This document shows positions 1 to 64,000 of a stretch of DNA of 64,000 bases, one piece after another. Below the pieces are notes generated by a model. It worked only from the letters and a program-made list of their open reading frames with translations. It had not been told where the DNA came from and made no database searches. Each line of letters opens with the position of its first letter. Positions within the stretch are counted from its first letter, which is position 1. The DNA is from Chloroflexota bacterium (GTDB lineage Bacteria > Chloroflexota > Anaerolineae > Anaerolineales > E44-bin32): positions 1,071 through 65,070 of the forward strand of contig JADFRG010000012.1 of NCBI GenBank assembly GCA_022561385.1, given 5' to 3'. The position numbers and the translations under genes are program-made.

Positions 1-2184
1 GATAGCGAGATTCACATGGACCTGGGCCTTGAATATTGCAATATGCAGGACGCCAAAGGACATGAATGCGAGATCAACGGAGATTGCACTCGATACCTGG
101 AACTCTGGAACCTGGTGTTCATCCAATACAACCGAATCGGACCTTCGCAGCTTGAGCCGCTGGAATTGAAACACGTTGACACCGGCATGGGGTTTGAACG
201 CATCGTTTCCGTGCTTCAGGGAACTCACTCAAACTACAGAACGGATCTCTTTACGCCGATTATCGAGGCCACGCAGGCGCTTGCGGGTCACGGAGAGGCG
301 GAATTAAAACAATATTGGACTCCGTATCGGGTCATCGCGGATCACGCGCGGGCGGCCGCCTTTTTGATCGGGGATGGCGTCGTGCCTGGAAACCTGGGCC
401 GCAACTACATCACACGTATGATCATCCGGCGCGCCAGCCTTTTTGGCGGCAAACTCGGTTTTGACGGCCCGTTCTTGGCGGAAGTCGCGCGAGCGGCGAT
501 CGAGCATTATGGCGAAGCCTATCCGGAGCTTACTCAGAACCAACAGGCCATCGAGCGTCTGATCACGGACGAGGAAGTGCGATTTGCTCGCACGGTGGAA
601 GGCGGAATCTCCAGGCTGAACGAACGCCTGGATCAGCTGGAAGGGGAAGTTCTCCCGGGTGAGGTGGCCTTCGACCTCTACGCGACCTACGGATTGCCAT
701 TCGAAATCACGCGCGACCTCGCGCGCGAGAGCGGCGCGGAAGTGGACGAACAAGCATTTTTCGAAGCCATGGATCGGCACCGCGCGATTTCTATCGGCGA
801 GGGTTTTCAGGCCACCGCGGATGCGGGCGCAATTGAGGGATATCGAGAGATCCACGCCAAGCTGACCGAGGCCGGAAAACTCACGGACGGGGTGCGCTAC
901 AACCCTTACACGGCCCTTGAATTGGAAACTCCGGTTCTTGCACTGCTTCGTGGGGACGAGCCGGTCGATTCCGCCGAGGAGGGGGAATCGGTAGCGGTTG
1001 TTCTGGCGGGCACTCCTTTTTATGTGGAAGCGGGCGGACAGGTCTCCGACTCAGGCGAGATTGTCTCCGCCGGCGACCCCCCTTGGCAAATTGAGGTCGA
1101 GGACACTCGCCTCCCCATCGAAGGGTTGGTGATCCACATCGGGACGGTGACGCGCGGGGCCCCCCGGGTGGGCGACTCCGCCCTCGCGAAGGTGGATCCG
1201 GCGCGGCGTATGGATATTGTGCGCAACCACACCGCCACCCATCTGCTTCATGCGGCGCTCCGGGACGTGCTCGGAACTCATGCACGCCAGGCCGGATCTC
1301 TGGTGGCACCCGACCGGCTGCGCTTCGACTTCACACACCCCGAGGCGCTGACCGAAGACGAGATCGTGCGCATCCAGCGAAAAGTCAACGGGGAGATCCT
1401 TGCCAACTATTCACTACGCATCCGCAATGAAGATCGGGTGGAAGCCATTGAAGCCGGCGCGATGGCATTGTTCGGTGAAACTTACGGGGACACCGTTCGC
1501 ACAATCTGCATCGGCGAGCCCGCCTGTTTTTCGTACGAGCTGTGTGGTGGCATCCACGTCGAAACCACATCGACCATCGGCCCATTCCTGATCACGAGCG
1601 AAGGCAGCGTGGCCTCAGGAATACGTCGGATTGAAGCCGTCACCGGCCGAGCGGCGTTAGATCGGATCGAAAGCAGGTTGGCTACGCTGGATGAGGTTGC
1701 CGCGAAACTTGGGGTGGGCGCGCAGGACGTATCCGCGCGCCTGGTCAAGGTACTTGAGGACCACGACCGGCTGGAGACACTCCAGGCCAAGCTCCGCCAG
1801 ACTCTGGCTATTGAGCAACTGGGGCGCCTGAAGCCTGAGCAGGTCGATGGCATTCCGGTGCTGGTCCATTTGCTGGCTGATCTGAGTGCGGATTCGCTTC
1901 GCCTGCTCATAGACCGCTTCCGGGCCGACAATCCGAGCGGAGTGGCCGTGTTGGCTTCCACTCAGAATGATCAACCCATCATCGTGGCCGGGGTCACGGA
2001 GGACCTGGTAAAGCGCGGTTTACACGCCGCAGAATTAGTCAGGAGCGTTGCAGAAGTGGTGGGTGGAGGGGGCGGCGGGAAGCCGACACTTGCACAGGCG
2101 GGAGGCAAAGATGCCAGCAAACTTCCGGAAGCGCTCGCCCTGGTTCCGGCTTGGGTGGAGGCGCACATCACTCAGGCCGGCTGA
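1..2184 (+). CDS. alaS: alanine--tRNA ligase, C-terminal ~720 aa; 5' end lies outside the window
   Basis: Frame is open to the window edge. AlaRS strings WNLVFIQYNR, editing-domain HTATHLLHAALR, C-terminal GGGGGKPTLAQAGG. Stop TGA 2182-2184. Confidence 0.95.
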   Translation, partial: DSEIHMDLGLEYCNMQDAKGHECEINGDCTRYLELWNLVFIQYNRIGPSQLEPLELKHVDTGMGFERIVSVLQGTHSNYRTDLFTPIIEATQALAGHGEAELKQYWTPYRVIADHARAAAFLIGDGVVPGNLGRNYITRMIIRRASLFGGKLGFDGPFLAEVARAAIEHYGEAYPELTQNQQAIERLITDEEVRFARTVEGGISRLNERLDQLEGEVLPGEVAFDLYATYGLPFEITRDLARESGAEVDEQAFFEAMDRHRAISIGEGFQATADAGAIEGYREIHAKLTEAGKLTDGVRYNPYTALELETPVLALLRGDEPVDSAEEGESVAVVLAGTPFYVEAGGQVSDSGEIVSAGDPPWQIEVEDTRLPIEGLVIHIGTVTRGAPRVGDSALAKVDPARRMDIVRNHTATHLLHAALRDVLGTHARQAGSLVAPDRLRFDFTHPEALTEDEIVRIQRKVNGEILANYSLRIRNEDRVEAIEAGAMALFGETYGDTVRTICIGEPACFSYELCGGIHVETTSTIGPFLITSEGSVASGIRRIEAVTGRAALDRIESRLATLDEVAAKLGVGAQDVSARLVKVLEDHDRLETLQAKLRQTLAIEQLGRLKPEQVDGIPVLVHLLADLSADSLRLLIDRFRADNPSGVAVLASTQNDQPIIVAGVTEDLVKRGLHAAELVRSVAEVVGGGGGGKPTLAQAGGKDASKLPEALALVPAWVEAHITQAG

Positions 2185-2190
2185 CCGCGC

Positions 2191-3666
2191 GTGAAAGTCC
2201 ACATCATCAACCTGGATCCTGAGGACGATTACTCATCGGCCCGAGACAAACTCTCCTGGGCTCGGGCCCCCCAGGTAGTATTAGTTTGGCCGCGCCGGGG
2301 AAGCCCCTTGAATCGCCGGCTGGATCTGGTGCTTGTCCAGAGACACGCCGTCCGGCTCGGCCTCGAGCTGGGGCTGGTGACCTTCGACCCGGAGGTCATT
2401 GAGATCGCCGAACAGCTCAAGATCCCAGTTTACAGTTCACTCGAGAAGCTGCCGACAGGGCCCTGGTCCGAACCCCAACAGACGACAACCCTCCGCCGAG
2501 AGCGTCCCTCCCTGGCCGAACTGGGTGAGGCGCGCGACTCGGATAACTATCTTCAGTTGGGTCAACGAAGCCGATGGATCGCGGTGGGTATATCCGTCGC
2601 GGCGGTGGCCGCGATCGCCTTGTCCGTGCTGCCCAGCGCAGAAATCGTGATGGACCCGGTAGATATCCCGCTGAAGCGAAGTCTTCCGATTTGGATCGAC
2701 CCTTCGTCTTCCACTGGCCCCAACCGGGTTCCGGGGCAGACGGTATCTACTGAGATTTCGGGGAGCAGGCGAATCGACACATCCGGCCGCGTACGGCTGC
2801 CTCAGGCAACCGCCTCTGGCGAGGTCGAATTCACTAACCTGACCGGCGAGGAAGTCATAGTGCCGGCGGGAACCGGACTGCGCGCCGGCGAGATTCGATT
2901 TATTACTTCGGAAGGTGTTCGGCTGGGCGTCGGCGAAGAGTCGTCGGCCAGACTTCCTGTCCAGGCCGCCGAATCCGGTCGGTCCGGCAACGTATCCGCG
3001 GGAGCGATCCAGTCCGTGGAGGGGCCGCTTGGGTTTCTGGTCACCGTGGGCAACCCTGAGCCCACGAGTGGGGGACGAGATCAAGTGGTGGCCGCGGTAG
3101 GTTTGGGCGATCCCCAAGATCTGCGACGTATGCTGGAGACTGAACTGGTGGAGGCTGCTAGGAGTACCCTTCTATCACAGCTCGCGGGCGGTTTCGAGCT
3201 GGCCCCCGGCAGCCTTCGCCTGCGAGAGATTGTCGATGAGCGTTACGACGTCGGGTTGGGTGAGGCGGCCGATTCGTTGGGGTTGACGCTTACCCTGATG
3301 GTTGAGGGTTTGGCCTACTCCCTCCCGCTGGCCACAGACACTGCTGAACAGGAAATCCGATCGACGCTCCCTGAAAATCGGCTGCTCGTTCCCGGCAGCC
3401 TGACTCTCGAGGCGGTGGAAGGATCTTCAGACTGGCCGGCAATAGAAGTCACCTTTGCAGTGCGGGGCTCTCTGGTAAAGACGGCCGACCAGGATCTGCT
3501 GCGCCGCTCTGTCCTGGGAGGTCCGAAAAGCCAAGCCGCGGATCGATTGGTAAACTTGATCGAACTCGACCAGGAGCCTCAAATAGAAACTTCTCCTGGC
3601 TGGCTGCCCTGGATACCCTGGCTGAGGATGCGCATTGATATAAAGTGGGTATGGGAGAGCGCATAA
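2191..3666 (+). CDS. membrane-anchored protein with a baseplate J/gp47-like segment
   Basis: 491-aa ORF with a GTG start and one TM helix (RWIAVGISVAAVAAIALSVLP). The segment SGRSGNVSAGAIQSVEGPLGFLVTVGNPEPTSGGRD resembles the baseplate J family signature. Recognised by eye, not searched. Confidence 0.6.
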   Translation: MKVHIINLDPEDDYSSARDKLSWARAPQVVLVWPRRGSPLNRRLDLVLVQRHAVRLGLELGLVTFDPEVIEIAEQLKIPVYSSLEKLPTGPWSEPQQTTTLRRERPSLAELGEARDSDNYLQLGQRSRWIAVGISVAAVAAIALSVLPSAEIVMDPVDIPLKRSLPIWIDPSSSTGPNRVPGQTVSTEISGSRRIDTSGRVRLPQATASGEVEFTNLTGEEVIVPAGTGLRAGEIRFITSEGVRLGVGEESSARLPVQAAESGRSGNVSAGAIQSVEGPLGFLVTVGNPEPTSGGRDQVVAAVGLGDPQDLRRMLETELVEAARSTLLSQLAGGFELAPGSLRLREIVDERYDVGLGEAADSLGLTLTLMVEGLAYSLPLATDTAEQEIRSTLPENRLLVPGSLTLEAVEGSSDWPAIEVTFAVRGSLVKTADQDLLRRSVLGGPKSQAADRLVNLIELDQEPQIETSPGWLPWIPWLRMRIDIKWVWESA

Positions 3667-4046
3667 TCCTGGCCGTCGATCCGGGAGAGGTTCGCATTGG
3701 ACTCGCGATCAGCGATCCGACGAGCACCATCGCTCGACCGCTCCAGGTGATCCGTCACCAATCCAGGGCGCAGGACGCGGCTGAAATTGCCACGATCGCC
3801 GCGACCCACGGCGCGGATCTAATCCTGGTTGGGCTGCCTTTGGACGACGAAGGCCAGGTCGGCCACCAGGCCAGGCGATCATTGCGACTCGTTGACGAGT
3901 TGAGCAACGCCACCGACCTGGCGGTTGAGACCTGGGACGAGAGCGGATCGACCCAGATGGCCGGAGTCAAGGACGACAACATCGATGCCCGCGCGGCGGC
4001 CTATATTCTCCAGGACTATCTCGACTCCCTGGCCGGCGCGGCCTGA
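3645..4046 (+). CDS. ruvX: Holliday junction resolvase-like nuclease RuvX/YqgF
   Basis: N-terminus MGERIILAVDPGEVRIGLAISD is typical of YqgF. 133 aa. Overlaps the upstream ORF end; ATG 3651 is an alternative start. Confidence 0.85.
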   Translation: MGMGERIILAVDPGEVRIGLAISDPTSTIARPLQVIRHQSRAQDAAEIATIAATHGADLILVGLPLDDEGQVGHQARRSLRLVDELSNATDLAVETWDESGSTQMAGVKDDNIDARAAAYILQDYLDSLAGAA

Positions 4047-4078
4047 CCTTTCCTTAAATGGTGGGCTGAGACCTTCCA

Positions 4079-5218
4079 ATGTCTAAAGCACGGAAAAAGC
4101 GAAGCCCAATTGGCCGCGTGATTGGGGGCCTGCTGCTGGTGGCGCTGCTCTGCGGGTTCCTGGGGCTGGCAGGGGCCTCCCTGCTCGCAATCTCTGAGGT
4201 GCTCGGGGACGTAGGGCCGCCATCGACGGCTCTAGGCACGACGGAGCGCGCGACGCTGGCGGCATATCTGCTCGCTCAAGCTCCCGCTCTAAATTCTCCG
4301 GCCGGCGACCCAAGTGCCAAGTTGGACCTTCTCGTGGAAAGTGGCGAAAGTGCTCAATCCGTCATCGACCAACTGGTCGTTGCGGACGTCCTCGACAATG
4401 GCACGCTGCTGCGCAATTACATGCGGTATCGGGGATTGGACGTCGGCATCCAGGCCGGATCCTACGAGGTCACGGGTGCCATGACCGTTAGAGAATTGGC
4501 CTCCACCCTTCAGACCGCGCGCCCGCCAGAAATTGTGCTGACCATCGTGGAAGGCTGGAGATTGGAGCAGATCGCAGAGGCCATCGATCGTTCCGATCTC
4601 GGCTACAGTGGGTCCGACTTTCTGGCGGCCGCTCGCGCAGCCGAGGTTGACCATGAGCTTATTGCCGGCACAGGCACGCTTGAGGGATTCTTGTTCCCAG
4701 ACACTTACCGACTGGAGCCGGACAGCTCGCCGCAGGCGTTAGTCGAGGCGGCGTTGGACAATTTCCTGCGGCGCGTCGACCCTATGCTGCGTCAAAGTTT
4801 CGAACTGCAGGGGCTGACGCTCATGCAGGCCGTGACGTTGGCTTCGATTGTCGAGCGCGAAGCGATCGTATCCGAGGAACGGCCGATGATCGCGGCCGTT
4901 TTCTACAAGAGATTGCGGGGCGGCCTACTTCTTGAGGCCGACCCTACGGTTCAGTACGCTCTCGGCTGGCAGCCGGAGGGCGATTGGTGGAAATCCCCGC
5001 TCACGCTGTTGGACCTCGAGGTGGATTCCCCCTACAACACCTACCGGACCGGCGGACTGCCCCCCGCCCCGATTGCAGCTCCGGGCCTGGCCTCACTCGA
5101 GGCGGTCGGGTCGCCGATCGATACGAGCTTCCTCTATTTTCGTGCGACGTGCGACGGCTCGGGTCGACATCAGTTCGCAGAAACCTTCGATCAGCACCTG
5201 CTGAACGCCTGCCCGTGA
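4079..5218 (+). CDS. mltG: endolytic murein transglycosylase MltG (YceG-like)
   Basis: N-terminal TM helix. YceG motifs GFLFPDTYRL, ASIVEREA, YNTYRTGGLPPAPIAAPG. Confidence 0.9.
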   Translation: MSKARKKRSPIGRVIGGLLLVALLCGFLGLAGASLLAISEVLGDVGPPSTALGTTERATLAAYLLAQAPALNSPAGDPSAKLDLLVESGESAQSVIDQLVVADVLDNGTLLRNYMRYRGLDVGIQAGSYEVTGAMTVRELASTLQTARPPEIVLTIVEGWRLEQIAEAIDRSDLGYSGSDFLAAARAAEVDHELIAGTGTLEGFLFPDTYRLEPDSSPQALVEAALDNFLRRVDPMLRQSFELQGLTLMQAVTLASIVEREAIVSEERPMIAAVFYKRLRGGLLLEADPTVQYALGWQPEGDWWKSPLTLLDLEVDSPYNTYRTGGLPPAPIAAPGLASLEAVGSPIDTSFLYFRATCDGSGRHQFAETFDQHLLNACP

Positions 5219-5227
5219 ACCTGCGGA

Positions 5228-6235
5228 TCATTCTTTAACGTAGTCGACAAGCTTTTCTCGGATGTCCGGATTCTGGAATCGGCGCATACCTTGCGCTTCA
5301 ATCTGGCGTGCGCGCTCGCGCGTGACCCCAAGCTTCTGCCCGACTTCTTCGAGGGTGTAGACCTTACCATCCACAAGTCCGAAGCGTAATTTAAGCACCA
5401 CGCTTTCGCGAGGGGGAAGGCTCCCGAGCGCTTCCCACAGGCCACGAAACATCAAGGCTTCGCTTGCTGCATCAGCCGGTGCTTCAGCCTCCTGGTCTTC
5501 GATAAAGTCGCCCAGGACCGAATCCTCTTCTTCGGAAGTGGGAGTTTCAAGGGAAATCGGAAGCTGGGAAACCTGCTTCATGTCCTCGATCCTCTCCAGG
5601 GGCACATCGAGCACCTCCGCGAGTTCCGCGTTGGTAGGATTCCGCCCTAACTCTTGGGTGAGATTGTGGGATGCTCGCAGCAGCCGGTTGATTTGGTCCC
5701 CCATGTGGACCGGGAGCCGGATCGTACGCCCCATATCTGAAATGGCGCGCGTCACGGCCTGCCGAATCCACCACGTCGCATAGGTCGAGAACTTCAAGCC
5801 GCGCCGATATTCGAATTTCTTCGTAGCTCGAATCAAACCGATGTTTCCCTCTTGGATAAGATCGGCGAATGGGACGCCTCGGCTCCTGTATTTCTTTGCC
5901 ACGCTGATGACGAGCCTTGAGTTGGCAGTGAGCAGATGCTCTCGAGCCGCCCATCCGTCCTCAATTAATACCTTGAGATCTGCTACCTGCTTGGACCCAC
6001 TCCTGCCGCTCGCCAGCTCCTCTCGGGCCTTGATGCCGCGTTCGATGCGTTTGGCCAGCGTGACCTCCTGCTCCGCCTTGAGCAATGGTAAACTGCCGAC
6101 CTCCTTCAGATACATTCCAAGCGTGTCGTCCGGATCGCGCTCGATCGGGTAAGCGTACTTCAATCGCGAGCGGCGCTTAGCGAGTTTATTGCCCTCGTCC
6201 CCACGTCGTTTGGTGGGTGTTTTTTTTGCCATCAA
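5228..6235 (-). CDS. rpoD: primary-type RNA polymerase sigma-70 factor
   Basis: Region 2 DLIQEGNIGLIRATKKFEYRRGLKFSTYATWWIRQA. Region 4 TLEEVGQKLGVTRERARQIE. GGAG about 8 nt upstream of the ATG. Confidence 0.9.
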   Translation of the reverse strand: MMAKKTPTKRRGDEGNKLAKRRSRLKYAYPIERDPDDTLGMYLKEVGSLPLLKAEQEVTLAKRIERGIKAREELASGRSGSKQVADLKVLIEDGWAAREHLLTANSRLVISVAKKYRSRGVPFADLIQEGNIGLIRATKKFEYRRGLKFSTYATWWIRQAVTRAISDMGRTIRLPVHMGDQINRLLRASHNLTQELGRNPTNAELAEVLDVPLERIEDMKQVSQLPISLETPTSEEEDSVLGDFIEDQEAEAPADAASEALMFRGLWEALGSLPPRESVVLKLRFGLVDGKVYTLEEVGQKLGVTRERARQIEAQGMRRFQNPDIREKLVDYVKE

Positions 6236-6460
6236 TGTCTCCGTCGTCGACCCTGGATCGCGCGAATAATAACAGTCCCGTGTGAAGCAATATGTTCGGA
6301 ACGATACAATGTCCGACTCTAATATTCATAGGATTTATACGACAATTAGCCCTGGCGGCTCAATATGACTCAAGGGCTCTAGACTCCGCCTCTGCCCGTC
6401 CGCGCCAACCTATGGGACCATAATTGGCTATGCGCACCGGCTTAGGATCGGAAAATCTGG

Positions 6461-8455
6461 GTGGAAATTTCGAGCAATCGAGAAGTGGGAGGTGCGGAAG
6501 TGACTGAAGCTAAGAAAATAAGACCTTACGGAAGCTGGGCCTCGACATTATCGGCCGCGGACGTAGCGGCCGGATTTCGGGCCCCCGGCCAGATTGTTTT
6601 GTCGGAGGGCACGGTGTATTGGTCCGAGTCCAGACCGCGAGAGGCAGGACGTGTGGCGATCATGCGCCGGTCTCGGAAGGGTGAGGTGGAGCCGGCCGCT
6701 CCGGAGGACTTTAATTGCCGCACGCGCGCGCACGAGTATGGCGGCGGCGCCTACCTGGCTGACGGTAAGACGCTTTTCGCCTCTAGTTTCGAGGACCAGC
6801 GACTCTACCGGATCGAAAGCGGTGCAGATCCGGTTGCCATCTCTCCCGAGCCAGAAATCCCGGCCGGCCTACGGTATGCGGACGGCCGCCTCTCCGTTGA
6901 TCATAATTGGATCTACTGCGTCCGTGAACGCCATGCGCCGGATGGCTCGGTCGAGAATGAGCTGGTGGCGCTCTCGCCGACGGGTGATAGTGAACCCAGG
7001 GTTATCGCCACCGGCCGCGACTTCTACGCCTTCCCCCGGCCCAGTCCGGACGGCGGCCGATTGGCCTGGCTGGAGTGGGATCAACCCAATATGCCGTGGG
7101 ACGGAACGGAACTCTGGACGGCCGAGATTGGCGCAGGGGGAGGCCTGGAGAGGCCGAGACAGATGGCCGGCGGATCGAACGAATCGATCTTTCAACCCGA
7201 ATGGGGCCCCGACGGTACCCTGCACTTTGTGAGCGACCGAAGCGGCTGGTGGAACCTGTACCGCTGGCGCAGGGATGGAGCTCAGGCGCTAGCTCCCATG
7301 GAGGCCGAGTTTGGTTCGCCGATGTGGGTCTTTGGCCTATCTCAATATACGTTTTTGCCGGATGGGGAAATCGCCTGCATATACAGTCAGGACGGCCTGG
7401 ACTTCCTGGCACGGATCGACGACCGGGCCCTTAAACCCTTTGATCTCGAGCTTACGACCTTCCGGCCGCGCAGCCTGCATTTTGATCCGGACTCCAACCG
7501 CCTGGTCTTCATCGGAGGCAGTCCCGACCGTCCCGCTCGAGTTTACGCGCTTACTCTCGATGGCGGTGAACTTGAGCCCTTGAGCCCGGCGCCGGCGGAT
7601 CTTCTGGACAAGGACAATATCTCGCGCGCTGAGCCCATCAAGATCCCGACCGCCGGCGGGCATGAGGCGCACGCCTTCTACTACGCGCCGAAGAATAACA
7701 AGTATGCTGCGCCCGTGGGTGAACTACCCCCACTGGTCGTCGTCAGCCACGGCGGTCCCACCAGCAGCACCAACTCGGAGTTTTCTCCTGTGCGCCAATT
7801 CATGACCTCCCGCGGATTCGCGGTGGTGGACGTGAACTACCGGGGCAGTACCGGCTACGGCAGGGCCTATCGGCAGCTGCTCAATACAGAGTGGGGAGTG
7901 GCGGACGTCGAGGATTGCATCCAAGCCGCCAGGTATCTGGTGGATCGAGGGGAGGTGGATGGGGCACGTTTGATCATCCGAGGCGGAAGTGCGGGCGGAT
8001 ATACGACCTTGTGTGCGCTGGTCTTCCACCATGTTTTCACCGCTGGAGCGAGTTATTACGGCGTGGCCGACGCGGAGGCGCTGGCACGTGACACGCACAA
8101 ATTCGAGGCGCGTTATCTCGACAGCCTGATCGGCCCGTATCCTGAGGCAATCGATCTGTACCGAGAACGTTCGCCGATCCACTTCGTCGACCGCATCTCC
8201 TCGCCATTGATTCTGCTGCAAGGCGGACAGGACAAGGTTGTTCCGCCTTCCCAGGCGGAGTTGATGGTTGAGGCGCTCGAAAAAAATGGCCTGGCCTATG
8301 CTTACTTGAAGTTCGAGGGTGAGGGGCACGGTTTCCGGGATGCGGCCAATACCAGCCGGGCCCTGGAGGCAGAATTCTACTTTTATTCCAAGATCTTTGG
8401 CTTTGAACTCAGCGACCCGGTTGAGCCGGTTACGATCAAGAATCTGACGAAATAG
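6461..8455 (+). CDS. S9 family serine peptidase (prolyl oligopeptidase / acylaminoacyl-peptidase type)
   Basis: 664 aa. Propeller-like N-half. C-terminal alpha/beta hydrolase with nucleophile elbow GGSAGGY. Confidence 0.85.
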   Translation: MEISSNREVGGAEVTEAKKIRPYGSWASTLSAADVAAGFRAPGQIVLSEGTVYWSESRPREAGRVAIMRRSRKGEVEPAAPEDFNCRTRAHEYGGGAYLADGKTLFASSFEDQRLYRIESGADPVAISPEPEIPAGLRYADGRLSVDHNWIYCVRERHAPDGSVENELVALSPTGDSEPRVIATGRDFYAFPRPSPDGGRLAWLEWDQPNMPWDGTELWTAEIGAGGGLERPRQMAGGSNESIFQPEWGPDGTLHFVSDRSGWWNLYRWRRDGAQALAPMEAEFGSPMWVFGLSQYTFLPDGEIACIYSQDGLDFLARIDDRALKPFDLELTTFRPRSLHFDPDSNRLVFIGGSPDRPARVYALTLDGGELEPLSPAPADLLDKDNISRAEPIKIPTAGGHEAHAFYYAPKNNKYAAPVGELPPLVVVSHGGPTSSTNSEFSPVRQFMTSRGFAVVDVNYRGSTGYGRAYRQLLNTEWGVADVEDCIQAARYLVDRGEVDGARLIIRGGSAGGYTTLCALVFHHVFTAGASYYGVADAEALARDTHKFEARYLDSLIGPYPEAIDLYRERSPIHFVDRISSPLILLQGGQDKVVPPSQAELMVEALEKNGLAYAYLKFEGEGHGFRDAANTSRALEAEFYFYSKIFGFELSDPVEPVTIKNLTK

Positions 8456-8617
8456 TCGACTTGGCATTCGGCCGGCTTCGATCGGCCTGTCGCGTCCTGG
8501 TCGCCACGCCCGCGCGTGGACGCTTGCGGCCCGGGTCGCCCTAAAAATTCTAGCGCCGTGGAATGACCGTGCGCGGCCTGGGTCGACCTGGATTATCTTA
8601 GCCTGATGCTGGGGCCG

Positions 8618-9931
8618 TCAGCCGTCGTTACCGATGGTCTTGTAAAACAGGGGGAGCGGGTCTACGGGCTCCGGCCCGATGGTGTGTGCCTCGAGGGCAC
8701 GCGCCTCGGCCTGCGCCAGTTTTTTTTCATCGTTGGCATGGATGGTGAAGAGTTCATCGCCCTGCGCGATCTTATCCCCTACCTTGTGGTGGACAATCAG
8801 GCCAACGGCATGATCGATCTTATCGCCTTTCATAGCCCGTCCGCCGCCCAACCCGACTGCAGTGGAGCCAATCTCTGCCGCGTGGATCCCCACCACAAAG
8901 CCGGATTTGGGAGCCGTTATCGTTTTAACCAATCTGGCCGCGGGCAGACGCTCGGGTTCATCGATATATTTTGTATCCCCCCCCTGCGCCGCCACAAGCT
9001 CTCGGAATTTCGCGAACGCCGAACCATCGGCTAATGCAGCCGCGGCACGATCGCTGGCAGCCGGCAGGTCGCTGGCCTTGCCCGCGAGGCGCAGCATTTG
9101 TCCGGCCACCACCAAGCAGTGCTCATTAAAATCCGGTGGTCCCTCCCCGCGCAGTGTCTCAATAGCCTCGCGCACCTCCAGCGCGTTCCCGACCGCGTTG
9201 CCAAGCGGCTGATTCATGTCGGAGATCAGAGCCACGACCCGCCGCCCGGCGCGGCCGCCAATTTCCACCATCAGCTCGGCCAGCTCTTCCGCCTGTTCGA
9301 GATTTTTCATAAAAGCCCCCACCCCAACCTTTACGTCGAGCACAATGGCTTGGGCGCCGGTCGCGATCTTTTTGCTCATCACAGACGAGGCGATCAACGG
9401 AATCGAGGGTACCGTCCCCGACACATCTCGCAGGGCGTAGAGTTTTCCGTCCGCAGGCGCCAAATCCGCAGTTTGCCCGGTCAACACAAGGCCTACATCC
9501 CTCAGCTGGCGCAAAAATTGTTTTGTAGAGAGATCCACCTTAAATCCGGGGATGGATTCCATCTTATCGAGCGTCCCCCCCGAGAAGCCGAGCCCGCGGC
9601 CGGACATCTTGCCCACCGGCACCCCACACGCGGCGACCATCGGCTCCACCACTAAGGTCGTTTTATCCCCCACCCCGCCGGTCGAGTGTTTGTCCACTGC
9701 CAGCGGCACGACGTTGGATAGATCCAGTTGATCCCCGGAGGCCACCATGGCCAGCGTAAGATCGGTGCTCTCGCGCGGGGTCATTCCCTTGAGCAAAATC
9801 GCCATGGCCCAGGCCGCGGCCTGGTAATCCGGGATTTCGTTCCGCGCGAATCCGGCTATGAAGAACTCGATCTCTTCCGAGGTGAGTTCCCCGCCGTCGC
9901 GCTTCTTGATAATCACATCTACCGCACGCAT
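8618..9931 (-). CDS. pdp: pyrimidine-nucleoside (thymidine) phosphorylase
   Basis: 437 aa. N-terminus [34 protein letters not shown] and [14 protein letters not shown] motifs. Confidence 0.9.
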
Positions 9932-9940
9932 GACACGGCG

Positions 9941-10038
9941 ATTATACGAGTCGGTCCTGCCTGTACAACCAGACCCCGCACGCCTTCACGAATAGCCGCT
10001 CCGACCGGAATCAGATTCAAGCTCCGGCTTGCTATAAT
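9941..10038. promoter_or_regulatory. divergent -10 boxes for pdp (minus, TATAAT 9946-9941) and mtaD (plus, TGcTATAAT 10030-10038), each 9 nt from its ATG
   Basis: Perfect TATAAT hexamers. No Shine-Dalgarno between the box and the ATG (9931 and 10048). TTGTAC sits 16 nt upstream of the pdp box. Confidence 0.5.
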
Positions 10039-10047
10039 CCTCCCACG

Positions 10048-12033
10048 ATGGCACAGGCCGAACTTCTTCTCAAGAACGCGCATGTGGTCACGATGGACGA
10101 TTCCTTCCAGATTTTCCCGGAGGGGGCGGTGGCCATCCATGAGGGCGAAATTATTGCGGTCGGATCCACCCAGGATTTATTGTCGGAAACTCAGCCGGCC
10201 GAAATTTACGATTGTGATGGGAAGGTATTGATTCCGGGATTGATCAACTCCCACACACACGCAGCCATGACGATGCTGCGCGGATTGGCGGACGACCGCC
10301 AATTAGACGTGTGGCTGCTCGGTTACATGATGCCCGTGGAGCGGGAATTCGTGACCCCCGAATTCTGCCGTCTAGGCACCTTGATTGCCTGCGCCGAGAT
10401 GATCCGCAGCGGAATCACGTGTTTCGCGGATATGTACTACTTCGAAGACACGGTCGCGGAAGCGGTCGCGGAGGTGGGAATGCGCGGGGTGTTGGGTCAG
10501 ACGGTGATGAAGTTCCCCTCGCCGGATGCCGAATCCTACGAGGATTCGCTGGCCGCGACGCGTGAATTTATCCAGCGCTGGCGCGGACACCCGTTGATCG
10601 TTCCATCGGTCGCGCCACATGCCCCATACACTTGCACCGAGCAAATCCTGAAAGAGTGCACCGAACTCGCGCTAGAGTTCGACGTACCGCTTCACATTCA
10701 CATCTCTGAGACGCTGCAAGAGGTCGAGGACTGGCGCGCGACCTACGACATGCCGGTGGTCCCATGGGTCAAAAAGCTTGGTCTCTTTGAGGCCAAGGTT
10801 ATGGCAGCCCACTGCGTTCACATCGATGGGGGTGAGATCCACACCCTCCAGCATGCCGGAGCCGGTGTCTCACACAATCCCTCGAGCAATTTAAAGCTTG
10901 CTTCCGGGTTTGCGCCCGTCACCGAGATGCTGGAGCGCGGCGTTCATGTCGGCATCGGCACGGACGGCCCGGCCTCCAACAATGACTTAGACATGTTTGA
11001 GGAGCTTCGGCTGGCAAGTTTCATAGCGAAGGCCACCACCCACGATCCAACCGCAGCTCCCGCGCGTCAGGTCATGGCGATGGCCACCCGCCTCGGAGCG
11101 AAGGCGCTGTATTTGGATCATCTGACGGGCTCGCTGGAAGTAGGAAAGCGCGCCGATCTCGTCCTGCTCGACCTGAACACCCTGCACTCTCTGCCACACT
11201 TCGACCACGACCCCGACGCGATTTATTCGCGGCTAGTTTATGCCACCAAGTCCACCGACGTCACCGATGTCATGGTGGAGGGCCGCTGGCTGCTGAAAGA
11301 CCGCCAGCTCCAGACCGTCGAGCCCGAGAAGTCGCTTGAGGCCGCCGCGGAATACGCCAAACAGATTGATGCTTTTCTGATCGAACGCGAGGACTCGGTG
11401 GTTTCGAAACTAGTCGCGATCGGCGGCGCGGAACAGGAAGAGAGTTACGAGGTTCAGATCAAGATGCGTCTTCCCGATCTCGAAGCTCTTGTTGACATTC
11501 TCGAGTCCGGCGATTTGGACGTCGTTCGATCGGTGCATTATAGGGAGTACGACACCTACTACACCTTCGATGAACCTGAGCAAGGTCGGATCAGATACCG
11601 AGAGGACGAGTTTATCGACGAATCGGGAGAGGTCTACAACGTCCGTTATCGCCTGACGTTAATTGGCCCGGCGGCCGAACGAGAATTCCCGCAATCGGTG
11701 CTGCTTTCTCGATCGCGGTTCATCGCCCCCGGCACCTACAGCGAGCGATTTTATCGGGAGTACTTCAAGCCAAAACATGAATTTACGATTCACAAGGATC
11801 GACGGCGCTGGTTAATTCGCTTCCAGGAGAAAGATTTTTTTATCAACATTGACCGGTTACTGGAGCCCAAAAATGAGGATCATTTCGTGGAGATTAAGAC
11901 GCGCACCTGGTCGCGTCGGGACGCGGAAGAGAAGGCCGGCCTAATCTTAGAGCTGCTCCAAACGCTGGGGCTGGAGGGTGCCGAGGAAGTCAGGCAGGAA
12001 TACCCGGATCTGGTATTCGAATCCACCTCGTAA
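10048..12033 (+). CDS. mtaD: amidohydrolase (MTA/SAH deaminase-like) fused to a C-terminal CYTH-like domain
   Basis: N-terminal ~435 aa has amidohydrolase motifs (LIPGLINSHTHAAMT, metal-ligand HIHISE). C-terminal ~195 aa begins YEVQIKMRL (ExQxK in place of the CYTH ExExK, 11449-11463) and ends HFVEIKTRTW. Confidence 0.8.
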   Translation: MAQAELLLKNAHVVTMDDSFQIFPEGAVAIHEGEIIAVGSTQDLLSETQPAEIYDCDGKVLIPGLINSHTHAAMTMLRGLADDRQLDVWLLGYMMPVEREFVTPEFCRLGTLIACAEMIRSGITCFADMYYFEDTVAEAVAEVGMRGVLGQTVMKFPSPDAESYEDSLAATREFIQRWRGHPLIVPSVAPHAPYTCTEQILKECTELALEFDVPLHIHISETLQEVEDWRATYDMPVVPWVKKLGLFEAKVMAAHCVHIDGGEIHTLQHAGAGVSHNPSSNLKLASGFAPVTEMLERGVHVGIGTDGPASNNDLDMFEELRLASFIAKATTHDPTAAPARQVMAMATRLGAKALYLDHLTGSLEVGKRADLVLLDLNTLHSLPHFDHDPDAIYSRLVYATKSTDVTDVMVEGRWLLKDRQLQTVEPEKSLEAAAEYAKQIDAFLIEREDSVVSKLVAIGGAEQEESYEVQIKMRLPDLEALVDILESGDLDVVRSVHYREYDTYYTFDEPEQGRIRYREDEFIDESGEVYNVRYRLTLIGPAAEREFPQSVLLSRSRFIAPGTYSERFYREYFKPKHEFTIHKDRRRWLIRFQEKDFFINIDRLLEPKNEDHFVEIKTRTWSRRDAEEKAGLILELLQTLGLEGAEEVRQEYPDLVFESTS

Positions 12034-12059
12034 GTCGGTAGGCCCCGGAAGGTGGAGAA

Positions 12060-12085
12060 AGCAAGTGCCCAGCTGGGCGCTTGTT
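12060..12085. terminator. palindromic hairpin between convergent mtaD and mutS (possible bidirectional terminator)
   Basis: AGCAAGTGCCCAG/CTGGGCGCTTGTT gives about 11 bp with two G-U pairs. TTGTTGTT follows on plus and TTTCTCC on minus. Confidence 0.4.
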
Positions 12086-12111
12086 GTTGCCGTCTACAGA
12101 TCCCGGATGCC

Positions 12112-14655
12112 CTAGTCTGTTTTAGTCAATCGCCGCTGCCACTCGTAGAGCAGGTTCAGTGCCTCCAGCGGCGTGAGTTCATCTACCGATAATGCCTCGA
12201 GATCGTCAAGTATCGGATGCTTGCCTGCAAAAAGCGGCAGCTGGGACGAGGCCGATCCATGATCGCCTCCTCCCTGCTCCTCAAGCTCAAGCAGCAGTTC
12301 CTGAGCGCGCTGGATGACGCCGCGCGGCAGGCCCGCCAGTCCAGCCACGTGAATGCCATACGATTTGTCGGCCCCGCCCGGGACGATCTTGTGTAGGAAG
12401 ACGACCTTTCCTCGCTCCTCACTTACCGCCACATTGTAGTTACGCACCCCGGGCAGACTCTCGGCCAGCCGCGTGAGCTCGTTGTAATGGGTGGCCACGA
12501 GTGCCCGCGCTCGCAGGCGGGGATGGCTGTGGATAAACTCCACAATTGCCCAGGCAATCGACAATCCGTCGTAAGTACTCGTCCCCCGGCCGATCTCGTC
12601 CAGGATAAGCAGACTGCGGTTTGTGGCGTTGTGCAGCAGGTTGGCGGTCTCAAGCATCTCGACCATGAAGGTCGATTGGCCGGCGTGAATTTCGTCCTGC
12701 GCGCCTATGCGGGAGAAGATTCGGTCCGCCAATCCGATCCTGGCCGAGCGGGCAGGCACGAAGCTTCCGATCTGGGCCATCAGCACGATCAGCGCCACCT
12801 GACGGAGATAGGTGGACTTACCGGACATATTAGGGCCGGTGATGACCCGTATACGCTCCCCCTGCTCGAACACCGCGTCGTTGGGCACAAAGCGCGGCGT
12901 AAAGTTTTCAACTACCGGGTGTCGCCCGTCCCGGATCTCAAGCACCTGTCCCTCCACAACTTCGGGCTGTACCCAACCCCGGCTGGCGGCCGTCTCGGCC
13001 AGGCCCGCGTAGGCATCGAGTTCCCCCAGGGTGCGCGCGCTCTCCAGCAGCCTCGAGGCGCTACCGCCGACTTTCCGGCAGAGCGCGGCGAAAAGAGCTT
13101 TCTCGAGCCGTCGAATTTCCTGCTCCGCCGAAAGCACCTGAGATTCGTATTCCTTCATTTCCGGCGTGATGTAGCGCTCGGCGTTGATCAGCGTCTGCTT
13201 CCGGATGTAGGTATCCGGCACACGCTCCGCGTTGGCTTTGGTGACCTCGATGTAGTAGCCGAAGACCTTGTTGTATCCGACCTTGAGACTTCCGATTCCG
13301 GTGCGTTCGCGCTCCTGCGCTTCGAGATCTGCGATCCAATCCCGTGCTCCCCGTGAAGCCTGCAACACGGCATCCAATTCATCCGAGTAGCCCGTCTTGA
13401 TTATCCCAATGTGGTTCAGCGTAGCGGGAGGAGCATCGACCAGCGCCGCTTCCAGTTCCTCAAGCAGCTCGCGGCAGGGGTCGAGCCGATCTCCGAGCTC
13501 CGCCAGCGGCTCATCGGCGAGCCGTCCCTTGAGCCCCGGAATCGCTTTCAGCGCATGCCGCAGGGCATCCAAATCCCTCGGCGTGGCAACGCCGGCCGCG
13601 GCCCGGTTGGTGATCCGCTCGAGATCCGGCAGCTGCTTGAGTTCGTTCCGCAGTGCCGATCGCTGAAGTCCGTTCTCGAAGTGGGCCCGCACGTGTGCCA
13701 ATCGCGAGTGGATGCGCGCCCGATCGACCAGCGGTTGATTGACCCAGCGGCGGAGCGTCCGGCGACCCATGGGCGAGACGGTGCCGTCCAACACGCCCAG
13801 GAGTGAGCCATCGACCTGGCGCGTCCGGATGGTCTCGGTTAATTCGAGGTTTCGTCGCGTGGCCGCGTCCAGGACCATAAAATCTGCGATCGAGTAGATC
13901 GAGAGGCTGGTCAACGAGGTGAGAGCCGCGGACTGCGTATCTTTCAGGTAGTGGATAATCGCTCCTGCCGCGCGGACGGCGAGCGGCAAACCTTCCAGGC
14001 CGTAACCCTCCAGGTGGCTGACGCTGAGATGGACTTTGAGGTCCTCTTCCGTGGAGTCGGCCGCAAAATGCCACTCTGAGAGCGCCGTGAGGTGGCCAGA
14101 GAGCGAATCTCCCATGGATAAGGTTTCTGGATAGAGGATCTCGGCTGGAGCGAGCCGGTGTAGTTCCTGCCGCATTGCGCTGGCCGGGTCATGCGACTCT
14201 ATTTGAGTGGTGGCAAATTCACCGGTGCTGACGTCCGCATAAGCCACACCCACTGTGTTGCGATCCAGCACCACCGCTGCCAGATAGTTGTTGGCATCGC
14301 CGGGCAGCAGGCCGGCCTCCAGGACCGTGCCCGGGGTGACGACTCGGACGACCTCCCGGGGGAAAAGACCCTCCACCGGGCCGTCTCCGACCTGTTCGCA
14401 GATCGCCACATGGTAGCCCTTTTCGATCAGCCGCATCAAATAGTTCTCGGCCGCGTGGTAGGGAATGCCTGCCATGGGGATGCGACTGCCCTTCGCCACG
14501 TTGCGCGAGGTAAGCACGATGTCCAGCTCTTTGGAGGTTATTTCTGCGTCGCGGTCGAAAGTCTCGTAGAAATCCCCGAGCCGAAAGAACAAGATCGCGT
14601 CTGGATACTGACGTTTGATGTCCAAATACTGCTTGCGCACCGGTGTGAGTTTCAT
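12112..14655 (-). CDS. mutS: DNA mismatch repair protein MutS
   Basis: Walker [10 protein letters not shown]. Full MutS domain order. I prefer ATG 14655 ([10 protein letters not shown], a typical MutS N-terminus) over the track start 14688. Confidence 0.92.
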
Positions 14656-14663
14656 CAGCCAGC

Positions 14664-14669
14664 ATTCTA
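14664..14669 (-). promoter_or_regulatory. -10-like TAGAAT 8 nt upstream of mutS ATG 14655
   Basis: Minus strand reads TAGAATgctggctgATG with no SD. No good -35. Confidence 0.35.
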
Positions 14670-14751
14670 ATCTCTCTGAAATGGCCATGATATGATCTGC
14701 CGGGCACTCGGAGATATCTCTTTCTCGTACCTCCTTTCACTCCATGGAAAA

Positions 14752-16353
14752 ATGCAGCTTCTAAGACGGCCGGGTACCTGGCGTTGGAGCCTTGGGGGTG
14801 CTGCTCTCTTGCTGGGGCTGCTGTCGGGCTGCGCCGCGGATCCGGGCGCTGAGCGCGAGCTGAATTACGGCCTGACGCTGGCACCTACCGGAATCGATCC
14901 CCACATCAACGCCTCCGTAGAGCTTGGGATTCCCCTGAGCTCCGTCTACGACACGTTAATTTTCCAGGATCCAGACACCGGCGAATTTGTGCCGGGACTG
15001 GCGGTGGAGTGGTCCATCTCCGCCGACGGGCTGAGCTACACCTTCATCCTGCGCGAGGACGTCGTGTTCCACGACGGCACCAATTTTGATGCGGCGGCGG
15101 TGGTGGCAAACATTGACTACGTGCGGGATCCGGATCACCGATCTCAGAAGGCGGCCGCCATGCTGGGGCCGCTCGATAAAGTCGAAGTACTCAGTCCCAA
15201 CGTAGTAGAGTTCCGTCTGGATCGACCCTACGCACCTCTGCTCGATTCCCTGTCGCAGGTGTACCTGGGCATGGCTTCGCCGAGCGCGCTTGAAAAATGG
15301 GGCCCGGCTGAATACCAATTCCATCAAGTAGGTACCGGCCCATTCCGTTTTGTCGAATACCTTCCCAACGACCGCCTCGTTCTCGAGCGTAATCCGGACT
15401 ACGCCTGGGCTCCGGAAATCTACCGCAGGGACTCGCCGGCCATCGATCGGATCACATTTCGCTTCTACGAGGATCCGGCCACGCGTGCGCTGGCTCTGGA
15501 AGGCGGTCAGGTGGACATCATCGGGGAGCTGCCCCACCTGGAAGCGGATCGGCTGGCAAAATCATCCGACTTCAACATCGATCCGGTGCCTATACCGGGC
15601 CAGCCTCTGCAGCTGATTTTTAATACGGCACGCGCCCCAACCGACGACGTTACGGTTCGACAAGCGCTGGTGCTCGGGGTCGATCGATCCAGAATTGTGG
15701 AAACCGTTTTCGGCGGGTATTCCCCGGTCGCGGCCGGCCCGCTTTCGGCGAATTCATTCGGCTTCGCGGCCGACTCCGCATTTCCCGAGTTCGATCCGGA
15801 GTTCGCCTCCGAGCTGCTCGAGCGGGCGGGCTGGACTCTACCGGATGGCAGCGACGTGCGCCGCATGGGGGATGCTGACCTTCAGCTTGCTCTGGTTGTC
15901 CCACCCTGGGGCTCAAACCCGGAAGTCGGCCAGCTGGTCGCGTCGGCATGGGAGCAGCTTGGCGCGCGCGTGACTCTGACGGTGGCGCCTGGATTCGGAC
16001 CGCTTAACGAGGCGCGCGCGCAGGGCGAATACAGCGCCATCGGGATGAACTCGTTCGGCACGGATCCCGATCTTCTGCGCCCGTTCTACGACTCCGAGGG
16101 CTTCTTCAACTGGAGCGATTATCGAGATCCGGAACTCGACGCGCTGTTGGATGCAGCTGCCGAATCGTTCACTTCCCTGGATCGTCGCGAACAGCTCTAC
16201 CAGGATTTCGCGGCGCAGGTTCGCGACCAGTGGCTGATCCTTCCGGTGCGTGACTATGTGAATTTAGTAGGCTCCAGCCAAAAAGTAGAAGGACTCCGCT
16301 TTTCTGCTCAGGGATGGTTCCCCTATCTGAACGATCTAGAATTACGGCCTTAG
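14752..16353 (+). CDS. ABC transporter substrate-binding lipoprotein, family 5 (peptide/nickel type)
   Basis: Lipobox-like LLLGLLSGC after ATG 14752 (track start 14692 is less likely). Family-5 SBP length and composition. Confidence 0.85.
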   Translation: MQLLRRPGTWRWSLGGAALLLGLLSGCAADPGAERELNYGLTLAPTGIDPHINASVELGIPLSSVYDTLIFQDPDTGEFVPGLAVEWSISADGLSYTFILREDVVFHDGTNFDAAAVVANIDYVRDPDHRSQKAAAMLGPLDKVEVLSPNVVEFRLDRPYAPLLDSLSQVYLGMASPSALEKWGPAEYQFHQVGTGPFRFVEYLPNDRLVLERNPDYAWAPEIYRRDSPAIDRITFRFYEDPATRALALEGGQVDIIGELPHLEADRLAKSSDFNIDPVPIPGQPLQLIFNTARAPTDDVTVRQALVLGVDRSRIVETVFGGYSPVAAGPLSANSFGFAADSAFPEFDPEFASELLERAGWTLPDGSDVRRMGDADLQLALVVPPWGSNPEVGQLVASAWEQLGARVTLTVAPGFGPLNEARAQGEYSAIGMNSFGTDPDLLRPFYDSEGFFNWSDYRDPELDALLDAAAESFTSLDRREQLYQDFAAQVRDQWLILPVRDYVNLVGSSQKVEGLRFSAQGWFPYLNDLELRP

Positions 16354-17258
16354 TAGCGCTGGCACGCCGCCTGGGTGCCGGATTAGTGACCGCCCTGGCG
16401 GCTGTCTCGCTAACTTTCTTCGCGCTGCGGCTCGCGGCAGGCGACCCGGTGGCCAGCCTGCTCTCCCAGGGACTCACGACTCCGGCACAAGCCGAGGCCA
16501 TACGTCGCAGTCTCGGGTACGACCTCCCACTTCTCCAGCAATATCTCCACTTCCTCACCAATTTGACGCGCGGCGATCTTGGCGTTTCGCTCTACTCCGG
16601 ACAGCCGGTCGCCGCTATCCTTAGTTCCCAATTGGCGAGCACCCTGCAACTCGCGACGCTCAGCCTGGTTTTTGCACTGCCGCTTGGAATCCTGCTGGGA
16701 TCCATAAGTAGTTGGAAGACCCGGCCCACGGCGCGGCGCATTGCAACCACGCTTTCGGGCCTGGCCACCTCACTTCCGGTGGCGACTACCGGTGTCATCA
16801 GTCTGTTAATTGTGAGTCTGTTGGCTCGCGGCCGGGTGCGCGGAATTCAGCTGTGGCTGCCAGCGCTGGTGCTGGGTTTCGCGGCAGCCGGCCCGTTCGC
16901 GCGCGCAGTGCATTCTGGGCTTGAATCCAGCTTGAGCTCGCCCTTCATCCTGGCGGCTAAGGCGCGTGGTTTGCGCCGCGGTCGAAGGATCTATTGGCAT
17001 GCTCTGCGGCCGGCCTTGCCCGCTGCGATCGCTCTGATCTCACTGGAGGCCGCCTTCCTGTTCGCAGGAACGGTGGTGACCGAAACCGTATTCTCCCGTC
17101 CGGGCCTGGGAAGGACACTTGTCCGTTCCATCCTTCAAGCGGATTTTCCGGTCGCACAAGGCATTGTGGCGCTGGCGGCCCTCATCTATGTGGGAAGCCA
17201 GATGCTCGCGGACGGGCTTGGCTGGGTCCTGGATCCACGCCTTCGGGGGTCCGGCTAG
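16314..17258 (+). CDS. ABC transporter permease (DppB/OppB type)
   Basis: N-terminal FFALRLAAGDP motif and six predicted TM segments. The start is uncertain and overlaps the SBP end. Confidence 0.85.
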   Translation: MVPLSERSRITALVALARRLGAGLVTALAAVSLTFFALRLAAGDPVASLLSQGLTTPAQAEAIRRSLGYDLPLLQQYLHFLTNLTRGDLGVSLYSGQPVAAILSSQLASTLQLATLSLVFALPLGILLGSISSWKTRPTARRIATTLSGLATSLPVATTGVISLLIVSLLARGRVRGIQLWLPALVLGFAAAGPFARAVHSGLESSLSSPFILAAKARGLRRGRRIYWHALRPALPAAIALISLEAAFLFAGTVVTETVFSRPGLGRTLVRSILQADFPVAQGIVALAALIYVGSQMLADGLGWVLDPRLRGSG

Positions 17259-17364
17259 ATGAGTACCCGAACCAAGTTGCGGCCGAATTTCCACGATCCG
17301 ATTGCGTGTGGCAATCAACTCCTCAATATCGGTGAGGGATCTCCATGTTGACCTCTCGGATCAT

Positions 17365-17439
17365 GTCATTGCGAGGAGTGCAGCGACGAAGCAATCCCCA
17401 ACACTCAGGAGGAGATTGCTTCGCTACGCTCGCAATGAC
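17365..17439 (+). repeat. 75-bp bulged-hairpin repeat, copy A (forward)
   Basis: GTCATTGCGAGGAGTGCAGCGACGAAGCAATCCCCAACACTCAGGAGGAGATTGCTTCGCTACGCTCGCAATGAC. Lies between the two permease genes. Confidence 0.95.
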
Positions 17440-17456
17440 ATGGCGCAAAAAGGGGC

Positions 17457-17474
17457 AGGTCGCGGGTGCGACCT
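17457..17474 (+). other. short hairpin AGGTCGC-GGGT-GCGACCT downstream of repeat copy A
   Basis: 7-bp stem and a tetraloop, followed by TCTCAGGATTTC (weak T tract). Same stem sequence as the terminator at 57801. Confidence 0.3.
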
Positions 17475-17621
17475 TCTCAGGATTTCAACGAAGCGGGATG
17501 TGCGTTAGCAGCAGCCTTCCGTGTGGGCGTGCGACGCTTCCTAGGCCCGAAACGAGGTGCGACTGGGACCTTCATCGGACAGGAATTGTAGGAATGAAGT
17601 GCTTCCCGGTTCTACTAAGGA

Positions 17622-18407
17622 TTGGATGAATTAGTGACGAGATACCTAGCATGGGGCTGGCTGGTGACGATGTTAGGCATCGCGCTGTTGGCTCCCTGGT
17701 TGAGCCCAAATCCCCCCAATCAATCGCTCTTCGCCCCGCTGGCGCCGCCCAGGGCCGGGCTACTTCTCGGAGCGGACGCCCTGGGTAGAGATTTTCTAGT
17801 GAGAATGATGTATGGCGCCCGCTTGAGCCTGCTGTTGGCCGGGCTGGCGGCCGCAGTTACGCTGATTGTGGGCGGCACGGCCGGATTCTCCGCGGCCATC
17901 GTCGGCGGGCGCTACGAGTTAACAATCAATTGGTTGTCCAACGTGCTGCTCGCCATTCCCGGCTTGCTGCTGGCCATGTTGTTTGTGGCTGCTTGGGGAC
18001 CCGGGATCGCGGCGGTGGTCCTGGCGGTCGGGATTGGCTTCGCACCCAGCTTCGGAAGGGTGACGCGTACGATAGCCAGACGGCTCCTGACCGAAGGTTA
18101 TGTGATGGCCGCTCGTGCCAGCGGCGGCGGCCGGCTGTGGATCGCTTCCCGTCATCTGCTGCCCAACTCTTTGCCCGAGCTGGCCTCCTATGCGGGGACC
18201 TATTTGGCCTGGACCTTTCTGGCAGTTACGACGCTCACCTTCCTGGGCCTTGCCGGAGATCCCTCAATCCCCGAATGGGGAGCGCTGCTGGACAGCAGTC
18301 GTGCACACCTGCTCTCTGCGCCCAGGCTTGCAGCGGCTCCCGCCCTGGCCATCTCGCTCACGGTCCTGGCGGTCCACGCGGTGGTAAGAAAAGAATCCCT
18401 TCCTTGA
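17622..18407 (+). CDS. ABC transporter permease (DppC/OppC type)
   Basis: 261 aa, polytopic, typical OppC-like N-terminus. TTG track start; GTG 17634 is an alternative. Confidence 0.85.
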   Translation: MDELVTRYLAWGWLVTMLGIALLAPWLSPNPPNQSLFAPLAPPRAGLLLGADALGRDFLVRMMYGARLSLLLAGLAAAVTLIVGGTAGFSAAIVGGRYELTINWLSNVLLAIPGLLLAMLFVAAWGPGIAAVVLAVGIGFAPSFGRVTRTIARRLLTEGYVMAARASGGGRLWIASRHLLPNSLPELASYAGTYLAWTFLAVTTLTFLGLAGDPSIPEWGALLDSSRAHLLSAPRLAAAPALAISLTVLAVHAVVRKESLP

Positions 18408-18512
18408 GCGATCTGCAACAATCCGCACTTCTTTTGCTTTAGCTCGCAAAGGCGCCGAGGTTTGCCTGACCTGTCTTAAATTCACCGCCGTTTGGCGCGC
18501 ACGCCTCCGTTT

Positions 18513-18521
18513 TGGTATGCT
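18513..18521 (+). promoter_or_regulatory. extended -10 TGgTATGCT 8 nt upstream of the PiT ATG
   Basis: TGGTATGCTccgtctcgATG with no SD. Confidence 0.4.
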
Positions 18522-18529
18522 CCGTCTCG

Positions 18530-19507
18530 ATGTTCTATGTATTTATCGCACTGGCTCTAGGGTTCGACTTCCTCAATGGGTTGCACGATAGTTCCAACCT
18601 GGTAGCTACGGTGATCTCTTCGCGCGCGATGCGGCCGAGGGTCGCGCTGATAATAGCTGCCGGCGCGGTTTTCGTCGGCCCATTCTTGTTCGGGGTCGCG
18701 GTCGCTACCACCATCGGCAGTTCCTTACTGGTGGCGGAAGCCATTACACAGACCGTTGTGATGGCGGCTCTGATATCGGCCGTGATCTGGAACCTGGTCA
18801 CCTGGTATCTGGGTATCCCGTCCAGCTCGTCCCACGCACTGCTGGGAGGACTGCTGGGAGCGGCCGTCCTGGCCGCAGGGTTTTCTGCGATTCGGGTCGA
18901 TGGGTTATTAAAAATCCTGACCGCGCTGTTTCTGTCGCCTCTCATCGGGCTGCTGGTTGGCTTCTCGGCCATGCGCATCACGCGGTGGGTTGTTCGCAAT
19001 TCCGCTCCCAGCGTCAATACCGGTTTTCGGCGCCTGCAAATTCCCACGCTTATAGGGCTGGCCCTGAGCCACGGATCCAACGACGCTCAGAAGACCATGG
19101 GGGTGATAGCGCTGGGCCTCCTATCGGCTGGGCGCATCGAGACTTTTTTCATACCGAGCTGGGTGATTCTCATCAGTGCACTTGCAATCGCCCTGGGCAC
19201 TGTGTTGGGAGGCTGGAGATTGATCCGTACCCTCGGGGGCAGGATTTATAAGATACGGCCCATCCACGGTTTCACGTCGCAGATCGCGGGAGCGGGGGTG
19301 ATCCTTAGCGCCTCCGTTTTGGGTGGCCCGGTCAGCACGACGCATGTGATGAGCTCTGCGATTGTGGGGGCTGGGGCGGGAGAGCGGGCCAACAAGGTAC
19401 GCTGGAATGTCATGCGCCACATGGTCAATGCTTGGCTGCTGACGATCCCTATCACCTCTATCATTGCAGCGATTGTATATTTCGGGCTGGACCAGATCCT
19501 TCGCTAA
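18530..19507 (+). CDS. pit: inorganic phosphate transporter, PiT family
   Basis: PHO4 repeats GLHDSSN and GSNDAQKTMG. Preferred ATG 18530 (MFYVFIALALGFDFLNG). Confidence 0.9.
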   Translation: MFYVFIALALGFDFLNGLHDSSNLVATVISSRAMRPRVALIIAAGAVFVGPFLFGVAVATTIGSSLLVAEAITQTVVMAALISAVIWNLVTWYLGIPSSSSHALLGGLLGAAVLAAGFSAIRVDGLLKILTALFLSPLIGLLVGFSAMRITRWVVRNSAPSVNTGFRRLQIPTLIGLALSHGSNDAQKTMGVIALGLLSAGRIETFFIPSWVILISALAIALGTVLGGWRLIRTLGGRIYKIRPIHGFTSQIAGAGVILSASVLGGPVSTTHVMSSAIVGAGAGERANKVRWNVMRHMVNAWLLTIPITSIIAAIVYFGLDQILR

Positions 19508-20436
19508 TCCGCCTGCAGCCAGGATCGGATGCGGAGGATGATCCGACCCGCCAGCTCCTCAGTGACCTCGTTCCATTCAATCTTGGGGTCGTCCGCTTTG
19601 AACCAGTTGCTCTGACGCCGAACAAACTGCCGGGTCAATCGACGCATCTCCGCCACGGCCTCTTCCAGGCTCCGCTCACCAAGTAGATATTCTCCGATTT
19701 GGCGGTACCCGATGCCGGACATCGGTGGATGATCCAGCCCGATCCCGCGACTTAGCAGTGCCTGCACTTCGTCGACCAAACCTCGCTCCAACATTTGATC
19801 GATACGCCGATCGATGCGGGCGTACAGCTCGGGCCGGGGCAATTGGAGGCCCAGTCGAAGGATTCGGTAATCGGGTGGGCTGGCGCGGCGCTGTTTGCTG
19901 GGCGGGATTCCCGTCAGCTCGTAAATTTCAAGCGCACGCGTGACGCGCCGAATGTTCGCGGGGTCGATCTCGCGCGCGGTTGCGGGATCCACCTTAACCA
20001 GCCGCGCGTGCAGCGCGGACGGCCCGTGCTCCGCGGCCAGAGACTCAAACTTGCTTCGGATGGAATCGTCGGGAGCTTTCGGCGGCGGCACCCAGCCTTC
20101 CAGGACGGCGGTGGCATATTGTCCCGTTCCACCGACCAGGAGCGGAAGCCGTTTTCGCCCCTGTACCTCCGCGATCGACTCGTCCGCCCGCCGCTTGAAT
20201 GTTGCCAGGCTCCAGCTCTCTTCGGGTTCCGCGACGTCAATCAGATGATGTGGGACTCGGGCCAGCTGATCCTGGCTCGGCTTGGCAGTTCCGATGTCCA
20301 TCCCGCGATAGATCAAGCGCGAGTCGGCGGAAACGATCTCGGCCCCGAGCGACTCCGCTACCGCAATCCCGAGCTTAGATTTCCCGACCGCAGTGGGCCC
20401 GAGGATGGCGACCAGGGCATGAGTTTGAGTCCTCAC
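19504..20436 (-). CDS. miaA: tRNA dimethylallyltransferase
   Basis: P-loop GPTAVGKS. YRGMDIGTAKP and LLVGGTGQY motifs. Confidence 0.92.
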   Translation of the reverse strand: MRTQTHALVAILGPTAVGKSKLGIAVAESLGAEIVSADSRLIYRGMDIGTAKPSQDQLARVPHHLIDVAEPEESWSLATFKRRADESIAEVQGRKRLPLLVGGTGQYATAVLEGWVPPPKAPDDSIRSKFESLAAEHGPSALHARLVKVDPATAREIDPANIRRVTRALEIYELTGIPPSKQRRASPPDYRILRLGLQLPRPELYARIDRRIDQMLERGLVDEVQALLSRGIGLDHPPMSGIGYRQIGEYLLGERSLEEAVAEMRRLTRQFVRRQSNWFKADDPKIEWNEVTEELAGRIILRIRSWLQAD

Positions 20437-20589
20437 TGATTATTCCAGCGGCGGCGCGGGAGCGAGGGGCTCGGCTCCCACATCTGCTCAGCCTTCGAGG
20501 ATGGCCCCACACCTGCCGCGAGCATAACAACTGACGACTTCATTGGCCTGAGCGGTCGGTGTTCTAGCCTGGGTCATGACGATTTAGGA

Positions 20590-20982
20590 CTAGTCTCCCT
20601 CGACCGCCGAAACAATGTGCTCGAGCCGAATCACCGTGCCGTCGCGCTCCATGTCGATCGCGACCACATCGATTCGCCAGGGTGAATCCTGCCGTTTAAC
20701 ACTTCCCAGGTAAACATGGGCGGTCTGGATCAACTTCTCTCGTTTGGCTCGGGTTATGGACTCTTCAGGCGGACCGAAGGTCTGGCTTCGGCGGGCCTTA
20801 ACTTCCACAAACACGATTTCTCCGTTTTGTTCCGCTACCAGGTCCAGCTCGCCTCCCGGCCAGCTCCAATTGCGATCCAGAATCCGGTACCCCAGACCCA
20901 CCAGGCGTTCTTCAGCGACACGCTCGCCGTGGATTCCGAGCTCACGGGGGGTTAAGCGCGGCGTCATAAGGCTCCTGTCCAC
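20590..20982 (-). CDS. YraN/UPF0102 family endonuclease-like protein
   Basis: 130 aa. GERVAEERLVGLGYRILDRNW...GELDLVA...IVFVEVKAR matches the family core. Confidence 0.8.
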   Translation of the reverse strand: MDRSLMTPRLTPRELGIHGERVAEERLVGLGYRILDRNWSWPGGELDLVAEQNGEIVFVEVKARRSQTFGPPEESITRAKREKLIQTAHVYLGSVKRQDSPWRIDVVAIDMERDGTVIRLEHIVSAVEGD

Positions 20983-21003
20983 TTTTGCGTATAATACCCA
21001 TGG

Positions 21004-21033
21004 TTGACAGCCAGCTTAACACAACATTAGAAT
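21004..21033 (+). promoter_or_regulatory. sigma-70 promoter TTGACA-N18-TAGAAT upstream of the liv-type operon
   Basis: TTGACA 21004-21009 and TAGAAT 21028-21033. About 180 nt before ATG 21216. Confidence 0.6.
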
Positions 21034-21215
21034 GTGGCATCAACTTTAGTGCGGTCGAGGCCCCCTCGACTGGCACGTGCTGGCCTGCCCGGAAGGCAGA
21101 GTCAGTGGTGCAAAGGAGGAGACACGCCGAAAATCTTTTGATTCCTGTATAAGAATGAAAACTTGGCCAAGTTACAGAGTAACAAACGGATATCCTGAGG
21201 AGGAGGGTTGAATCA

Positions 21216-22472
21216 ATGAATCGCAAGTTCTTTCTTTTCGGCGGCCTGATTGTGGCCGCCCTAGCGCTGGGTGCCTGCGGCGCCCCAGCGTTCGAGTGTG
21301 ACGACGCCATCGGCTGCGTGGACATCGAACCCGGCGCGCCGGTCAAAATCGCGGTGCTACAAGTCATCGCGGGTGAGCTCACCAGCCTCGGCTTAGATCA
21401 AGTCCGCGGCGTGGAAATCGCAGTGGATGAAATTGGCGGCGAGATCCAGGGCCATCCGATCGAACTGGTTGTTGAGGACGAGGGTTGCAGCGCCGAGGGC
21501 GGCACCACGGCGGCTCAGAAGGTCGTGGCGGATCCACAAGTCATCGGCATTGTCGGCACCAGTTGCTCCGGTGCGGGCGTACCGGCATCACAGATCATGT
21601 CCGAAGCCGGCCTGGTGATGATCTCCGGCTCCAACACCTCTCCGAGGTTGACCTCTTCCCCGCTGGGCGTCACCAAGGGCGAAGCCTGGCAAGCGGGCTA
21701 CTTCCGCACTGCGCATAACGACGAGGTGCAGGGCGCTGGAGCGGCGAACTTCGTGTTCAACGAGCTAGGATTGACCAAGGCCGCCAGCATTCACGATGGA
21801 GATCCCTACACCGAGGGTCTTGTGACGGTATTCAACCGTGAGTTTGAGGCCTTCGGCGGAGAGATCGTGGCAACCACAGCGATCAACAAGGGCGATACGG
21901 ACATGAGGCCCGTTCTCACGTCCATCTCTGCAGCCGGGACAGAATTGATCTTCTTCCCGCTCTTCCAGCCCGAGGGGGACTTCATCGTCTTCCAATCGGC
22001 GGAAATCGCTGGACTGGAAGACGTGGTCCTGATGGGTGCGGATGGATTGCTCGCCGATACATATGTCGAGTCTGTGGGGGAAGAGGGAATCGGCACGTAC
22101 TACTCCGGTCCTGAGACTCCCACGGGGAGCATCTACGATGACTTCCTGGCAGCTCACCAGGAGAAGTATGGCGAGGCCCCCATCCAGTCCTTCCATGCTC
22201 ACTCGCACGATGCAGGAGCGATTCTGTTCGCTGCCATCGACAAGGTCGCAGTTCTGGACGACGATGGCACGCTGCACATTGGGCGCCAAGCGCTGCGAGA
22301 CGCAATGTACGCCACATCGAACTTCCAGGGGATTACAGGCAGTCTCACCTGTGACGAGTTCGGTGACTGTGCAGGTCAGCTGATTCAAGTCTTCCTGCTG
22401 GACGATCCAGCGGCTGGTATCTCCGGCCTCAGGAACAACGCAGTGTTCTCTTGCGCTGCTCCTTGCAAGTAG
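21216..22472 (+). CDS. branched-chain amino acid ABC transporter substrate-binding lipoprotein
   Basis: Lipobox LALGAC. Type I periplasmic-binding fold strings (VGIVGTSCSGAG). GAGGAGG SD. Confidence 0.88.
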   Translation: MNRKFFLFGGLIVAALALGACGAPAFECDDAIGCVDIEPGAPVKIAVLQVIAGELTSLGLDQVRGVEIAVDEIGGEIQGHPIELVVEDEGCSAEGGTTAAQKVVADPQVIGIVGTSCSGAGVPASQIMSEAGLVMISGSNTSPRLTSSPLGVTKGEAWQAGYFRTAHNDEVQGAGAANFVFNELGLTKAASIHDGDPYTEGLVTVFNREFEAFGGEIVATTAINKGDTDMRPVLTSISAAGTELIFFPLFQPEGDFIVFQSAEIAGLEDVVLMGADGLLADTYVESVGEEGIGTYYSGPETPTGSIYDDFLAAHQEKYGEAPIQSFHAHSHDAGAILFAAIDKVAVLDDDGTLHIGRQALRDAMYATSNFQGITGSLTCDEFGDCAGQLIQVFLLDDPAAGISGLRNNAVFSCAAPCK

Positions 22473-22565
22473 AATCGCTGCCCCATTGAGCGCAATGTGG
22501 CGCCGCGGGATCCATGCCACGCATGGTGAACGCGGCGCCACGTGTTGTTTAGTTAGGCATACCTG

Positions 22566-23648
22566 ATGGCTGCACTTGTAGACACCCTGCGAGAGCGGGC
22601 TGTTCGTTTTTCGCTACTCTCCTTCCTACTCTGGATTGTTCGCATTGGCGCGGTAGCACTCGCTGTTTGGGGGACACTCGTGACCTTGTCTTCCGGTGTG
22701 TTCACGGCCGCCCAATGGAAGGACTTCCTTATCTTTGGGCTTGCCCAGGGCAGTGTTTACGCTCTGATCGCCCTGGGCTACAGCATGGTTTACGGGGTGC
22801 TCCGCTTCATAAACTTCGCCCACGGCGAAGTCTTCATGAGTGGATCGATGATCGGGTTCTTTGTCGCCGATTCAATGGCCCAATCCGGATTCTGGGACTC
22901 GAGCCCGATTGCTGCGCTAGGGATCGTCCTGCTGGCTTCGATGACCACCTCAACTCTATTAGCAGTAATCTTAGAGCGAATCGCCTACCGGCCCTTAAGA
23001 GACTCTCCGCGCCTAGTGCCACTGATCACTTCGCTCGGCATGTCGTTCGCCCTGCAAAACATTTTTCGAGGTCTATTTGGAGCGGGCATAAAGACCTATC
23101 CCGTCTCACCGCTCCTGGACGGTTTCATCACATTGGGGGGAATCAATCTTATCCATAAATCGCAGGCTTTGGTTATCGGCACTGCTCTGATCTTCATGCT
23201 CGGCTTATACTTATTTGTCGAGCGCACAAAGACTGGCAAAGCGATGCGTGCGGTGGCCGAGGACAAGGAAATTGCCTCATTAATGGGAATCGATGTGGAT
23301 AGAATTATCGTCATTACCTTCGCGGTGGGTGGGCTCCTGGCTGGCGTCGCTGGCGTACTTTATGCTCAGGTATTTCGACAAGTAAATTTCTTTACCGGGT
23401 TTATCCCGGGAATAAAGGCCTTTACCGCGGCGGTACTCGGCGGCGTCGGGAACATCGTCGGCGCCATGCTCGGCGGACTTGTCCTGGGCTTAGTCGAATC
23501 ATTCGGGCCGAGTATTGTACTGGCGGGTCTCGGCATCCCTTCCCCGCACCAGCTCAAGGATGCAGTGGCGTTTGTTGTCCTTGTCCTGGTTCTCATCTTC
23601 CGGCCATCAGGCATTTTGGGAGAGCGGCTTTCGCGAGAGAAGGCCTAG
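22566..23648 (+). CDS. livH: branched-chain amino acid ABC transporter permease
   Basis: LivH-type polytopic protein (GYSMVYGVLRFINFAHGE). Confidence 0.88.
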   Translation: MAALVDTLRERAVRFSLLSFLLWIVRIGAVALAVWGTLVTLSSGVFTAAQWKDFLIFGLAQGSVYALIALGYSMVYGVLRFINFAHGEVFMSGSMIGFFVADSMAQSGFWDSSPIAALGIVLLASMTTSTLLAVILERIAYRPLRDSPRLVPLITSLGMSFALQNIFRGLFGAGIKTYPVSPLLDGFITLGGINLIHKSQALVIGTALIFMLGLYLFVERTKTGKAMRAVAEDKEIASLMGIDVDRIIVITFAVGGLLAGVAGVLYAQVFRQVNFFTGFIPGIKAFTAAVLGGVGNIVGAMLGGLVLGLVESFGPSIVLAGLGIPSPHQLKDAVAFVVLVLVLIFRPSGILGERLSREKA

Positions 23649-23652
23649 AGCG

Positions 23653-25446
23653 ATGGCGGTGAGCCGAAGTCCAGGAACCCCTGCCCTCGAGCAACCGATT
23701 GTAATAACTGCTTTCCCCTCTTCCGCCTTCGATATTCGGAAATCCATTCGACTAGGGCTGATAGCGGGGCTGATCCTGGTATTGATCTCCGCCATGGGGC
23801 TGGTCGAGAGTTTCGACGATCGGATGCTCATCGATCCGATTTTAAGCCTCGGCTACGTCCTCCTATTTCTCGTGCCCCTCCTGGTGGGTCACATCGCAGG
23901 CAGACTCCCGCCGTTGCTAGAAGGCATGCCGGCGCCTGAGCACCGCCCGCGCGATGTTTTGGGCGGGCTGGTATCGGGAACGGTCGCCTCAATCCTGCTC
24001 GCCCTGCTGGTCATTGCTACCCCCGTGTTCGACCTTCGAACCTTGTTTATCAACCTGTCGCCCACGCTGGTGGGCCTGTTGACCCTAAACCAGGGGCTGG
24101 CCTCCGGCCTGCTTCTACTCGTGGCCATCGGCGCGACGTTGGGCACGATCGGAAGTGCCCTCCATCTGCTCCCAGATAAATGGCGCAGTGCGCTCGTTAA
24201 ATCAGTGACCTGGGTGCTGGGTATAGCGCTCTTACAAGACCTGGTGCTACAGTTGCTGCGAGGCTTGGGGCTTTCCTTCGCAAGTCGGCTCATATTTACG
24301 GTTACGGGTGGTCTCTCAATTCCCGCCACGGTGTTAATCTTTGGGATTTTGCTCGGAGCCCAGCTTTCGATCAAAACAAAGGGCGAGTCACTTGCTACTC
24401 GTTTCGCTCGGCTACCCGATTCCAGGAAGCGGCGAACCCTTTATGCAGCGGGAGTTCTGCTTCTAGTGGTGATCGTTGTTCTTCCTCAGATCGTAGGACC
24501 CTACATCAGTGAGGTGCTTGATCTCGTGGGTCTATTCTTGCTGATGGGATTCGGTCTGAATATTGTGGTTGGACTTGCCGGATTGCTTGATTTAGGCTAT
24601 GTGGCATTCTTTGCGGTCGGCGCTTACACTATGGCGGTCCTGGTCTCTCCCTCCTCGCCTGGGTTCGCACCTCAGTTAACTTTTTGGTTGGCCCTGCCAT
24701 TTGTCGTAGGTACTGCTGCACTAGCGGGAATCCTGGTTGGCCTACCGGTCCTTCGCATGCGCGGCGATTATCTGGCCATCGTGACCTTGGGATTTGGCGA
24801 AATAGCGAGATTGTTGGCGCAGTCAGACTGGCTGAAGCCTTTTCTTGGGGGCGCGCAGGGGATATTGCGCATCCCAAACATTCCTGTCGGGCCCATCGAG
24901 CTTCACACCCCCCCTCAGCTCTTCTATCCAATCGCGGCATTCGTCGCATTGGCGGCCTACACCTCGTGGAGGTTGCAGGATTCGCGGATTGGCAGAGCCT
25001 GGATGGCAATGCGGGAAGACGAAGATGTCGCGGAGGCGATGGGGATCAACATCGTCACCACCAAACTGCTTGCATTTGTCATTGGTGCGATACTAGCCGG
25101 CTTCAGCGGCGCGATCTTCGCGATGAAGATAGGATCGGTATTCCCTCATTCCTTCAACCTCATATTCTCACTTACGGTTCTGGTCATCATCATTGTTGGT
25201 GGCCTCGGCAGTCTCAGAGGAGTAGCACTCGGCGCGCTGGTTATTGTGGGACTGCCAGAGCTGTTGAGGGAGTTCAATGAATTTCGATTTCTGTTTTACG
25301 GAATTATTCTGGTCGTGATGATGCGCCTGAAACCAGAAGGTCTGCTGCCAAGGGCGCGTCGGGCTCGCGAGATCACCGAGGAGGAGCGCGCTCAAGACGT
25401 TGGGATGCCGGTCACTGCGACCGCGGCTGACCCAGGCGGGACGTAG
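23653..25446 (+). CDS. livM: branched-chain amino acid ABC transporter permease with a long N-terminal membrane extension
   Basis: ATG 23653 follows the livH stop (23646-23648). The C-terminal ~320 aa is LivM-like (LDLGYVAFFAVGAY). The first ~270 aa add further TM helices. Confidence 0.85.
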   Translation: MAVSRSPGTPALEQPIVITAFPSSAFDIRKSIRLGLIAGLILVLISAMGLVESFDDRMLIDPILSLGYVLLFLVPLLVGHIAGRLPPLLEGMPAPEHRPRDVLGGLVSGTVASILLALLVIATPVFDLRTLFINLSPTLVGLLTLNQGLASGLLLLVAIGATLGTIGSALHLLPDKWRSALVKSVTWVLGIALLQDLVLQLLRGLGLSFASRLIFTVTGGLSIPATVLIFGILLGAQLSIKTKGESLATRFARLPDSRKRRTLYAAGVLLLVVIVVLPQIVGPYISEVLDLVGLFLLMGFGLNIVVGLAGLLDLGYVAFFAVGAYTMAVLVSPSSPGFAPQLTFWLALPFVVGTAALAGILVGLPVLRMRGDYLAIVTLGFGEIARLLAQSDWLKPFLGGAQGILRIPNIPVGPIELHTPPQLFYPIAAFVALAAYTSWRLQDSRIGRAWMAMREDEDVAEAMGINIVTTKLLAFVIGAILAGFSGAIFAMKIGSVFPHSFNLIFSLTVLVIIIVGGLGSLRGVALGALVIVGLPELLREFNEFRFLFYGIILVVMMRLKPEGLLPRARRAREITEEERAQDVGMPVTATAADPGGT

Positions 25447-25454
25447 CCTTCGCC

Positions 25455-26231
25455 GTGATATTCTTCGAGACAAAAGCACTCCAAAAAAGCTTCGGCGGAC
25501 TGACCGCCATAAACTCGCTCGATTTCCACCTAGAGGAAGGGGAAATCGTTAGCATTATTGGGCCCAACGGCGCCGGCAAAACCACATTCTTTAATCTAAT
25601 TACCGGCTTCTATCCTCCGGATCATGGGGAAATCCTGTTTGACGGCCACGACTTGGTCGGTCTCCGCCCCAGCAAGATCACGTCCCTGGGGATTGCTCGC
25701 ACCTTCCAGACCGTAAGGCTCTTTGCAAATATGACGGTGCTTGAAAATGTAATGGTCGCGCAGCACTCGCGGACGAAGTCGGGCATCGTGGGCGCAGTGC
25801 TCCAGCTGCGGAGTTTCCGCGAGGAAGAGCAGCGGATCAGGGACCGAGCGAAGGATATTCTTTCCTTCTTCGGCTCAAGATTGGCTGGATATCGGCACGA
25901 TCAGCCCGCCAAGAGTCTTTCTTACGCGAATCGCCGCCGCCTTGAAATCGCCCGCGCTATGGCAACCGAGGCCAGCCTGCTCCTTCTGGACGAGCCGTCG
26001 GCGGGGATGAATCCAAGGGAAACGAAGGAGATCACCGAGCTGATCGGAAAGCTCCGCGATGAGCGAGGATTCACCATTTTGTTTATCGAGCACGATATGC
26101 GCGTGGTCAGAGGTGTCTCCGATCGAGTGGTTGCCATGGATTTTGGGATCAAGATCGCCGAGGGACCGTATTCCGAGGTCGCACAAGATGAAAACGTGAT
26201 CGAGGCCTACCTGGGGCGGAAGGAAACATAA
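25455..26231 (+). CDS. livG: branched-chain amino acid ABC transporter ATP-binding protein
   Basis: Walker A GPNGAGKTT. LLLDEP Walker B. Confidence 0.9.
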   Translation: MIFFETKALQKSFGGLTAINSLDFHLEEGEIVSIIGPNGAGKTTFFNLITGFYPPDHGEILFDGHDLVGLRPSKITSLGIARTFQTVRLFANMTVLENVMVAQHSRTKSGIVGAVLQLRSFREEEQRIRDRAKDILSFFGSRLAGYRHDQPAKSLSYANRRRLEIARAMATEASLLLLDEPSAGMNPRETKEITELIGKLRDERGFTILFIEHDMRVVRGVSDRVVAMDFGIKIAEGPYSEVAQDENVIEAYLGRKET

Positions 26232-26236
26232 GCAGC

Positions 26237-26965
26237 ATGAGCGCCAACACGGAACCAGCACTCAAATTGGATAATGTGAGCACCCATTACGGGCCGATCC
26301 TGGTGCTCAGAAACATGAACATAGAAATCTTTCCAGGAGAGATCGTTTGCCTGCTCGGGGGCAATGCCAGCGGCAAGACCACGACCCTACGTACCATCGT
26401 GGGTATGGTGGCACCCACGGAGGGCAAAATAACATTGGACGGCGTGGAGATCGCCGGGTTGGATACAACAGAGATTGTTGGGATGGGGATTTCAATGGTC
26501 CCGGAGAATCGAAGACTATTCAGCCGCATGACGGTCCGAGAAAACCTTGAGATGGGCGCTTATCTTAGAAAGAAGGGGAACTCTCATCAGGAGGATTTGG
26601 ACCGAATCTTTGAGCTTTTCCCGCGCGTCAAGGAGCGGCTCAATCAGCGGGCCGGGACTCTCAGCGGAGGAGAACAGCAAATGGTTGCCATGGGCCGGGC
26701 GCTAATGGCCCGGCCGAAAGTGCTGCTCATGGACGAGCCTTCCATGGGTCTGGCGCCAGTTCTGGTTCAAAGTACGTTTGAAATCATCAAAGAAATCAAT
26801 CGTCAAGGCACGACCATTTTCCTCGTCGAACAGAACGCCAATATGGCGCTTTTGATTGCCGACCATGGCTACGTTCTCCAAACGGGAAGAATCGTGCTAG
26901 CCGATACTGCGGAAAATCTGCTTAACAACAAGATGATGCGTGAGGCCTATTTGGGAGAGATGTAG
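26237..26965 (+). CDS. livF: branched-chain amino acid ABC transporter ATP-binding protein
   Basis: Walker A GGNASGKTT, signature LSGGEQQ, Walker B LLMDEPS. Confidence 0.9.
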   Translation: MSANTEPALKLDNVSTHYGPILVLRNMNIEIFPGEIVCLLGGNASGKTTTLRTIVGMVAPTEGKITLDGVEIAGLDTTEIVGMGISMVPENRRLFSRMTVRENLEMGAYLRKKGNSHQEDLDRIFELFPRVKERLNQRAGTLSGGEQQMVAMGRALMARPKVLLMDEPSMGLAPVLVQSTFEIIKEINRQGTTIFLVEQNANMALLIADHGYVLQTGRIVLADTAENLLNNKMMREAYLGEM

Positions 26966-27000
26966 CCTACCCACTTCCTAGCCGAATTGCGAGTAGGATT

Positions 27001-27028
27001 GGGGCGCAAGGAGTTGTGCCCTTTTTTG
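27001..27028 (+). terminator. intrinsic terminator after livF
   Basis: GGGCGC-AAGGAGTT-GTGCCC hairpin (one G-U pair) followed by TTTTTT. Confidence 0.65.
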
Positions 27029-27158
27029 GTGCTGAATGCTCTCAACCGTCCCGAGGCCTCTGAAACTTCCTTCCGGGTGCGTGGTCAGGGGATTATAGAG
27101 GGGCGGCTATGCGCAGGAGGTGATCTCCCCGATGGAACCCGCCGAGGCGTAACGTATC

Positions 27159-28148
27159 ATGCAGATCCGAATCCTGACCAGTGAGGACGTACGCCTCGCC
27201 CTCCCAATGCCGAAGACGATCGAAATCATCAAGGAGGCCTTCCGACAGCTCTCGGCGGGAAAAGCGACCGTCCCGCTGCGCACTCGGATAGAGCTGGCGA
27301 ACCGGGAGGCGGTGGCGCTGATCATGCCCGCTCTCCTGAATACAACCGGCGATTTGGCAGTCAAGATCGTGAGTGTATTTCCGCGGAACGTCGAACGTGA
27401 TCTACCAACGATCCATGCGGTTGTAGTCGCGATCGATTCCGATACGGGCCGGCCGCTTGCGTTGATCGAAGGGGGCACGCTGACCGCGATCCGGACCGGG
27501 GCCGCTTCGGGCGCGGCGACCGATCTCCTGGCGCGCGCGGATTGCTCGCGAGTGGCAATTTTCGGGAGCGGCGTACAAGCGCGAACTCAGCTGGAGGCGG
27601 TTTGCGCCGTCCGGGATATCGAAGAGGTGCGCGTGTACAGCATCGACAAGGAAGGCGCTCAGACCTTCGCCGAAGAAATGGCGGGGGTCGGATCGATTCC
27701 CTCGCAGATCAAAGTAGCCACGGACCCGGTCGACGCGTTGGTTGGGGCCGATATCGTCTGCACCGCCACCACCTCCTTAAGCCCGGTTTTTTCCGGGCTG
27801 GATCTGAGACCGGGCACTCACATCAATGCCGTCGGAGCTTATACGCCGGAGATGCAGGAGCTGGATGAACACGCGGTCGAGCGGGCCTATGTGGTGGTGG
27901 ATTCCCGCGCGGCGGTGCTGGCCGAGGCGGGCGATTTGATCATTCCGATTCAGAAGGGACTTATCCGCGAGGACCATATCCGCGCCGAGCTGGGGGAGAT
28001 TGTGAGTGGCGATGCGCCGGGTCGTTCAACAGACGACCAGATCACCCTGTTCAAATCGGTGGGGGTCGCGGTCCAGGACGCGGCTGCGGCCGGATTGGCG
28101 CTGCGGCGGGCCGAAGAACTGGGCCTCGGGCAGATGGTCGAGCTCTAA
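27159..28148 (+). CDS. ornithine cyclodeaminase / mu-crystallin family protein
   Basis: 329 aa. N-terminal MQIRILTSEDVRLALPM, Rossmann AIFGSGVQA, typical family length. Confidence 0.85.
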   Translation: MQIRILTSEDVRLALPMPKTIEIIKEAFRQLSAGKATVPLRTRIELANREAVALIMPALLNTTGDLAVKIVSVFPRNVERDLPTIHAVVVAIDSDTGRPLALIEGGTLTAIRTGAASGAATDLLARADCSRVAIFGSGVQARTQLEAVCAVRDIEEVRVYSIDKEGAQTFAEEMAGVGSIPSQIKVATDPVDALVGADIVCTATTSLSPVFSGLDLRPGTHINAVGAYTPEMQELDEHAVERAYVVVDSRAAVLAEAGDLIIPIQKGLIREDHIRAELGEIVSGDAPGRSTDDQITLFKSVGVAVQDAAAAGLALRRAEELGLGQMVEL

Positions 28149-28149
28149 T

Positions 28150-29304
28150 ATGGAGCTTCCCGCGCAGGCGCAGATCGTCATCATCGGCGGCGGCGTGATG
28201 GGGGCCAGCACGGCCTATCACCTGGCAGAGGCGGGGGCCACGGACGTGCTCCTTCTCGAACGTACCGAGCACCTGGAGGACAGCGCGACCAGCCGGTGCG
28301 CCGGAGGGGTGCGCCATCAATTTGCGAGCGAGGTCAACATTCAGCTATCAAAGTCGAGCCTGGCGATGCTCACGCGATTCCAAGACGAAATCGGCGTAGA
28401 CCCCCTTTATCGGCAGTGCGGCTACATCTTCGTGCTTACCGAACCCACGGACGTGGAGGTCTTCAAGGTTAATGTGGAGCTGCAGCGTAGCCTCGGCGTA
28501 GATACCGAGTGGCTCGGGGGCGACGAAGTACGGCGTCGGCTGCCGCTAATGCAGTTTCAGGATGCGCTGGCTGGAACAATTTACGCGAAGGACGGGTTGG
28601 CGGATCCAACCAGCGTCAACATGGGATACCTTAATCGGGCTCGGGATTTGGGGGTCCTGGAGTTAATGGACACAGAGGTGGTCGGTATCGACGTTGAAAA
28701 GGGGCATGTAGCGGGGGTAGAGACCGATCGAGGGCACGTGGCATGTGAACACGTAGTCAACGCGGCCGGTCCATGGGCCGGCCAGATTGGCGGATACGTC
28801 GGACTCAAAATTCCGATCCAGCCGATCCGCAGACAGGTGGTAACCACCACTCCGCTGCCCGACATACCGAGTGATTTTCCGTTTGTGATAGATTTTGCCC
28901 GATCGCTTTACTTTCATCGCGAGGGAGAGGGCCTGCTCACCGGGATGTCGAACCGAAAACAGCCACCAGGCTACGATCAACGACTGGACGATGACTGGGA
29001 GGCGTACGCGCTCGAAGCAGCGATGGAACGCCTGCCGCTCCTGGAGACCGCGGGGCGGCTGTCTGGATGGGCGGGACTGTATGAAGTCACTCCTGATGCA
29101 CATCCGATATTCGGGCCGACCCCCGTGGAAGGTTTTTGGATAGTGGCAGGCTTCTCCGGCCATGGATTTATGCACGGCGCGGTAGCCGGGAAATTGATGT
29201 CCGAATTCCTACTGGAAGGCGAAGCGCATACCGTCGACGTCTCGATGCTGGATCTGGCACGCTTTGAAGAAGGTCAACTCATCCGGGAATACAACGTCAT
29301 TTGA
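28150..29304 (+). CDS. FAD-dependent oxidoreductase (DAO / sarcosine oxidase beta-like)
   Basis: ATG 28150 sits directly after the OCD stop. Dinucleotide-binding motif VIIGGGVMGASTAYHLA. The track start 28006 overlaps the OCD gene and is rejected. Confidence 0.85.
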   Translation: MELPAQAQIVIIGGGVMGASTAYHLAEAGATDVLLLERTEHLEDSATSRCAGGVRHQFASEVNIQLSKSSLAMLTRFQDEIGVDPLYRQCGYIFVLTEPTDVEVFKVNVELQRSLGVDTEWLGGDEVRRRLPLMQFQDALAGTIYAKDGLADPTSVNMGYLNRARDLGVLELMDTEVVGIDVEKGHVAGVETDRGHVACEHVVNAAGPWAGQIGGYVGLKIPIQPIRRQVVTTTPLPDIPSDFPFVIDFARSLYFHREGEGLLTGMSNRKQPPGYDQRLDDDWEAYALEAAMERLPLLETAGRLSGWAGLYEVTPDAHPIFGPTPVEGFWIVAGFSGHGFMHGAVAGKLMSEFLLEGEAHTVDVSMLDLARFEEGQLIREYNVI

Positions 29305-29398
29305 TGCCTGACCCGACTCCGCGTATCATATATGGCTATACGCACTATCCCGCACCCACTATTTTGGGTCCGTGCTGTGCCCAACACTTAGGAATTTC

Positions 29399-30553
29399 AT
29401 GACCCACGCCGAAATCCTCACCATCGGAACCGAATTGCTCCTGGGCGAGATCGTTGATACGAATACCCGCATGATCGCCATTGCGCTGCGAAAGAACGGG
29501 TACGACCTGTTCCGAACCGGCACGGTGGGTGACAATCCGGAGCGCATCGCGGCCTCCGTTTCCGACGCGCTCGAGCGATCGGAGATCCTGATCACCGCCG
29601 GCGGGCTTGGGCCCACGGTAGACGATGTGAGCCGAGAGGGGGTGGCCCTTGGGCTGAATCTCGAGCTCGAGTTCCGCGAGGACCTCTGGGAGCAAATCGT
29701 GGAGCGTTTCAAGGCCTTCGGCCGCGAGCCAACCGAAAATAATCGGCGTCAGGCCACCGTGCCGGTGGGTTCCATCGGAATCGAAAATCCGGTCGGCACC
29801 GCCCCCGGGTTTATCGTCGAACTGGACGGTAAAGCGGTGATCGCCCTCCCGGGCGTCCCGGCTGAACTCGAATATCTGCTGCAGCATGAGGTTCTCCCCT
29901 ACCTTCGCACCCGCCTCGAGACGCCCGCCGTTATCAAGTCTCGCACCGTACGAACAGCCGGCATCGGTGAATCGTGGTTGGACGAACGAATTCAAGATCT
30001 GGAGCGCATGACCAACCCGACGGTTGGCCTGGCCGCTCACCCCGGGAGAGTCGATATTCGTATCACGGCCAAGGCCGCTACTGAGTATGAGGCGGACGAA
30101 ATGCTCTGGGGGGTGGAGGCTACTTTGCAGCAGCGCCTGGGCAATGGCATCTACGGCACGGACGATGAGACCCTGGAATTTGCAGCCATGGCCCAGATTA
30201 GAAAGGCCGGATGGCGTCTGGCCAGCGTTGAATCGGGCACCGACGGGGCACTGGAGCGAGCGCTTTCAGAATTTGAAGAGGTCTTTGCCGGAGGTGAGAT
30301 ACTGCCCGATCGAATTGCCGTCGATGAGCTGGACCAAGCGCTGAAGCGAATTCAGGACGAGCTGGAGGCCGCCGCCGGCCTGAGCCTGCGCGTCGTAACA
30401 AGTGAGGAGAACGTTGAAATCCGCGCAAGATTCCACTCCCCGGACGGTGACTGGGAACTCGATCGGTCTTTCGGAGGTGCGGCGCCGAACGCCGCCCGCT
30501 TCGCCATCAGCCTAGCGTTAGACGCCGTCCGGCGCGGGATCGAAAATCCGTGA
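29399..30553 (+). CDS. cinA: CinA-like competence/damage-inducible protein (MoCF-binding domain plus diverged CinA C-domain)
   Basis: MTHAEILTIGTELLLGEIVDTN N-terminus. The C-domain motif is diverged (ASVESGTDGAL). Confidence 0.8.
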   Translation: MTHAEILTIGTELLLGEIVDTNTRMIAIALRKNGYDLFRTGTVGDNPERIAASVSDALERSEILITAGGLGPTVDDVSREGVALGLNLELEFREDLWEQIVERFKAFGREPTENNRRQATVPVGSIGIENPVGTAPGFIVELDGKAVIALPGVPAELEYLLQHEVLPYLRTRLETPAVIKSRTVRTAGIGESWLDERIQDLERMTNPTVGLAAHPGRVDIRITAKAATEYEADEMLWGVEATLQQRLGNGIYGTDDETLEFAAMAQIRKAGWRLASVESGTDGALERALSEFEEVFAGGEILPDRIAVDELDQALKRIQDELEAAAGLSLRVVTSEENVEIRARFHSPDGDWELDRSFGGAAPNAARFAISLALDAVRRGIENP

Positions 30554-30588
30554 GATATTGGCCTCTGAGGAACTTCCAAGGGGGTTGC

Positions 30589-30618
30589 TTGACAGTTGCG
30601 CTCCGGCATCCGTATAAT
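30589..30618 (+). promoter_or_regulatory. consensus sigma-70 promoter TTGACA-N18-TATAAT upstream of tRNA-Gly
   Basis: TTGACA 30589-30594 and TATAAT 30613-30618. The -10 is bracketed by the inverted repeat GCTCCGG/CCGGAGC. Confidence 0.65.
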
Positions 30619-30749
30619 CCGGAGCGAGTGAGGCCTCCAGATCAACAAGCGGCCTGGCCACAGTAATTTCTGCTGGCGCACCCAATTCACTGGCGAATTG
30701 TCTGCTCCCCAGGCAGGCGAGCGCGGGCTCAGAGAAGTATAAAAAGAGT

Positions 30750-30821
30750 GCGGGCATGGTGTTAGCGGTAGCACATTTGCTTCCCAAGCAAAAAGCACGG
30801 GTTCGATTCCCGTTGCCCGCT
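30750..30821 (+). tRNA. tRNA-Gly (anticodon CCC)
   Basis: Hand-folded cloverleaf. Acceptor GCGGGCA/TGCCCGC, D stem GTGT/GCAC with a GG loop, anticodon stem TTTGC/GCAAA with loop TTCCCAA (CCC at 30783-30785), T arm ACGGG-TTCGATT-CCCGT, discriminator T. The 3' CCA is not encoded (CCT follows). Confidence 0.9.
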
Positions 30822-31005
30822 CCTAGAATTCCCACGTAATCCAGTCCGGCGCCCTGGTTTTTGAGTTCCGCCTGAAATCCAGCCACCCGCCGCCTTTCGC
30901 CGCCTTTTGGAAGATGGAGACAGGCGCCCCTCAATAGTCCAATCAATCTCCGGCAGGCAAAACCTGTCAGACGGACCCACTTGAATCCCCATCCGGGAGG
31001 AAGTT

Positions 31006-31941
31006 ATGGATTATGGAGAAGTTCTCAAGAAATCCTGGGACATAACCTGGAAAAACAAAGGTTTATGGCTCCTGGGAATCCTCGCCGGCTGCAGTGCCAG
31101 CGGACGGGGCAATTTCGGAAATTCGACCAGCAGCTTTCGAGGCTACGACTTCAGCTCAGGGGGTCTGCCCGGCTTTCAGGGGGATGGCTTTCTAGACGAT
31201 ATTTGACCCATTCCAGAAGAAATTGTGGTCCCCATCATCCTGGGGTTCCTGTGCCTCGGCGTGATCCTGGCGCTGGTATTTTTCGCCCTGGGCGTCATCG
31301 GCCAGGGCGGGTTGATCGCCGGGTTTCGGCTAGCCGATGACGGGGCGAAGGTTGGATTTTCAGAGGCTTTTAGGGAAGGCATCCAGAGCTTCTGGAAACT
31401 TGTGGGAATACGTATCATTTTTTTCATAGCCGGTATTGCCTTTGTGGTGGCTTTATTACTGGGCACATTGCTAATCGGCGTGGTCACCCTCGGGATCGGA
31501 TTGATATTCCTGATTCCACTTTTATGCCTGCTGATTCCGGTGGCGCTTGCGGTGGACAGCTACATCATCCTGACCATGGTAGCCGCGGTCGAGGAAGATT
31601 TGGGAGTGTTCGACTCATTCCGTCGCGCGTGGGATACCTTTAAAGGCAACCTGGGGCCGGTGGTGGTGATGACCCTCATCTTGATCGCGGGAGTCGGCAT
31701 TCTGGGGATCGTCGCCGCGCTTCCATTTCTAGGAATTGCCTTGCCTGCCATCACCGGGTTCTTGGTGGGAACGGATCTGGCGGTAGTCTCCGGGGTCGCC
31801 GTCTCTCTCTTGTGTCTAATTTCCGCAATCCCGTTGCTGATCATCTTCTATGGCCTGTTGACGACCTATACGACGGGTGCCTGGACGCTCACCTATCGTC
31901 GACTGAACGGGACTATGGGAGGAGAACTGCCAGCCTCCTGA
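31006..31941 (+). pseudogene. polytopic membrane protein in one reading frame, interrupted by a single in-frame TGA (31204-31206): pseudogene, sequence error or recoding
   Basis: ORFs 31006-31206 and 31225-31941 share a frame. A strong SD (GGGAGG) precedes only ATG 31006. The downstream part starts on GTG with no SD. Confidence 0.55.
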
Positions 31942-31962
31942 CAAACCGGGCTCGGTCCGGCC

Positions 31963-33204
31963 TCAATTCGACCGAACGGCTAGCAACGTTACGTCGTCGT
32001 CTTGAGGAACGGTCCCCCGGAAGGCCTGCAGTGCCTTCCATACTTGCTGGCAGATCTCCTCTGCCCCTTTGATTTCGCCCGCTCCCATTGCCTCCATCAC
32101 CCGCGCCTCGCCGAAGGAGTCTCCATTGCTGCCCACAGCTTCCGTGATCCCATCCGTGTAAATGAGCATCGCGCTCCCCTGCGGCAGAGACAATGCGACC
32201 TCGTCGAGAGCCAGCTCTTCGTGAAACCCCAGGACTTGTCCGAGTTCTGCCTCGAGTTGCACCGCCGGCCGACCGGGATGGATCAGGAGTGGCGTCGGAT
32301 GGCCTGCACGCGCATATTGGAAGGATCGCGAGGAACTATCCAGGATCCCATAGATCACGGTTATGAACAGACCGGAATCGCTCGTCGCTAGGAGATGTCG
32401 ATTGACCGCCCGAAGCACCTCCGCGGGTGAATTGGATCGCACGGCCTCGGCCCGCAGCAAGGTTGCGGTCAGCGACATGAAAAGCGCAGCCGGCACACCG
32501 TGGCCAGATACATCGCCGACTGCGACCCCAAGCTTTCCGTTGCCGAGCTCGATAACGTCGTAAAAATCGCCACCCACCGCTTCCATTGACGAGAAGTGGA
32601 TACCGAATTCCCAGCTCGTATTACCCGGCAGCGCTCGCGGAAGGATGCTGAGTTGGATATCTCTGGCCACTTCTAGCTCACGCTCCAACCGCTCCTTTTC
32701 GACAATTTGCACCTGGGCGGCCTTGAGCTCGTCAAAGGCCTGCTGCAGCTGACGGTTTTTCTCCCTGAGATCACGGATGGTGTGATTCTCAGATTCTTCC
32801 AACCGTCGACTCAACGTCGCCATGAAGTGAAATGCCAGATCAGGCTGCTTGCGGAGCAGACGTTCCAGGTCATCTCGTTTCATCACCAGCAGCTTAAGGG
32901 GCGTTATGGCGCGAACGCTGGCCGTCCGTTGGTGACCCTTGCTGAAGAGGCTCATCTCTCCGATCGCCTCGCCCGAGTGACGCACTCCCAGCAATCGTTC
33001 GTCGGGAGTGCCCAAGGACTTGATGATTTCAACCTGCCCCTCGATAAGGATGTAGCACTTGTTTCCCAAGTCTCCCTCGCGAAACATGAGGCTTCCCTGC
33101 TCCATATCCATTGGGAGCAGTTCACTAGCCAATTCTCGCAGATCGGATTCGGACAGCGATTCGAAGAGTGGGACGCGCCGTAGGGCTTCTACGTGGATCA
33201 GCAT
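31963..33204 (-). CDS. cyclic-nucleotide-binding domain protein fused to a PP2C/SpoIIE-type phosphatase
   Basis: N-terminal cNMP-binding fold (LRRVPLFESLSESDLRELA...GEAIGEMSLF), then a coiled coil, then a SpoIIE-like domain (GGDFYDV...GDVSGHG...YTDGITE). Confidence 0.85.
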   Translation of the reverse strand: MLIHVEALRRVPLFESLSESDLRELASELLPMDMEQGSLMFREGDLGNKCYILIEGQVEIIKSLGTPDERLLGVRHSGEAIGEMSLFSKGHQRTASVRAITPLKLLVMKRDDLERLLRKQPDLAFHFMATLSRRLEESENHTIRDLREKNRQLQQAFDELKAAQVQIVEKERLERELEVARDIQLSILPRALPGNTSWEFGIHFSSMEAVGGDFYDVIELGNGKLGVAVGDVSGHGVPAALFMSLTATLLRAEAVRSNSPAEVLRAVNRHLLATSDSGLFITVIYGILDSSSRSFQYARAGHPTPLLIHPGRPAVQLEAELGQVLGFHEELALDEVALSLPQGSAMLIYTDGITEAVGSNGDSFGEARVMEAMGAGEIKGAEEICQQVWKALQAFRGTVPQDDDVTLLAVRSN

Positions 33205-33342
33205 GGCTTGCTCGAGAAAATCATGATCGCAGCTTGGCCATTATGGGAATCAAAATTACCGGCCAGATCCCGGCCCATAGTCTATTAAAAGGAGAGCTAA
33301 TCCCCCCGAAATTCGCGTGAATCCCAAAAGTTCTGCATTGGG

Positions 33343-34299
33343 TCAGCAGCTCCAGATAATCTTGACTGTTGCGTCGGTGGCGGTCAGTGTCTGGCCTGCA
33401 CTATCGCGCAGCGTGAGCGTATAAACGATCGTGAACATGCCTTCTCGACAGGGGTCAAGCATTTGCGGAATGTCCGTCTCCTTACCGGTTTGAGTTGTGA
33501 CTTTGTGCGTGGCGTAGGGATCGCTCTCGCCCTTATAGATCGCTGTCAAAGATCCAGAGAAGGGAGCGCAGCCGCCCAGAGATCCCCATGTCAGGTCGAC
33601 GACCTGCCCACTCTTCTTTGCGCTCAGCGTCCCATTCGTGAACTTGGGGCATGGGGTGTTTGTCGGGGTGGCGGTATAGGTGGAGGTTGGAGTCGACGAG
33701 GGCGATGGAGTGAAGGTGTTGGTGGGAGTCGGCGTGGGCGGGATCTGTCCCAGGGACAGGCCGGAAGGATCGAAATTGCAGCTGATGAATTGCCCGCTGG
33801 CGCTGACCCAACCGGTGGTCGACTCGCCTTGCAGCTTGACCTCGAGCCAGGATCCGTCGCCATTTCTTGCAAAGGGGAGCAGCACGGTCCCGTTGCTCAG
33901 CGTCTTGATCGGGGGATCGTACACCACTCCCGGACCGCTGCGAAGGTTGAGAAAATTGGAGACCACCAAACAATTGGCAATCTCGGTGGGCGTACCTGTG
34001 GGCACCGCGGCGGTATCCGTGGCCGTGGGAGAGAGCTCCGAGGGCACCGGAGTGTTGCTGGGCTGCGCGGCGGCGGTCAGCGCCCCTTCGACCATCATCG
34101 TAGAGGCGACCGCCGCCTCAATATCTTCAAGCGTGAGTGCGCTGGCTGTTGAGGTAGGGCCGGATTCCACCAGATCCGGCCGGTTGCAGGCCGCCGAAGC
34201 CAGCGGCACAACCATGATTAGGATGTAACGAAATCGAATTCCCCTGGGCATGCGTCTCATTCTAATCCGAGACTCGAAGCCCCGGCCGGCTAGTTTCAT
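33343..34299 (-). CDS. secreted/lipoprotein with a bacterial SH3 domain and PT-rich linkers
   Basis: Signal/lipobox-like VVPLASAAC. SH3b-like LNLRSGPGVVYDPPIKTLSNGTVLL...WLEV. The start is probably ATG 34260 or 34251. Confidence 0.7.
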   Translation of the reverse strand: MKLAGRGFESRIRMRRMPRGIRFRYILIMVVPLASAACNRPDLVESGPTSTASALTLEDIEAAVASTMMVEGALTAAAQPSNTPVPSELSPTATDTAAVPTGTPTEIANCLVVSNFLNLRSGPGVVYDPPIKTLSNGTVLLPFARNGDGSWLEVKLQGESTTGWVSASGQFISCNFDPSGLSLGQIPPTPTPTNTFTPSPSSTPTSTYTATPTNTPCPKFTNGTLSAKKSGQVVDLTWGSLGGCAPFSGSLTAIYKGESDPYATHKVTTQTGKETDIPQMLDPCREGMFTIVYTLTLRDSAGQTLTATDATVKIIWSC

Positions 34300-34326
34300 T
34301 TCGCCGGTTCAGGTGGGACGAAGGAA

Positions 34327-34646
34327 TTGCCGAAGGCGCGCCGGCGGGCACTGAGGATGGCCTCAGGGGGTTTGCCGAGGCGACGCAAGGGCATGCTGAT
34401 GGTGTCAAACGGTTCCTTGTGAAGGGTAGTGGGCTAGAGCTTAACAGGGCGCCGTGTGGGTGTGCTGAGGCGTGGTGAGGTTGGCGCTGGGGCGCGACTT
34501 AGCTGTAGCTGTAGCGTGCCGGAGGTTGCGACGGGGCGTGATTAAGCTGGCGCTAGGGCGCGATGAAGGTGGCCACGGAGGTCGCTGAAGGTGATGCCAA
34601 GGCGCAGTGAAAATGGCGCCGAGGGGCGTGAAGTCAGTGCCGAAGA
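34327..34646. repeat. degenerate 22-bp tandem array (about 14 units) with a 66-bp super-period
   Basis: Best units start at 34460, 34482, 34504, 34526, 34548, 34570, 34592 and 34614. Consensus TGGCGCnnGGGCGYGAnGAAGG. TGGCGC(T/C)(G/A)(G/A)GG recurs at 34482, 34548 and 34614. The track lists no ORF of 60 aa or more in this region. Confidence 0.8.
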
Positions 34647-34922
34647 TCAGAAAGGGGGAATGATTTCTTCAGGAATGCGGGAGAGTTCTTTATGAACCTC
34701 CGTGAGCCGTGTCGAGACTTCCACCAAAATCTTCTTGAGTTCAGGGTCCTGAACGGAGGTTTCCATCCCGGTCACGTATCCCCGAACGTCGTCGATCTCC
34801 AGCATGATCTTCCACCGCCGACTGGAGATATCGTCCCTCAATGAGTTTAGAAGTTCGACCTGAGCGTCTGAGAACTCCTGCCAGATTTCACGCCGAAGGC
34901 GGGATAATTCCTGTGACCCCAC
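34647..34922 (-). CDS. hypothetical 91-aa protein (predicted helical)
   Basis: GTG start. Coding-like composition. No recognisable family. Confidence 0.45.
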   Translation of the reverse strand: MGSQELSRLRREIWQEFSDAQVELLNSLRDDISSRRWKIMLEIDDVRGYVTGMETSVQDPELKKILVEVSTRLTEVHKELSRIPEEIIPPF

Positions 34923-35020
34923 TCGTCACCTCTCCTTACCCCCGGCAGTTATCCCCGGATTCATCCTAACATCGATCACAGTGCGCCCGAACCGGTCGTT
35001 GGTCCTAGACTGGCCGGTTG

Positions 35021-35095
35021 GTCACTGCGAGGAGCGTAGCGACGAAGCAGTCTCCAACACCTGGGAGGAGATTGCTTCGCTGCGCTCGCAATGAC
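35021..35095 (+). repeat. 75-bp bulged-hairpin repeat, copy B (forward)
   Basis: GTCACTGCGAGGAGCGTAGCGACGAAGCAGTCTCCAACACCTGGGAGGAGATTGCTTCGCTGCGCTCGCAATGAC. Ends 38 nt before the pyk ATG. Confidence 0.95.
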
Positions 35096-35117
35096 ATGGC
35101 AGGATCGATCACTATGC

Positions 35118-35123
35118 TATACT
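35118..35123 (+). promoter_or_regulatory. -10-like TATACT 10 nt upstream of pyk ATG
   Basis: TATACTgcgcgccctcATG with no SD. No clear -35. Confidence 0.3.
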
Positions 35124-35133
35124 GCGCGCCCTC

Positions 35134-36549
35134 ATGACGAGACGCGCCAAAATCGTGGCCACCATTGGACCTGCCAGCCAATCTCCGGCGCACATCCGAG
35201 GCCTAATTCTCGCCGGAATGGACGTGGCGCGGCTCAATTTCTCCCATGGAACACATGAGACCCATCGAGCGGCGATAAAAACACTGCGAACAATCGCAAA
35301 AGAGCTCGATCGGCCGCTCGGCATCCTGCAGGACCTGCAAGGCCCTCGCCTGCGGACCGGCCCACTCGAAGGCGGAGGTCCGGTGCTGCTCAGACCCGGA
35401 GCGACTCTGGAACTCCACGTGCGCCCCGTGCCAGGTGACGCTGAAAGCGTCCAGGTCAGTTATTCAGCACTGCCCCGGGATGTGAGGCCGGGAGACAAGA
35501 TCCTCGTGGATGGGGGAAAGATCGAGCTGGAGGTCGAGGAAACCGGGCCGGATCGAGTCCGCACCCGAGTCGTTCGGGGCGGGGAGCTAGGCGAAAACCG
35601 GGGGCTAAACCTGCCCGGCATATCGCTATCCGCCTCGCCTTTGACCGAGAAGGATCGCGGGGACCTGGCTCTCGGATTGGAGAGCGGCGTCGATTCGATC
35701 GCGCTCTCATTCGTGAACAGCGCCGAACAAGTGAATGAACTCCGGGAGGCCCTTGTAAGCGCGGGGGCTGCGGTCCCCATCATTGCCAAACTTGAGCGCC
35801 CGGAAGCGGTGGAAGATCTCGAAAACATTCTGGCCGCCGCGGATGGGGTCATGGTGGCGCGCGGTGACCTCGGCATAGAGCTCTCGGCGGAGCGAGTGCC
35901 GTCGATCCAGAAGCGGATCATTCAGCGCGCAAATGAGGCGAACAAGCTTGTTATCACCGCAACCGAGATGCTCGATTCAATGATCCGTAACCCCCGGCCC
36001 ACCCGCGCCGAGGCCTCTGATGTCGCCAACGCAGTATTCGACGGGAGCGACGCGCTGATGCTGTCGGGAGAAACCGCGGTTGGCGCCTACCCGCTTGAAT
36101 CGGTAGAGACCATGGTCCGCATCATCGTTGATGCCGAGGCCCACGCACACGAGTGGGGAGAACCCCTCAAACCAGCCAGGCCAGATCTTCGGGACGATGC
36201 GGTTGCAACCACCCGCGCGGCGCGAAAGCTGACAGAAGACAGGGCGGTTGCCGCGGTGGCCGTATTCACCCTCAGTGGCAAAACGGCGCAGCTCATGTCG
36301 AAGGCGCGACCTTCGGCCCGTATCGTGGCCTTCACGCCGGATTCGACGACCTACACACGCATGACGTTGTTATGGGGAGTAGAGCCCAGATCCTGTCCTC
36401 CGGTCTCGAGCGTTGAAGAGATGATCAAGATTGTGGATGACGATCTCAGAAGCACACTCATGGGGCGGCAGGTGGTCATCGTGGCCAGCCTGCCGGTCGG
36501 CCAGAAAGGACCCCCTAACTTCGTCTACCTGCGAACGGTCGGGGAGTGA
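35134..36549 (+). CDS. pyk: pyruvate kinase
   Basis: MTRRAKIVATIGPAS...MDVARLNFSHG, MVARGDLG, 471 aa. Confidence 0.95.
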   Translation: MTRRAKIVATIGPASQSPAHIRGLILAGMDVARLNFSHGTHETHRAAIKTLRTIAKELDRPLGILQDLQGPRLRTGPLEGGGPVLLRPGATLELHVRPVPGDAESVQVSYSALPRDVRPGDKILVDGGKIELEVEETGPDRVRTRVVRGGELGENRGLNLPGISLSASPLTEKDRGDLALGLESGVDSIALSFVNSAEQVNELREALVSAGAAVPIIAKLERPEAVEDLENILAAADGVMVARGDLGIELSAERVPSIQKRIIQRANEANKLVITATEMLDSMIRNPRPTRAEASDVANAVFDGSDALMLSGETAVGAYPLESVETMVRIIVDAEAHAHEWGEPLKPARPDLRDDAVATTRAARKLTEDRAVAAVAVFTLSGKTAQLMSKARPSARIVAFTPDSTTYTRMTLLWGVEPRSCPPVSSVEEMIKIVDDDLRSTLMGRQVVIVASLPVGQKGPPNFVYLRTVGE

Positions 36550-36635
36550 GCGGACAATCCCCCGTAGGGTTGCGGACATATCCTTGGGACGCTCGGTAAT
36601 GGCCGCGAACTCCGCTTCGCCGGACATAGGATCAT

Positions 36636-36710
36636 GTCATTGCGAGGAGCGCAGCGACAAAGCAATCCCCAATACTCGGGAGGAGATTGCTTCGCTACGC
36701 TCGCAATGAC
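36636..36710 (+). repeat. 75-bp bulged-hairpin repeat, copy C (forward)
   Basis: Starts 86 nt after the pyk stop. Lies between convergent pyk and the membrane protein gene (stop 36772). Confidence 0.95.
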
Positions 36711-36771
36711 GGATTCCGTTGGAGACTAAACGCGGACGTTTGAGCTCGTCTTTCAAGCGTCAGAGCAGGGT

Positions 36772-37857
36772 TTAAGCGCGAGCGGGGAGTGATCGGGAAG
36801 CGGCCCGACGGCCCAGGTAGATCCCTAGCAGTAACATGATTAATCCGAACCCAGCAATAAAAAATCCCAGAGCGAATAGCTGACCCGAAACAACGTCCAG
36901 CAGCCGATCGATTACGTTTTGCAAGACAGCAGCAAAAGGCCCCGGAAACGCGGTTTTTAAGGGCCCTGAATTGCGTGCTTGCTCGACCGTGGCTTCGACG
37001 ATCCCCAGCATAATAAACGTGCCAACGCCTGCCGCCAGGGCGGAGCCGCCCCACCATCGCAAGAGCTGAGGCCAGGAGCGAACGGCCACCGCCACAATGA
37101 GACCCAGCATGCTCAGCGGCAGCAGCCAACCGGCGCGGGAGAACGCACGCAGGGAACGCAAACTACGCTTGAAATCCATTAATTCCTGAGGGGTGGTGTC
37201 CAGGGGATTATTTTCCCCGATCTCGACCGTGGCAGGGAGAGTACTCACCTGGCGGAGAACCAGTTCCGTAGCCACCGCAATAACCGTCGTCCGAAGCGGT
37301 TCGGGTGGCTGGCAAAGGAAAGCCGGCAACTCTCCTCTCGGGACACCTTCGTGCAGCAGGATCTCTACCTGTTCCGGACCGCAGCTCGGCCAGGAGCCCA
37401 CAACCGCCGTAGCCAGGTCTTCTGCCCCGCCGGAAAGGAGACGGTCCTTGAGCGGCTGAATGTCCAGGAAAAAGTCGGGGACCAGATGGTCGTTGTCGAT
37501 CCAGGCGTACAAGGCCTCGATATTGGTGCGTACCTGGCTCTCCGCCCATTCCACGGGGAACAAGGCCGCAAGCATCTCGTCCAGACGCCGCCTCCCGAGA
37601 AAGTCAAGGATTCCAGCCGCAAGATCTTCGCCTCCACGAGGAACTCGCTCCAGCAAGACCTCCACCGCGATCTCCTGCAGCGCCCCGGAGCCGACCAGCT
37701 CCTCCGTAAAGATTTCCGTAATTTCCTGTGAGGAGAAAAGCACGCCTCCCCAAGCAAACGCCACCAGAGTCAGCGGCAGCGCGACAGCGAAGATCAAACC
37801 AAAAACACCTCCCGCTAGCCGGCTTAAAGTGCGTGCATGACCGCCGGATTCGGCCAT
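36772..37857 (-). CDS. hypothetical polytopic membrane protein
   Basis: 361 aa with TM helices at both ends. No family recognised. Confidence 0.6.
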   Translation of the reverse strand: MAESGGHARTLSRLAGGVFGLIFAVALPLTLVAFAWGGVLFSSQEITEIFTEELVGSGALQEIAVEVLLERVPRGGEDLAAGILDFLGRRRLDEMLAALFPVEWAESQVRTNIEALYAWIDNDHLVPDFFLDIQPLKDRLLSGGAEDLATAVVGSWPSCGPEQVEILLHEGVPRGELPAFLCQPPEPLRTTVIAVATELVLRQVSTLPATVEIGENNPLDTTPQELMDFKRSLRSLRAFSRAGWLLPLSMLGLIVAVAVRSWPQLLRWWGGSALAAGVGTFIMLGIVEATVEQARNSGPLKTAFPGPFAAVLQNVIDRLLDVVSGQLFALGFFIAGFGLIMLLLGIYLGRRAASRSLPARA

Positions 37858-37913
37858 TATCGAGAGTTCATCCTGAATCAGGCGGCGATTATACGTGGGG
37901 ATAGGCTTCGGAG

Positions 37914-38957
37914 CTACTTGAAGCCTTCGAGCACTTCCTGCAAGCTCTCCTGGGAGGGGCGAAGCTCGTCCGGGGTCAGCTCGGACAGCGGCCGCTTTAT
38001 CATCTGCTCGGAGTCTTGCAGGCTGGCCTGATCCGAATTGAAGTAGATCAACCCCGTGGCAAGCACCTGGTTCGCACGGGCCTCGTCCAGAAGTTGGATG
38101 GCGGCCGACCGATCGGTCGGATCGTATTCTTCATCGAGCTTTTTGAGCATGAGCGCCGAGCCATCGTGAAGTCTCACGATGGTCGTTTCCCCGGGCTCGT
38201 AGTCGACCTGGATTTCCTCATATCGGGGAACATAGGTTACGTCGTGCAGCGGATCCTGGTGCTCGCGGCCCCAACTGTAGCTTTTGGTCGATTCGTCGCG
38301 ATCATTAAATGTCACGCAGGGACTGATGATGTCCAACACCGCGGTTCCGTCGAAGCTAAACGCGGCCTTGATCAGCTCGGTCACCTGCTTCGGGTCCCCC
38401 GCGAAGGAGCGAGCTACGAAGCCGCAGTTGGCGGTCAGCGCTTCCATACAAAGGTCGACCGGCATAAACGGATTCGTCCCGGCATATTTCAGCGTCTGCT
38501 CATGGTCGGCGGTTGCTGAGAATTGACCTTTGGTCAGGCCGTATACGCCATTGTTCTCAATCACATACACCATGGGCAGGTTGCGGCGCACCAGGTGAAC
38601 AAATTGACCCATACCGATACTGGCCGTATCTCCATCTCCGCTGACCCCAATGCCTTTCAACGATCGGTTGGCAACCAGCGCTCCGGTGGCCACGGAAGGC
38701 ATTCGACCATGAAGACTGTTAAACCCGTGCGATTTCCCGAGGAAGTAAGCCGGGCTCTTGCTCGAGCACCCGATCCCGGATAACTTGATGATCTCGTGAG
38801 GGCGTATGGAAAGCTCATAGGCTGCGTTTACGATCTGGCTTGAAATGGAATTGTGTCCACAGCCCGCACACAGCGTCGAGGGCCCGCCTTTGTAATCCGC
38901 CTTGGCCAGTCCGACGTCATTGACCTTCGCCTTGCGAGTCTCAACTGTGGTTGCCAT
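37914..38957 (-). CDS. korB: 2-oxoacid:ferredoxin oxidoreductase, beta (TPP-binding) subunit
   Basis: LCAGCGHNSI and GVSGDGDTASIGMGQF motifs. Directly follows korA. Confidence 0.9.
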   Translation of the reverse strand: MATTVETRKAKVNDVGLAKADYKGGPSTLCAGCGHNSISSQIVNAAYELSIRPHEIIKLSGIGCSSKSPAYFLGKSHGFNSLHGRMPSVATGALVANRSLKGIGVSGDGDTASIGMGQFVHLVRRNLPMVYVIENNGVYGLTKGQFSATADHEQTLKYAGTNPFMPVDLCMEALTANCGFVARSFAGDPKQVTELIKAAFSFDGTAVLDIISPCVTFNDRDESTKSYSWGREHQDPLHDVTYVPRYEEIQVDYEPGETTIVRLHDGSALMLKKLDEEYDPTDRSAAIQLLDEARANQVLATGLIYFNSDQASLQDSEQMIKRPLSELTPDELRPSQESLQEVLEGFK

Positions 38958-38958
38958 T

Positions 38959-40758
38959 TCAGCCTCCTACCAGATCCACCAGCGATTCCGCGATCCAGCG
39001 CGCGGTCAATGGTAAACCGTTGTTCTGAGTCAACGAGCGCAGCCTGGTGGCTCGCTCAGGTACCTCGAGCTGCAGCAATTTATGCATCTGGCCATCGGTG
39101 TTCATCTCCAGCACACAGAGCACTTCATGATCCTCGATGAATTGCTTGACATCTGAATTGAAGGGCACCGCGCGCAGCCGCAAGGTATCCAACTCCAGTT
39201 GTTCGGTCAGGCGATCGCAGGCTTCCCGCACTGCGGATTCTGTCGAGCCGTAATAGATGAGTCCAACTCTGGCCTCCCCTGAGCCGGAAAGGACCGGAGC
39301 AGGAATCAGATCGCGGGCCGAATCCGCTTTGCGCATCAGCCGCTCCATGTTGCGCTCCCAGTCATCCGGTCGCTCGCTGTACTCGGCGTGTTCGTTGTGG
39401 CCGGTGCCGCGGACAAACCACGGCGCCAGCGGATGCTCATTCCCGGGCAGGGTCCGATACGCGATCCCGTCGCCGTCTACGTCCCGATAACGAGCGAATT
39501 CACCGATCTCCTCGAGCTGCTCTGCGGTAAGCACCTTGCCCCGATCCATTGGCTCATCCGGGTAATCAAAGGGATCCGACATCCACAGGTTCATTCCGAG
39601 GTCGAGATCGCTCAGCACAAACACCGGACTCTGCAACCGTTCCGCTACATCAAAGGCACGCCATCCGAACTCGAAACACTCCGCGACACTGCCCGGCAGC
39701 AAGATCACGTTTTTGGTATCGCCGTGCCCCAAATAGCGAACAAACATCACATCCCCCTGGGAGGTGCGAGTGGGCAGGCCGGTGCTGGGCCCCATTCGCT
39801 GCACGTCCCAGATCACGATCGGAATCTCGGCGAAGAACGCCAGTCCTACGAACTCTGCCATCAGTGAGATGCCGGGACCTGAGGTGGAGGTCATAGACCG
39901 CGCCCCGGCCCAGCCCGCACCAATCGCCATGCCAATTGCGGACAATTCATCCTCAGCCTGGATCACGGCATAGGTATTCTTTCCGTTCTCCTTGCGCAGC
40001 TGAGGCAGGTACTGCCTGACTGCGTCGGCAAAGCTGGAGGCGGGCGTGATCGGATACCAGGAGGCAAATGAGACGCCCCCATAGATTGCGCCGAGTGCAC
40101 CCGCCGTATTCCCCTCAATAAGGATCTTGCCCTTTGTCTTGTTGTCGGCCTCCACCCGGTAGGGATCCTGTTTCTCCAAATTCTGCTTTGCCCATTCGGC
40201 CGCCAGCCTGATCATGCCCATGTTCAGCTCGACCGGTTTTTCGCGGTCGTGGAAATGGGTCATCAGCGCTCCGCGCACGGCTTCGAGATCAATGCCGAGC
40301 ATTTCGGAGACGATGCCCACGTAGGCCATGTTGGCCACATACTCCTTGAGGTCCTTGGGGGGACTTACCTCTTTGACCAGGTCCTTGATCGGCATCGGGT
40401 AATAAACGATGCCCGCGCGCGCTTGAGGTTTGGGCAGATGGTCGGCGTAGAAGCATGCGCCGCCTTCTGATATGCCGGCATGATCCTCCGTGAAGGTGGT
40501 GACGTTCATTGCAACCAATATCTCAACGCTTTCGCGGCGCGCGGTGTGCCCGTCGCCACTCGCCCGAATGGTGTACCAGGTTGGCAGGCCCTGAATATTG
40601 GACGGAAAGAGATTCTTACCGCTTACAGGGATCCCCATCCGAAAGAGTGCGCGGACGAGGGCCAGGTTCGAAGTTTGGCTACCGGAGCCGTTAACGGTAG
40701 CCACCACCATGGAGAAGTCATTAACCAGTGCTTTTGCCCTAGTGGAGTTCTCCGTCAC
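38959..40758 (-). CDS. korA: 2-oxoacid:ferredoxin oxidoreductase, alpha subunit
   Basis: 599 aa. N-terminal pyruvate-flavodoxin-oxidoreductase core strings. Adjacent to korB. Confidence 0.9.
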   Translation of the reverse strand: MTENSTRAKALVNDFSMVVATVNGSGSQTSNLALVRALFRMGIPVSGKNLFPSNIQGLPTWYTIRASGDGHTARRESVEILVAMNVTTFTEDHAGISEGGACFYADHLPKPQARAGIVYYPMPIKDLVKEVSPPKDLKEYVANMAYVGIVSEMLGIDLEAVRGALMTHFHDREKPVELNMGMIRLAAEWAKQNLEKQDPYRVEADNKTKGKILIEGNTAGALGAIYGGVSFASWYPITPASSFADAVRQYLPQLRKENGKNTYAVIQAEDELSAIGMAIGAGWAGARSMTSTSGPGISLMAEFVGLAFFAEIPIVIWDVQRMGPSTGLPTRTSQGDVMFVRYLGHGDTKNVILLPGSVAECFEFGWRAFDVAERLQSPVFVLSDLDLGMNLWMSDPFDYPDEPMDRGKVLTAEQLEEIGEFARYRDVDGDGIAYRTLPGNEHPLAPWFVRGTGHNEHAEYSERPDDWERNMERLMRKADSARDLIPAPVLSGSGEARVGLIYYGSTESAVREACDRLTEQLELDTLRLRAVPFNSDVKQFIEDHEVLCVLEMNTDGQMHKLLQLEVPERATRLRSLTQNNGLPLTARWIAESLVDLVGG

Positions 40759-40767
40759 TCGCCGCCT

Positions 40768-41505
40768 CTATTCTCCCGGGTTGGGACCGACCCGGGCCTC
40801 GGGTCGGGTCCTTAACAGCGCAGTATGCTCAACAAGCGCCTTATGGCCTTTGTCAAACTCGGCGTTGTGGATGGCGTCCACCATCCGTCCGTGATAAGTC
40901 CAGACTTCGTGCAGGTAGGTGTAATCCTCATAACGATCCAGACCCACCGCCTCGTAGGCATCCCAATAGGCCTCGAGCAGGCCAAGAACAAAGGCGTTGT
41001 TGAGCCGAGAGAAGATCGCCAGGTGGAGCTCCCGGTGCTCACTATGGGGAATTTTTATGGGGTCGCCCTCCAGTTTGGACCACGCGCTGTCCATCAATTC
41101 CTGCAAGTACACCTTATCGTCTGCGCGCAATAATTCCACCGCCTCGCGCCAAAAAGAGGCCTCAATTTGGTTTCGCAACTGACTGTATTGAGTGAAATAT
41201 GTGCGATCCAGAGCCAGGGCGAATCGCAGGCCGGTCTGGACGGTCGGAAAGAAGGAGAATCCGCGCACACGGATCCCGGTTTTCGGTCGGACGTCGACCA
41301 GGCCCAATTCGCGCGCCACCTCGAGCTGCTCGCGGAGCTTTCCCGAGCTGATCCCGAGCATGACCGCCAAATCATTGATAGGCGGCAGCCGAGTGCCTGG
41401 CTCGGCATTCAATTCAATCAGATGATTCATGAACTCCGAACGAAGGGCACCGGATTTTTCACGATATAGGTTATTCATCCGATTGATTATATCAATAAGA
41501 GTCAT
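40768..41505 (-). CDS. GntR/FadR family transcriptional regulator
   Basis: wHTH LPPINDLAVMLGISSGKLREQLEVARELGLVDVRPKTGIRV plus an FCD-like C-domain. Lies 9 nt upstream of korA. Confidence 0.85.
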   Translation of the reverse strand: MTLIDIINRMNNLYREKSGALRSEFMNHLIELNAEPGTRLPPINDLAVMLGISSGKLREQLEVARELGLVDVRPKTGIRVRGFSFFPTVQTGLRFALALDRTYFTQYSQLRNQIEASFWREAVELLRADDKVYLQELMDSAWSKLEGDPIKIPHSEHRELHLAIFSRLNNAFVLGLLEAYWDAYEAVGLDRYEDYTYLHEVWTYHGRMVDAIHNAEFDKGHKALVEHTALLRTRPEARVGPNPGE

Positions 41506-41557
41506 GCGGTGGAGTGGGCCGCCTCACCCTTTGAGAGGGTGGGAGAAATCGGTAGGG

Positions 41558-41563
41558 TAAAAT
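41558..41563 (+). promoter_or_regulatory. -10-like TAAAAT 6 nt upstream of ATG 41570
   Basis: TAAAATcctgcgATG with no SD. Confidence 0.35.
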
Positions 41564-41569
41564 CCTGCG

Positions 41570-42166
41570 ATGTTTCGCGGAGGATTAATACTTGCCGCGC
41601 TCGTTGCATACCTGGCGTTATGGGCCCCACGCCGCCTGGTCGAGCATCGATTCGCCGGCCGCATGTTCGACATCTCCGACGCGCCGCATGCTCCGGTGGG
41701 AATCGTGTTTGGCGCAGGACTCCTCCGGGACGGCAGGCCCACAACAATCCTCTACGATCGAGTGGCAGCCGCCGCACAACTTTACTCAGACGGGAAGGTC
41801 GATAGGCTGTTGATGAGTGGCCACGAAACCGCCGCGGGCTACAGCGAGCCACAGGCCATGCGCATCCTGGCCGAGTCTCTGGGGGTCCCGGCTGAGGCGA
41901 TCCAGACCGATGGATTGGGCACGCGTACATTCACGACTTGTGAGCGGGCTCTTTCCACATTCGGGATCGGTCGGGCACTTCTGATCACTCAGAATTATCA
42001 TCTCCCGCGTGCCCTGGTTATATGCGCAGGCCTGGGGATGGATGCCGTGGGTGTGTCTGCGGATTTGCGGCCGTATAATCCGCGGGCCATTCGATATTGG
42101 GAAACCAGAGAGATCCCGGCCACCCTGGTGGCTCTAGTAGAAATTACGATCGCCGGGCTCCGCTGA
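41570..42166 (+). CDS. SanA/YdcF (DUF218) family protein
   Basis: N-terminal TM helix. GIVFGAGL...DRV..AA.LY..GKVDRLLMSG pattern typical of SanA. Confidence 0.8.
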   Translation: MFRGGLILAALVAYLALWAPRRLVEHRFAGRMFDISDAPHAPVGIVFGAGLLRDGRPTTILYDRVAAAAQLYSDGKVDRLLMSGHETAAGYSEPQAMRILAESLGVPAEAIQTDGLGTRTFTTCERALSTFGIGRALLITQNYHLPRALVICAGLGMDAVGVSADLRPYNPRAIRYWETREIPATLVALVEITIAGLR

Positions 42167-42198
42167 GTCAGGCATACTCCTGAGGAGAATCGTCAGAG

Positions 42199-42777
42199 AT
42201 GGAACGTGAGCAGGCTATCGCGCTGCTGGACGAGTACGTATCCAACCAGAGTCTGGTGCGCCACATGCTGGCCGTAGAAGCCGCCATGGAAGATTACGCG
42301 CCGCGCTTCGGAGGGCAGGTCGCCGAGTGGGCCCTGGCCGGCTTGTTACACGACTTCGATTGGGAAATTCACCCCACCCTGGAGCAGCACCCCGAAGATG
42401 GAGCGCCCATGCTCAGGGAACGGGGCGTTCCCGAATCGATCGTGACCTGCATCTTGAGCCACGCTAATCATACCGGGGTGCCACGCGTGACCACGATGCA
42501 GCGAGCCCTTTATGCCTGTGACGAAATTACCGGACTGATCACCGCCGTAGCACTCGTGCGCCCTTCAAAATCCATCCTGGACGTCAGACCCAAATCCATT
42601 CGAAAGAAATGGAAAGACGCACGTTTCGCGGCCAACGTCAAACGGGAGGACATTTCGGAGGGAGCGGAGGCTCTGGGCGTGGAGTTATGGGAGCATATCG
42701 AAAACGTGCTCCAGTCGATGACGCGGATCGCCACCGAGTTGGGACTTGCAGGGGCTCCCGACCCTGAGGCTTCCTGA
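42199..42777 (+). CDS. HD-domain metal-dependent phosphohydrolase
   Basis: HD motif LLHDFDWE. 192 aa. GAGGAG SD. Confidence 0.8.
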   Translation: MEREQAIALLDEYVSNQSLVRHMLAVEAAMEDYAPRFGGQVAEWALAGLLHDFDWEIHPTLEQHPEDGAPMLRERGVPESIVTCILSHANHTGVPRVTTMQRALYACDEITGLITAVALVRPSKSILDVRPKSIRKKWKDARFAANVKREDISEGAEALGVELWEHIENVLQSMTRIATELGLAGAPDPEAS

Positions 42778-42842
42778 GTTCATTTCTCTCGAACCATGAA
42801 TATGAGAACCGGGCCGCGTTGGTATAATGCGCCGGCTCCATC

Positions 42843-43979
42843 GTGATGACTGAAGCCTCCGCCTCTTTATGCCCAACTTGCGGCACCCGCCGTAGTCCAG
42901 GCGCATCGCGCTGCGTCGTTTGTGGTACTGAATTCAGCCACGCGTCTCAGGGTTCGGCCTCCCGCTCGAGGCGCCAGGTGAGCCTGGACCTGAGGCTGGC
43001 GCTTCTCCTGGTGGCGGTGCTCGCGCTCGTATCGGCAGGAATTACGTTTGCGGCCAGCCGGACCATCTTCCCCGCCGCCGCCGACGAGACGCCTACCGGA
43101 ACGCCCACCCCAACCGCCACTCAATCCCTGATTCCTTCCCCCACACCGACGAGTTCCCGGGTGCCTTCGGTCACGCCGCGCCCCCCCATTCGCTACACGG
43201 TGGTTGAAGGAGATACCTGTGGTGGGATCGCGTTTTTCTTTGACGTAACGATCCGCTCGATGATTGAGATAAACAATTTAGGAACCGAGTGCCTGCTTTC
43301 GGTCGGGACCGAAATCCTCGTGCCCCAACCCACGGCCACCGTCACGCCGGAACCAACCAACACTCTGGCGCCTGCCGAAGCGACTGAGGCCGCCTGTCCC
43401 AAAGACAACTACACCGTTGTCGCCAACGATTCGCTTTTTGCCATCGCCCAGAATTACAACGTCTCGATGCAATCCATCAAGGATTTCAACGGGCTGATCG
43501 CTGACACCGTTTTTGAAGGGCAGCGCCTGGTCATTCCGCTCTGCGAGCGGCTGACCATAGGGGGGGCCACACCCACGCCGACCCGGCCGCCTCCCTACCC
43601 GGCGCCAAACTTGTTGCTGCCCCGCGATGGAGAACCGTTCACGCTCGCCAATGAAACGGTCAGCCTGCAATGGGCCGCCGTGGGAGCGCTTCTTGAAGGG
43701 GAGTTTTATCGGGTCACCGTGGCCGATGTCACGGAGCAGATGATCGGATCGGGAAGCAAGCTGCTGGTGGACTACGTATCCGATACCAAGTACATCATCC
43801 CAACCGAATTCCGATCCTCCGGCACGGTACCGCACGTCTTCCGCTGGTGGATCGAGCCGGTCCGGCTGTCCGGTACTTCTGCCTCAGGGGAACCGCGCTA
43901 CTCGTCCGCCGGGGCACGCAGCGTACGGCGCGTCTTTACCTGGTCGGGATCGGCCGAAGCACCCACTGCCTCTCCGTGA
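42843..43979 (+). CDS. membrane-anchored protein with an N-terminal zinc ribbon and two LysM domains
   Basis: CPTCG...CVVCG, one TM helix, PT-rich linkers. LysM repeats YTVVEGDTCGGIAFFF...ILVP and YTVVANDSLFAIAQNY...LVIP. Confidence 0.8.
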   Translation: MMTEASASLCPTCGTRRSPGASRCVVCGTEFSHASQGSASRSRRQVSLDLRLALLLVAVLALVSAGITFAASRTIFPAAADETPTGTPTPTATQSLIPSPTPTSSRVPSVTPRPPIRYTVVEGDTCGGIAFFFDVTIRSMIEINNLGTECLLSVGTEILVPQPTATVTPEPTNTLAPAEATEAACPKDNYTVVANDSLFAIAQNYNVSMQSIKDFNGLIADTVFEGQRLVIPLCERLTIGGATPTPTRPPPYPAPNLLLPRDGEPFTLANETVSLQWAAVGALLEGEFYRVTVADVTEQMIGSGSKLLVDYVSDTKYIIPTEFRSSGTVPHVFRWWIEPVRLSGTSASGEPRYSSAGARSVRRVFTWSGSAEAPTASP

Positions 43980-44094
43980 TCCGTTCTATAACAGCGAAGC
44001 CACTCCCGCGCAATTAAGCGTAATTCGGCGAAGGGGACTCGCGGGCGCGGCTACATCTCTGTTCTGTATCGTAGTTTCCAAGGTGCCCGAATGT

Positions 44095-45036
44095 CTAGGC
44101 CGCGATATTCAGCTTCTCTTTTAGCCCTTTGATGGTCTGATGGACGTGTTCTGCGGAGGCCTCCAGGGCCGCCTGTTCCTCGTCGTTTAGGTCGTACTCG
44201 ATGACCTTCTCGAGACCATCGGCCCCCAACTGGGCCGGGACGCCAAAAAAGATCCCGCTTTGCCCATATTCCCCATCCAGATAGACCGAGGCCGGAACCA
44301 CCAGGTGACGGTTTTTCAGGATGGCTTCCACCATCTGGGCCAATGCCGCCGACGGTGCGTAGAATGCGCTTCCGGTCTTCAGGAGGCCCACAATTTCGCC
44401 GCCGCCTTTTCGAGTTCGCTGCACGATCGCATCCAGCCGCTCGGGGCTCAGAATCACATTCAGGGGAACGCCGGCCACATTCGAGTGGCGCGTCAACGGC
44501 ACCATCGAATCCCCGTGCCCGCCCAACACATAACAATGGATATTTTGCACACTGATCCCGAGTTCCATGGACACGAAGGCTCGCATTCTGGCCGAATCGA
44601 GAATACCGGCTTGTCCGATGACCCGCTCGCGGGGCAGGCCACCGATCATCATGGCCGCCTGGGACATCACGTCCAGCGGGTTGGTTAGGATGATCAAGAT
44701 CGCATTGGGCGACTCTTCCAGCGATTGTTCCACGGCGGCACGAATGATGTTGGTATTGGTCTCGAGCAAATCATCGCGGCTCATGCCGGGTTTTCGAGGC
44801 AGTCCGGCGGTGATCACTACGATGTCTGAGCCGGCCGTGTCCTTGTAGTTATTGGTGCCGATCACTTTGACGTCTGAGCCGATGACCGGAAGCGCCTCGG
44901 TCAAGTCGAGCGCTTTGCCCTGCGGCATACCTTCCACGATGTCCAGCAGCACCAGGTCGGCCAATTCGCGCTCTGCCAGCCAGTGGGCGGTGGTCGCACC
45001 GGTTTGCCCTGCACCAATAATTGTGACTTTGGCCAT
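44095..45036 (-). CDS. mdh: malate dehydrogenase (LDH-like type)
   Basis: MAKVTIIGAGQTGATTAHWLA Rossmann fold. 313 aa. Confidence 0.92.
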   Translation of the reverse strand: MAKVTIIGAGQTGATTAHWLAERELADLVLLDIVEGMPQGKALDLTEALPVIGSDVKVIGTNNYKDTAGSDIVVITAGLPRKPGMSRDDLLETNTNIIRAAVEQSLEESPNAILIILTNPLDVMSQAAMMIGGLPRERVIGQAGILDSARMRAFVSMELGISVQNIHCYVLGGHGDSMVPLTRHSNVAGVPLNVILSPERLDAIVQRTRKGGGEIVGLLKTGSAFYAPSAALAQMVEAILKNRHLVVPASVYLDGEYGQSGIFFGVPAQLGADGLEKVIEYDLNDEEQAALEASAEHVHQTIKGLKEKLNIAA

Positions 45037-45056
45037 CTAGCCTCCAATTGCCTCCG

Positions 45057-46121
45057 TTATTTCCGCACGATTGTGATGCCCGAACCTTCGCGCACCATCC
45101 CAATACGCCAGAAAGGAATATCCTCGCTGCGGGCGCTTTCAACCATCCGCTCAATGAGTTTACCGGGCACGGCCAGGAGCAGGCCGCCTGAGGTCTGCGC
45201 ATCGAAGAGCAGCAATTGTTCCGCCTCCGTAAGGCCGGATTCAAATTCCACCCGATCCTCGAAAAACTTCTTATTGTCCAGTGATCCACCAGGGAAGGTT
45301 CCCAGGTTCGCGTATTCCAGGGCACCAGAAAAGAGCGGCACCTGCTCGAAACGGATCTCCAGGCCCACACCCGAGGCTTCCGCCATTTCGAGGGCATGTC
45401 CAATGAGACCGAATCCCGTGATGTCCGTCGCCGCGCGCACGCCGGCTCTGCGCGCGAGGCCGCTCGCGGAGCGGTTAAGCAATGTCATCCATTCCACGGC
45501 CTCTGTTTCATGATCCCGAGACCCTAGGTCCCGCATGATGGCGGTGGTTGTTACGCCCGTGCCCAGTGGCTTGGTGAGCACCAGAGTGTCTCCGGCTTGC
45601 GCTCCCTTCTTGGTGAGAAGCTCCTTCTCATCGGCTATTCCCAGGGCCACCAGTCCGTATTTGGGTTCCTTGTCTTGAACCGAGTGCCCGCCTGCGATCA
45701 CCGCGCCGGCCTCCTTCACCTTTTCGGCGCCACCCCTGAAAATGGTTTCGATAATGGCCGGATCCAGGTCCACCGGCATGGCCGCGATATTGAGGGTAAG
45801 GAAAGGGCGGGCTCCCATGGCATAAATGTCCGAAAGCGAATTGGCCGCGGCAATCGCGCCGTAGCTGTACGGGTCGTCCACAATCGGCGTGAAAAAGTCG
45901 GTGGTCACCACCAGCACTCGCGACTCGTCCAGCCGCCACACAGCCGCGTCGTCGGGAGTGCTCAAGTCGACCAGCATATCGGCGGGACGATCGTCCTTAA
46001 AAATTTTTTGAACTGGCTGCAGAACCTGCGCCAGGGTCTCCGCAGGAAGCTTAGAAGCTCAACCTGCGCAGGAGGACATGGCGGTCAGCCGGACTTCGCG
46101 CCCCGACTTGGGAACGGCCAT
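45057..46121 (-). CDS. selD: selenide, water dikinase with in-frame UGA (selenocysteine) at codon 21
   Basis: The track ORF 45057-45977 lacks the catalytic N-terminus. The same frame continues upstream through TGA 46061-46059 to ATG 46121 (GAGGAG 7 nt upstream). This gives MAVPKSGREVRLTAMSSCAG-U-ASKLPAETLAQVL, matching the SelD G-C/U-x-x-K loop. Confidence 0.85.
46025..46046 (-). promoter_or_regulatory. candidate bacterial SECIS hairpin in selD mRNA
   Basis: CCUGCG-GAGACCCUGG-CGCAGG starts 12 nt after the UGA. 6-bp stem with a G-rich 10-nt loop. Confidence 0.5.
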
Positions 46122-46240
46122 CGCTTGGCTCCTCGGACTAGGGGATTGTAATCTAGCGGCGCAAAGGTTACCTTCACAGTACCAGGCCCCCGACGTTGAG
46201 GGACAGATGTGGGCGGCGTCGAAGCCAGAATCATCGAATC

Positions 46241-46487
46241 GTCAAAGCGAGGAGCATAGCGACGAAGCGATCCCCAACACCCAGGAGGAGATTGCTTCGC
46301 TACGCTCGCAATGACACGCCCGTCAGGTCAATGCGAGGAGCGTAACGACGAAGCGATCCCCAACATCCAGGAGGAGATTGCTTCGCTGCGCTCGCAATGA
46401 CACGCCCGCCAGGTCACTGCGAGGAGCGCAGCGACGAAGCAGTCTCCATCACCCAGGAGGAGATTGCTTCGCTGCGCTCGCAATGAC
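46241..46487 (+). repeat. three tandem copies (D1 46241-46315, D2 46327-46401, D3 46413-46487) of the 75-bp bulged-hairpin repeat
   Basis: 86-bp period with 11-bp linkers ACGCCCGTCAG / ACGCCCGCCAG. Lies in the divergent selD-modA intergenic region. Confidence 0.95.
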
Positions 46488-46533
46488 ATTGGGTTGAGTG
46501 TGCCGGCAGAAATGGCTCGCGGCTTGTCCTCCG

Positions 46534-47328
46534 ATGGTGTTCGACAATTGTGTTAGATTCCCTCACGCTTTGAACCTGTACCGAGCGCTCCCTGCGGCCA
46601 CTCTGGTGTTTGCCGCAGCCTGTTCGACCGGGCCGCGTGACGAACCGCTGACGGTGGCCGCGGCCGCCAGCCTTGCCCCCATCCTGAACGAGCTGGGAGA
46701 AATCTACGAAGAACAGACCGGTGAGCCCGTCGTATTTTCGTATGGTTCAACCGGCAACCTGGCGCAGCAGATCCGCAATGGAGCTCCATTTGACGTTTTT
46801 GTTTCGGCGGATGCGCTGCGCGTGGACGAATTGATCGCCGAGGCGCTGCTGGACGAGGGCACACGGCTCGCCTTCGCTCGAGGCATCCTGGTACTCGTCG
46901 AGGCGCCCCAGCTCGGATTGTCGCTGCAATCCGTGGAGGACCTCGCCGATCCAATCGTGCGCGATGTAGCTATCGCAAATCCGCGGCATGCACCCTATGG
47001 GATGGCTGCCGCTCAGACACTGCTTCGGACGGGAGTGGAAGTTAAGGTATTGCCCAAGTTAGTGTATGGCGAAAGCGTACGCCAGGCAGGGCTCATGGTC
47101 CAGAGTGGAAACGTTGACGCGGGCCTGATCGCGCTGTCCATCGCCAAGAGCGTGGGTCTCGACGGCCTCGAACTGCCGCAGGAGTTGTATGACCCGATTC
47201 AACACGTGGCCGCGGTCCTGAGTGATGCGCCTCGACCGGAGCAGGCCGCACGGTTCTTAGAATTCCTTTCAAGCCCGCAGGCACAGGCACTGTACCGACG
47301 GTTGGGCCTGGAACCCCCAGGGGGATGA
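46534..47328 (+). CDS. modA: molybdate ABC transporter substrate-binding protein
   Basis: Lipobox-like LVFAAAC. ModA strings SYGSTGNLAQQI and FVSAD. Start ambiguous (46498 track, ATG 46534, TTG 46570). Confidence 0.85.
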   Translation: MVFDNCVRFPHALNLYRALPAATLVFAAACSTGPRDEPLTVAAAASLAPILNELGEIYEEQTGEPVVFSYGSTGNLAQQIRNGAPFDVFVSADALRVDELIAEALLDEGTRLAFARGILVLVEAPQLGLSLQSVEDLADPIVRDVAIANPRHAPYGMAAAQTLLRTGVEVKVLPKLVYGESVRQAGLMVQSGNVDAGLIALSIAKSVGLDGLELPQELYDPIQHVAAVLSDAPRPEQAARFLEFLSSPQAQALYRRLGLEPPGG

Positions 47329-47332
47329 ACCT

Positions 47333-48007
47333 TTGTTGACTCCACTGCTCTTGTCTTTGAGAGTGGCCGGCCTGGCCACGCTCTTCGCGATCGTGTTTGG
47401 CGTCGCGATTGCTGCGCTCCTCACGCGCCGCCACAGCGCGCCGGCCAATGTCGCGGATGCCGTGGTCAACCTCCCGCTCGTCCTGCCGCCCACCGTCCTG
47501 GGTTACTATCTTCTGGTGCTCCTGGGTGCGCGATCGCCGCTCGGTGCGTGGCTCGAGAGCGTCGGCATTGAGCTGGTATTTACATGGCAGGGTGCGGTGG
47601 TGGCGGCGAGCATCGTAGCTTTGCCGCTGGTGGTTGGATCGACCCGAGCCGCACTTGAGGCCGTCGATCCAGATCTTCGAGACGTGGCGCGCACCCTTGG
47701 CCAATCGAACACGGCCATCTTCCTGACCATAATGCTCCCTCTCGCCTGGCGAGGCCTGCTGGCCGGCGGGATGTTGGCCTTCGCGCGCGCGCTCGGAGAG
47801 TTTGGGGCCACGCTTATGATTGCCGGAAATATCCCCGGCCGCACACAGACTCTGCCTATCGCCATTTATGACTCGGTTCAGGCCGGAGACCTGGCTTCCG
47901 CCAATCGCCAGGCCTTACTGCTCACCCTGGTGGCGGTCGCACTACTCGTGAGCATGCGATATCTCGGCAGCGCTCTGGCAGGAAGGAAGATGCGTGACCG
48001 CGGCTGA
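47333..48007 (+). CDS. modB: molybdate ABC transporter permease
   Basis: 224 aa. EAA-loop-like VDPDLRDVARTLG. Confidence 0.88.
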   Translation: MLTPLLLSLRVAGLATLFAIVFGVAIAALLTRRHSAPANVADAVVNLPLVLPPTVLGYYLLVLLGARSPLGAWLESVGIELVFTWQGAVVAASIVALPLVVGSTRAALEAVDPDLRDVARTLGQSNTAIFLTIMLPLAWRGLLAGGMLAFARALGEFGATLMIAGNIPGRTQTLPIAIYDSVQAGDLASANRQALLLTLVAVALLVSMRYLGSALAGRKMRDRG

Positions 48008-49082
48008 ATTTCGCGCCTCCTTCAGCCTTCATTTCCCGGACTTCGATCTGGCACCTAAATTCGAGTTGGGTCCCGAGATGGCGGTATTGTTCGGCGCCTC
48101 CGGGGCGGGAAAATCGCTCACATTGCGGGCCCTGGCTGGGCTGGAAAAACCCGATCGGGGAACCATTCATCTCAATGGCCATGCACTTTTCGACAGCGAA
48201 GAAGAGATCGATCTCCCTCCCCAGGATCGAAGGATCGGCTACGTCCCGCAGCACTACGCCCTATTCCCGCACCAATCGGTCGCGAAGAATATCGCCTTTG
48301 GCTTGCATGATCTTCCGCGCGCCAGCCGCGCGGCGCGAGTGTCGGAGCTTCTCACACGGATGCGGCTGGAACCGTTCGCCGATCGTCGGCCCGGTGAGCT
48401 TTCGGGCGGTCAGCAACAGCGAACCGCGCTCGCGCGGGCCCTGGCACGGCGCCCGGATTTGCTGCTGATGGACGAACCGTTCGCGGCGGTGGAGGAGGAC
48501 CTGCGCGCGCACCTGCGCGAGGAATTGCTCAGGATCCAAAAGGAATTTGCCATTCCGGTTTTACTCGTGACCCACAGCCGGGCCGAGGCTTATGCGATGG
48601 CCGAGCGCCTGGTTGTCATTCGCGAGGGGCAGGTCGTTCAAACTGGAAGCCGGGATGACGTTTTTCGTAGACCGCGTACCCCGGGCGTCGCACGGTTGAT
48701 GGGCATGACCAACATTCTTCAGGTGACCGTAGCCGACGGATCGGCGCCCGAGGTGCTGACCGACTGGGGAAACCTGAAACTCACCATTGGCACACCCGAT
48801 TCCTACGCCACAGGCAGTTCACTTGCGGTTGGCATCCGGCCGGAGGAAATCCGAATTGCTGCCGCGGAATCCCAAATTCAGCCGGCAAACCAGCTTACAG
48901 CTCGACTGGTCAAAGACGAGCCGCAGGGAGCGGACCACCGACTGCAATTTGAGATCAATAATCAACTGCTTGAAGTTCGCGTGTCGCATCCGGAATTTAT
49001 GTCCCTAAACCTGGCCGGTGGCCAGGAACGCACGCTGACGGTGCAGCCGAGCGCGATACACGTAATCCCCGATCCGGATTAA
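47994..49082 (+). CDS. modC: molybdate ABC transporter ATP-binding protein with a TOBE-like C-domain
   Basis: Walker A GASGAGKS, signature LSGGQQQR, Walker B LLMDEP, and about 120 aa of C-terminal extension. Confidence 0.88.
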   Translation: MTAAEFRASFSLHFPDFDLAPKFELGPEMAVLFGASGAGKSLTLRALAGLEKPDRGTIHLNGHALFDSEEEIDLPPQDRRIGYVPQHYALFPHQSVAKNIAFGLHDLPRASRAARVSELLTRMRLEPFADRRPGELSGGQQQRTALARALARRPDLLLMDEPFAAVEEDLRAHLREELLRIQKEFAIPVLLVTHSRAEAYAMAERLVVIREGQVVQTGSRDDVFRRPRTPGVARLMGMTNILQVTVADGSAPEVLTDWGNLKLTIGTPDSYATGSSLAVGIRPEEIRIAAAESQIQPANQLTARLVKDEPQGADHRLQFEINNQLLEVRVSHPEFMSLNLAGGQERTLTVQPSAIHVIPDPD

Positions 49083-49102
49083 TCTCCCAGATTCTACAGA
49101 AT

Positions 49103-49140
49103 AAAAAAGAGATGGGCGGGTGCCCATCCCATTATTTCAG
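49103..49140. terminator. bidirectional intrinsic terminator between modC and the small membrane protein gene
   Basis: GATGGGC-GGGT-GCCCATC (49111-49128), flanked by AAAAAAGA upstream and CCATTATTTCAGTTT downstream. Confidence 0.65.
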
Positions 49141-49180
49141 TTTAAAAGAGATCGAGGCGGAGCCGAAGCTCCAATGGATG

Positions 49181-49402
49181 TTAGGCGTCGCCCTCCGGTT
49201 CCATTGGATGGTCCGCGGGCGACTCTGGCAAAAATCCGTAGCCGAGCACCATTCCGAAGTTGCCGCCCAAGAAGCCTCCCAAACCCAATCCGATGAAGGG
49301 TCGCCCGATGAGGACCCCGATCAGCAGGCCCAGGATGCCGCCGATCAACGTAGCCGCGATCATGCTGAGAACGATGGTTTTCATGCCTTCCAGCATATTC
49401 AA
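49181..49402 (-). CDS. small glycine-zipper membrane protein (73 aa)
   Basis: GGILGLLIGVLIGRPFIGLGLGGFLGG. AAAGGA upstream of the ATG. A terminator lies downstream. Confidence 0.45.
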   Translation of the reverse strand: MNMLEGMKTIVLSMIAATLIGGILGLLIGVLIGRPFIGLGLGGFLGGNFGMVLGYGFLPESPADHPMEPEGDA

Positions 49403-49540
49403 GGTCCTTTTGCTAGGATGAGTAGATTTTAGGCAGGGTTCGCGTTGCAGTCAAGGCACATCCTCAGTCCCTGCGTGTTGCCTGCTCATTAATCCCCGAT
49501 TGCAGTGTGTTGGCTCGCGGAGTGCGCGCGCAACCAGGAA

Positions 49541-50404
49541 TTACGCGCGCAAATAGGAGGGAAGTTCAGATACCGCCTTGGCCAGGCGTGTTCCATGCCA
49601 GGTCAGCAGGCTGCCATCGATAAGATGGACCCGGCCTGCCTGCACGGCTGGCGTGTCTGCAAGCCACTCTTCGATCTGGCTTTTGTGGCTTTCTTCGAAC
49701 GCGTAGGGCTCATCGGGAAGCAGGATGACCTCCGGCTGCGCCTTGATAACTTCCTCGATCGTCACCCGCGGATATCGAGTGTCGCGGTCTCCAGGATCCT
49801 CCGGCTCGGCCGATCCAAGATCCGCCTCAAGCGGATAACGGCGATCACGACCCGCAAAAACGTTCATGCCGCCGACTTTGGACAGCACGTCATTGGGGTA
49901 AGTCTGATAGTTAAAAGTCATCAACCAGGGGCCGAGGCCTTCCTTCTCGCCTTGCCAGATCGGAACAAATGTCGGAATCGACAGTCGCCCGGTCGTGGCC
50001 TTTTCGGTCCAGTCGAGTGTGCGGGCAAGCGTCTCCACCCGGGGTGTCTGATCTCCCACCTTGAAGACCTTGATGATCGTCCACAGTAAATCGAGGGCAT
50101 CCTTTGTGCTCTTGGGGAACGTCAGCCACAGCGTCAGCCCAGACTCGCTTAAGGCTCGTATCGTATCTTCGCTATTTTCCTCCTGATTAGCGATCACCAA
50201 ATCGGGTCGGAGGATGCGCACCGCTTCCAGCTTGGGTTTCTTGGTACCGCCCACGCGTTGCAGGCGGAGCTGCTCCTCTTCAGGCGGCTTGCATGCGTCT
50301 GTGACCCCTACCACCCGATCCCCAACCCCAAGATCGAAGAGGCTCTCCGTCATGGAAGGCACCAGGCTGACGACGCGTTTCGGCGGGGCCCCGTCAAAAG
50401 CCAT
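49541..50404 (-). CDS. TroA/BtuF-like periplasmic-binding-fold protein without a signal peptide
   Basis: RVVSLVPSMTESLFDLGVGDRVVGVTD and RPDLVIA strings. Preferred ATG 50404 with GAGGGAG 5 nt upstream. The track start 50497 is a TTG inside a hairpin. Confidence 0.75.
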   Translation of the reverse strand: MAFDGAPPKRVVSLVPSMTESLFDLGVGDRVVGVTDACKPPEEEQLRLQRVGGTKKPKLEAVRILRPDLVIANQEENSEDTIRALSESGLTLWLTFPKSTKDALDLLWTIIKVFKVGDQTPRVETLARTLDWTEKATTGRLSIPTFVPIWQGEKEGLGPWLMTFNYQTYPNDVLSKVGGMNVFAGRDRRYPLEADLGSAEPEDPGDRDTRYPRVTIEEVIKAQPEVILLPDEPYAFEESHKSQIEEWLADTPAVQAGRVHLIDGSLLTWHGTRLAKAVSELPSYLRA

Positions 50405-50676
50405 GGTCACTCCCTCAATATCTAGCAGGCCCATCTGTTTTTCCCGTAAAACCATTAATGAACGACCTTTCAGCGGGTCCGGGAAGTGGTCGAGCAAGAC
50501 TCACCCATCGGGCAGGATTCACCACTTCCACACAGGGTACATGGGAACACATGCCGCATCGCCTGAGTATTTTCCGCTTCGATGTTGAAGTCAATAGGAT
50601 TTGGGGCTAATTAATGAACAGCCTGGGGCGAAACGACAGAGTGTAGCTCGTAGCGGTCTACCGGGGAGCGCCTACT

Positions 50677-51579
50677 CTAGTTGTTCCTGCCGCAGTCACA
50701 CCCACCGCTGTCGTGGCGATCGCAGGGCCCGTCCGCTTTTCCCTTGAGCGCATTGAGTTCCTCATAGGGCTCGATCTCGTGCTTGAGAAATTCGACCCTG
50801 CGGTTATCCTCCGCCAGCCTAACGATCACCGCCTGGCGCATGGCGAGCACCTCGACCACTTTTCCTTCACCCAGCGGTGTTACGACCCGCTTTTTGACCT
50901 TTGGCAGCTGCTTGCGGGCCTCCACGTATTGCTCGTATTCGTACACCAGGCAGCATCTCAGCCGCCCGCACATCCCTGTGATCTCTTGAGGACTGAGGGA
51001 TATGCCCTGCGCCTTGGCCATCTTGATAGAGACCGGGCTGAACTCCGTCAGGAACATGGAGCAGCAGCGCGTTTCCAACCCGCAGGCACCCATCCCACCG
51101 ATAATCTTAGCCACATCCCGGGGGCCGATTTGCCGAAACTCCACGCGAGATTCTTTCATGGCGCGCTGCATGGCGCTGCGCAGCCCTTTTAAGTCGAGCT
51201 TCTCTTCCCCTTCATAGTTATAGAGAAATGTCACCCGCGATCCATCGTAGGAGTACTCCGCCTTGGCGATCTTCACTCCCTCCAGGCCGATTTCGGAGGC
51301 CTGCACCCGACATTCGATCATGGCTTCCAGCTCTTTTTGCTGCCAGAGTCGTCGCAGCACGAGTTCCTGGGCCGTCGCACGACGCTCTATAGGCTTGAGC
51401 TTCTTCCTGCTCTTGGACTTGTCGACCAGGCTGACAACTTCGCCCATCTCGCGCCCGCGCTGGGTTGAGACCAGTACATAATCACCGAGCCGCAGGTCAC
51501 GGGCTCCCGCACGATCGAAGTGATAAAGTTTCCCGAGTGGCTGGAAACGGATGGCAACTACGTTTAGGTTTTCGCTCAT
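50677..51579 (-). CDS. PSP1 domain protein (RicT/YaaT-like)
   Basis: N-terminus VVAIRFQPLGKLYHFD. Cys cluster CGRLRCCL. 300 aa. Confidence 0.85.
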   Translation of the reverse strand: MSENLNVVAIRFQPLGKLYHFDRAGARDLRLGDYVLVSTQRGREMGEVVSLVDKSKSRKKLKPIERRATAQELVLRRLWQQKELEAMIECRVQASEIGLEGVKIAKAEYSYDGSRVTFLYNYEGEEKLDLKGLRSAMQRAMKESRVEFRQIGPRDVAKIIGGMGACGLETRCCSMFLTEFSPVSIKMAKAQGISLSPQEITGMCGRLRCCLVYEYEQYVEARKQLPKVKKRVVTPLGEGKVVEVLAMRQAVIVRLAEDNRRVEFLKHEIEPYEELNALKGKADGPCDRHDSGGCDCGRNN

Positions 51580-51633
51580 GATCGGTCGAGTATAGCACTC
51601 ACGCCGAGGTTACGAGGAGGGGCAGGATCCACC

Positions 51634-52704
51634 TCAGTCGATCATCTCTATAGGGATGACGTTCGATTGCTGGTAATCGAAGACGCTAACCTTGGTCGCG
51701 ATCCACTCCGCCACGGAGGTGAACGCGAGACCCACTTCAGAATCGGGGTGCGACACGACGACCGGCGTGCCCTCGTCTCCGCCTATTCTCACGCGGGGAT
51801 CGATGGGAATCGTGCCGAGGAAAGGAACATCCGCCGCCTCGGCGAGTTTGGTCCCACCCCCTTGTCCGAACAGATCCAGCATCTCGCCGCTCTCCAACTT
51901 CAAGTAGCTCATATTTTCGACGACTCCCAAGATGGGCACGTCCATGGTGCGAAACATTTCCAGCGCACGTCCAGCGTCATCCAGTGAAACCTGCTGAGGC
52001 ATCGTGACGATCACCGCGCCGGTCAGCGGCATCGATTGCGAGAGACTCAGCGGTGCATCCCCCGTTCCTGGTGGCAGGTCGATAACCAGATAATCCAGCT
52101 CTCCCCACGTTACATCGGCGATGAATTGGCGAATCGCCTTGTGCAGCATCGGACCGCGCCAGATCAGCGGTTTGCCGGGCTCAACCATGAATGCGATCGA
52201 GATAAATTTGACCCCGAAGGCTTCGGCCGGCGTCAGTTTGCCCTCCTCGGGGGGCGGCATTCGGTCCACACCCATCATGGTGGGTACGTTCGGTCCGTAG
52301 ATATCGGCATCCAGCAGGCCGACCCGCGCGCCCGCACGCGCGAGCGAGACCGCCAGATTTACCGCCACTGTCGACTTGCCGACCCCGCCTTTTCCGGAGG
52401 CCACGGCGATGGCGTTTTTGATGGGTTGGTCGGTCAGGCCACGGTTACGCCCATCCGACGTCACGACGGAGGTGAGGGTTACGGAGGCCTGCTCGACTCC
52501 TTCAAGTTGCTCGACGGCCTGCGTGACTTCCCGCGTGATCTGATCCCGGTAAGGGCAGGCCGGAGTCGTGAGTTCAACCGTGAAAGCCACCTCTGTCCCT
52601 TGGATCGAGATGTCCTTAATCATTCCGAGCGTAACAAGATCCTTCCCCAGCTCGGGCTCTTGAACATTGGAGAGTGCCTCTAGGATTTCTTTCTCAGTCG
52701 CCAC
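51634..52704 (-). CDS. apbC: Fe-S cluster carrier ATPase Mrp/ApbC with an N-terminal DUF59 domain
   Basis: P-loop SGKGGVGKST. DUF59 strings EPELGKDLVTLGMI. Preferred GTG 52704 with GGGAGA upstream. The track start 52746 (TTG) lies inside repeat copy E. Confidence 0.9.
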   Translation of the reverse strand: MATEKEILEALSNVQEPELGKDLVTLGMIKDISIQGTEVAFTVELTTPACPYRDQITREVTQAVEQLEGVEQASVTLTSVVTSDGRNRGLTDQPIKNAIAVASGKGGVGKSTVAVNLAVSLARAGARVGLLDADIYGPNVPTMMGVDRMPPPEEGKLTPAEAFGVKFISIAFMVEPGKPLIWRGPMLHKAIRQFIADVTWGELDYLVIDLPPGTGDAPLSLSQSMPLTGAVIVTMPQQVSLDDAGRALEMFRTMDVPILGVVENMSYLKLESGEMLDLFGQGGGTKLAEAADVPFLGTIPIDPRVRIGGDEGTPVVVSHPDSEVGLAFTSVAEWIATKVSVFDYQQSNVIPIEMID

Positions 52705-52722
52705 GCACCTATCTCCCTTAAT

Positions 52723-52797
52723 GTCATTGCGAGCGTAGCGAAGCAATCTCCTCCTGAGTATTGGGGATTGCTTCGTCGCTACGCTCCTCGCAATGAC
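52723..52797 (-). repeat. 75-bp bulged-hairpin repeat, copy E (inverted orientation)
   Basis: Its reverse complement matches copies A-D. Overlaps the last 24 codons and the stop of ORF 52724-53158. Ends 19 nt from the apbC GTG. Confidence 0.95.
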
Positions 52798-53158
52798 GAT
52801 TCAATGTTTTTTTTGGCTTGGATACTACCCTAGCCCGTCCCTCCTGGGGAACGCCGGCGAGGATCTCGCTTCTAGCCCCAGCGATCAATATCTGTAGGTC
52901 CTCATCCTCACCCCTGAATCTCCGGATGGTCGTCATTGCACAGATCGTGCAGCCTCGAATCGCGCGGAAGGAATCCGGATGACAGGTCAGGCAGCCGGCC
53001 AGGCGAATCATGACAAGCGAGAGCGCCAGCTGCTCCGGGGAGGCGTCCTCCGAATTGCAGGCCTGGTCGACGGTCTCCTGCCACATGCTCCCGCGCAAGT
53101 CGCGAAGTTTTGGGGCAGCTCGCATTGGAAAGAGTATCTCCGTATCACTTTGATACAT
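52724..53158 (-). CDS. hypothetical CxxC...CxxC protein; its C-terminal 24 aa and stop are supplied by repeat copy E
   Basis: GCLTCHPDSFRAIRGCTIC. The tail CEERSDEAIPNTQEEIASLRSQ is a translation of the repeat. No family recognised. Confidence 0.45.
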   Translation of the reverse strand: MYQSDTEILFPMRAAPKLRDLRGSMWQETVDQACNSEDASPEQLALSLVMIRLAGCLTCHPDSFRAIRGCTICAMTTIRRFRGEDEDLQILIAGARSEILAGVPQEGRARVVSKPKKTLNRHCEERSDEAIPNTQEEIASLRSQ

Positions 53159-53281
53159 GATGTCAGTGGGCCCTGGTTGTTGGTAGCGTGGTACTTTCGC
53201 TAGGAAGGCGCCCAGGAGAGGACGCTTACATCAAAAGTAAAGCTACGCATGCGCCTCAGCCCGAACGCATACGAAGCTCGG

Positions 53282-53929
53282 CTACTCGTCAGTTTTCCGG
53301 TCCTTCTCAGCCTGGCGCTGTTTGCGAGCCGCTTCTTTGGCCGCCTTCTTGGCAACCTTCTCCGCAATGGCCGCCTCGTCGATGGCGTAATTGAGCGGAC
53401 GGACAGCGGCGTAAAACGAGGCGGGTTTATCGAGCTTCTCCTTGTTGTAAATATTCTCGGAAAAGCGATCGTAGGTCGAGATCTCATAGTCATGATCCAT
53501 TCGGATCGCTTCAAACGGGCAGTATTCGGAACACAATCCGCAATTCATGCAGATGTCGATATCGATAAAAAATTCGCTCGGCTCTGGAATGGGCCGCCCG
53601 GTCTCAGGATCGTCCGAACGGACAATCCAAATGCATTGTGGTGGACAGACCTTGGCGCATATCCCGCAGGATGTGCAGCGGTCTTGGCGAGTTCCGTCTT
53701 CCAGCTCGTCGTAGATCAGAAATGGAATGTAACGGAATTCCTCCGGCATGATGAGTTTTTCTTCTGGATATTGGACGGTAAATATCCCCTGCGCCTGCGG
53801 GCTTTGACGAACTGCAAAAGCCTCCGGATTGTAGTAACGACGCCCGAACCAACGCAGGTCATCCACGTAAGTGTTGACGAAATGTTTGATCGTTACACCC
53901 ATCCCTTTGACGAGTCCGACTCCGTACAT
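53282..53929 (-). CDS. nuoI: NADH-quinone oxidoreductase subunit I with a Lys/Ala-rich C-terminal tail
   Basis: Two 4Fe-4S motifs, CTSCGICAKVCP and CMNCGLCSEYCP. ATG 53929 overlaps the nuoCD stop (TAATG). The track extension to 54436 overlaps nuoCD and is rejected. Confidence 0.88.
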   Translation of the reverse strand: MYGVGLVKGMGVTIKHFVNTYVDDLRWFGRRYYNPEAFAVRQSPQAQGIFTVQYPEEKLIMPEEFRYIPFLIYDELEDGTRQDRCTSCGICAKVCPPQCIWIVRSDDPETGRPIPEPSEFFIDIDICMNCGLCSEYCPFEAIRMDHDYEISTYDRFSENIYNKEKLDKPASFYAAVRPLNYAIDEAAIAEKVAKKAAKEAARKQRQAEKDRKTDE

Positions 53930-55692
53930 TAGCGATCTACCTCGCCCAGAATGATGTCGATTGAGCCCAGGATGGCGACTACATCCGCCACCTTGTGGCC
54001 CTTGCACATTTCTGCCAACGCGGTCAGATTGATAAATGAGGGAGCCCGAATGTGATATCGCCAGGGATTGGGCTTCCCGTTGGATACCACGTAGAAGCCG
54101 AGCTCGCCCTTGGGATTTTCGACTCTGCCGTAGGCTTCTCCGGCCGGCACACGCACTTGAAAAATCGGCTTGCCGGTTTGAATCTCTCCCTCCGGGATAT
54201 CGTCCACCGCCTGCTGAACGATCCGGATGCTCTCCCGAATTTCCTGTAATCGGACCAGGTAGCGATCGTACACGTCGCCGCCATAGCGCACCGCAACCTC
54301 GAAATCGAAGCGATCGTAAATTCCATAAGGTTCCGCCCGCCGAACGTCGTACGGGATGCCGGAGGCACGGAGCACCGGGCCCGCAGCAGAGAATGCCACC
54401 GCCTTCTCCGGCGAAAGCACTCCCACACCGATACAACGCGAGCGAACTATCTCATTTTCGGTCAGGTATATGTCCAATTCATCCACTCGGCGTGGCAGGC
54501 GCTCAAATATCAGCTCCCGAATAGTCTGGAGGGTGCCGGGAGGCAGATCGCGGGCCAATCCGCCGAACCGGAAATAATTGCACATCATGCGCGACCCGCT
54601 GACCGCCTCGAAGACATCTAAGATCAGCTCTCGTTCGTTGATGGCGTACAGCGCGGGCGTAAAAAACGCGCCCAGGTCGTTTAACAAGAATCCGATGGCC
54701 CACAGGTGGCTAACGATCCGGGTGAGTTCGGCCATGATGACCCGGATATATTCCGCTCGCTCCGGAGGCTGGATGTCCATTAACTTCTCGACCGCGAGCG
54801 CGTAGCCGAAGTTGTTGCTCATGGAGGACAGGTAGTCAAGCCGGTCGGTGTAGGGCATATTCATGATGTAGGTGTTTCGCTCGCCGATCTTTTCATGATT
54901 GCGATGCAGGTAACCCATCACCGGTTTCAAGTCGGTGACGGTTTCTCCATCCAGCGTAACCACCATCCGGAACACACCATGGGTCGACGGATGTTGTGGG
55001 CCAAGATTGACCACGAGCTGATCCGTCTTGAGAGAGCTGCCGTCGCCGTCGTTAGAAATTTGTCCCAGGCCGGCGTACAAACCCTCGTCCCCCTCGGGAA
55101 TCCAACCCTCGGGCGTGAATTCAGAGGGGTACTGCACGTTTTTCCCGAACGGAATCTTGTCTTCAATGCGGTAGACATCACCCTCCGGCCACCGATTCGC
55201 GAACGGCTTGGCATCCTCCTCGAAATAGGCTTCGTGCCAATCTTTGCGCAGAGGGTGGCCTTCGAAGCCTTCCCACATCAGAATGCGGCGCAGGTTTGGA
55301 TGTCCGGTGAAACGAATACCCAACAGATCCCACGCCTCCCGCTCTTGAAAATCTGCCCCCGGCCATACGCCGACCAGGGAGGGAACGACCGGGTCCGCGC
55401 GAGGGACCTGAGTCTTGAACACCAACGCCGGGCCGCCCTCGATGCGGTAGGCGTGGTAGACCACTTCCATCACCTCATCCGGCAGGTAATCCACGCCGGT
55501 CACTGAGGAGAGGTAATCGTAGCCAAACTCATCCCGCAGCCGGGTGGCGAACTCGGTCAACTTATCCGGAGCAACGAGGTAACCGTCGAAGCCCTCGCGC
55601 TCGTCCGGCGTCAAGATGCCTGGAAAATGCTGCTCCAGAGAATCCGGTTCGCGAGTGGTACCTTCGACTTGTGGAGACTCTTTATCCGTCAT
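53929..55692 (-). CDS. nuoCD: fused NADH-quinone oxidoreductase subunits C and D
   Basis: 587 aa. NuoC-like N-terminal ~170 aa, then NuoD strings ([25 protein letters not shown]). Confidence 0.9.
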
Positions 55693-55812
55693 TTTGAATT
55701 TTGCCTAGTAGCGCAAAGAAAATGAGGCGTGTGGCGACTGAGAAACCCATCCTGGAAGCGTTCTCCGAAGCCAGAAACATAGAATCGTCATTGAGGGAGA
55801 AAGGCACGCGGC

Positions 55813-56454
55813 TCACTCGCGTTCGGCTGCCAGCCGCTCCTCCTGGGCCTTCAGCTTTTCAGCGAAGTCAGGTATGTCCCGCGGATCGATCAGGTCCGGC
55901 CCAAGCAGCGGCTGGGGAATCTCATCGATCGGTTCACTCCGATACCAGGGCACTTCGAGCACCGACTGCCCATCGATCTTCTCCTGCATCTTGATGAGGC
56001 CGTGTAAGAGCGCTTGAGGAGTTGGCGGGCAACCCGGAATATAAACATCAACCGGTACAAACTTGTCCACGCCGGATACGACGTTATATCCCTCCTTGAA
56101 GGGCCCCCCTCCCGAAGCGCAGGCACCCATAGCCAGCACGTATTTCGGCTCCGGCATCTGGTTGTAGAGCCGCACGATGATGGGGATCATCTTCTTGGTG
56201 ACCGTACCCGAAACGATCATGAGGTCGGCTTGGCGAGGGCTGGCTCGCAGTACCTCCATGCCAAAGCGCGCCAAGTCGTAGCGGCTGGCGGCGGTGGCGA
56301 TCATCTCGATCGCGCAACACGCCAGCCCGAACATCATCGGCCAGATGGAGGACCGCCGGCTCCAGTTATAGATTTTGTCAAGGGAGGTGATGGCGATCTG
56401 GCCCTGCAGCCCCTCAGGAACGGGATTGTCGTTGTTTGAGAGTTCTTCGCTCAC
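55813..56454 (-). CDS. nuoB: NADH-quinone oxidoreductase subunit B
   Basis: Cluster N2 ligand motifs [20 protein letters not shown]. Preferred GTG 56454 with GGAGG 6 nt upstream. The track TTG 56508 coincides with the -35 box. Confidence 0.9.
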
Positions 56455-56478
56455 CCATGGCCTCCTTGCCAATGGAGA

Positions 56479-56508
56479 ATTATACGTGCCCGCTTTCACA
56501 GATGTCAA
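56479..56508 (-). promoter_or_regulatory. consensus promoter TTGACA-N18-TATAAT for nuoB
   Basis: Minus strand: TTGACA 56508-56503 and TATAAT 56484-56479, then GGAGG 56465-56461 and GTG 56454. Confidence 0.65.
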
Positions 56509-56535
56509 GAAATAGGATATTTACGAAGATCGCGG

Positions 56536-56563
56536 TTGACAAATTAACTTCTGGCCCTAGAAT
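56536..56563 (+). promoter_or_regulatory. promoter TTGACA-N16-TAGAAT for the SufR-like regulator; ATG 10 nt after the -10
   Basis: TTGACA 56536-56541, TAGAAT 56558-56563, ATG 56574, no SD. Back-to-back with the nuoB promoter. Confidence 0.6.
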
Positions 56564-56573
56564 CACTTGGGAA

Positions 56574-57167
56574 ATGCCCCTCGAATCCCGTCAGCGTATC
56601 CTACGGCACCTCAAACAATCCGGGCAAGCCTCCGTCGCCGAGCTCAGCACGGCGCTTGCGCTCACGCCGGTCACCATCCGCCATCATCTGGAGACACTTC
56701 GAATCGAAGGCCTGGTGGCCGAGCCGGTTCCTCGACACAAGCCAGGACCGGGGCGACCCGAAATGCTCTATCGAATCACGCCGGCGGCGAATGCCTTCAT
56801 GCCGCGCAATTACGGCGAGTTGTGCCGCTGCCTGATTCAGGCCGTTGAAACGACCCAGAATCGGGAGGTAGAGGGGATCCTGGTCGAAATGGGCCGAGAG
56901 CTTGGGGCGTCGGCCGGGACCGTAGGCGAGCTGGCGGCCGCCAGTACCTACCTGCAGGAACGGGGTTACTTCCCAAGCGTGGATGAGAGCGAGGGGTTGA
57001 TCGTGCTCGAGTTTGCGAACTGTCCCTATCTGGAAGTGGTTGAAGATGCGCCGTCGCTCTGTCAGTTTGACCGAGCGCTTCTCGAATCGCTGCTTGGTAG
57101 AGAAGTCAAGATGTTGGGTACCATAGCGAATCGTGATCCTGTCTGCACCTTTCAGATTGGCAATTGA
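56574..57167 (+). CDS. wHTH transcriptional regulator, SufR-like (ArsR/DeoR-type HTH plus a Cys-containing C-domain)
   Basis: RILRHLKQSGQASVAELSTALALTPVTIRHHLETLRIEGLV. C-terminal C-X12-C (NCPYLEVVEDAPSLC) plus further Cys residues. Preferred ATG 56574. Confidence 0.7.
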   Translation: MPLESRQRILRHLKQSGQASVAELSTALALTPVTIRHHLETLRIEGLVAEPVPRHKPGPGRPEMLYRITPAANAFMPRNYGELCRCLIQAVETTQNREVEGILVEMGRELGASAGTVGELAAASTYLQERGYFPSVDESEGLIVLEFANCPYLEVVEDAPSLCQFDRALLESLLGREVKMLGTIANRDPVCTFQIGN

Positions 57168-57356
57168 AGAGGGGAATTGTTCCATCTTTTGCCCCGCGCC
57201 TAGACTTATGTAAGCTAAATACGGGAGCAACGGCCCATCTAAAGGTTTATGACGGCCCCGGATGGTTCCGCAAAGTAGGACTTGGGGATAGTTTGACTCT
57301 GGTGAGGAAGCCTGATAAACTTTAGCCCACTTATATATATTTGAAAGGTAGCGTGT

Positions 57357-57773
57357 ATGGCGACTCTCGATTTTCCACTAACTGAGACTAAGGTCGTTGA
57401 GCAGACTCCCGGCATTACGTTGACCGATGGCGCTATTCGGAGAGTGCGGGCGTTGATTCAGGAGAAGCAGGTCCCGGGCGCGGCTCTGCGCGTGTATGTT
57501 TCCGGCGGCGGGTGCTCGGGAATGCAATACGGCATGGGGCTGGAACCGGATCCACGGGCAACCGATATCCGATACAAGTTTGATGACGTCCAGGTCGTCA
57601 TAGACCCGAATTCGATGGAGTACCTGTCCGGTATGACCATTGACTATGTAGACGACCTGATGGGGGGCGGTTTCAAGATCGACAATCCGCAGGCGGTAAG
57701 TTCCTGCGGCTGTGGCCACTCATTCAAGACGGAGGAAGCGTCGCAGGCCGGCTCCGCGGATAGCTGCTGCTAA
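57357..57773 (+). CDS. A-type Fe-S cluster carrier (HesB/IscA/ErpA family) with a C-terminal extension ending in Cys-Cys
   Basis: LRVYVSGGGCSGMQY and SSCGCGHSF signatures. Extra tail KTEEASQAGSADSCC. Confidence 0.88.
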   Translation: MATLDFPLTETKVVEQTPGITLTDGAIRRVRALIQEKQVPGAALRVYVSGGGCSGMQYGMGLEPDPRATDIRYKFDDVQVVIDPNSMEYLSGMTIDYVDDLMGGGFKIDNPQAVSSCGCGHSFKTEEASQAGSADSCC

Positions 57774-57800
57774 CACGCTCCACACTTTATTGATATCGAG

Positions 57801-57831
57801 AGCAGGTCGCACGTGCGACCTGCTCTTTTTT
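57801..57831 (+). terminator. intrinsic terminator after the A-type carrier gene
   Basis: Perfect palindrome AGCAGGTCGCAC/GTGCGACCTGCT followed by CTTTTTT. Confidence 0.7.
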
Positions 57832-57835
57832 CGCC

Positions 57836-58219
57836 ATGGACTCGTTTGACCGTTATTTCACGGAAGAAGAAGCCAACGCTCTTCTGGAAGAACTCCTTCC
57901 CGATATTGAGCTATTGATTTCTACCCGCAATCGGATCGTGGAGATCCAGCCTGAGTTCGATTCAGGCCTGCAGAAGGCACTTGGAAACGGTGGCAGTCAC
58001 GCCACCGGGGAACTTTTGATTCTGATGGGCCGCATCCAACGCCTGGTTGAACGTATCCAGAGAACCGGGGCGCTCGTGAAGAATCTCGAGCAGGGCCTGC
58101 TCGATTTCCCGGCTGAACGAGAAGGTCGAACGGTTTATTTGTGCTGGCAATATGGCGAGCCGACGGTCGCCTACTGGCACGACATCGACGCTGGCTTCGC
58201 AGGCCGGCAGCCGCTGTAG
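57836..58219 (+). CDS. DUF2203 family protein
   Basis: FTEEEANALLEELLPDIELL N-terminus and LCWQYGEPTVAYWH C-terminal pattern. 127 aa. Confidence 0.7.
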   Translation: MDSFDRYFTEEEANALLEELLPDIELLISTRNRIVEIQPEFDSGLQKALGNGGSHATGELLILMGRIQRLVERIQRTGALVKNLEQGLLDFPAEREGRTVYLCWQYGEPTVAYWHDIDAGFAGRQPL

Positions 58220-58220
58220 G

Positions 58221-58880
58221 CTAGTTCCCTCGCAAAACCGAGATAAGGACCCCGAACGTACCGAGCAGGACCAGCCCGGCGATCGTAAGTATGGGTGGGA
58301 TGCCTAGGCTCGGTTCGAGCTGCGGCGCGGCGAACGTCGCCTGGAGGATCGGTGGAGCGGCCGTAAAAGTGGGAAGCCGGGTGGCGGTGATGTCGGACAA
58401 ATTGAACTGCGCGGCCAAGGTCGGATCGATGGTGGGAGTGACCCGCGGGGTTGCGGTGGGCGGTGGCTCGATGATGGGCAGGAATGCCCCTGGCGGGTCC
58501 AGGACCACAAACGGCGAGTAGATCCAGGCAATATCGTTGGGAACGCCCCTGTAGGCGATTTGGATCCAGTCCCCGCCGGCGGTCCGGCCGATGGCGGGTG
58601 CGGTCTGCCCCGCAATCAACACGCCAACAAGTTCATACTCCGTGCCGGGACCGGTGCGCACGTTGACCTGCTCGGGAACAACAACCAACGGCCCCACCGG
58701 CGTGCCGGTGACGGTTGGGATGGAACCCGTGGGCGGTTGTTGGGCCGGCGCGGCAGATGCGGATCCCAAAAATGCGGGGCCTGCTATCGAGAGGATGGCC
58801 AATCCCCCTATCGAGACGGCGCGCAACCATCGATGGCCAACCGCGGGCCGATCACGCATCGTTCCCGGGTTGATGTTCAT
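58221..58880 (-). CDS. SH3b-domain protein with an N-terminal signal/TM and a C-terminal TM anchor
   Basis: VNVRTGPGTEYELVGVLIAGQTAPAIGRTAGGDWIQI. C-terminal PPILTIAGLVLLGTFGVLISVL. Confidence 0.7.
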   Translation of the reverse strand: MNINPGTMRDRPAVGHRWLRAVSIGGLAILSIAGPAFLGSASAAPAQQPPTGSIPTVTGTPVGPLVVVPEQVNVRTGPGTEYELVGVLIAGQTAPAIGRTAGGDWIQIAYRGVPNDIAWIYSPFVVLDPPGAFLPIIEPPPTATPRVTPTIDPTLAAQFNLSDITATRLPTFTAAPPILQATFAAPQLEPSLGIPPILTIAGLVLLGTFGVLISVLRGN

Positions 58881-60355
58881 TATCCGGTGGGTGGATTGAA
58901 GTAGTTATAAACCGCTCGACCCAGCTGGGCGAACAACGCGGCGGTGGGCTCCCAGATCATATCGGTATCGTCCCACATGAATATGGAGATCACGTAGTCG
59001 CCGCCGGGCGAGTACACGATTCCCGCATCGCTAATGAAATCAAGCGGCGATTGGGTCCATCCGTGTTTATGCGCCACGCGTGTGCCATCCGGAACGCTGG
59101 CCTGAAGGAGCCATCCGATGCGGTTTTGGGACAGCAGCGACAGGATCTGCACACATTCCTCGGGTTTCATCTGATCCGGAAAGGCCGCCAGCAACGCGCC
59201 CCCGCCCTCGGCGCAGGCATAGAGGTCGGCCAGCAAGAAGCCCACTTCGGAGGCGGTGGTTTGATTCAGTTGGTTCGGGCGAGTGTTGATGTCGGTTCGC
59301 TGGTTGGCCGGCGTCCGCAAGGAGGCTCCCGGAATGGGAATAGGAGGCGGTCGATACCATGCCACGATGTAGGAGCTGTCCAGGCCGACTTCTCTCAAAG
59401 TTTCGGTGACCAGCAGCGGTCCTCGGTCCCGGTCGATCCGCTCCATGAGCCAATTCGCGGGATCGTTGCCGGACAGGGTAATCATCTCTGAGAGCCAGCG
59501 GACGGCTTCATCGTCCAACGGATCGTCGAAGTACCTATAGAAGGCGGTGGCGATGCCAATCTTGATCGTCGATCCGGCGTCGAAGGCGATATCCGGCTTG
59601 ACCGAGATGTCTTCATTTTCGAAGTAGCCAAAGTGAAGCTCCTCACCCGACCTCAGATCGCGGACGTAAATCGTGGCCAGACCGTCGAACTGCTCCACAT
59701 CCAGATTTTGTTTTAGCAGGGTCTCAAGCGTAGACAGCGCCGGCCGCACGGGTGCGCTTTCCGCAACCGGCAAATTGACACTGCGGTCACTCGGCACCTT
59801 TAACACCTCGCCGACCAGCTGCGCAGCTCGGGCAATATCCAGCACTCGGCCGTTGCTGCCGGCCTCGAACTCGGCGCTTCCTGGGATCGGCTGGCTGGGC
59901 TTTGCGGGCTTGTCGTAGCGCGCGGCCAGATCCTGCAGGGTCGCCAGCAATTGCGTTTCGGAGAATTCGGCTCTCAGGGGCACGGCTATCGGCTCTCCCG
60001 GTCGACTCCACAGGAAATCCCAAAAGCCGCTCCAAAATTCAGTGTTTGTGCGCTCGAGTTCTCCGGCCGCCATCATGGCTTCCGAGTCCAGTTCGAATCC
60101 AATCTGAGCGGGGGACAGCACGATGCTTTCGCCCTCGTAGATGAGTTCGATGGGGACACTGTAGGTATGAAGCAGCCGTTCGAGCGCCGCGGGGCGGGCC
60201 AATCCCCCCACAGGAACTCCGCCAATCGTGAGCCCCTCCGGCAGACGCGCCCGTTGCCGGCTGTAGGCGATCAACTGGAAAAAGAACATGATAACTGCCG
60301 CCAGCAGCAATCCGATCGAAACGATCCGCAGAATGCTCGGTCCACCGCGACTCAT
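58880..60355 (-). CDS. membrane-anchored serine hydrolase, class A beta-lactamase-like
   Basis: N-terminal TM helix. SxxK (STIK), SxN (SGND) and a KTG-like KHG triad order. Confidence 0.7.
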   Translation of the reverse strand: MSRGGPSILRIVSIGLLLAAVIMFFFQLIAYSRQRARLPEGLTIGGVPVGGLARPAALERLLHTYSVPIELIYEGESIVLSPAQIGFELDSEAMMAAGELERTNTEFWSGFWDFLWSRPGEPIAVPLRAEFSETQLLATLQDLAARYDKPAKPSQPIPGSAEFEAGSNGRVLDIARAAQLVGEVLKVPSDRSVNLPVAESAPVRPALSTLETLLKQNLDVEQFDGLATIYVRDLRSGEELHFGYFENEDISVKPDIAFDAGSTIKIGIATAFYRYFDDPLDDEAVRWLSEMITLSGNDPANWLMERIDRDRGPLLVTETLREVGLDSSYIVAWYRPPPIPIPGASLRTPANQRTDINTRPNQLNQTTASEVGFLLADLYACAEGGGALLAAFPDQMKPEECVQILSLLSQNRIGWLLQASVPDGTRVAHKHGWTQSPLDFISDAGIVYSPGGDYVISIFMWDDTDMIWEPTAALFAQLGRAVYNYFNPPTG

Positions 60356-60440
60356 GGGGATTTGAGGCGCGGCAGTATATCATGCAGGCCGCTGGGCTAT
60401 TCTCTCTCCCTCAATGTCATTGATTCTGGCTTGGTCGCCA

Positions 60441-63119
60441 CTACCCTCTCTTTAATGCCGCAAGCTGCTGCTTCAATTTGGAGGCCGTTCCCTGCAGAGC
60501 CGCCAGCTTGTCACGTTCTTTTCCAACCACTTCGGCCGGGGCCCTCTTGCTAAACTCGCTGGATAACAGCCTCTCAAGCCGCTCGACCTGGTCGTTTGCC
60601 GCCGTCAGCTCTTTGGTTATGCGCAAACGTTCTTGTTCAGGATCTCTAAGGCCGGCCAATGGAATGTAGGCCTCGATTTGACCCACAACCAGTGGGAGCG
60701 ACCCCTCCGGAGGATCTAAATCCGCTGCGATCTGCACCGCTTCCGGATCCAGTCGGGCCAGCCAGGCCAGGGCCGCTCGGTTGGCCTCAAAGAATCCGGC
60801 CAGATTGCCGGCTTTGATCGCGATCGGGATTTTCTGAGCGGCCTCCACCTCCTTCTCTGCGCGAAGATTGCGCACGGCGACCACCAATTCCTTCAGCGGT
60901 TGAAACGCAGCGACGCCCTCCGCTTCCCATGTTTCCTCGGGTCCGGCGTCGGGCCAGCGAGCGATGATCAAGGCTTCCTCCCAGCCGTCGCCGGGCCCGA
61001 ACCGAGCAGGATGCCCCTCGCAGGTCGTCTTCAGCAAGCCAAAAAGTTCCTCCGTCACGAAGGGCATGAAGGGATGCAAGAGACGGAGCGTGGTGTGGTA
61101 GATGTGGACCAGGATGCGGGCCGTCAACCAGGCCCGGTCTCCACCCTCGCCGGTCTGGATCTTTGAGATTTCAAGATGCCAATCCGCAAATTCACTCCAG
61201 AAGAATTCGTATATCTGTCGGCCGGCCTCCCCATATTGATGGCGCGCGAAGAGTCGATCCACGTCCCGGATCACCTGGTTCATACGGCCGAGGATCCACT
61301 GATCGGAAGCGGTGCGCGCGGGATCCGCCTCCGGCTTTTCGGGCGCGGCCTCGACCGCGTTAATCACCAGTCTTCCTGCGTTCCAGAGTTTATTGGCGAA
61401 ATTACGGTTCGCGGCAAGACGCTCCATGCTCAGGCTCAAATCCTGACCCGGAGACGAGCCGGTCAGCAGCGTGAAACGCAGCGCATCGGTTCCGAACTCG
61501 TCCATTATTTTCAAGGGGTCGATCACGTTTCCGAGCGTCTTGCTCATTTTTCGCCCATCCGCGGCTCTGACCAGGCCGTGCAAGTACACCGTATGGAATG
61601 GCTCCTGGCCTGTAAATTCCAGGCCGGTCATGATCATGCGCGCCACCCAAAAGAAGAGGATGTCGTATCCGGTCTCCATGAGCGACGTCGGATAATAAGT
61701 TTTTAGATCTTCGGTCTCGGCCGGCCATCCGAGGGTGGAAAACGGCCATAGGGCCGATGAAAACCAGGTGTCGAGGACATCCGGATCCCGCGCGATGTTC
61801 GAGGATTTGCATTCGGAACAAATGGTGGGCGCTTCCCTCGCGACGGTAATTTCTCCGCAATCGCTGCAATGCCAGGCGGGGATCCGGTGGCCCCACCAGA
61901 GCTGCCGGGAGATGGTCCAGTCGCGGATATTTTCGAGCCAATTGAAATACACCTTCTCGAATCGTCGCGGCACGATTTTGATGCGGCCCTCGCGCACGGC
62001 CTCTATAGCGGGCGTGGCGAGCGAGTCCATACGCACGAACCATTGGGTAGAGATCATCGGCTCGATGATCTCACCGCCCCGCTGGCTGCGCGGAACTTGC
62101 TGCAGATATTCTTCTGTTTTTATTGTGAGTCCGGCCGCCTCCATGTCGGCCCAGATAGTCTCGCGACACTCATAACGATCCAGACCGGCGTACGGGCCGG
62201 CGGCATCGCTCATCGTTGCGTCCTTGTTCAGAACGTTCACGATCGGTAGGTCGTGCCGCTTGCCGATTTCGTAGTCGGAGGGATCATGCCCGGGCGTGAT
62301 TTTGAGCGCGCCGGTTCCGAACTCACGATCCACATATTCATCTTCGATGACTGGAATGGATCGTTTCAGTATGGGCACCAGGCAGGTCTGACCTATAAAT
62401 TTTCGGTAGCGTTCATCCTCCGGGTGCACCGCCACCGCGGTGTCGCCGAGGATCGTCTCGGGACGAGTGGTGGCCACCGGGATATATTCATCGGATTTTT
62501 CTAGTGGGTATTTGAAGGTGTAGAGCGTGCCCATCTCTTCACGGTATTCGACCTCGAGGTCACTGACCGCGGTCTGCAATCCGGGCGACCAGTTGATCAG
62601 ATAATCCCCACGGTAGATCAGACCCTTTTCGTACAGCCGCACAAACGCCTCAATCACCGCGCGCGAAAGCCCTTCGTCCAGGGTGAACCGTTCGCGTTCC
62701 CAGTCGCAGGAGGCGCCCAGCCTGCGCAGCTGCTCGGTGATGATGCCTCCATATTTATCCTTCCACTGCCAGGCCCGTTCTATAAACCGGTCCCGGCCAA
62801 GCTCGGCCGCGCTGGTGCCTTCAATCTCCAACTGCTTTTTCAATTGCAGTTCGGTGGCTATGCTGGCGTGGTCGCTGCCTGGGACCCACAAGGTGGGGAC
62901 GCCCTTCATCCGGCTGTGGCGGATCATCAGATCTTGGGTGGCGGTTGTGATCGCGTGACCGAGATGGAGCTCGCCCGTGATGTTGGGAGGCGGCATCGAA
63001 ATGACAAACGGGGATCCCTCCCCCCGGGGGCGGAAATACCCCTTCTCTTCCCACCACCCGTACAGGCGCCCCTCCACAGAGGAGAAATCGTAGGTTTTTT
63101 TCAGCTGGATATCGGCCAT
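60441..63119 (-). CDS. valS: valine--tRNA ligase
   Basis: PPNITGELHLGHA (HIGH), KMSKTLGN (KMSKS), C-terminal coiled coil, 892 aa. AAGGAGG SD at 63130-63124. Confidence 0.95.
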   Translation of the reverse strand: MADIQLKKTYDFSSVEGRLYGWWEEKGYFRPRGEGSPFVISMPPPNITGELHLGHAITTATQDLMIRHSRMKGVPTLWVPGSDHASIATELQLKKQLEIEGTSAAELGRDRFIERAWQWKDKYGGIITEQLRRLGASCDWERERFTLDEGLSRAVIEAFVRLYEKGLIYRGDYLINWSPGLQTAVSDLEVEYREEMGTLYTFKYPLEKSDEYIPVATTRPETILGDTAVAVHPEDERYRKFIGQTCLVPILKRSIPVIEDEYVDREFGTGALKITPGHDPSDYEIGKRHDLPIVNVLNKDATMSDAAGPYAGLDRYECRETIWADMEAAGLTIKTEEYLQQVPRSQRGGEIIEPMISTQWFVRMDSLATPAIEAVREGRIKIVPRRFEKVYFNWLENIRDWTISRQLWWGHRIPAWHCSDCGEITVAREAPTICSECKSSNIARDPDVLDTWFSSALWPFSTLGWPAETEDLKTYYPTSLMETGYDILFFWVARMIMTGLEFTGQEPFHTVYLHGLVRAADGRKMSKTLGNVIDPLKIMDEFGTDALRFTLLTGSSPGQDLSLSMERLAANRNFANKLWNAGRLVINAVEAAPEKPEADPARTASDQWILGRMNQVIRDVDRLFARHQYGEAGRQIYEFFWSEFADWHLEISKIQTGEGGDRAWLTARILVHIYHTTLRLLHPFMPFVTEELFGLLKTTCEGHPARFGPGDGWEEALIIARWPDAGPEETWEAEGVAAFQPLKELVVAVRNLRAEKEVEAAQKIPIAIKAGNLAGFFEANRAALAWLARLDPEAVQIAADLDPPEGSLPLVVGQIEAYIPLAGLRDPEQERLRITKELTAANDQVERLERLLSSEFSKRAPAEVVGKERDKLAALQGTASKLKQQLAALKRG

Positions 63120-63501
63120 GGAACCTCCTTAAACTAAATGCCCTCCCGTCCTTGAGGACGAGAGGGTTTATCTCCCGCGGTACCACCTCAATTCGCCACG
63201 ATCAGGCGCACTCGATGTCCCTGAGCCGGAAGCAACTTTCCCAGTGGAAAACCGGCTCTGCAAAGGCTAGATGTCCTGCGAGACAAGACAGGCCCTGCGT
63301 ACCAGGACTGGCTGTAACGGGCTCCCCGCGCCGTTCTAGTCCCCTTGTGGGATTTTTTGTCTCCCATTGCGGGTTTCTTCGGCGGTATGCGCTGGGCGAC
63401 TTTCGGATTCGGCGACTGTGGGGGCTCTCAGCCTCTGGCCCCATCTTTTCTGCCAGCGCTCGGAAACCTACTCCTCCCAGGAAAATCCCTATTTAATTGT
63501 G
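63120..63501 (-). promoter_or_regulatory. T-box leader of valS
   Basis: Minus-strand T-box core AAUUGAGGUGGUACCGCG (63193-63176). Antiterminator UUGAGG-[UGGUACC]-GCGGGAG-AUAAACC-CUCUCGU-CCUCAA (63191-63152). It competes with hairpin CCCUCUCGUCC-UCAA-GGACGGGAGGG (63166-63141). Candidate Stem I 63468-63372 with GUC at 63400-63398. Confidence 0.8.
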
Positions 63502-63507
63502 GTTTGG

Positions 63508-63537
63508 ATTATAGCAACGATCAAAACCCCCCGTCAA
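63508..63537 (-). promoter_or_regulatory. promoter TTGACG-N18-TATAAT for the valS T-box leader
   Basis: Minus strand: TTGACG 63537-63532 and TATAAT 63513-63508. Confidence 0.55.
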
Positions 63538-63754
63538 TTGAAAGCGCTCCGGTGGACGTTGACGACCTTTGGCCGGCCTGTGGGGCTTAGCCAGGCGCCC
63601 GAAGTTCAGCGCCCCGCTCGAATGGATCTCAGCACGTATTCGCCGAGAGTCGAGTGGACCCATATTGGGTGCAGGAAGTTCAGCCCTCCCGTCCAAACAG
63701 TGTTCGGTGTGCCTTCATGGTGAGGGTACTGTCCACATGTCGATTGGGGGAAGT

Positions 63755-63970
63755 TTAACTTTCTTGCACCGCGGGCAGTTTTCCGGTTCCCCTCAGGGGA
63801 CCGCTCCATTCCTCAGGAAAAAGCTCCAGGGCCCGTCTGGCGGTCTTCACGATATCCGGGTCCTGGTCGAACTGAACCTTGTGCACCGCTAGTTTGGCCG
63901 GCGGCGTATGCCACTCGATGAGCCGCAGCAGCGCGATCATGCGGGCGCGGTGATTGGTGGCCTCCACCAT
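63755..63970 (-). CDS. hypothetical 71-aa ORF
   Basis: AGGAGA about 12 nt upstream of the ATG. No family recognised. Close to the window edge. Confidence 0.25.
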   Translation of the reverse strand: MVEATNHRARMIALLRLIEWHTPPAKLAVHKVQFDQDPDIVKTARRALELFPEEWSGPLRGTGKLPAVQES

Positions 63971-64000
63971 GCTCCCATCTTCTCCTTTCGTAAACCCGGT

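Follow-up and report, generated by a model that had tools for sequence, protein, structure and literature searches.

That SelD is a selenoprotein in many bacteria has been known for a long time, and selenocysteine (Sec)-containing forms of the enzyme are on record from Haemophilus influenzae, clostridia and deltaproteobacteria. The E. coli enzyme is a cysteine form (structure 3u0o) in which Cys17 and Lys20 are required for activity, and a further related solved structure is that of SelD from Aquifex aeolicus (PDB 2yye/2zod). Together with FdhA, SelD represents the two most widespread selenoprotein families of bacteria (PMC1794560, PMC5029168, PMC9312934, PMC13188914), and there is published discussion of the bSECIS elements found in SelD (PMC4561486). 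The bSECIS consensus comprises an apical loop of 3–9 nt on a stem of 4–16 bp (PMC13188914, Fig. 2 legend), a G in the first two loop positions that is usually followed by G or U, a distance of 16–37 nt from the UGA to the loop, and a minimum free energy (MFE) of ≤ −7.5 kcal/mol (PMC13188914).

We analysed a selD locus on a 64-kb stretch of Chloroflexota DNA, which as a whole is called the window in the following. The mechanical ORF list of the window holds only a 306-aa piece of selD that starts from the ATG at 45977, but the gene can be followed further upstream through a single in-frame TGA. Its features are:

45057–46121, minus strand: full-length selD coding sequence of 354 codons and a TAA stop, with a predicted Sec at codon 21
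46129–46134, minus strand: Shine-Dalgarno-like GAGGAG with a 7-nt spacer to the ATG
46119–46121, minus strand: ATG start of selD, as read from the sequence
46059–46061, minus strand: in-frame UGA, the presumed selenocysteine codon (residue 21), equivalent to Cys17 of E. coli SelD
46050–46052, minus strand: codon of Lys24, equivalent to the catalytic-loop Lys20 of E. coli in the ungapped phmmer alignment to 3u0o
46032–46034, minus strand: CTG of Leu30, false start of the 325-aa NCBI records of this species (e.g. MCH7610195.1)
45975–45977, minus strand: ATG of Met49, false start of the 306-aa ORF, aligned with a Leu in homologs
45057–45059, minus strand: TAA stop of selD, the frame being open from the TGA to this point

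Reading the minus strand, the TGA at 46061–46059 is the sole in-frame stop between the ATG at 46121 and the TAA, and conceptual translation through it adds the peptide MAVPKSGREVRLTAMSSCAG-U-ASKLPAETLAQVLQPVQKIFKDDRPAD. The resulting N-terminus MAVPKSGREVRLT agrees with that of the closest relatives, as for example with MAVAPSGRQIRLT in locus L021. When the 354-aa product was scored with a neutral X at codon 21, it reached 362.8 bits against TIGR00476 (cutoff 125; profile positions 1–307) and 326.2 bits against NF002098 (cutoff 299), both above the curated equivalog cutoffs, and with a Cys at codon 21 the product also scored above the cutoffs. Pfam assigned residues 57–163 to PF00586 (AIRS, 93.9 bits) and residues 175–352 to PF02769 (AIRS_C, 79.6 bits). 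The best match among solved structures was E. coli SelD 3u0o (phmmer, E = 8.6e-67), and as the N-terminal part aligns without gaps and query residue 8 lies on chain residue 4, U21 falls on Cys17 and K24 on Lys20. The glycine-rich loop of SelD is therefore present with both its Sec/Cys position (U21/C17) and its Lys position (K24/K20). The 306-aa ORF enters the SelD profile only at position 39 (337.8 bits) and consequently lacks the catalytic loop, and the 325-aa form enters it at position 22 (342.3 bits).

These results bear on a first-pass annotation of the locus, which had placed the start at ATG 46121 with GAGGAG 7 nt upstream and the interrupting TGA at 46061–46059. All of these coordinates were found again on re-reading the sequence, and translation gave the same additional N-terminal peptide with U at position 21. 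The same annotation had described the 306-aa ORF as lacking the catalytic loop, which agrees with its late entry into the SelD profile, and had equated the UGA with Cys17 and the Lys three residues on with Lys20, as the ungapped alignment to 3u0o does too. It had also looked to the SelD family models for the 354-aa product, and this product indeed matches TIGR00476 from the first profile position and contains PF00586 as well as PF02769.

To place the in-frame UGA in a wider context, SelD loci were collected by a scan at one genome per species, which gave 80 loci; the active-site motif could be located in 78 loci, the window counted. The aligned codon is TGA in 68 of these 78 loci, which include the window and come from many phyla, and TGC or TGT in the other 10, meaning that UGA is kept in orthologs and that other homologs carry Cys at the very same codon. 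The peptide in front of the TGA (RLTxxSxCAG) is conserved as well, so that conservation is seen on both sides of the TGA and the upstream part does not behave like a 5' UTR. As judged from the compared sequences, with TGA in 67 other genomes, TGC or TGT in 10 and a conserved upstream peptide, the conservation of the UGA is far beyond chance. The closest relatives are MAGs of Anaerolineae/Chloroflexota with 56–60% identity. Taking the alignment, the SelD model scores and the codon counts together, the central claim of the first-pass annotation is borne out: we are highly confident in predicting that SelD of this organism is a selenoprotein and that the ORF track cuts selD off at its Sec-UGA.

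Around and downstream of the UGA several hairpins can be drawn, which partly use the same nucleotides:

46039–46070, minus strand: helix C, upstream hairpin in which GCGCAGG (codons of Cys18-Ala-Gly) pairs with CCUGCG and encloses the UGA
46025–46046, minus strand: helix A, the hairpin of the first-pass annotation, CCUGCG (46046–46041) with CGCAGG (46030–46025) and a 10-nt loop
46013–46034, minus strand: helix B, SECIS-like hairpin CUGGCGCAG-GUU-CUGC(A)GCCAG with 9 bp and one bulged A

The MFE fold of the UGA-proximal RNA of the window consists of two hairpins, helix C and helix B. Helix B carries the apical loop GUU at 46025–46023, 32–33 nt past the UGA, and when the relatives were folded individually a recurrent hairpin GGCGCAG-GUU-CUGCGCC appeared at its position. 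Pairs were counted in an ungapped, codon-registered alignment of the 68 UGA-form sequences, in which 79.6% of the cells of helix B pair, compared with 31–51% when the 3' partner is slid. Double-sided changes were found in 70 cells compared with 23.6 ± 3.9 in shuffles (0/500), and the covariation score of 0.343 exceeds that of the shuffles (0.136; 0/500). Pair 45-49 changes from G-C to A-U in 18 sequences by way of two synonymous sites (Gln CAG to CAA and Leu CUG to UUG), and all four Watson-Crick types are seen at pair 42-52, in which the third, synonymous position of an Ala codon is matched with the first position of the next-but-two codon, a variable one. A constraint on the protein cannot account for this covariation.

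The 10 Cys-form homologs served as negative control; a similar LAQVLR peptide is encoded by several of them. In these sequences helix B is weak or absent, with 3.4 of 6 core pairs compared with 5.3 of 6 in the Sec forms, and the mean energy of the helix B segment is −3.1 kcal/mol in the Cys forms versus −9.5 kcal/mol in the Sec forms. Covariation along with weakness or absence in the Cys forms points to selection on helix B at the RNA level. RNAalifold with RIBOSUM scoring returned exactly helix B (columns 38–45 with 49–56, −16.2 kcal/mol), and the helix is present in 54 of the 68 single-sequence MFE folds. With default scoring RNAalifold gave no consensus pairs on the diverse 68-sequence alignment, a null result that does not refute helix B in view of the pair counts, the slid controls, the Cys-form control and the RIBOSUM result. 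An Rfam search of 45900–46200 at E ≤ 10 returned no SECIS or other relevant family but only chance snoRNA-like matches, and a scan of the whole window at the gathering threshold had no match besides a tRNA-Gly.

With the loop GUU, 9 bp, a spacing of 33 nt and an energy of −12.7 kcal/mol in the window, helix B lies within all four limits of the bSECIS consensus, its spacing being near the upper one. The helix of the window differs from that of most relatives by the bulged A and by the register of its lower part, which is shifted by one base. From the comparison of the homologous sequences, the conserved SECIS-like element is most likely the hairpin at 46034–46013. The SECIS-like hairpin of SelD is conserved across phyla, and the functional hairpin need not be the first one past a UGA. 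Very probably, then, 46121–45057 on the minus strand is a single gene for a predicted SelD of 354 residues with selenocysteine as the catalytic residue of the N-terminal loop, and with helix B as the likeliest recruiting hairpin.

The reading that survives best beside this one leaves SelD a selenoprotein and takes helix A (46046–46025), not helix B, as the functional SECIS in this species, as the first-pass annotation had done. That hairpin does exist in the sequence. Its stem begins 12 nt and its loop 18 nt past the UGA, the latter being the loop spacing of the SECIS in E. coli fdhF, it satisfies the limit of −7.5 kcal/mol with an energy of −9.7 kcal/mol, and its loop starts with a G. Moreover, a small intermediate hairpin that is common in the relatives at the position of helix A (helix D, columns 25–28 with 33–36, 63.6% paired and with some covariation) was rejected as an element of the window, where it cannot form, so that a lineage-specific replacement by helix A is conceivable. 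However, the first-pass assignment of this hairpin as the SECIS is most likely wrong: across the 68 UGA forms the pairing of helix A is 30.6%, which equals the shuffle mean, without any covariation, and in the closest relatives AACGCG or AAUGCG takes the place of CCUGCG and makes the helix impossible. Its loop of 10 nt is longer than the 3–9 nt of the consensus and begins with GA instead of G[G/U] (PMC13188914). Helix B is also the steadier of the two (−12.7 kcal/mol) and belongs to the MFE fold of the window, from which helix A is absent. As the 3' arm of helix A (CGCAGG) is at the same time the 5' arm of helix B, the two are mutually exclusive. Helix A is an alternative, lineage-specific pairing, and on account of its E. 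coli-like loop spacing we keep it as a minor and rather unlikely candidate for the SECIS of this species only.

Helix C, with an energy of −15.2 kcal/mol, is part of the MFE fold of the window, and it was considered as a conserved hairpin that sequesters the UGA; this was rejected, its pairing of 43.7% in the relatives being close to the shuffle mean of 42.6%. The sequence holds three copies of a 6–7-nt element, namely GCGCAGG ahead of the UGA, CCUGCG past it and CGCAGG within the 5' arm of helix B, and this repetition permits the three mutually exclusive hairpins C, A and B in this species. One might imagine a conformational switch between Sec insertion and termination, for example in a selenium-responsive autoregulation of selD, but we regard such a putative role of the three hairpins as very unlikely; helices A and C are unconserved in the relatives.

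Returning to helix B as the probable recruiting element, a mechanism can be proposed in which the UGA at 46061–46059 would be decoded as selenocysteine instead of causing termination. Recruitment for Sec insertion would take place through an mRNA hairpin inside the selD coding sequence itself, most likely helix B at 46034–46013 with its G-first loop GUU 33 nt past the UGA. As SelD makes the selenophosphate that is needed for charging tRNA(Sec), the enzyme would depend on its own product.

If, on the other hand, the TGA were a genuine stop, whether as a nonsense mutation, as part of a pseudogene, through an assembly error or simply in front of a start at CTG 46034 or ATG 45977, only a SelD-like protein with a truncated N-terminus would be made. 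The downstream starts are indeed those used by gene callers and in NCBI records. The protein cluster of the 306-aa ORF includes Chloroflexota MAG proteins of 325 aa that are named SelD (e.g. MCH7610195.1), and these records begin with M-AQVLQP, their start falling on the CTG of Leu30 directly past the UGA. This reading also fits the fact that no Sec machinery is seen in the window and that selA and selB are missing among the genes called in its 10-kb flanks. Against it, the TGA is found in six independent assemblies from different studies, which agree with the window in every base between −120 and +1100 relative to the TGA and so exclude a sequencing error or a private nonsense mutation, and the codon is shared by the 67 other genomes. 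The 20 codons upstream of the TGA are conserved at the protein level and are worth 25 bits on the SelD model, a good ribosome binding site precedes the ATG at 46121, and in the homologs both Met49 and Leu30 fall on conserved positions inside the protein. The truncated product would furthermore be devoid of the loop that aligns with Cys17 and Lys20 of E. coli. A genuine stop is therefore, in our opinion, highly improbable. That UGA has been reassigned in the entire genome to one of the standard amino acids, for instance Trp or Gly as in genetic codes 4 or 25, with no Sec involved, which the in-frame TGA alone would also fit, can practically be dismissed, as TGA is the stop of 14 of the 36 other large ORFs in the window, family-confirmed genes among them, as homologs have Cys, the counterpart of Sec, and not Trp or Gly at this codon, and as the lineage is Chloroflexota, in which we know of no such reassignment. 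The use of TGA as terminator in these ORFs shows that the standard code applies, and read-through at selD must be site-specific.

The uncultured Chloroflexota species that carries this gene is widespread: its SelD is carried by dozens of metagenome contigs and by four or more NCBI MAGs, the identical 306-aa ORF being present on at least 24 metagenome contigs, and MAGs of the species that bear the locus are GCA_022574135.1, GCA_022626265.1, GCA_022568065.1 and GCA_022626045.1. Because the 325-aa records start after the UGA, the selenoprotein form of its SelD is missing from the public record. What can be found there is a SelD of 306 or 325 aa without the catalytic residue, in place of the predicted correct product of 354 aa with Sec21. 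Our result is an annotation correction and not new biology, as an in-frame UGA is a familiar trait of the SelD family that was missed by the gene callers, and it does not alter the current picture of selenium biology.

For the remaining components of Sec decoding we searched the surroundings of selD. ARAGORN detected only a tRNA-Gly(CCC) and no tRNA-Sec in the 64-kb window, an NCBIfam scan of 20 large ORFs of the window returned no SelA, SelB or SelU, and tblastn with SelA and SelB of E. coli as queries had no hit either in the window or in the Anaerolineae loci. Gene calls on longer public contigs, covering the 10 kb past each window edge, included neither selA nor selB. A TRZ/ATZ hydrolase was considered as a selenium-related gene and rejected, its match to Se_ssnA (210.9 bits) lying far under the cutoff of 455.5. 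Blind scans for TGA-split genes, one by length and one by a codon-usage log-odds model, revealed no credible second selenoprotein gene in the window, and both were swamped by frames antisense to real genes. It is plausible that the organism decodes UGA as Sec; we infer that Sec is actually inserted at residue 21 and that SelB binds helix B, with selA, selB and selC presumably located elsewhere in the genome. As the genome should be treated as Sec-decoding, its TGA-split ORFs (FdhA, HdrA, peroxiredoxins etc.) deserve re-inspection. It is also a possibility, purely hypothetical, that SelD is the sole selenoprotein that upholds the Sec trait in this lineage.

The selD gene itself lies upstream of a dehydrogenase gene (mdh) and divergent from a modABC-like transporter:

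44095–45036, minus strand: malate/lactate dehydrogenase gene with the domains Ldh_1_N and Ldh_1_C, 20 nt downstream of selD

Both genes are probably co-transcribed. This arrangement differs from that of relatives in Verrucomicrobia and Clostridia, in which the UGA-containing selD is part of tRNA-Sec/selD/selA/selB clusters, whereas selD of the window is clustered with none of selA, selB and tRNA-Sec. The clusters of the relatives speak for a link between UGA-containing selD and the Sec machinery in general, and not directly for this organism.

Compared with E. coli SelD, to which the product can be aligned over residues 8–336, the difference lies in the codon and in the RNA: Cys17 of E. coli is encoded by TGC with no SECIS, whereas selD of the window has a UGA together with the SECIS-like helix B. 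The active-site loop differs too, as it reads C-A-G-U-A-S-K here with a Cys at −3 and none at +2, compared with G-C-G-C-K in E. coli SelD. A Cys at −3 occurs in 33 of the 68 UGA forms and never together with a Cys at +2.

The fdhF SECIS of E. coli has a bulged U on the 5' side of its stem, whereas the bulge of helix B in the window is an A on the 3' side. For the comparison of the two elements, the fdhF SECIS, which is the experimentally defined SelB-binding minihelix, was taken from NC_000913.3. The apical part of helix B, GCAGGUUCUGC, is nearly identical to GCAGGUCUGC of fdhF, and both elements have a G/U-containing apical loop and are located in the reading frame past the UGA. The loop of helix B has one extra U and starts 32–33 nt past the UGA instead of 18 nt as in fdhF, i.e. 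about 14 nt further out. With Sec-type bacterial SelD the gene shares a TIGR00476 score above cutoff, a pair of AIRS domains, a UGA where E. coli has Cys17, followed by a Lys three residues on, and, past the UGA, a stem-loop that lies inside the coding sequence. At the level of sequence, selD of this Chloroflexota species passes every test of membership in the Sec-type SelD family.

The SelD proteins deposited at NCBI for the species of the window are 325 aa long (MCH7610195.1, MCH8341508.1, MCH8876533.1, MCI0772777.1, MCH8093656.1 and MCH8338477.1) and have the CTG codon of Leu30 (46032-46034), directly 3' of the Sec-UGA, as their start; these records therefore lack the catalytic loop. The surroundings of selD and the other genes considered here are located as follows:

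2191-3666, + strand: 491-aa ORF between alaS and ruvX/mltG
44095-45036, - strand: malate/lactate dehydrogenase gene, 20 nt after selD
46035-46046: helix D region, columns 25-36 of alignment A1
46241-46488: tandem array, 86-nt unit x 2.9, in the selD-modA intergenic region
46498-49082, + strand: three-gene ABC transporter, divergent from selD
57357-57773, + strand: HesB/IscA-type Fe-S biogenesis protein, 138 aa (PF01521), located from positions 15347-15763 of the public contig L089
17411-17440, 35067-35096, 36682-36711 and 52722-52751: dispersed copies related to the 86-nt unit

In all five Verrucomicrobia loci (L048, L060, L062, L067 and L068) a tRNA-Sec lies about 90-230 nt 5' of the UGA-containing selD. 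In these five and in many Firmicutes relatives (L024, L025, L032, L036, L039, L052, L056, L059, L066, L074 and L083) selA follows selD directly, in most cases together with selB, and the genes form compact Sec operons. This arrangement is absent at the Anaerolineae loci and in the window. The transporter next to selD looks like a ModABC-type molybdate/tungstate importer; its three genes encode a binding protein of the SBP_bac_11 type, a permease and a TOBE_2-containing ATPase. Speculatively, a Mo/W transporter adjoining selD would be in keeping with a formate dehydrogenase, encoded elsewhere in the genome, that depends on Sec and on Mo/W.

The 86-nt array sits 120 nt 5' of the selD ATG, and each copy is palindromic within itself (GCGAAGCAATC.../...GATTGCTTCGC). 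Relatives of the unit are scattered over the window, with a 30-mer matched 7 times versus 0 expected, and the unit looks like a REP/MITE-type element. Its copy number varies among assemblies; the alignments of the homologous contigs L003 and L005 to the window break inside the array, consistent with an array one unit shorter in both.

Some bacteria have HesB-like proteins that are selenoproteins (PMC1794560, Table 3); the HesB/IscA-type gene of the window is called full length and no internal UGA was seen in it. The 491-aa ORF has no NCBIfam match, and the precomputed gene table gives its product a Pfam Baseplate_J (phage baseplate) match, which is odd for a conserved housekeeping neighbourhood.

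Between the UGA and helix B, the conserved SECIS-like hairpin, many relatives carry the smaller helix D, GGUC-NNNN-GACC, which is 63.6% paired in A1, our ungapped codon-registered alignment, and shows covariation. The closest Anaerolineae have GCG-GAAA-CGC in its place, offset by one base. Neither hairpin is present at 46046-46035 of the window, because Gly-Pro has changed to Pro-Ala there.

Flanking cysteines were counted in the 68 UGA-form SelDs of A1 at two codons: columns 1-3, which correspond to 46070-46068 of the window, and columns 16-18, which correspond to 46055-46053. As judged from these residues, the second thiol of SelD seems to occupy alternative positions that differ by lineage: none of the sequences has Cys at both -3 and +2 from Sec, and 27 have it at neither. 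Cys at -3, the CxxU arrangement C-A-G-U, is found in 33/68, including the window SelD. The remaining type, with Cys at +2, comprises eight of the 68, and their U-G-C-K resembles the C-G-C-K of E. coli SelD.
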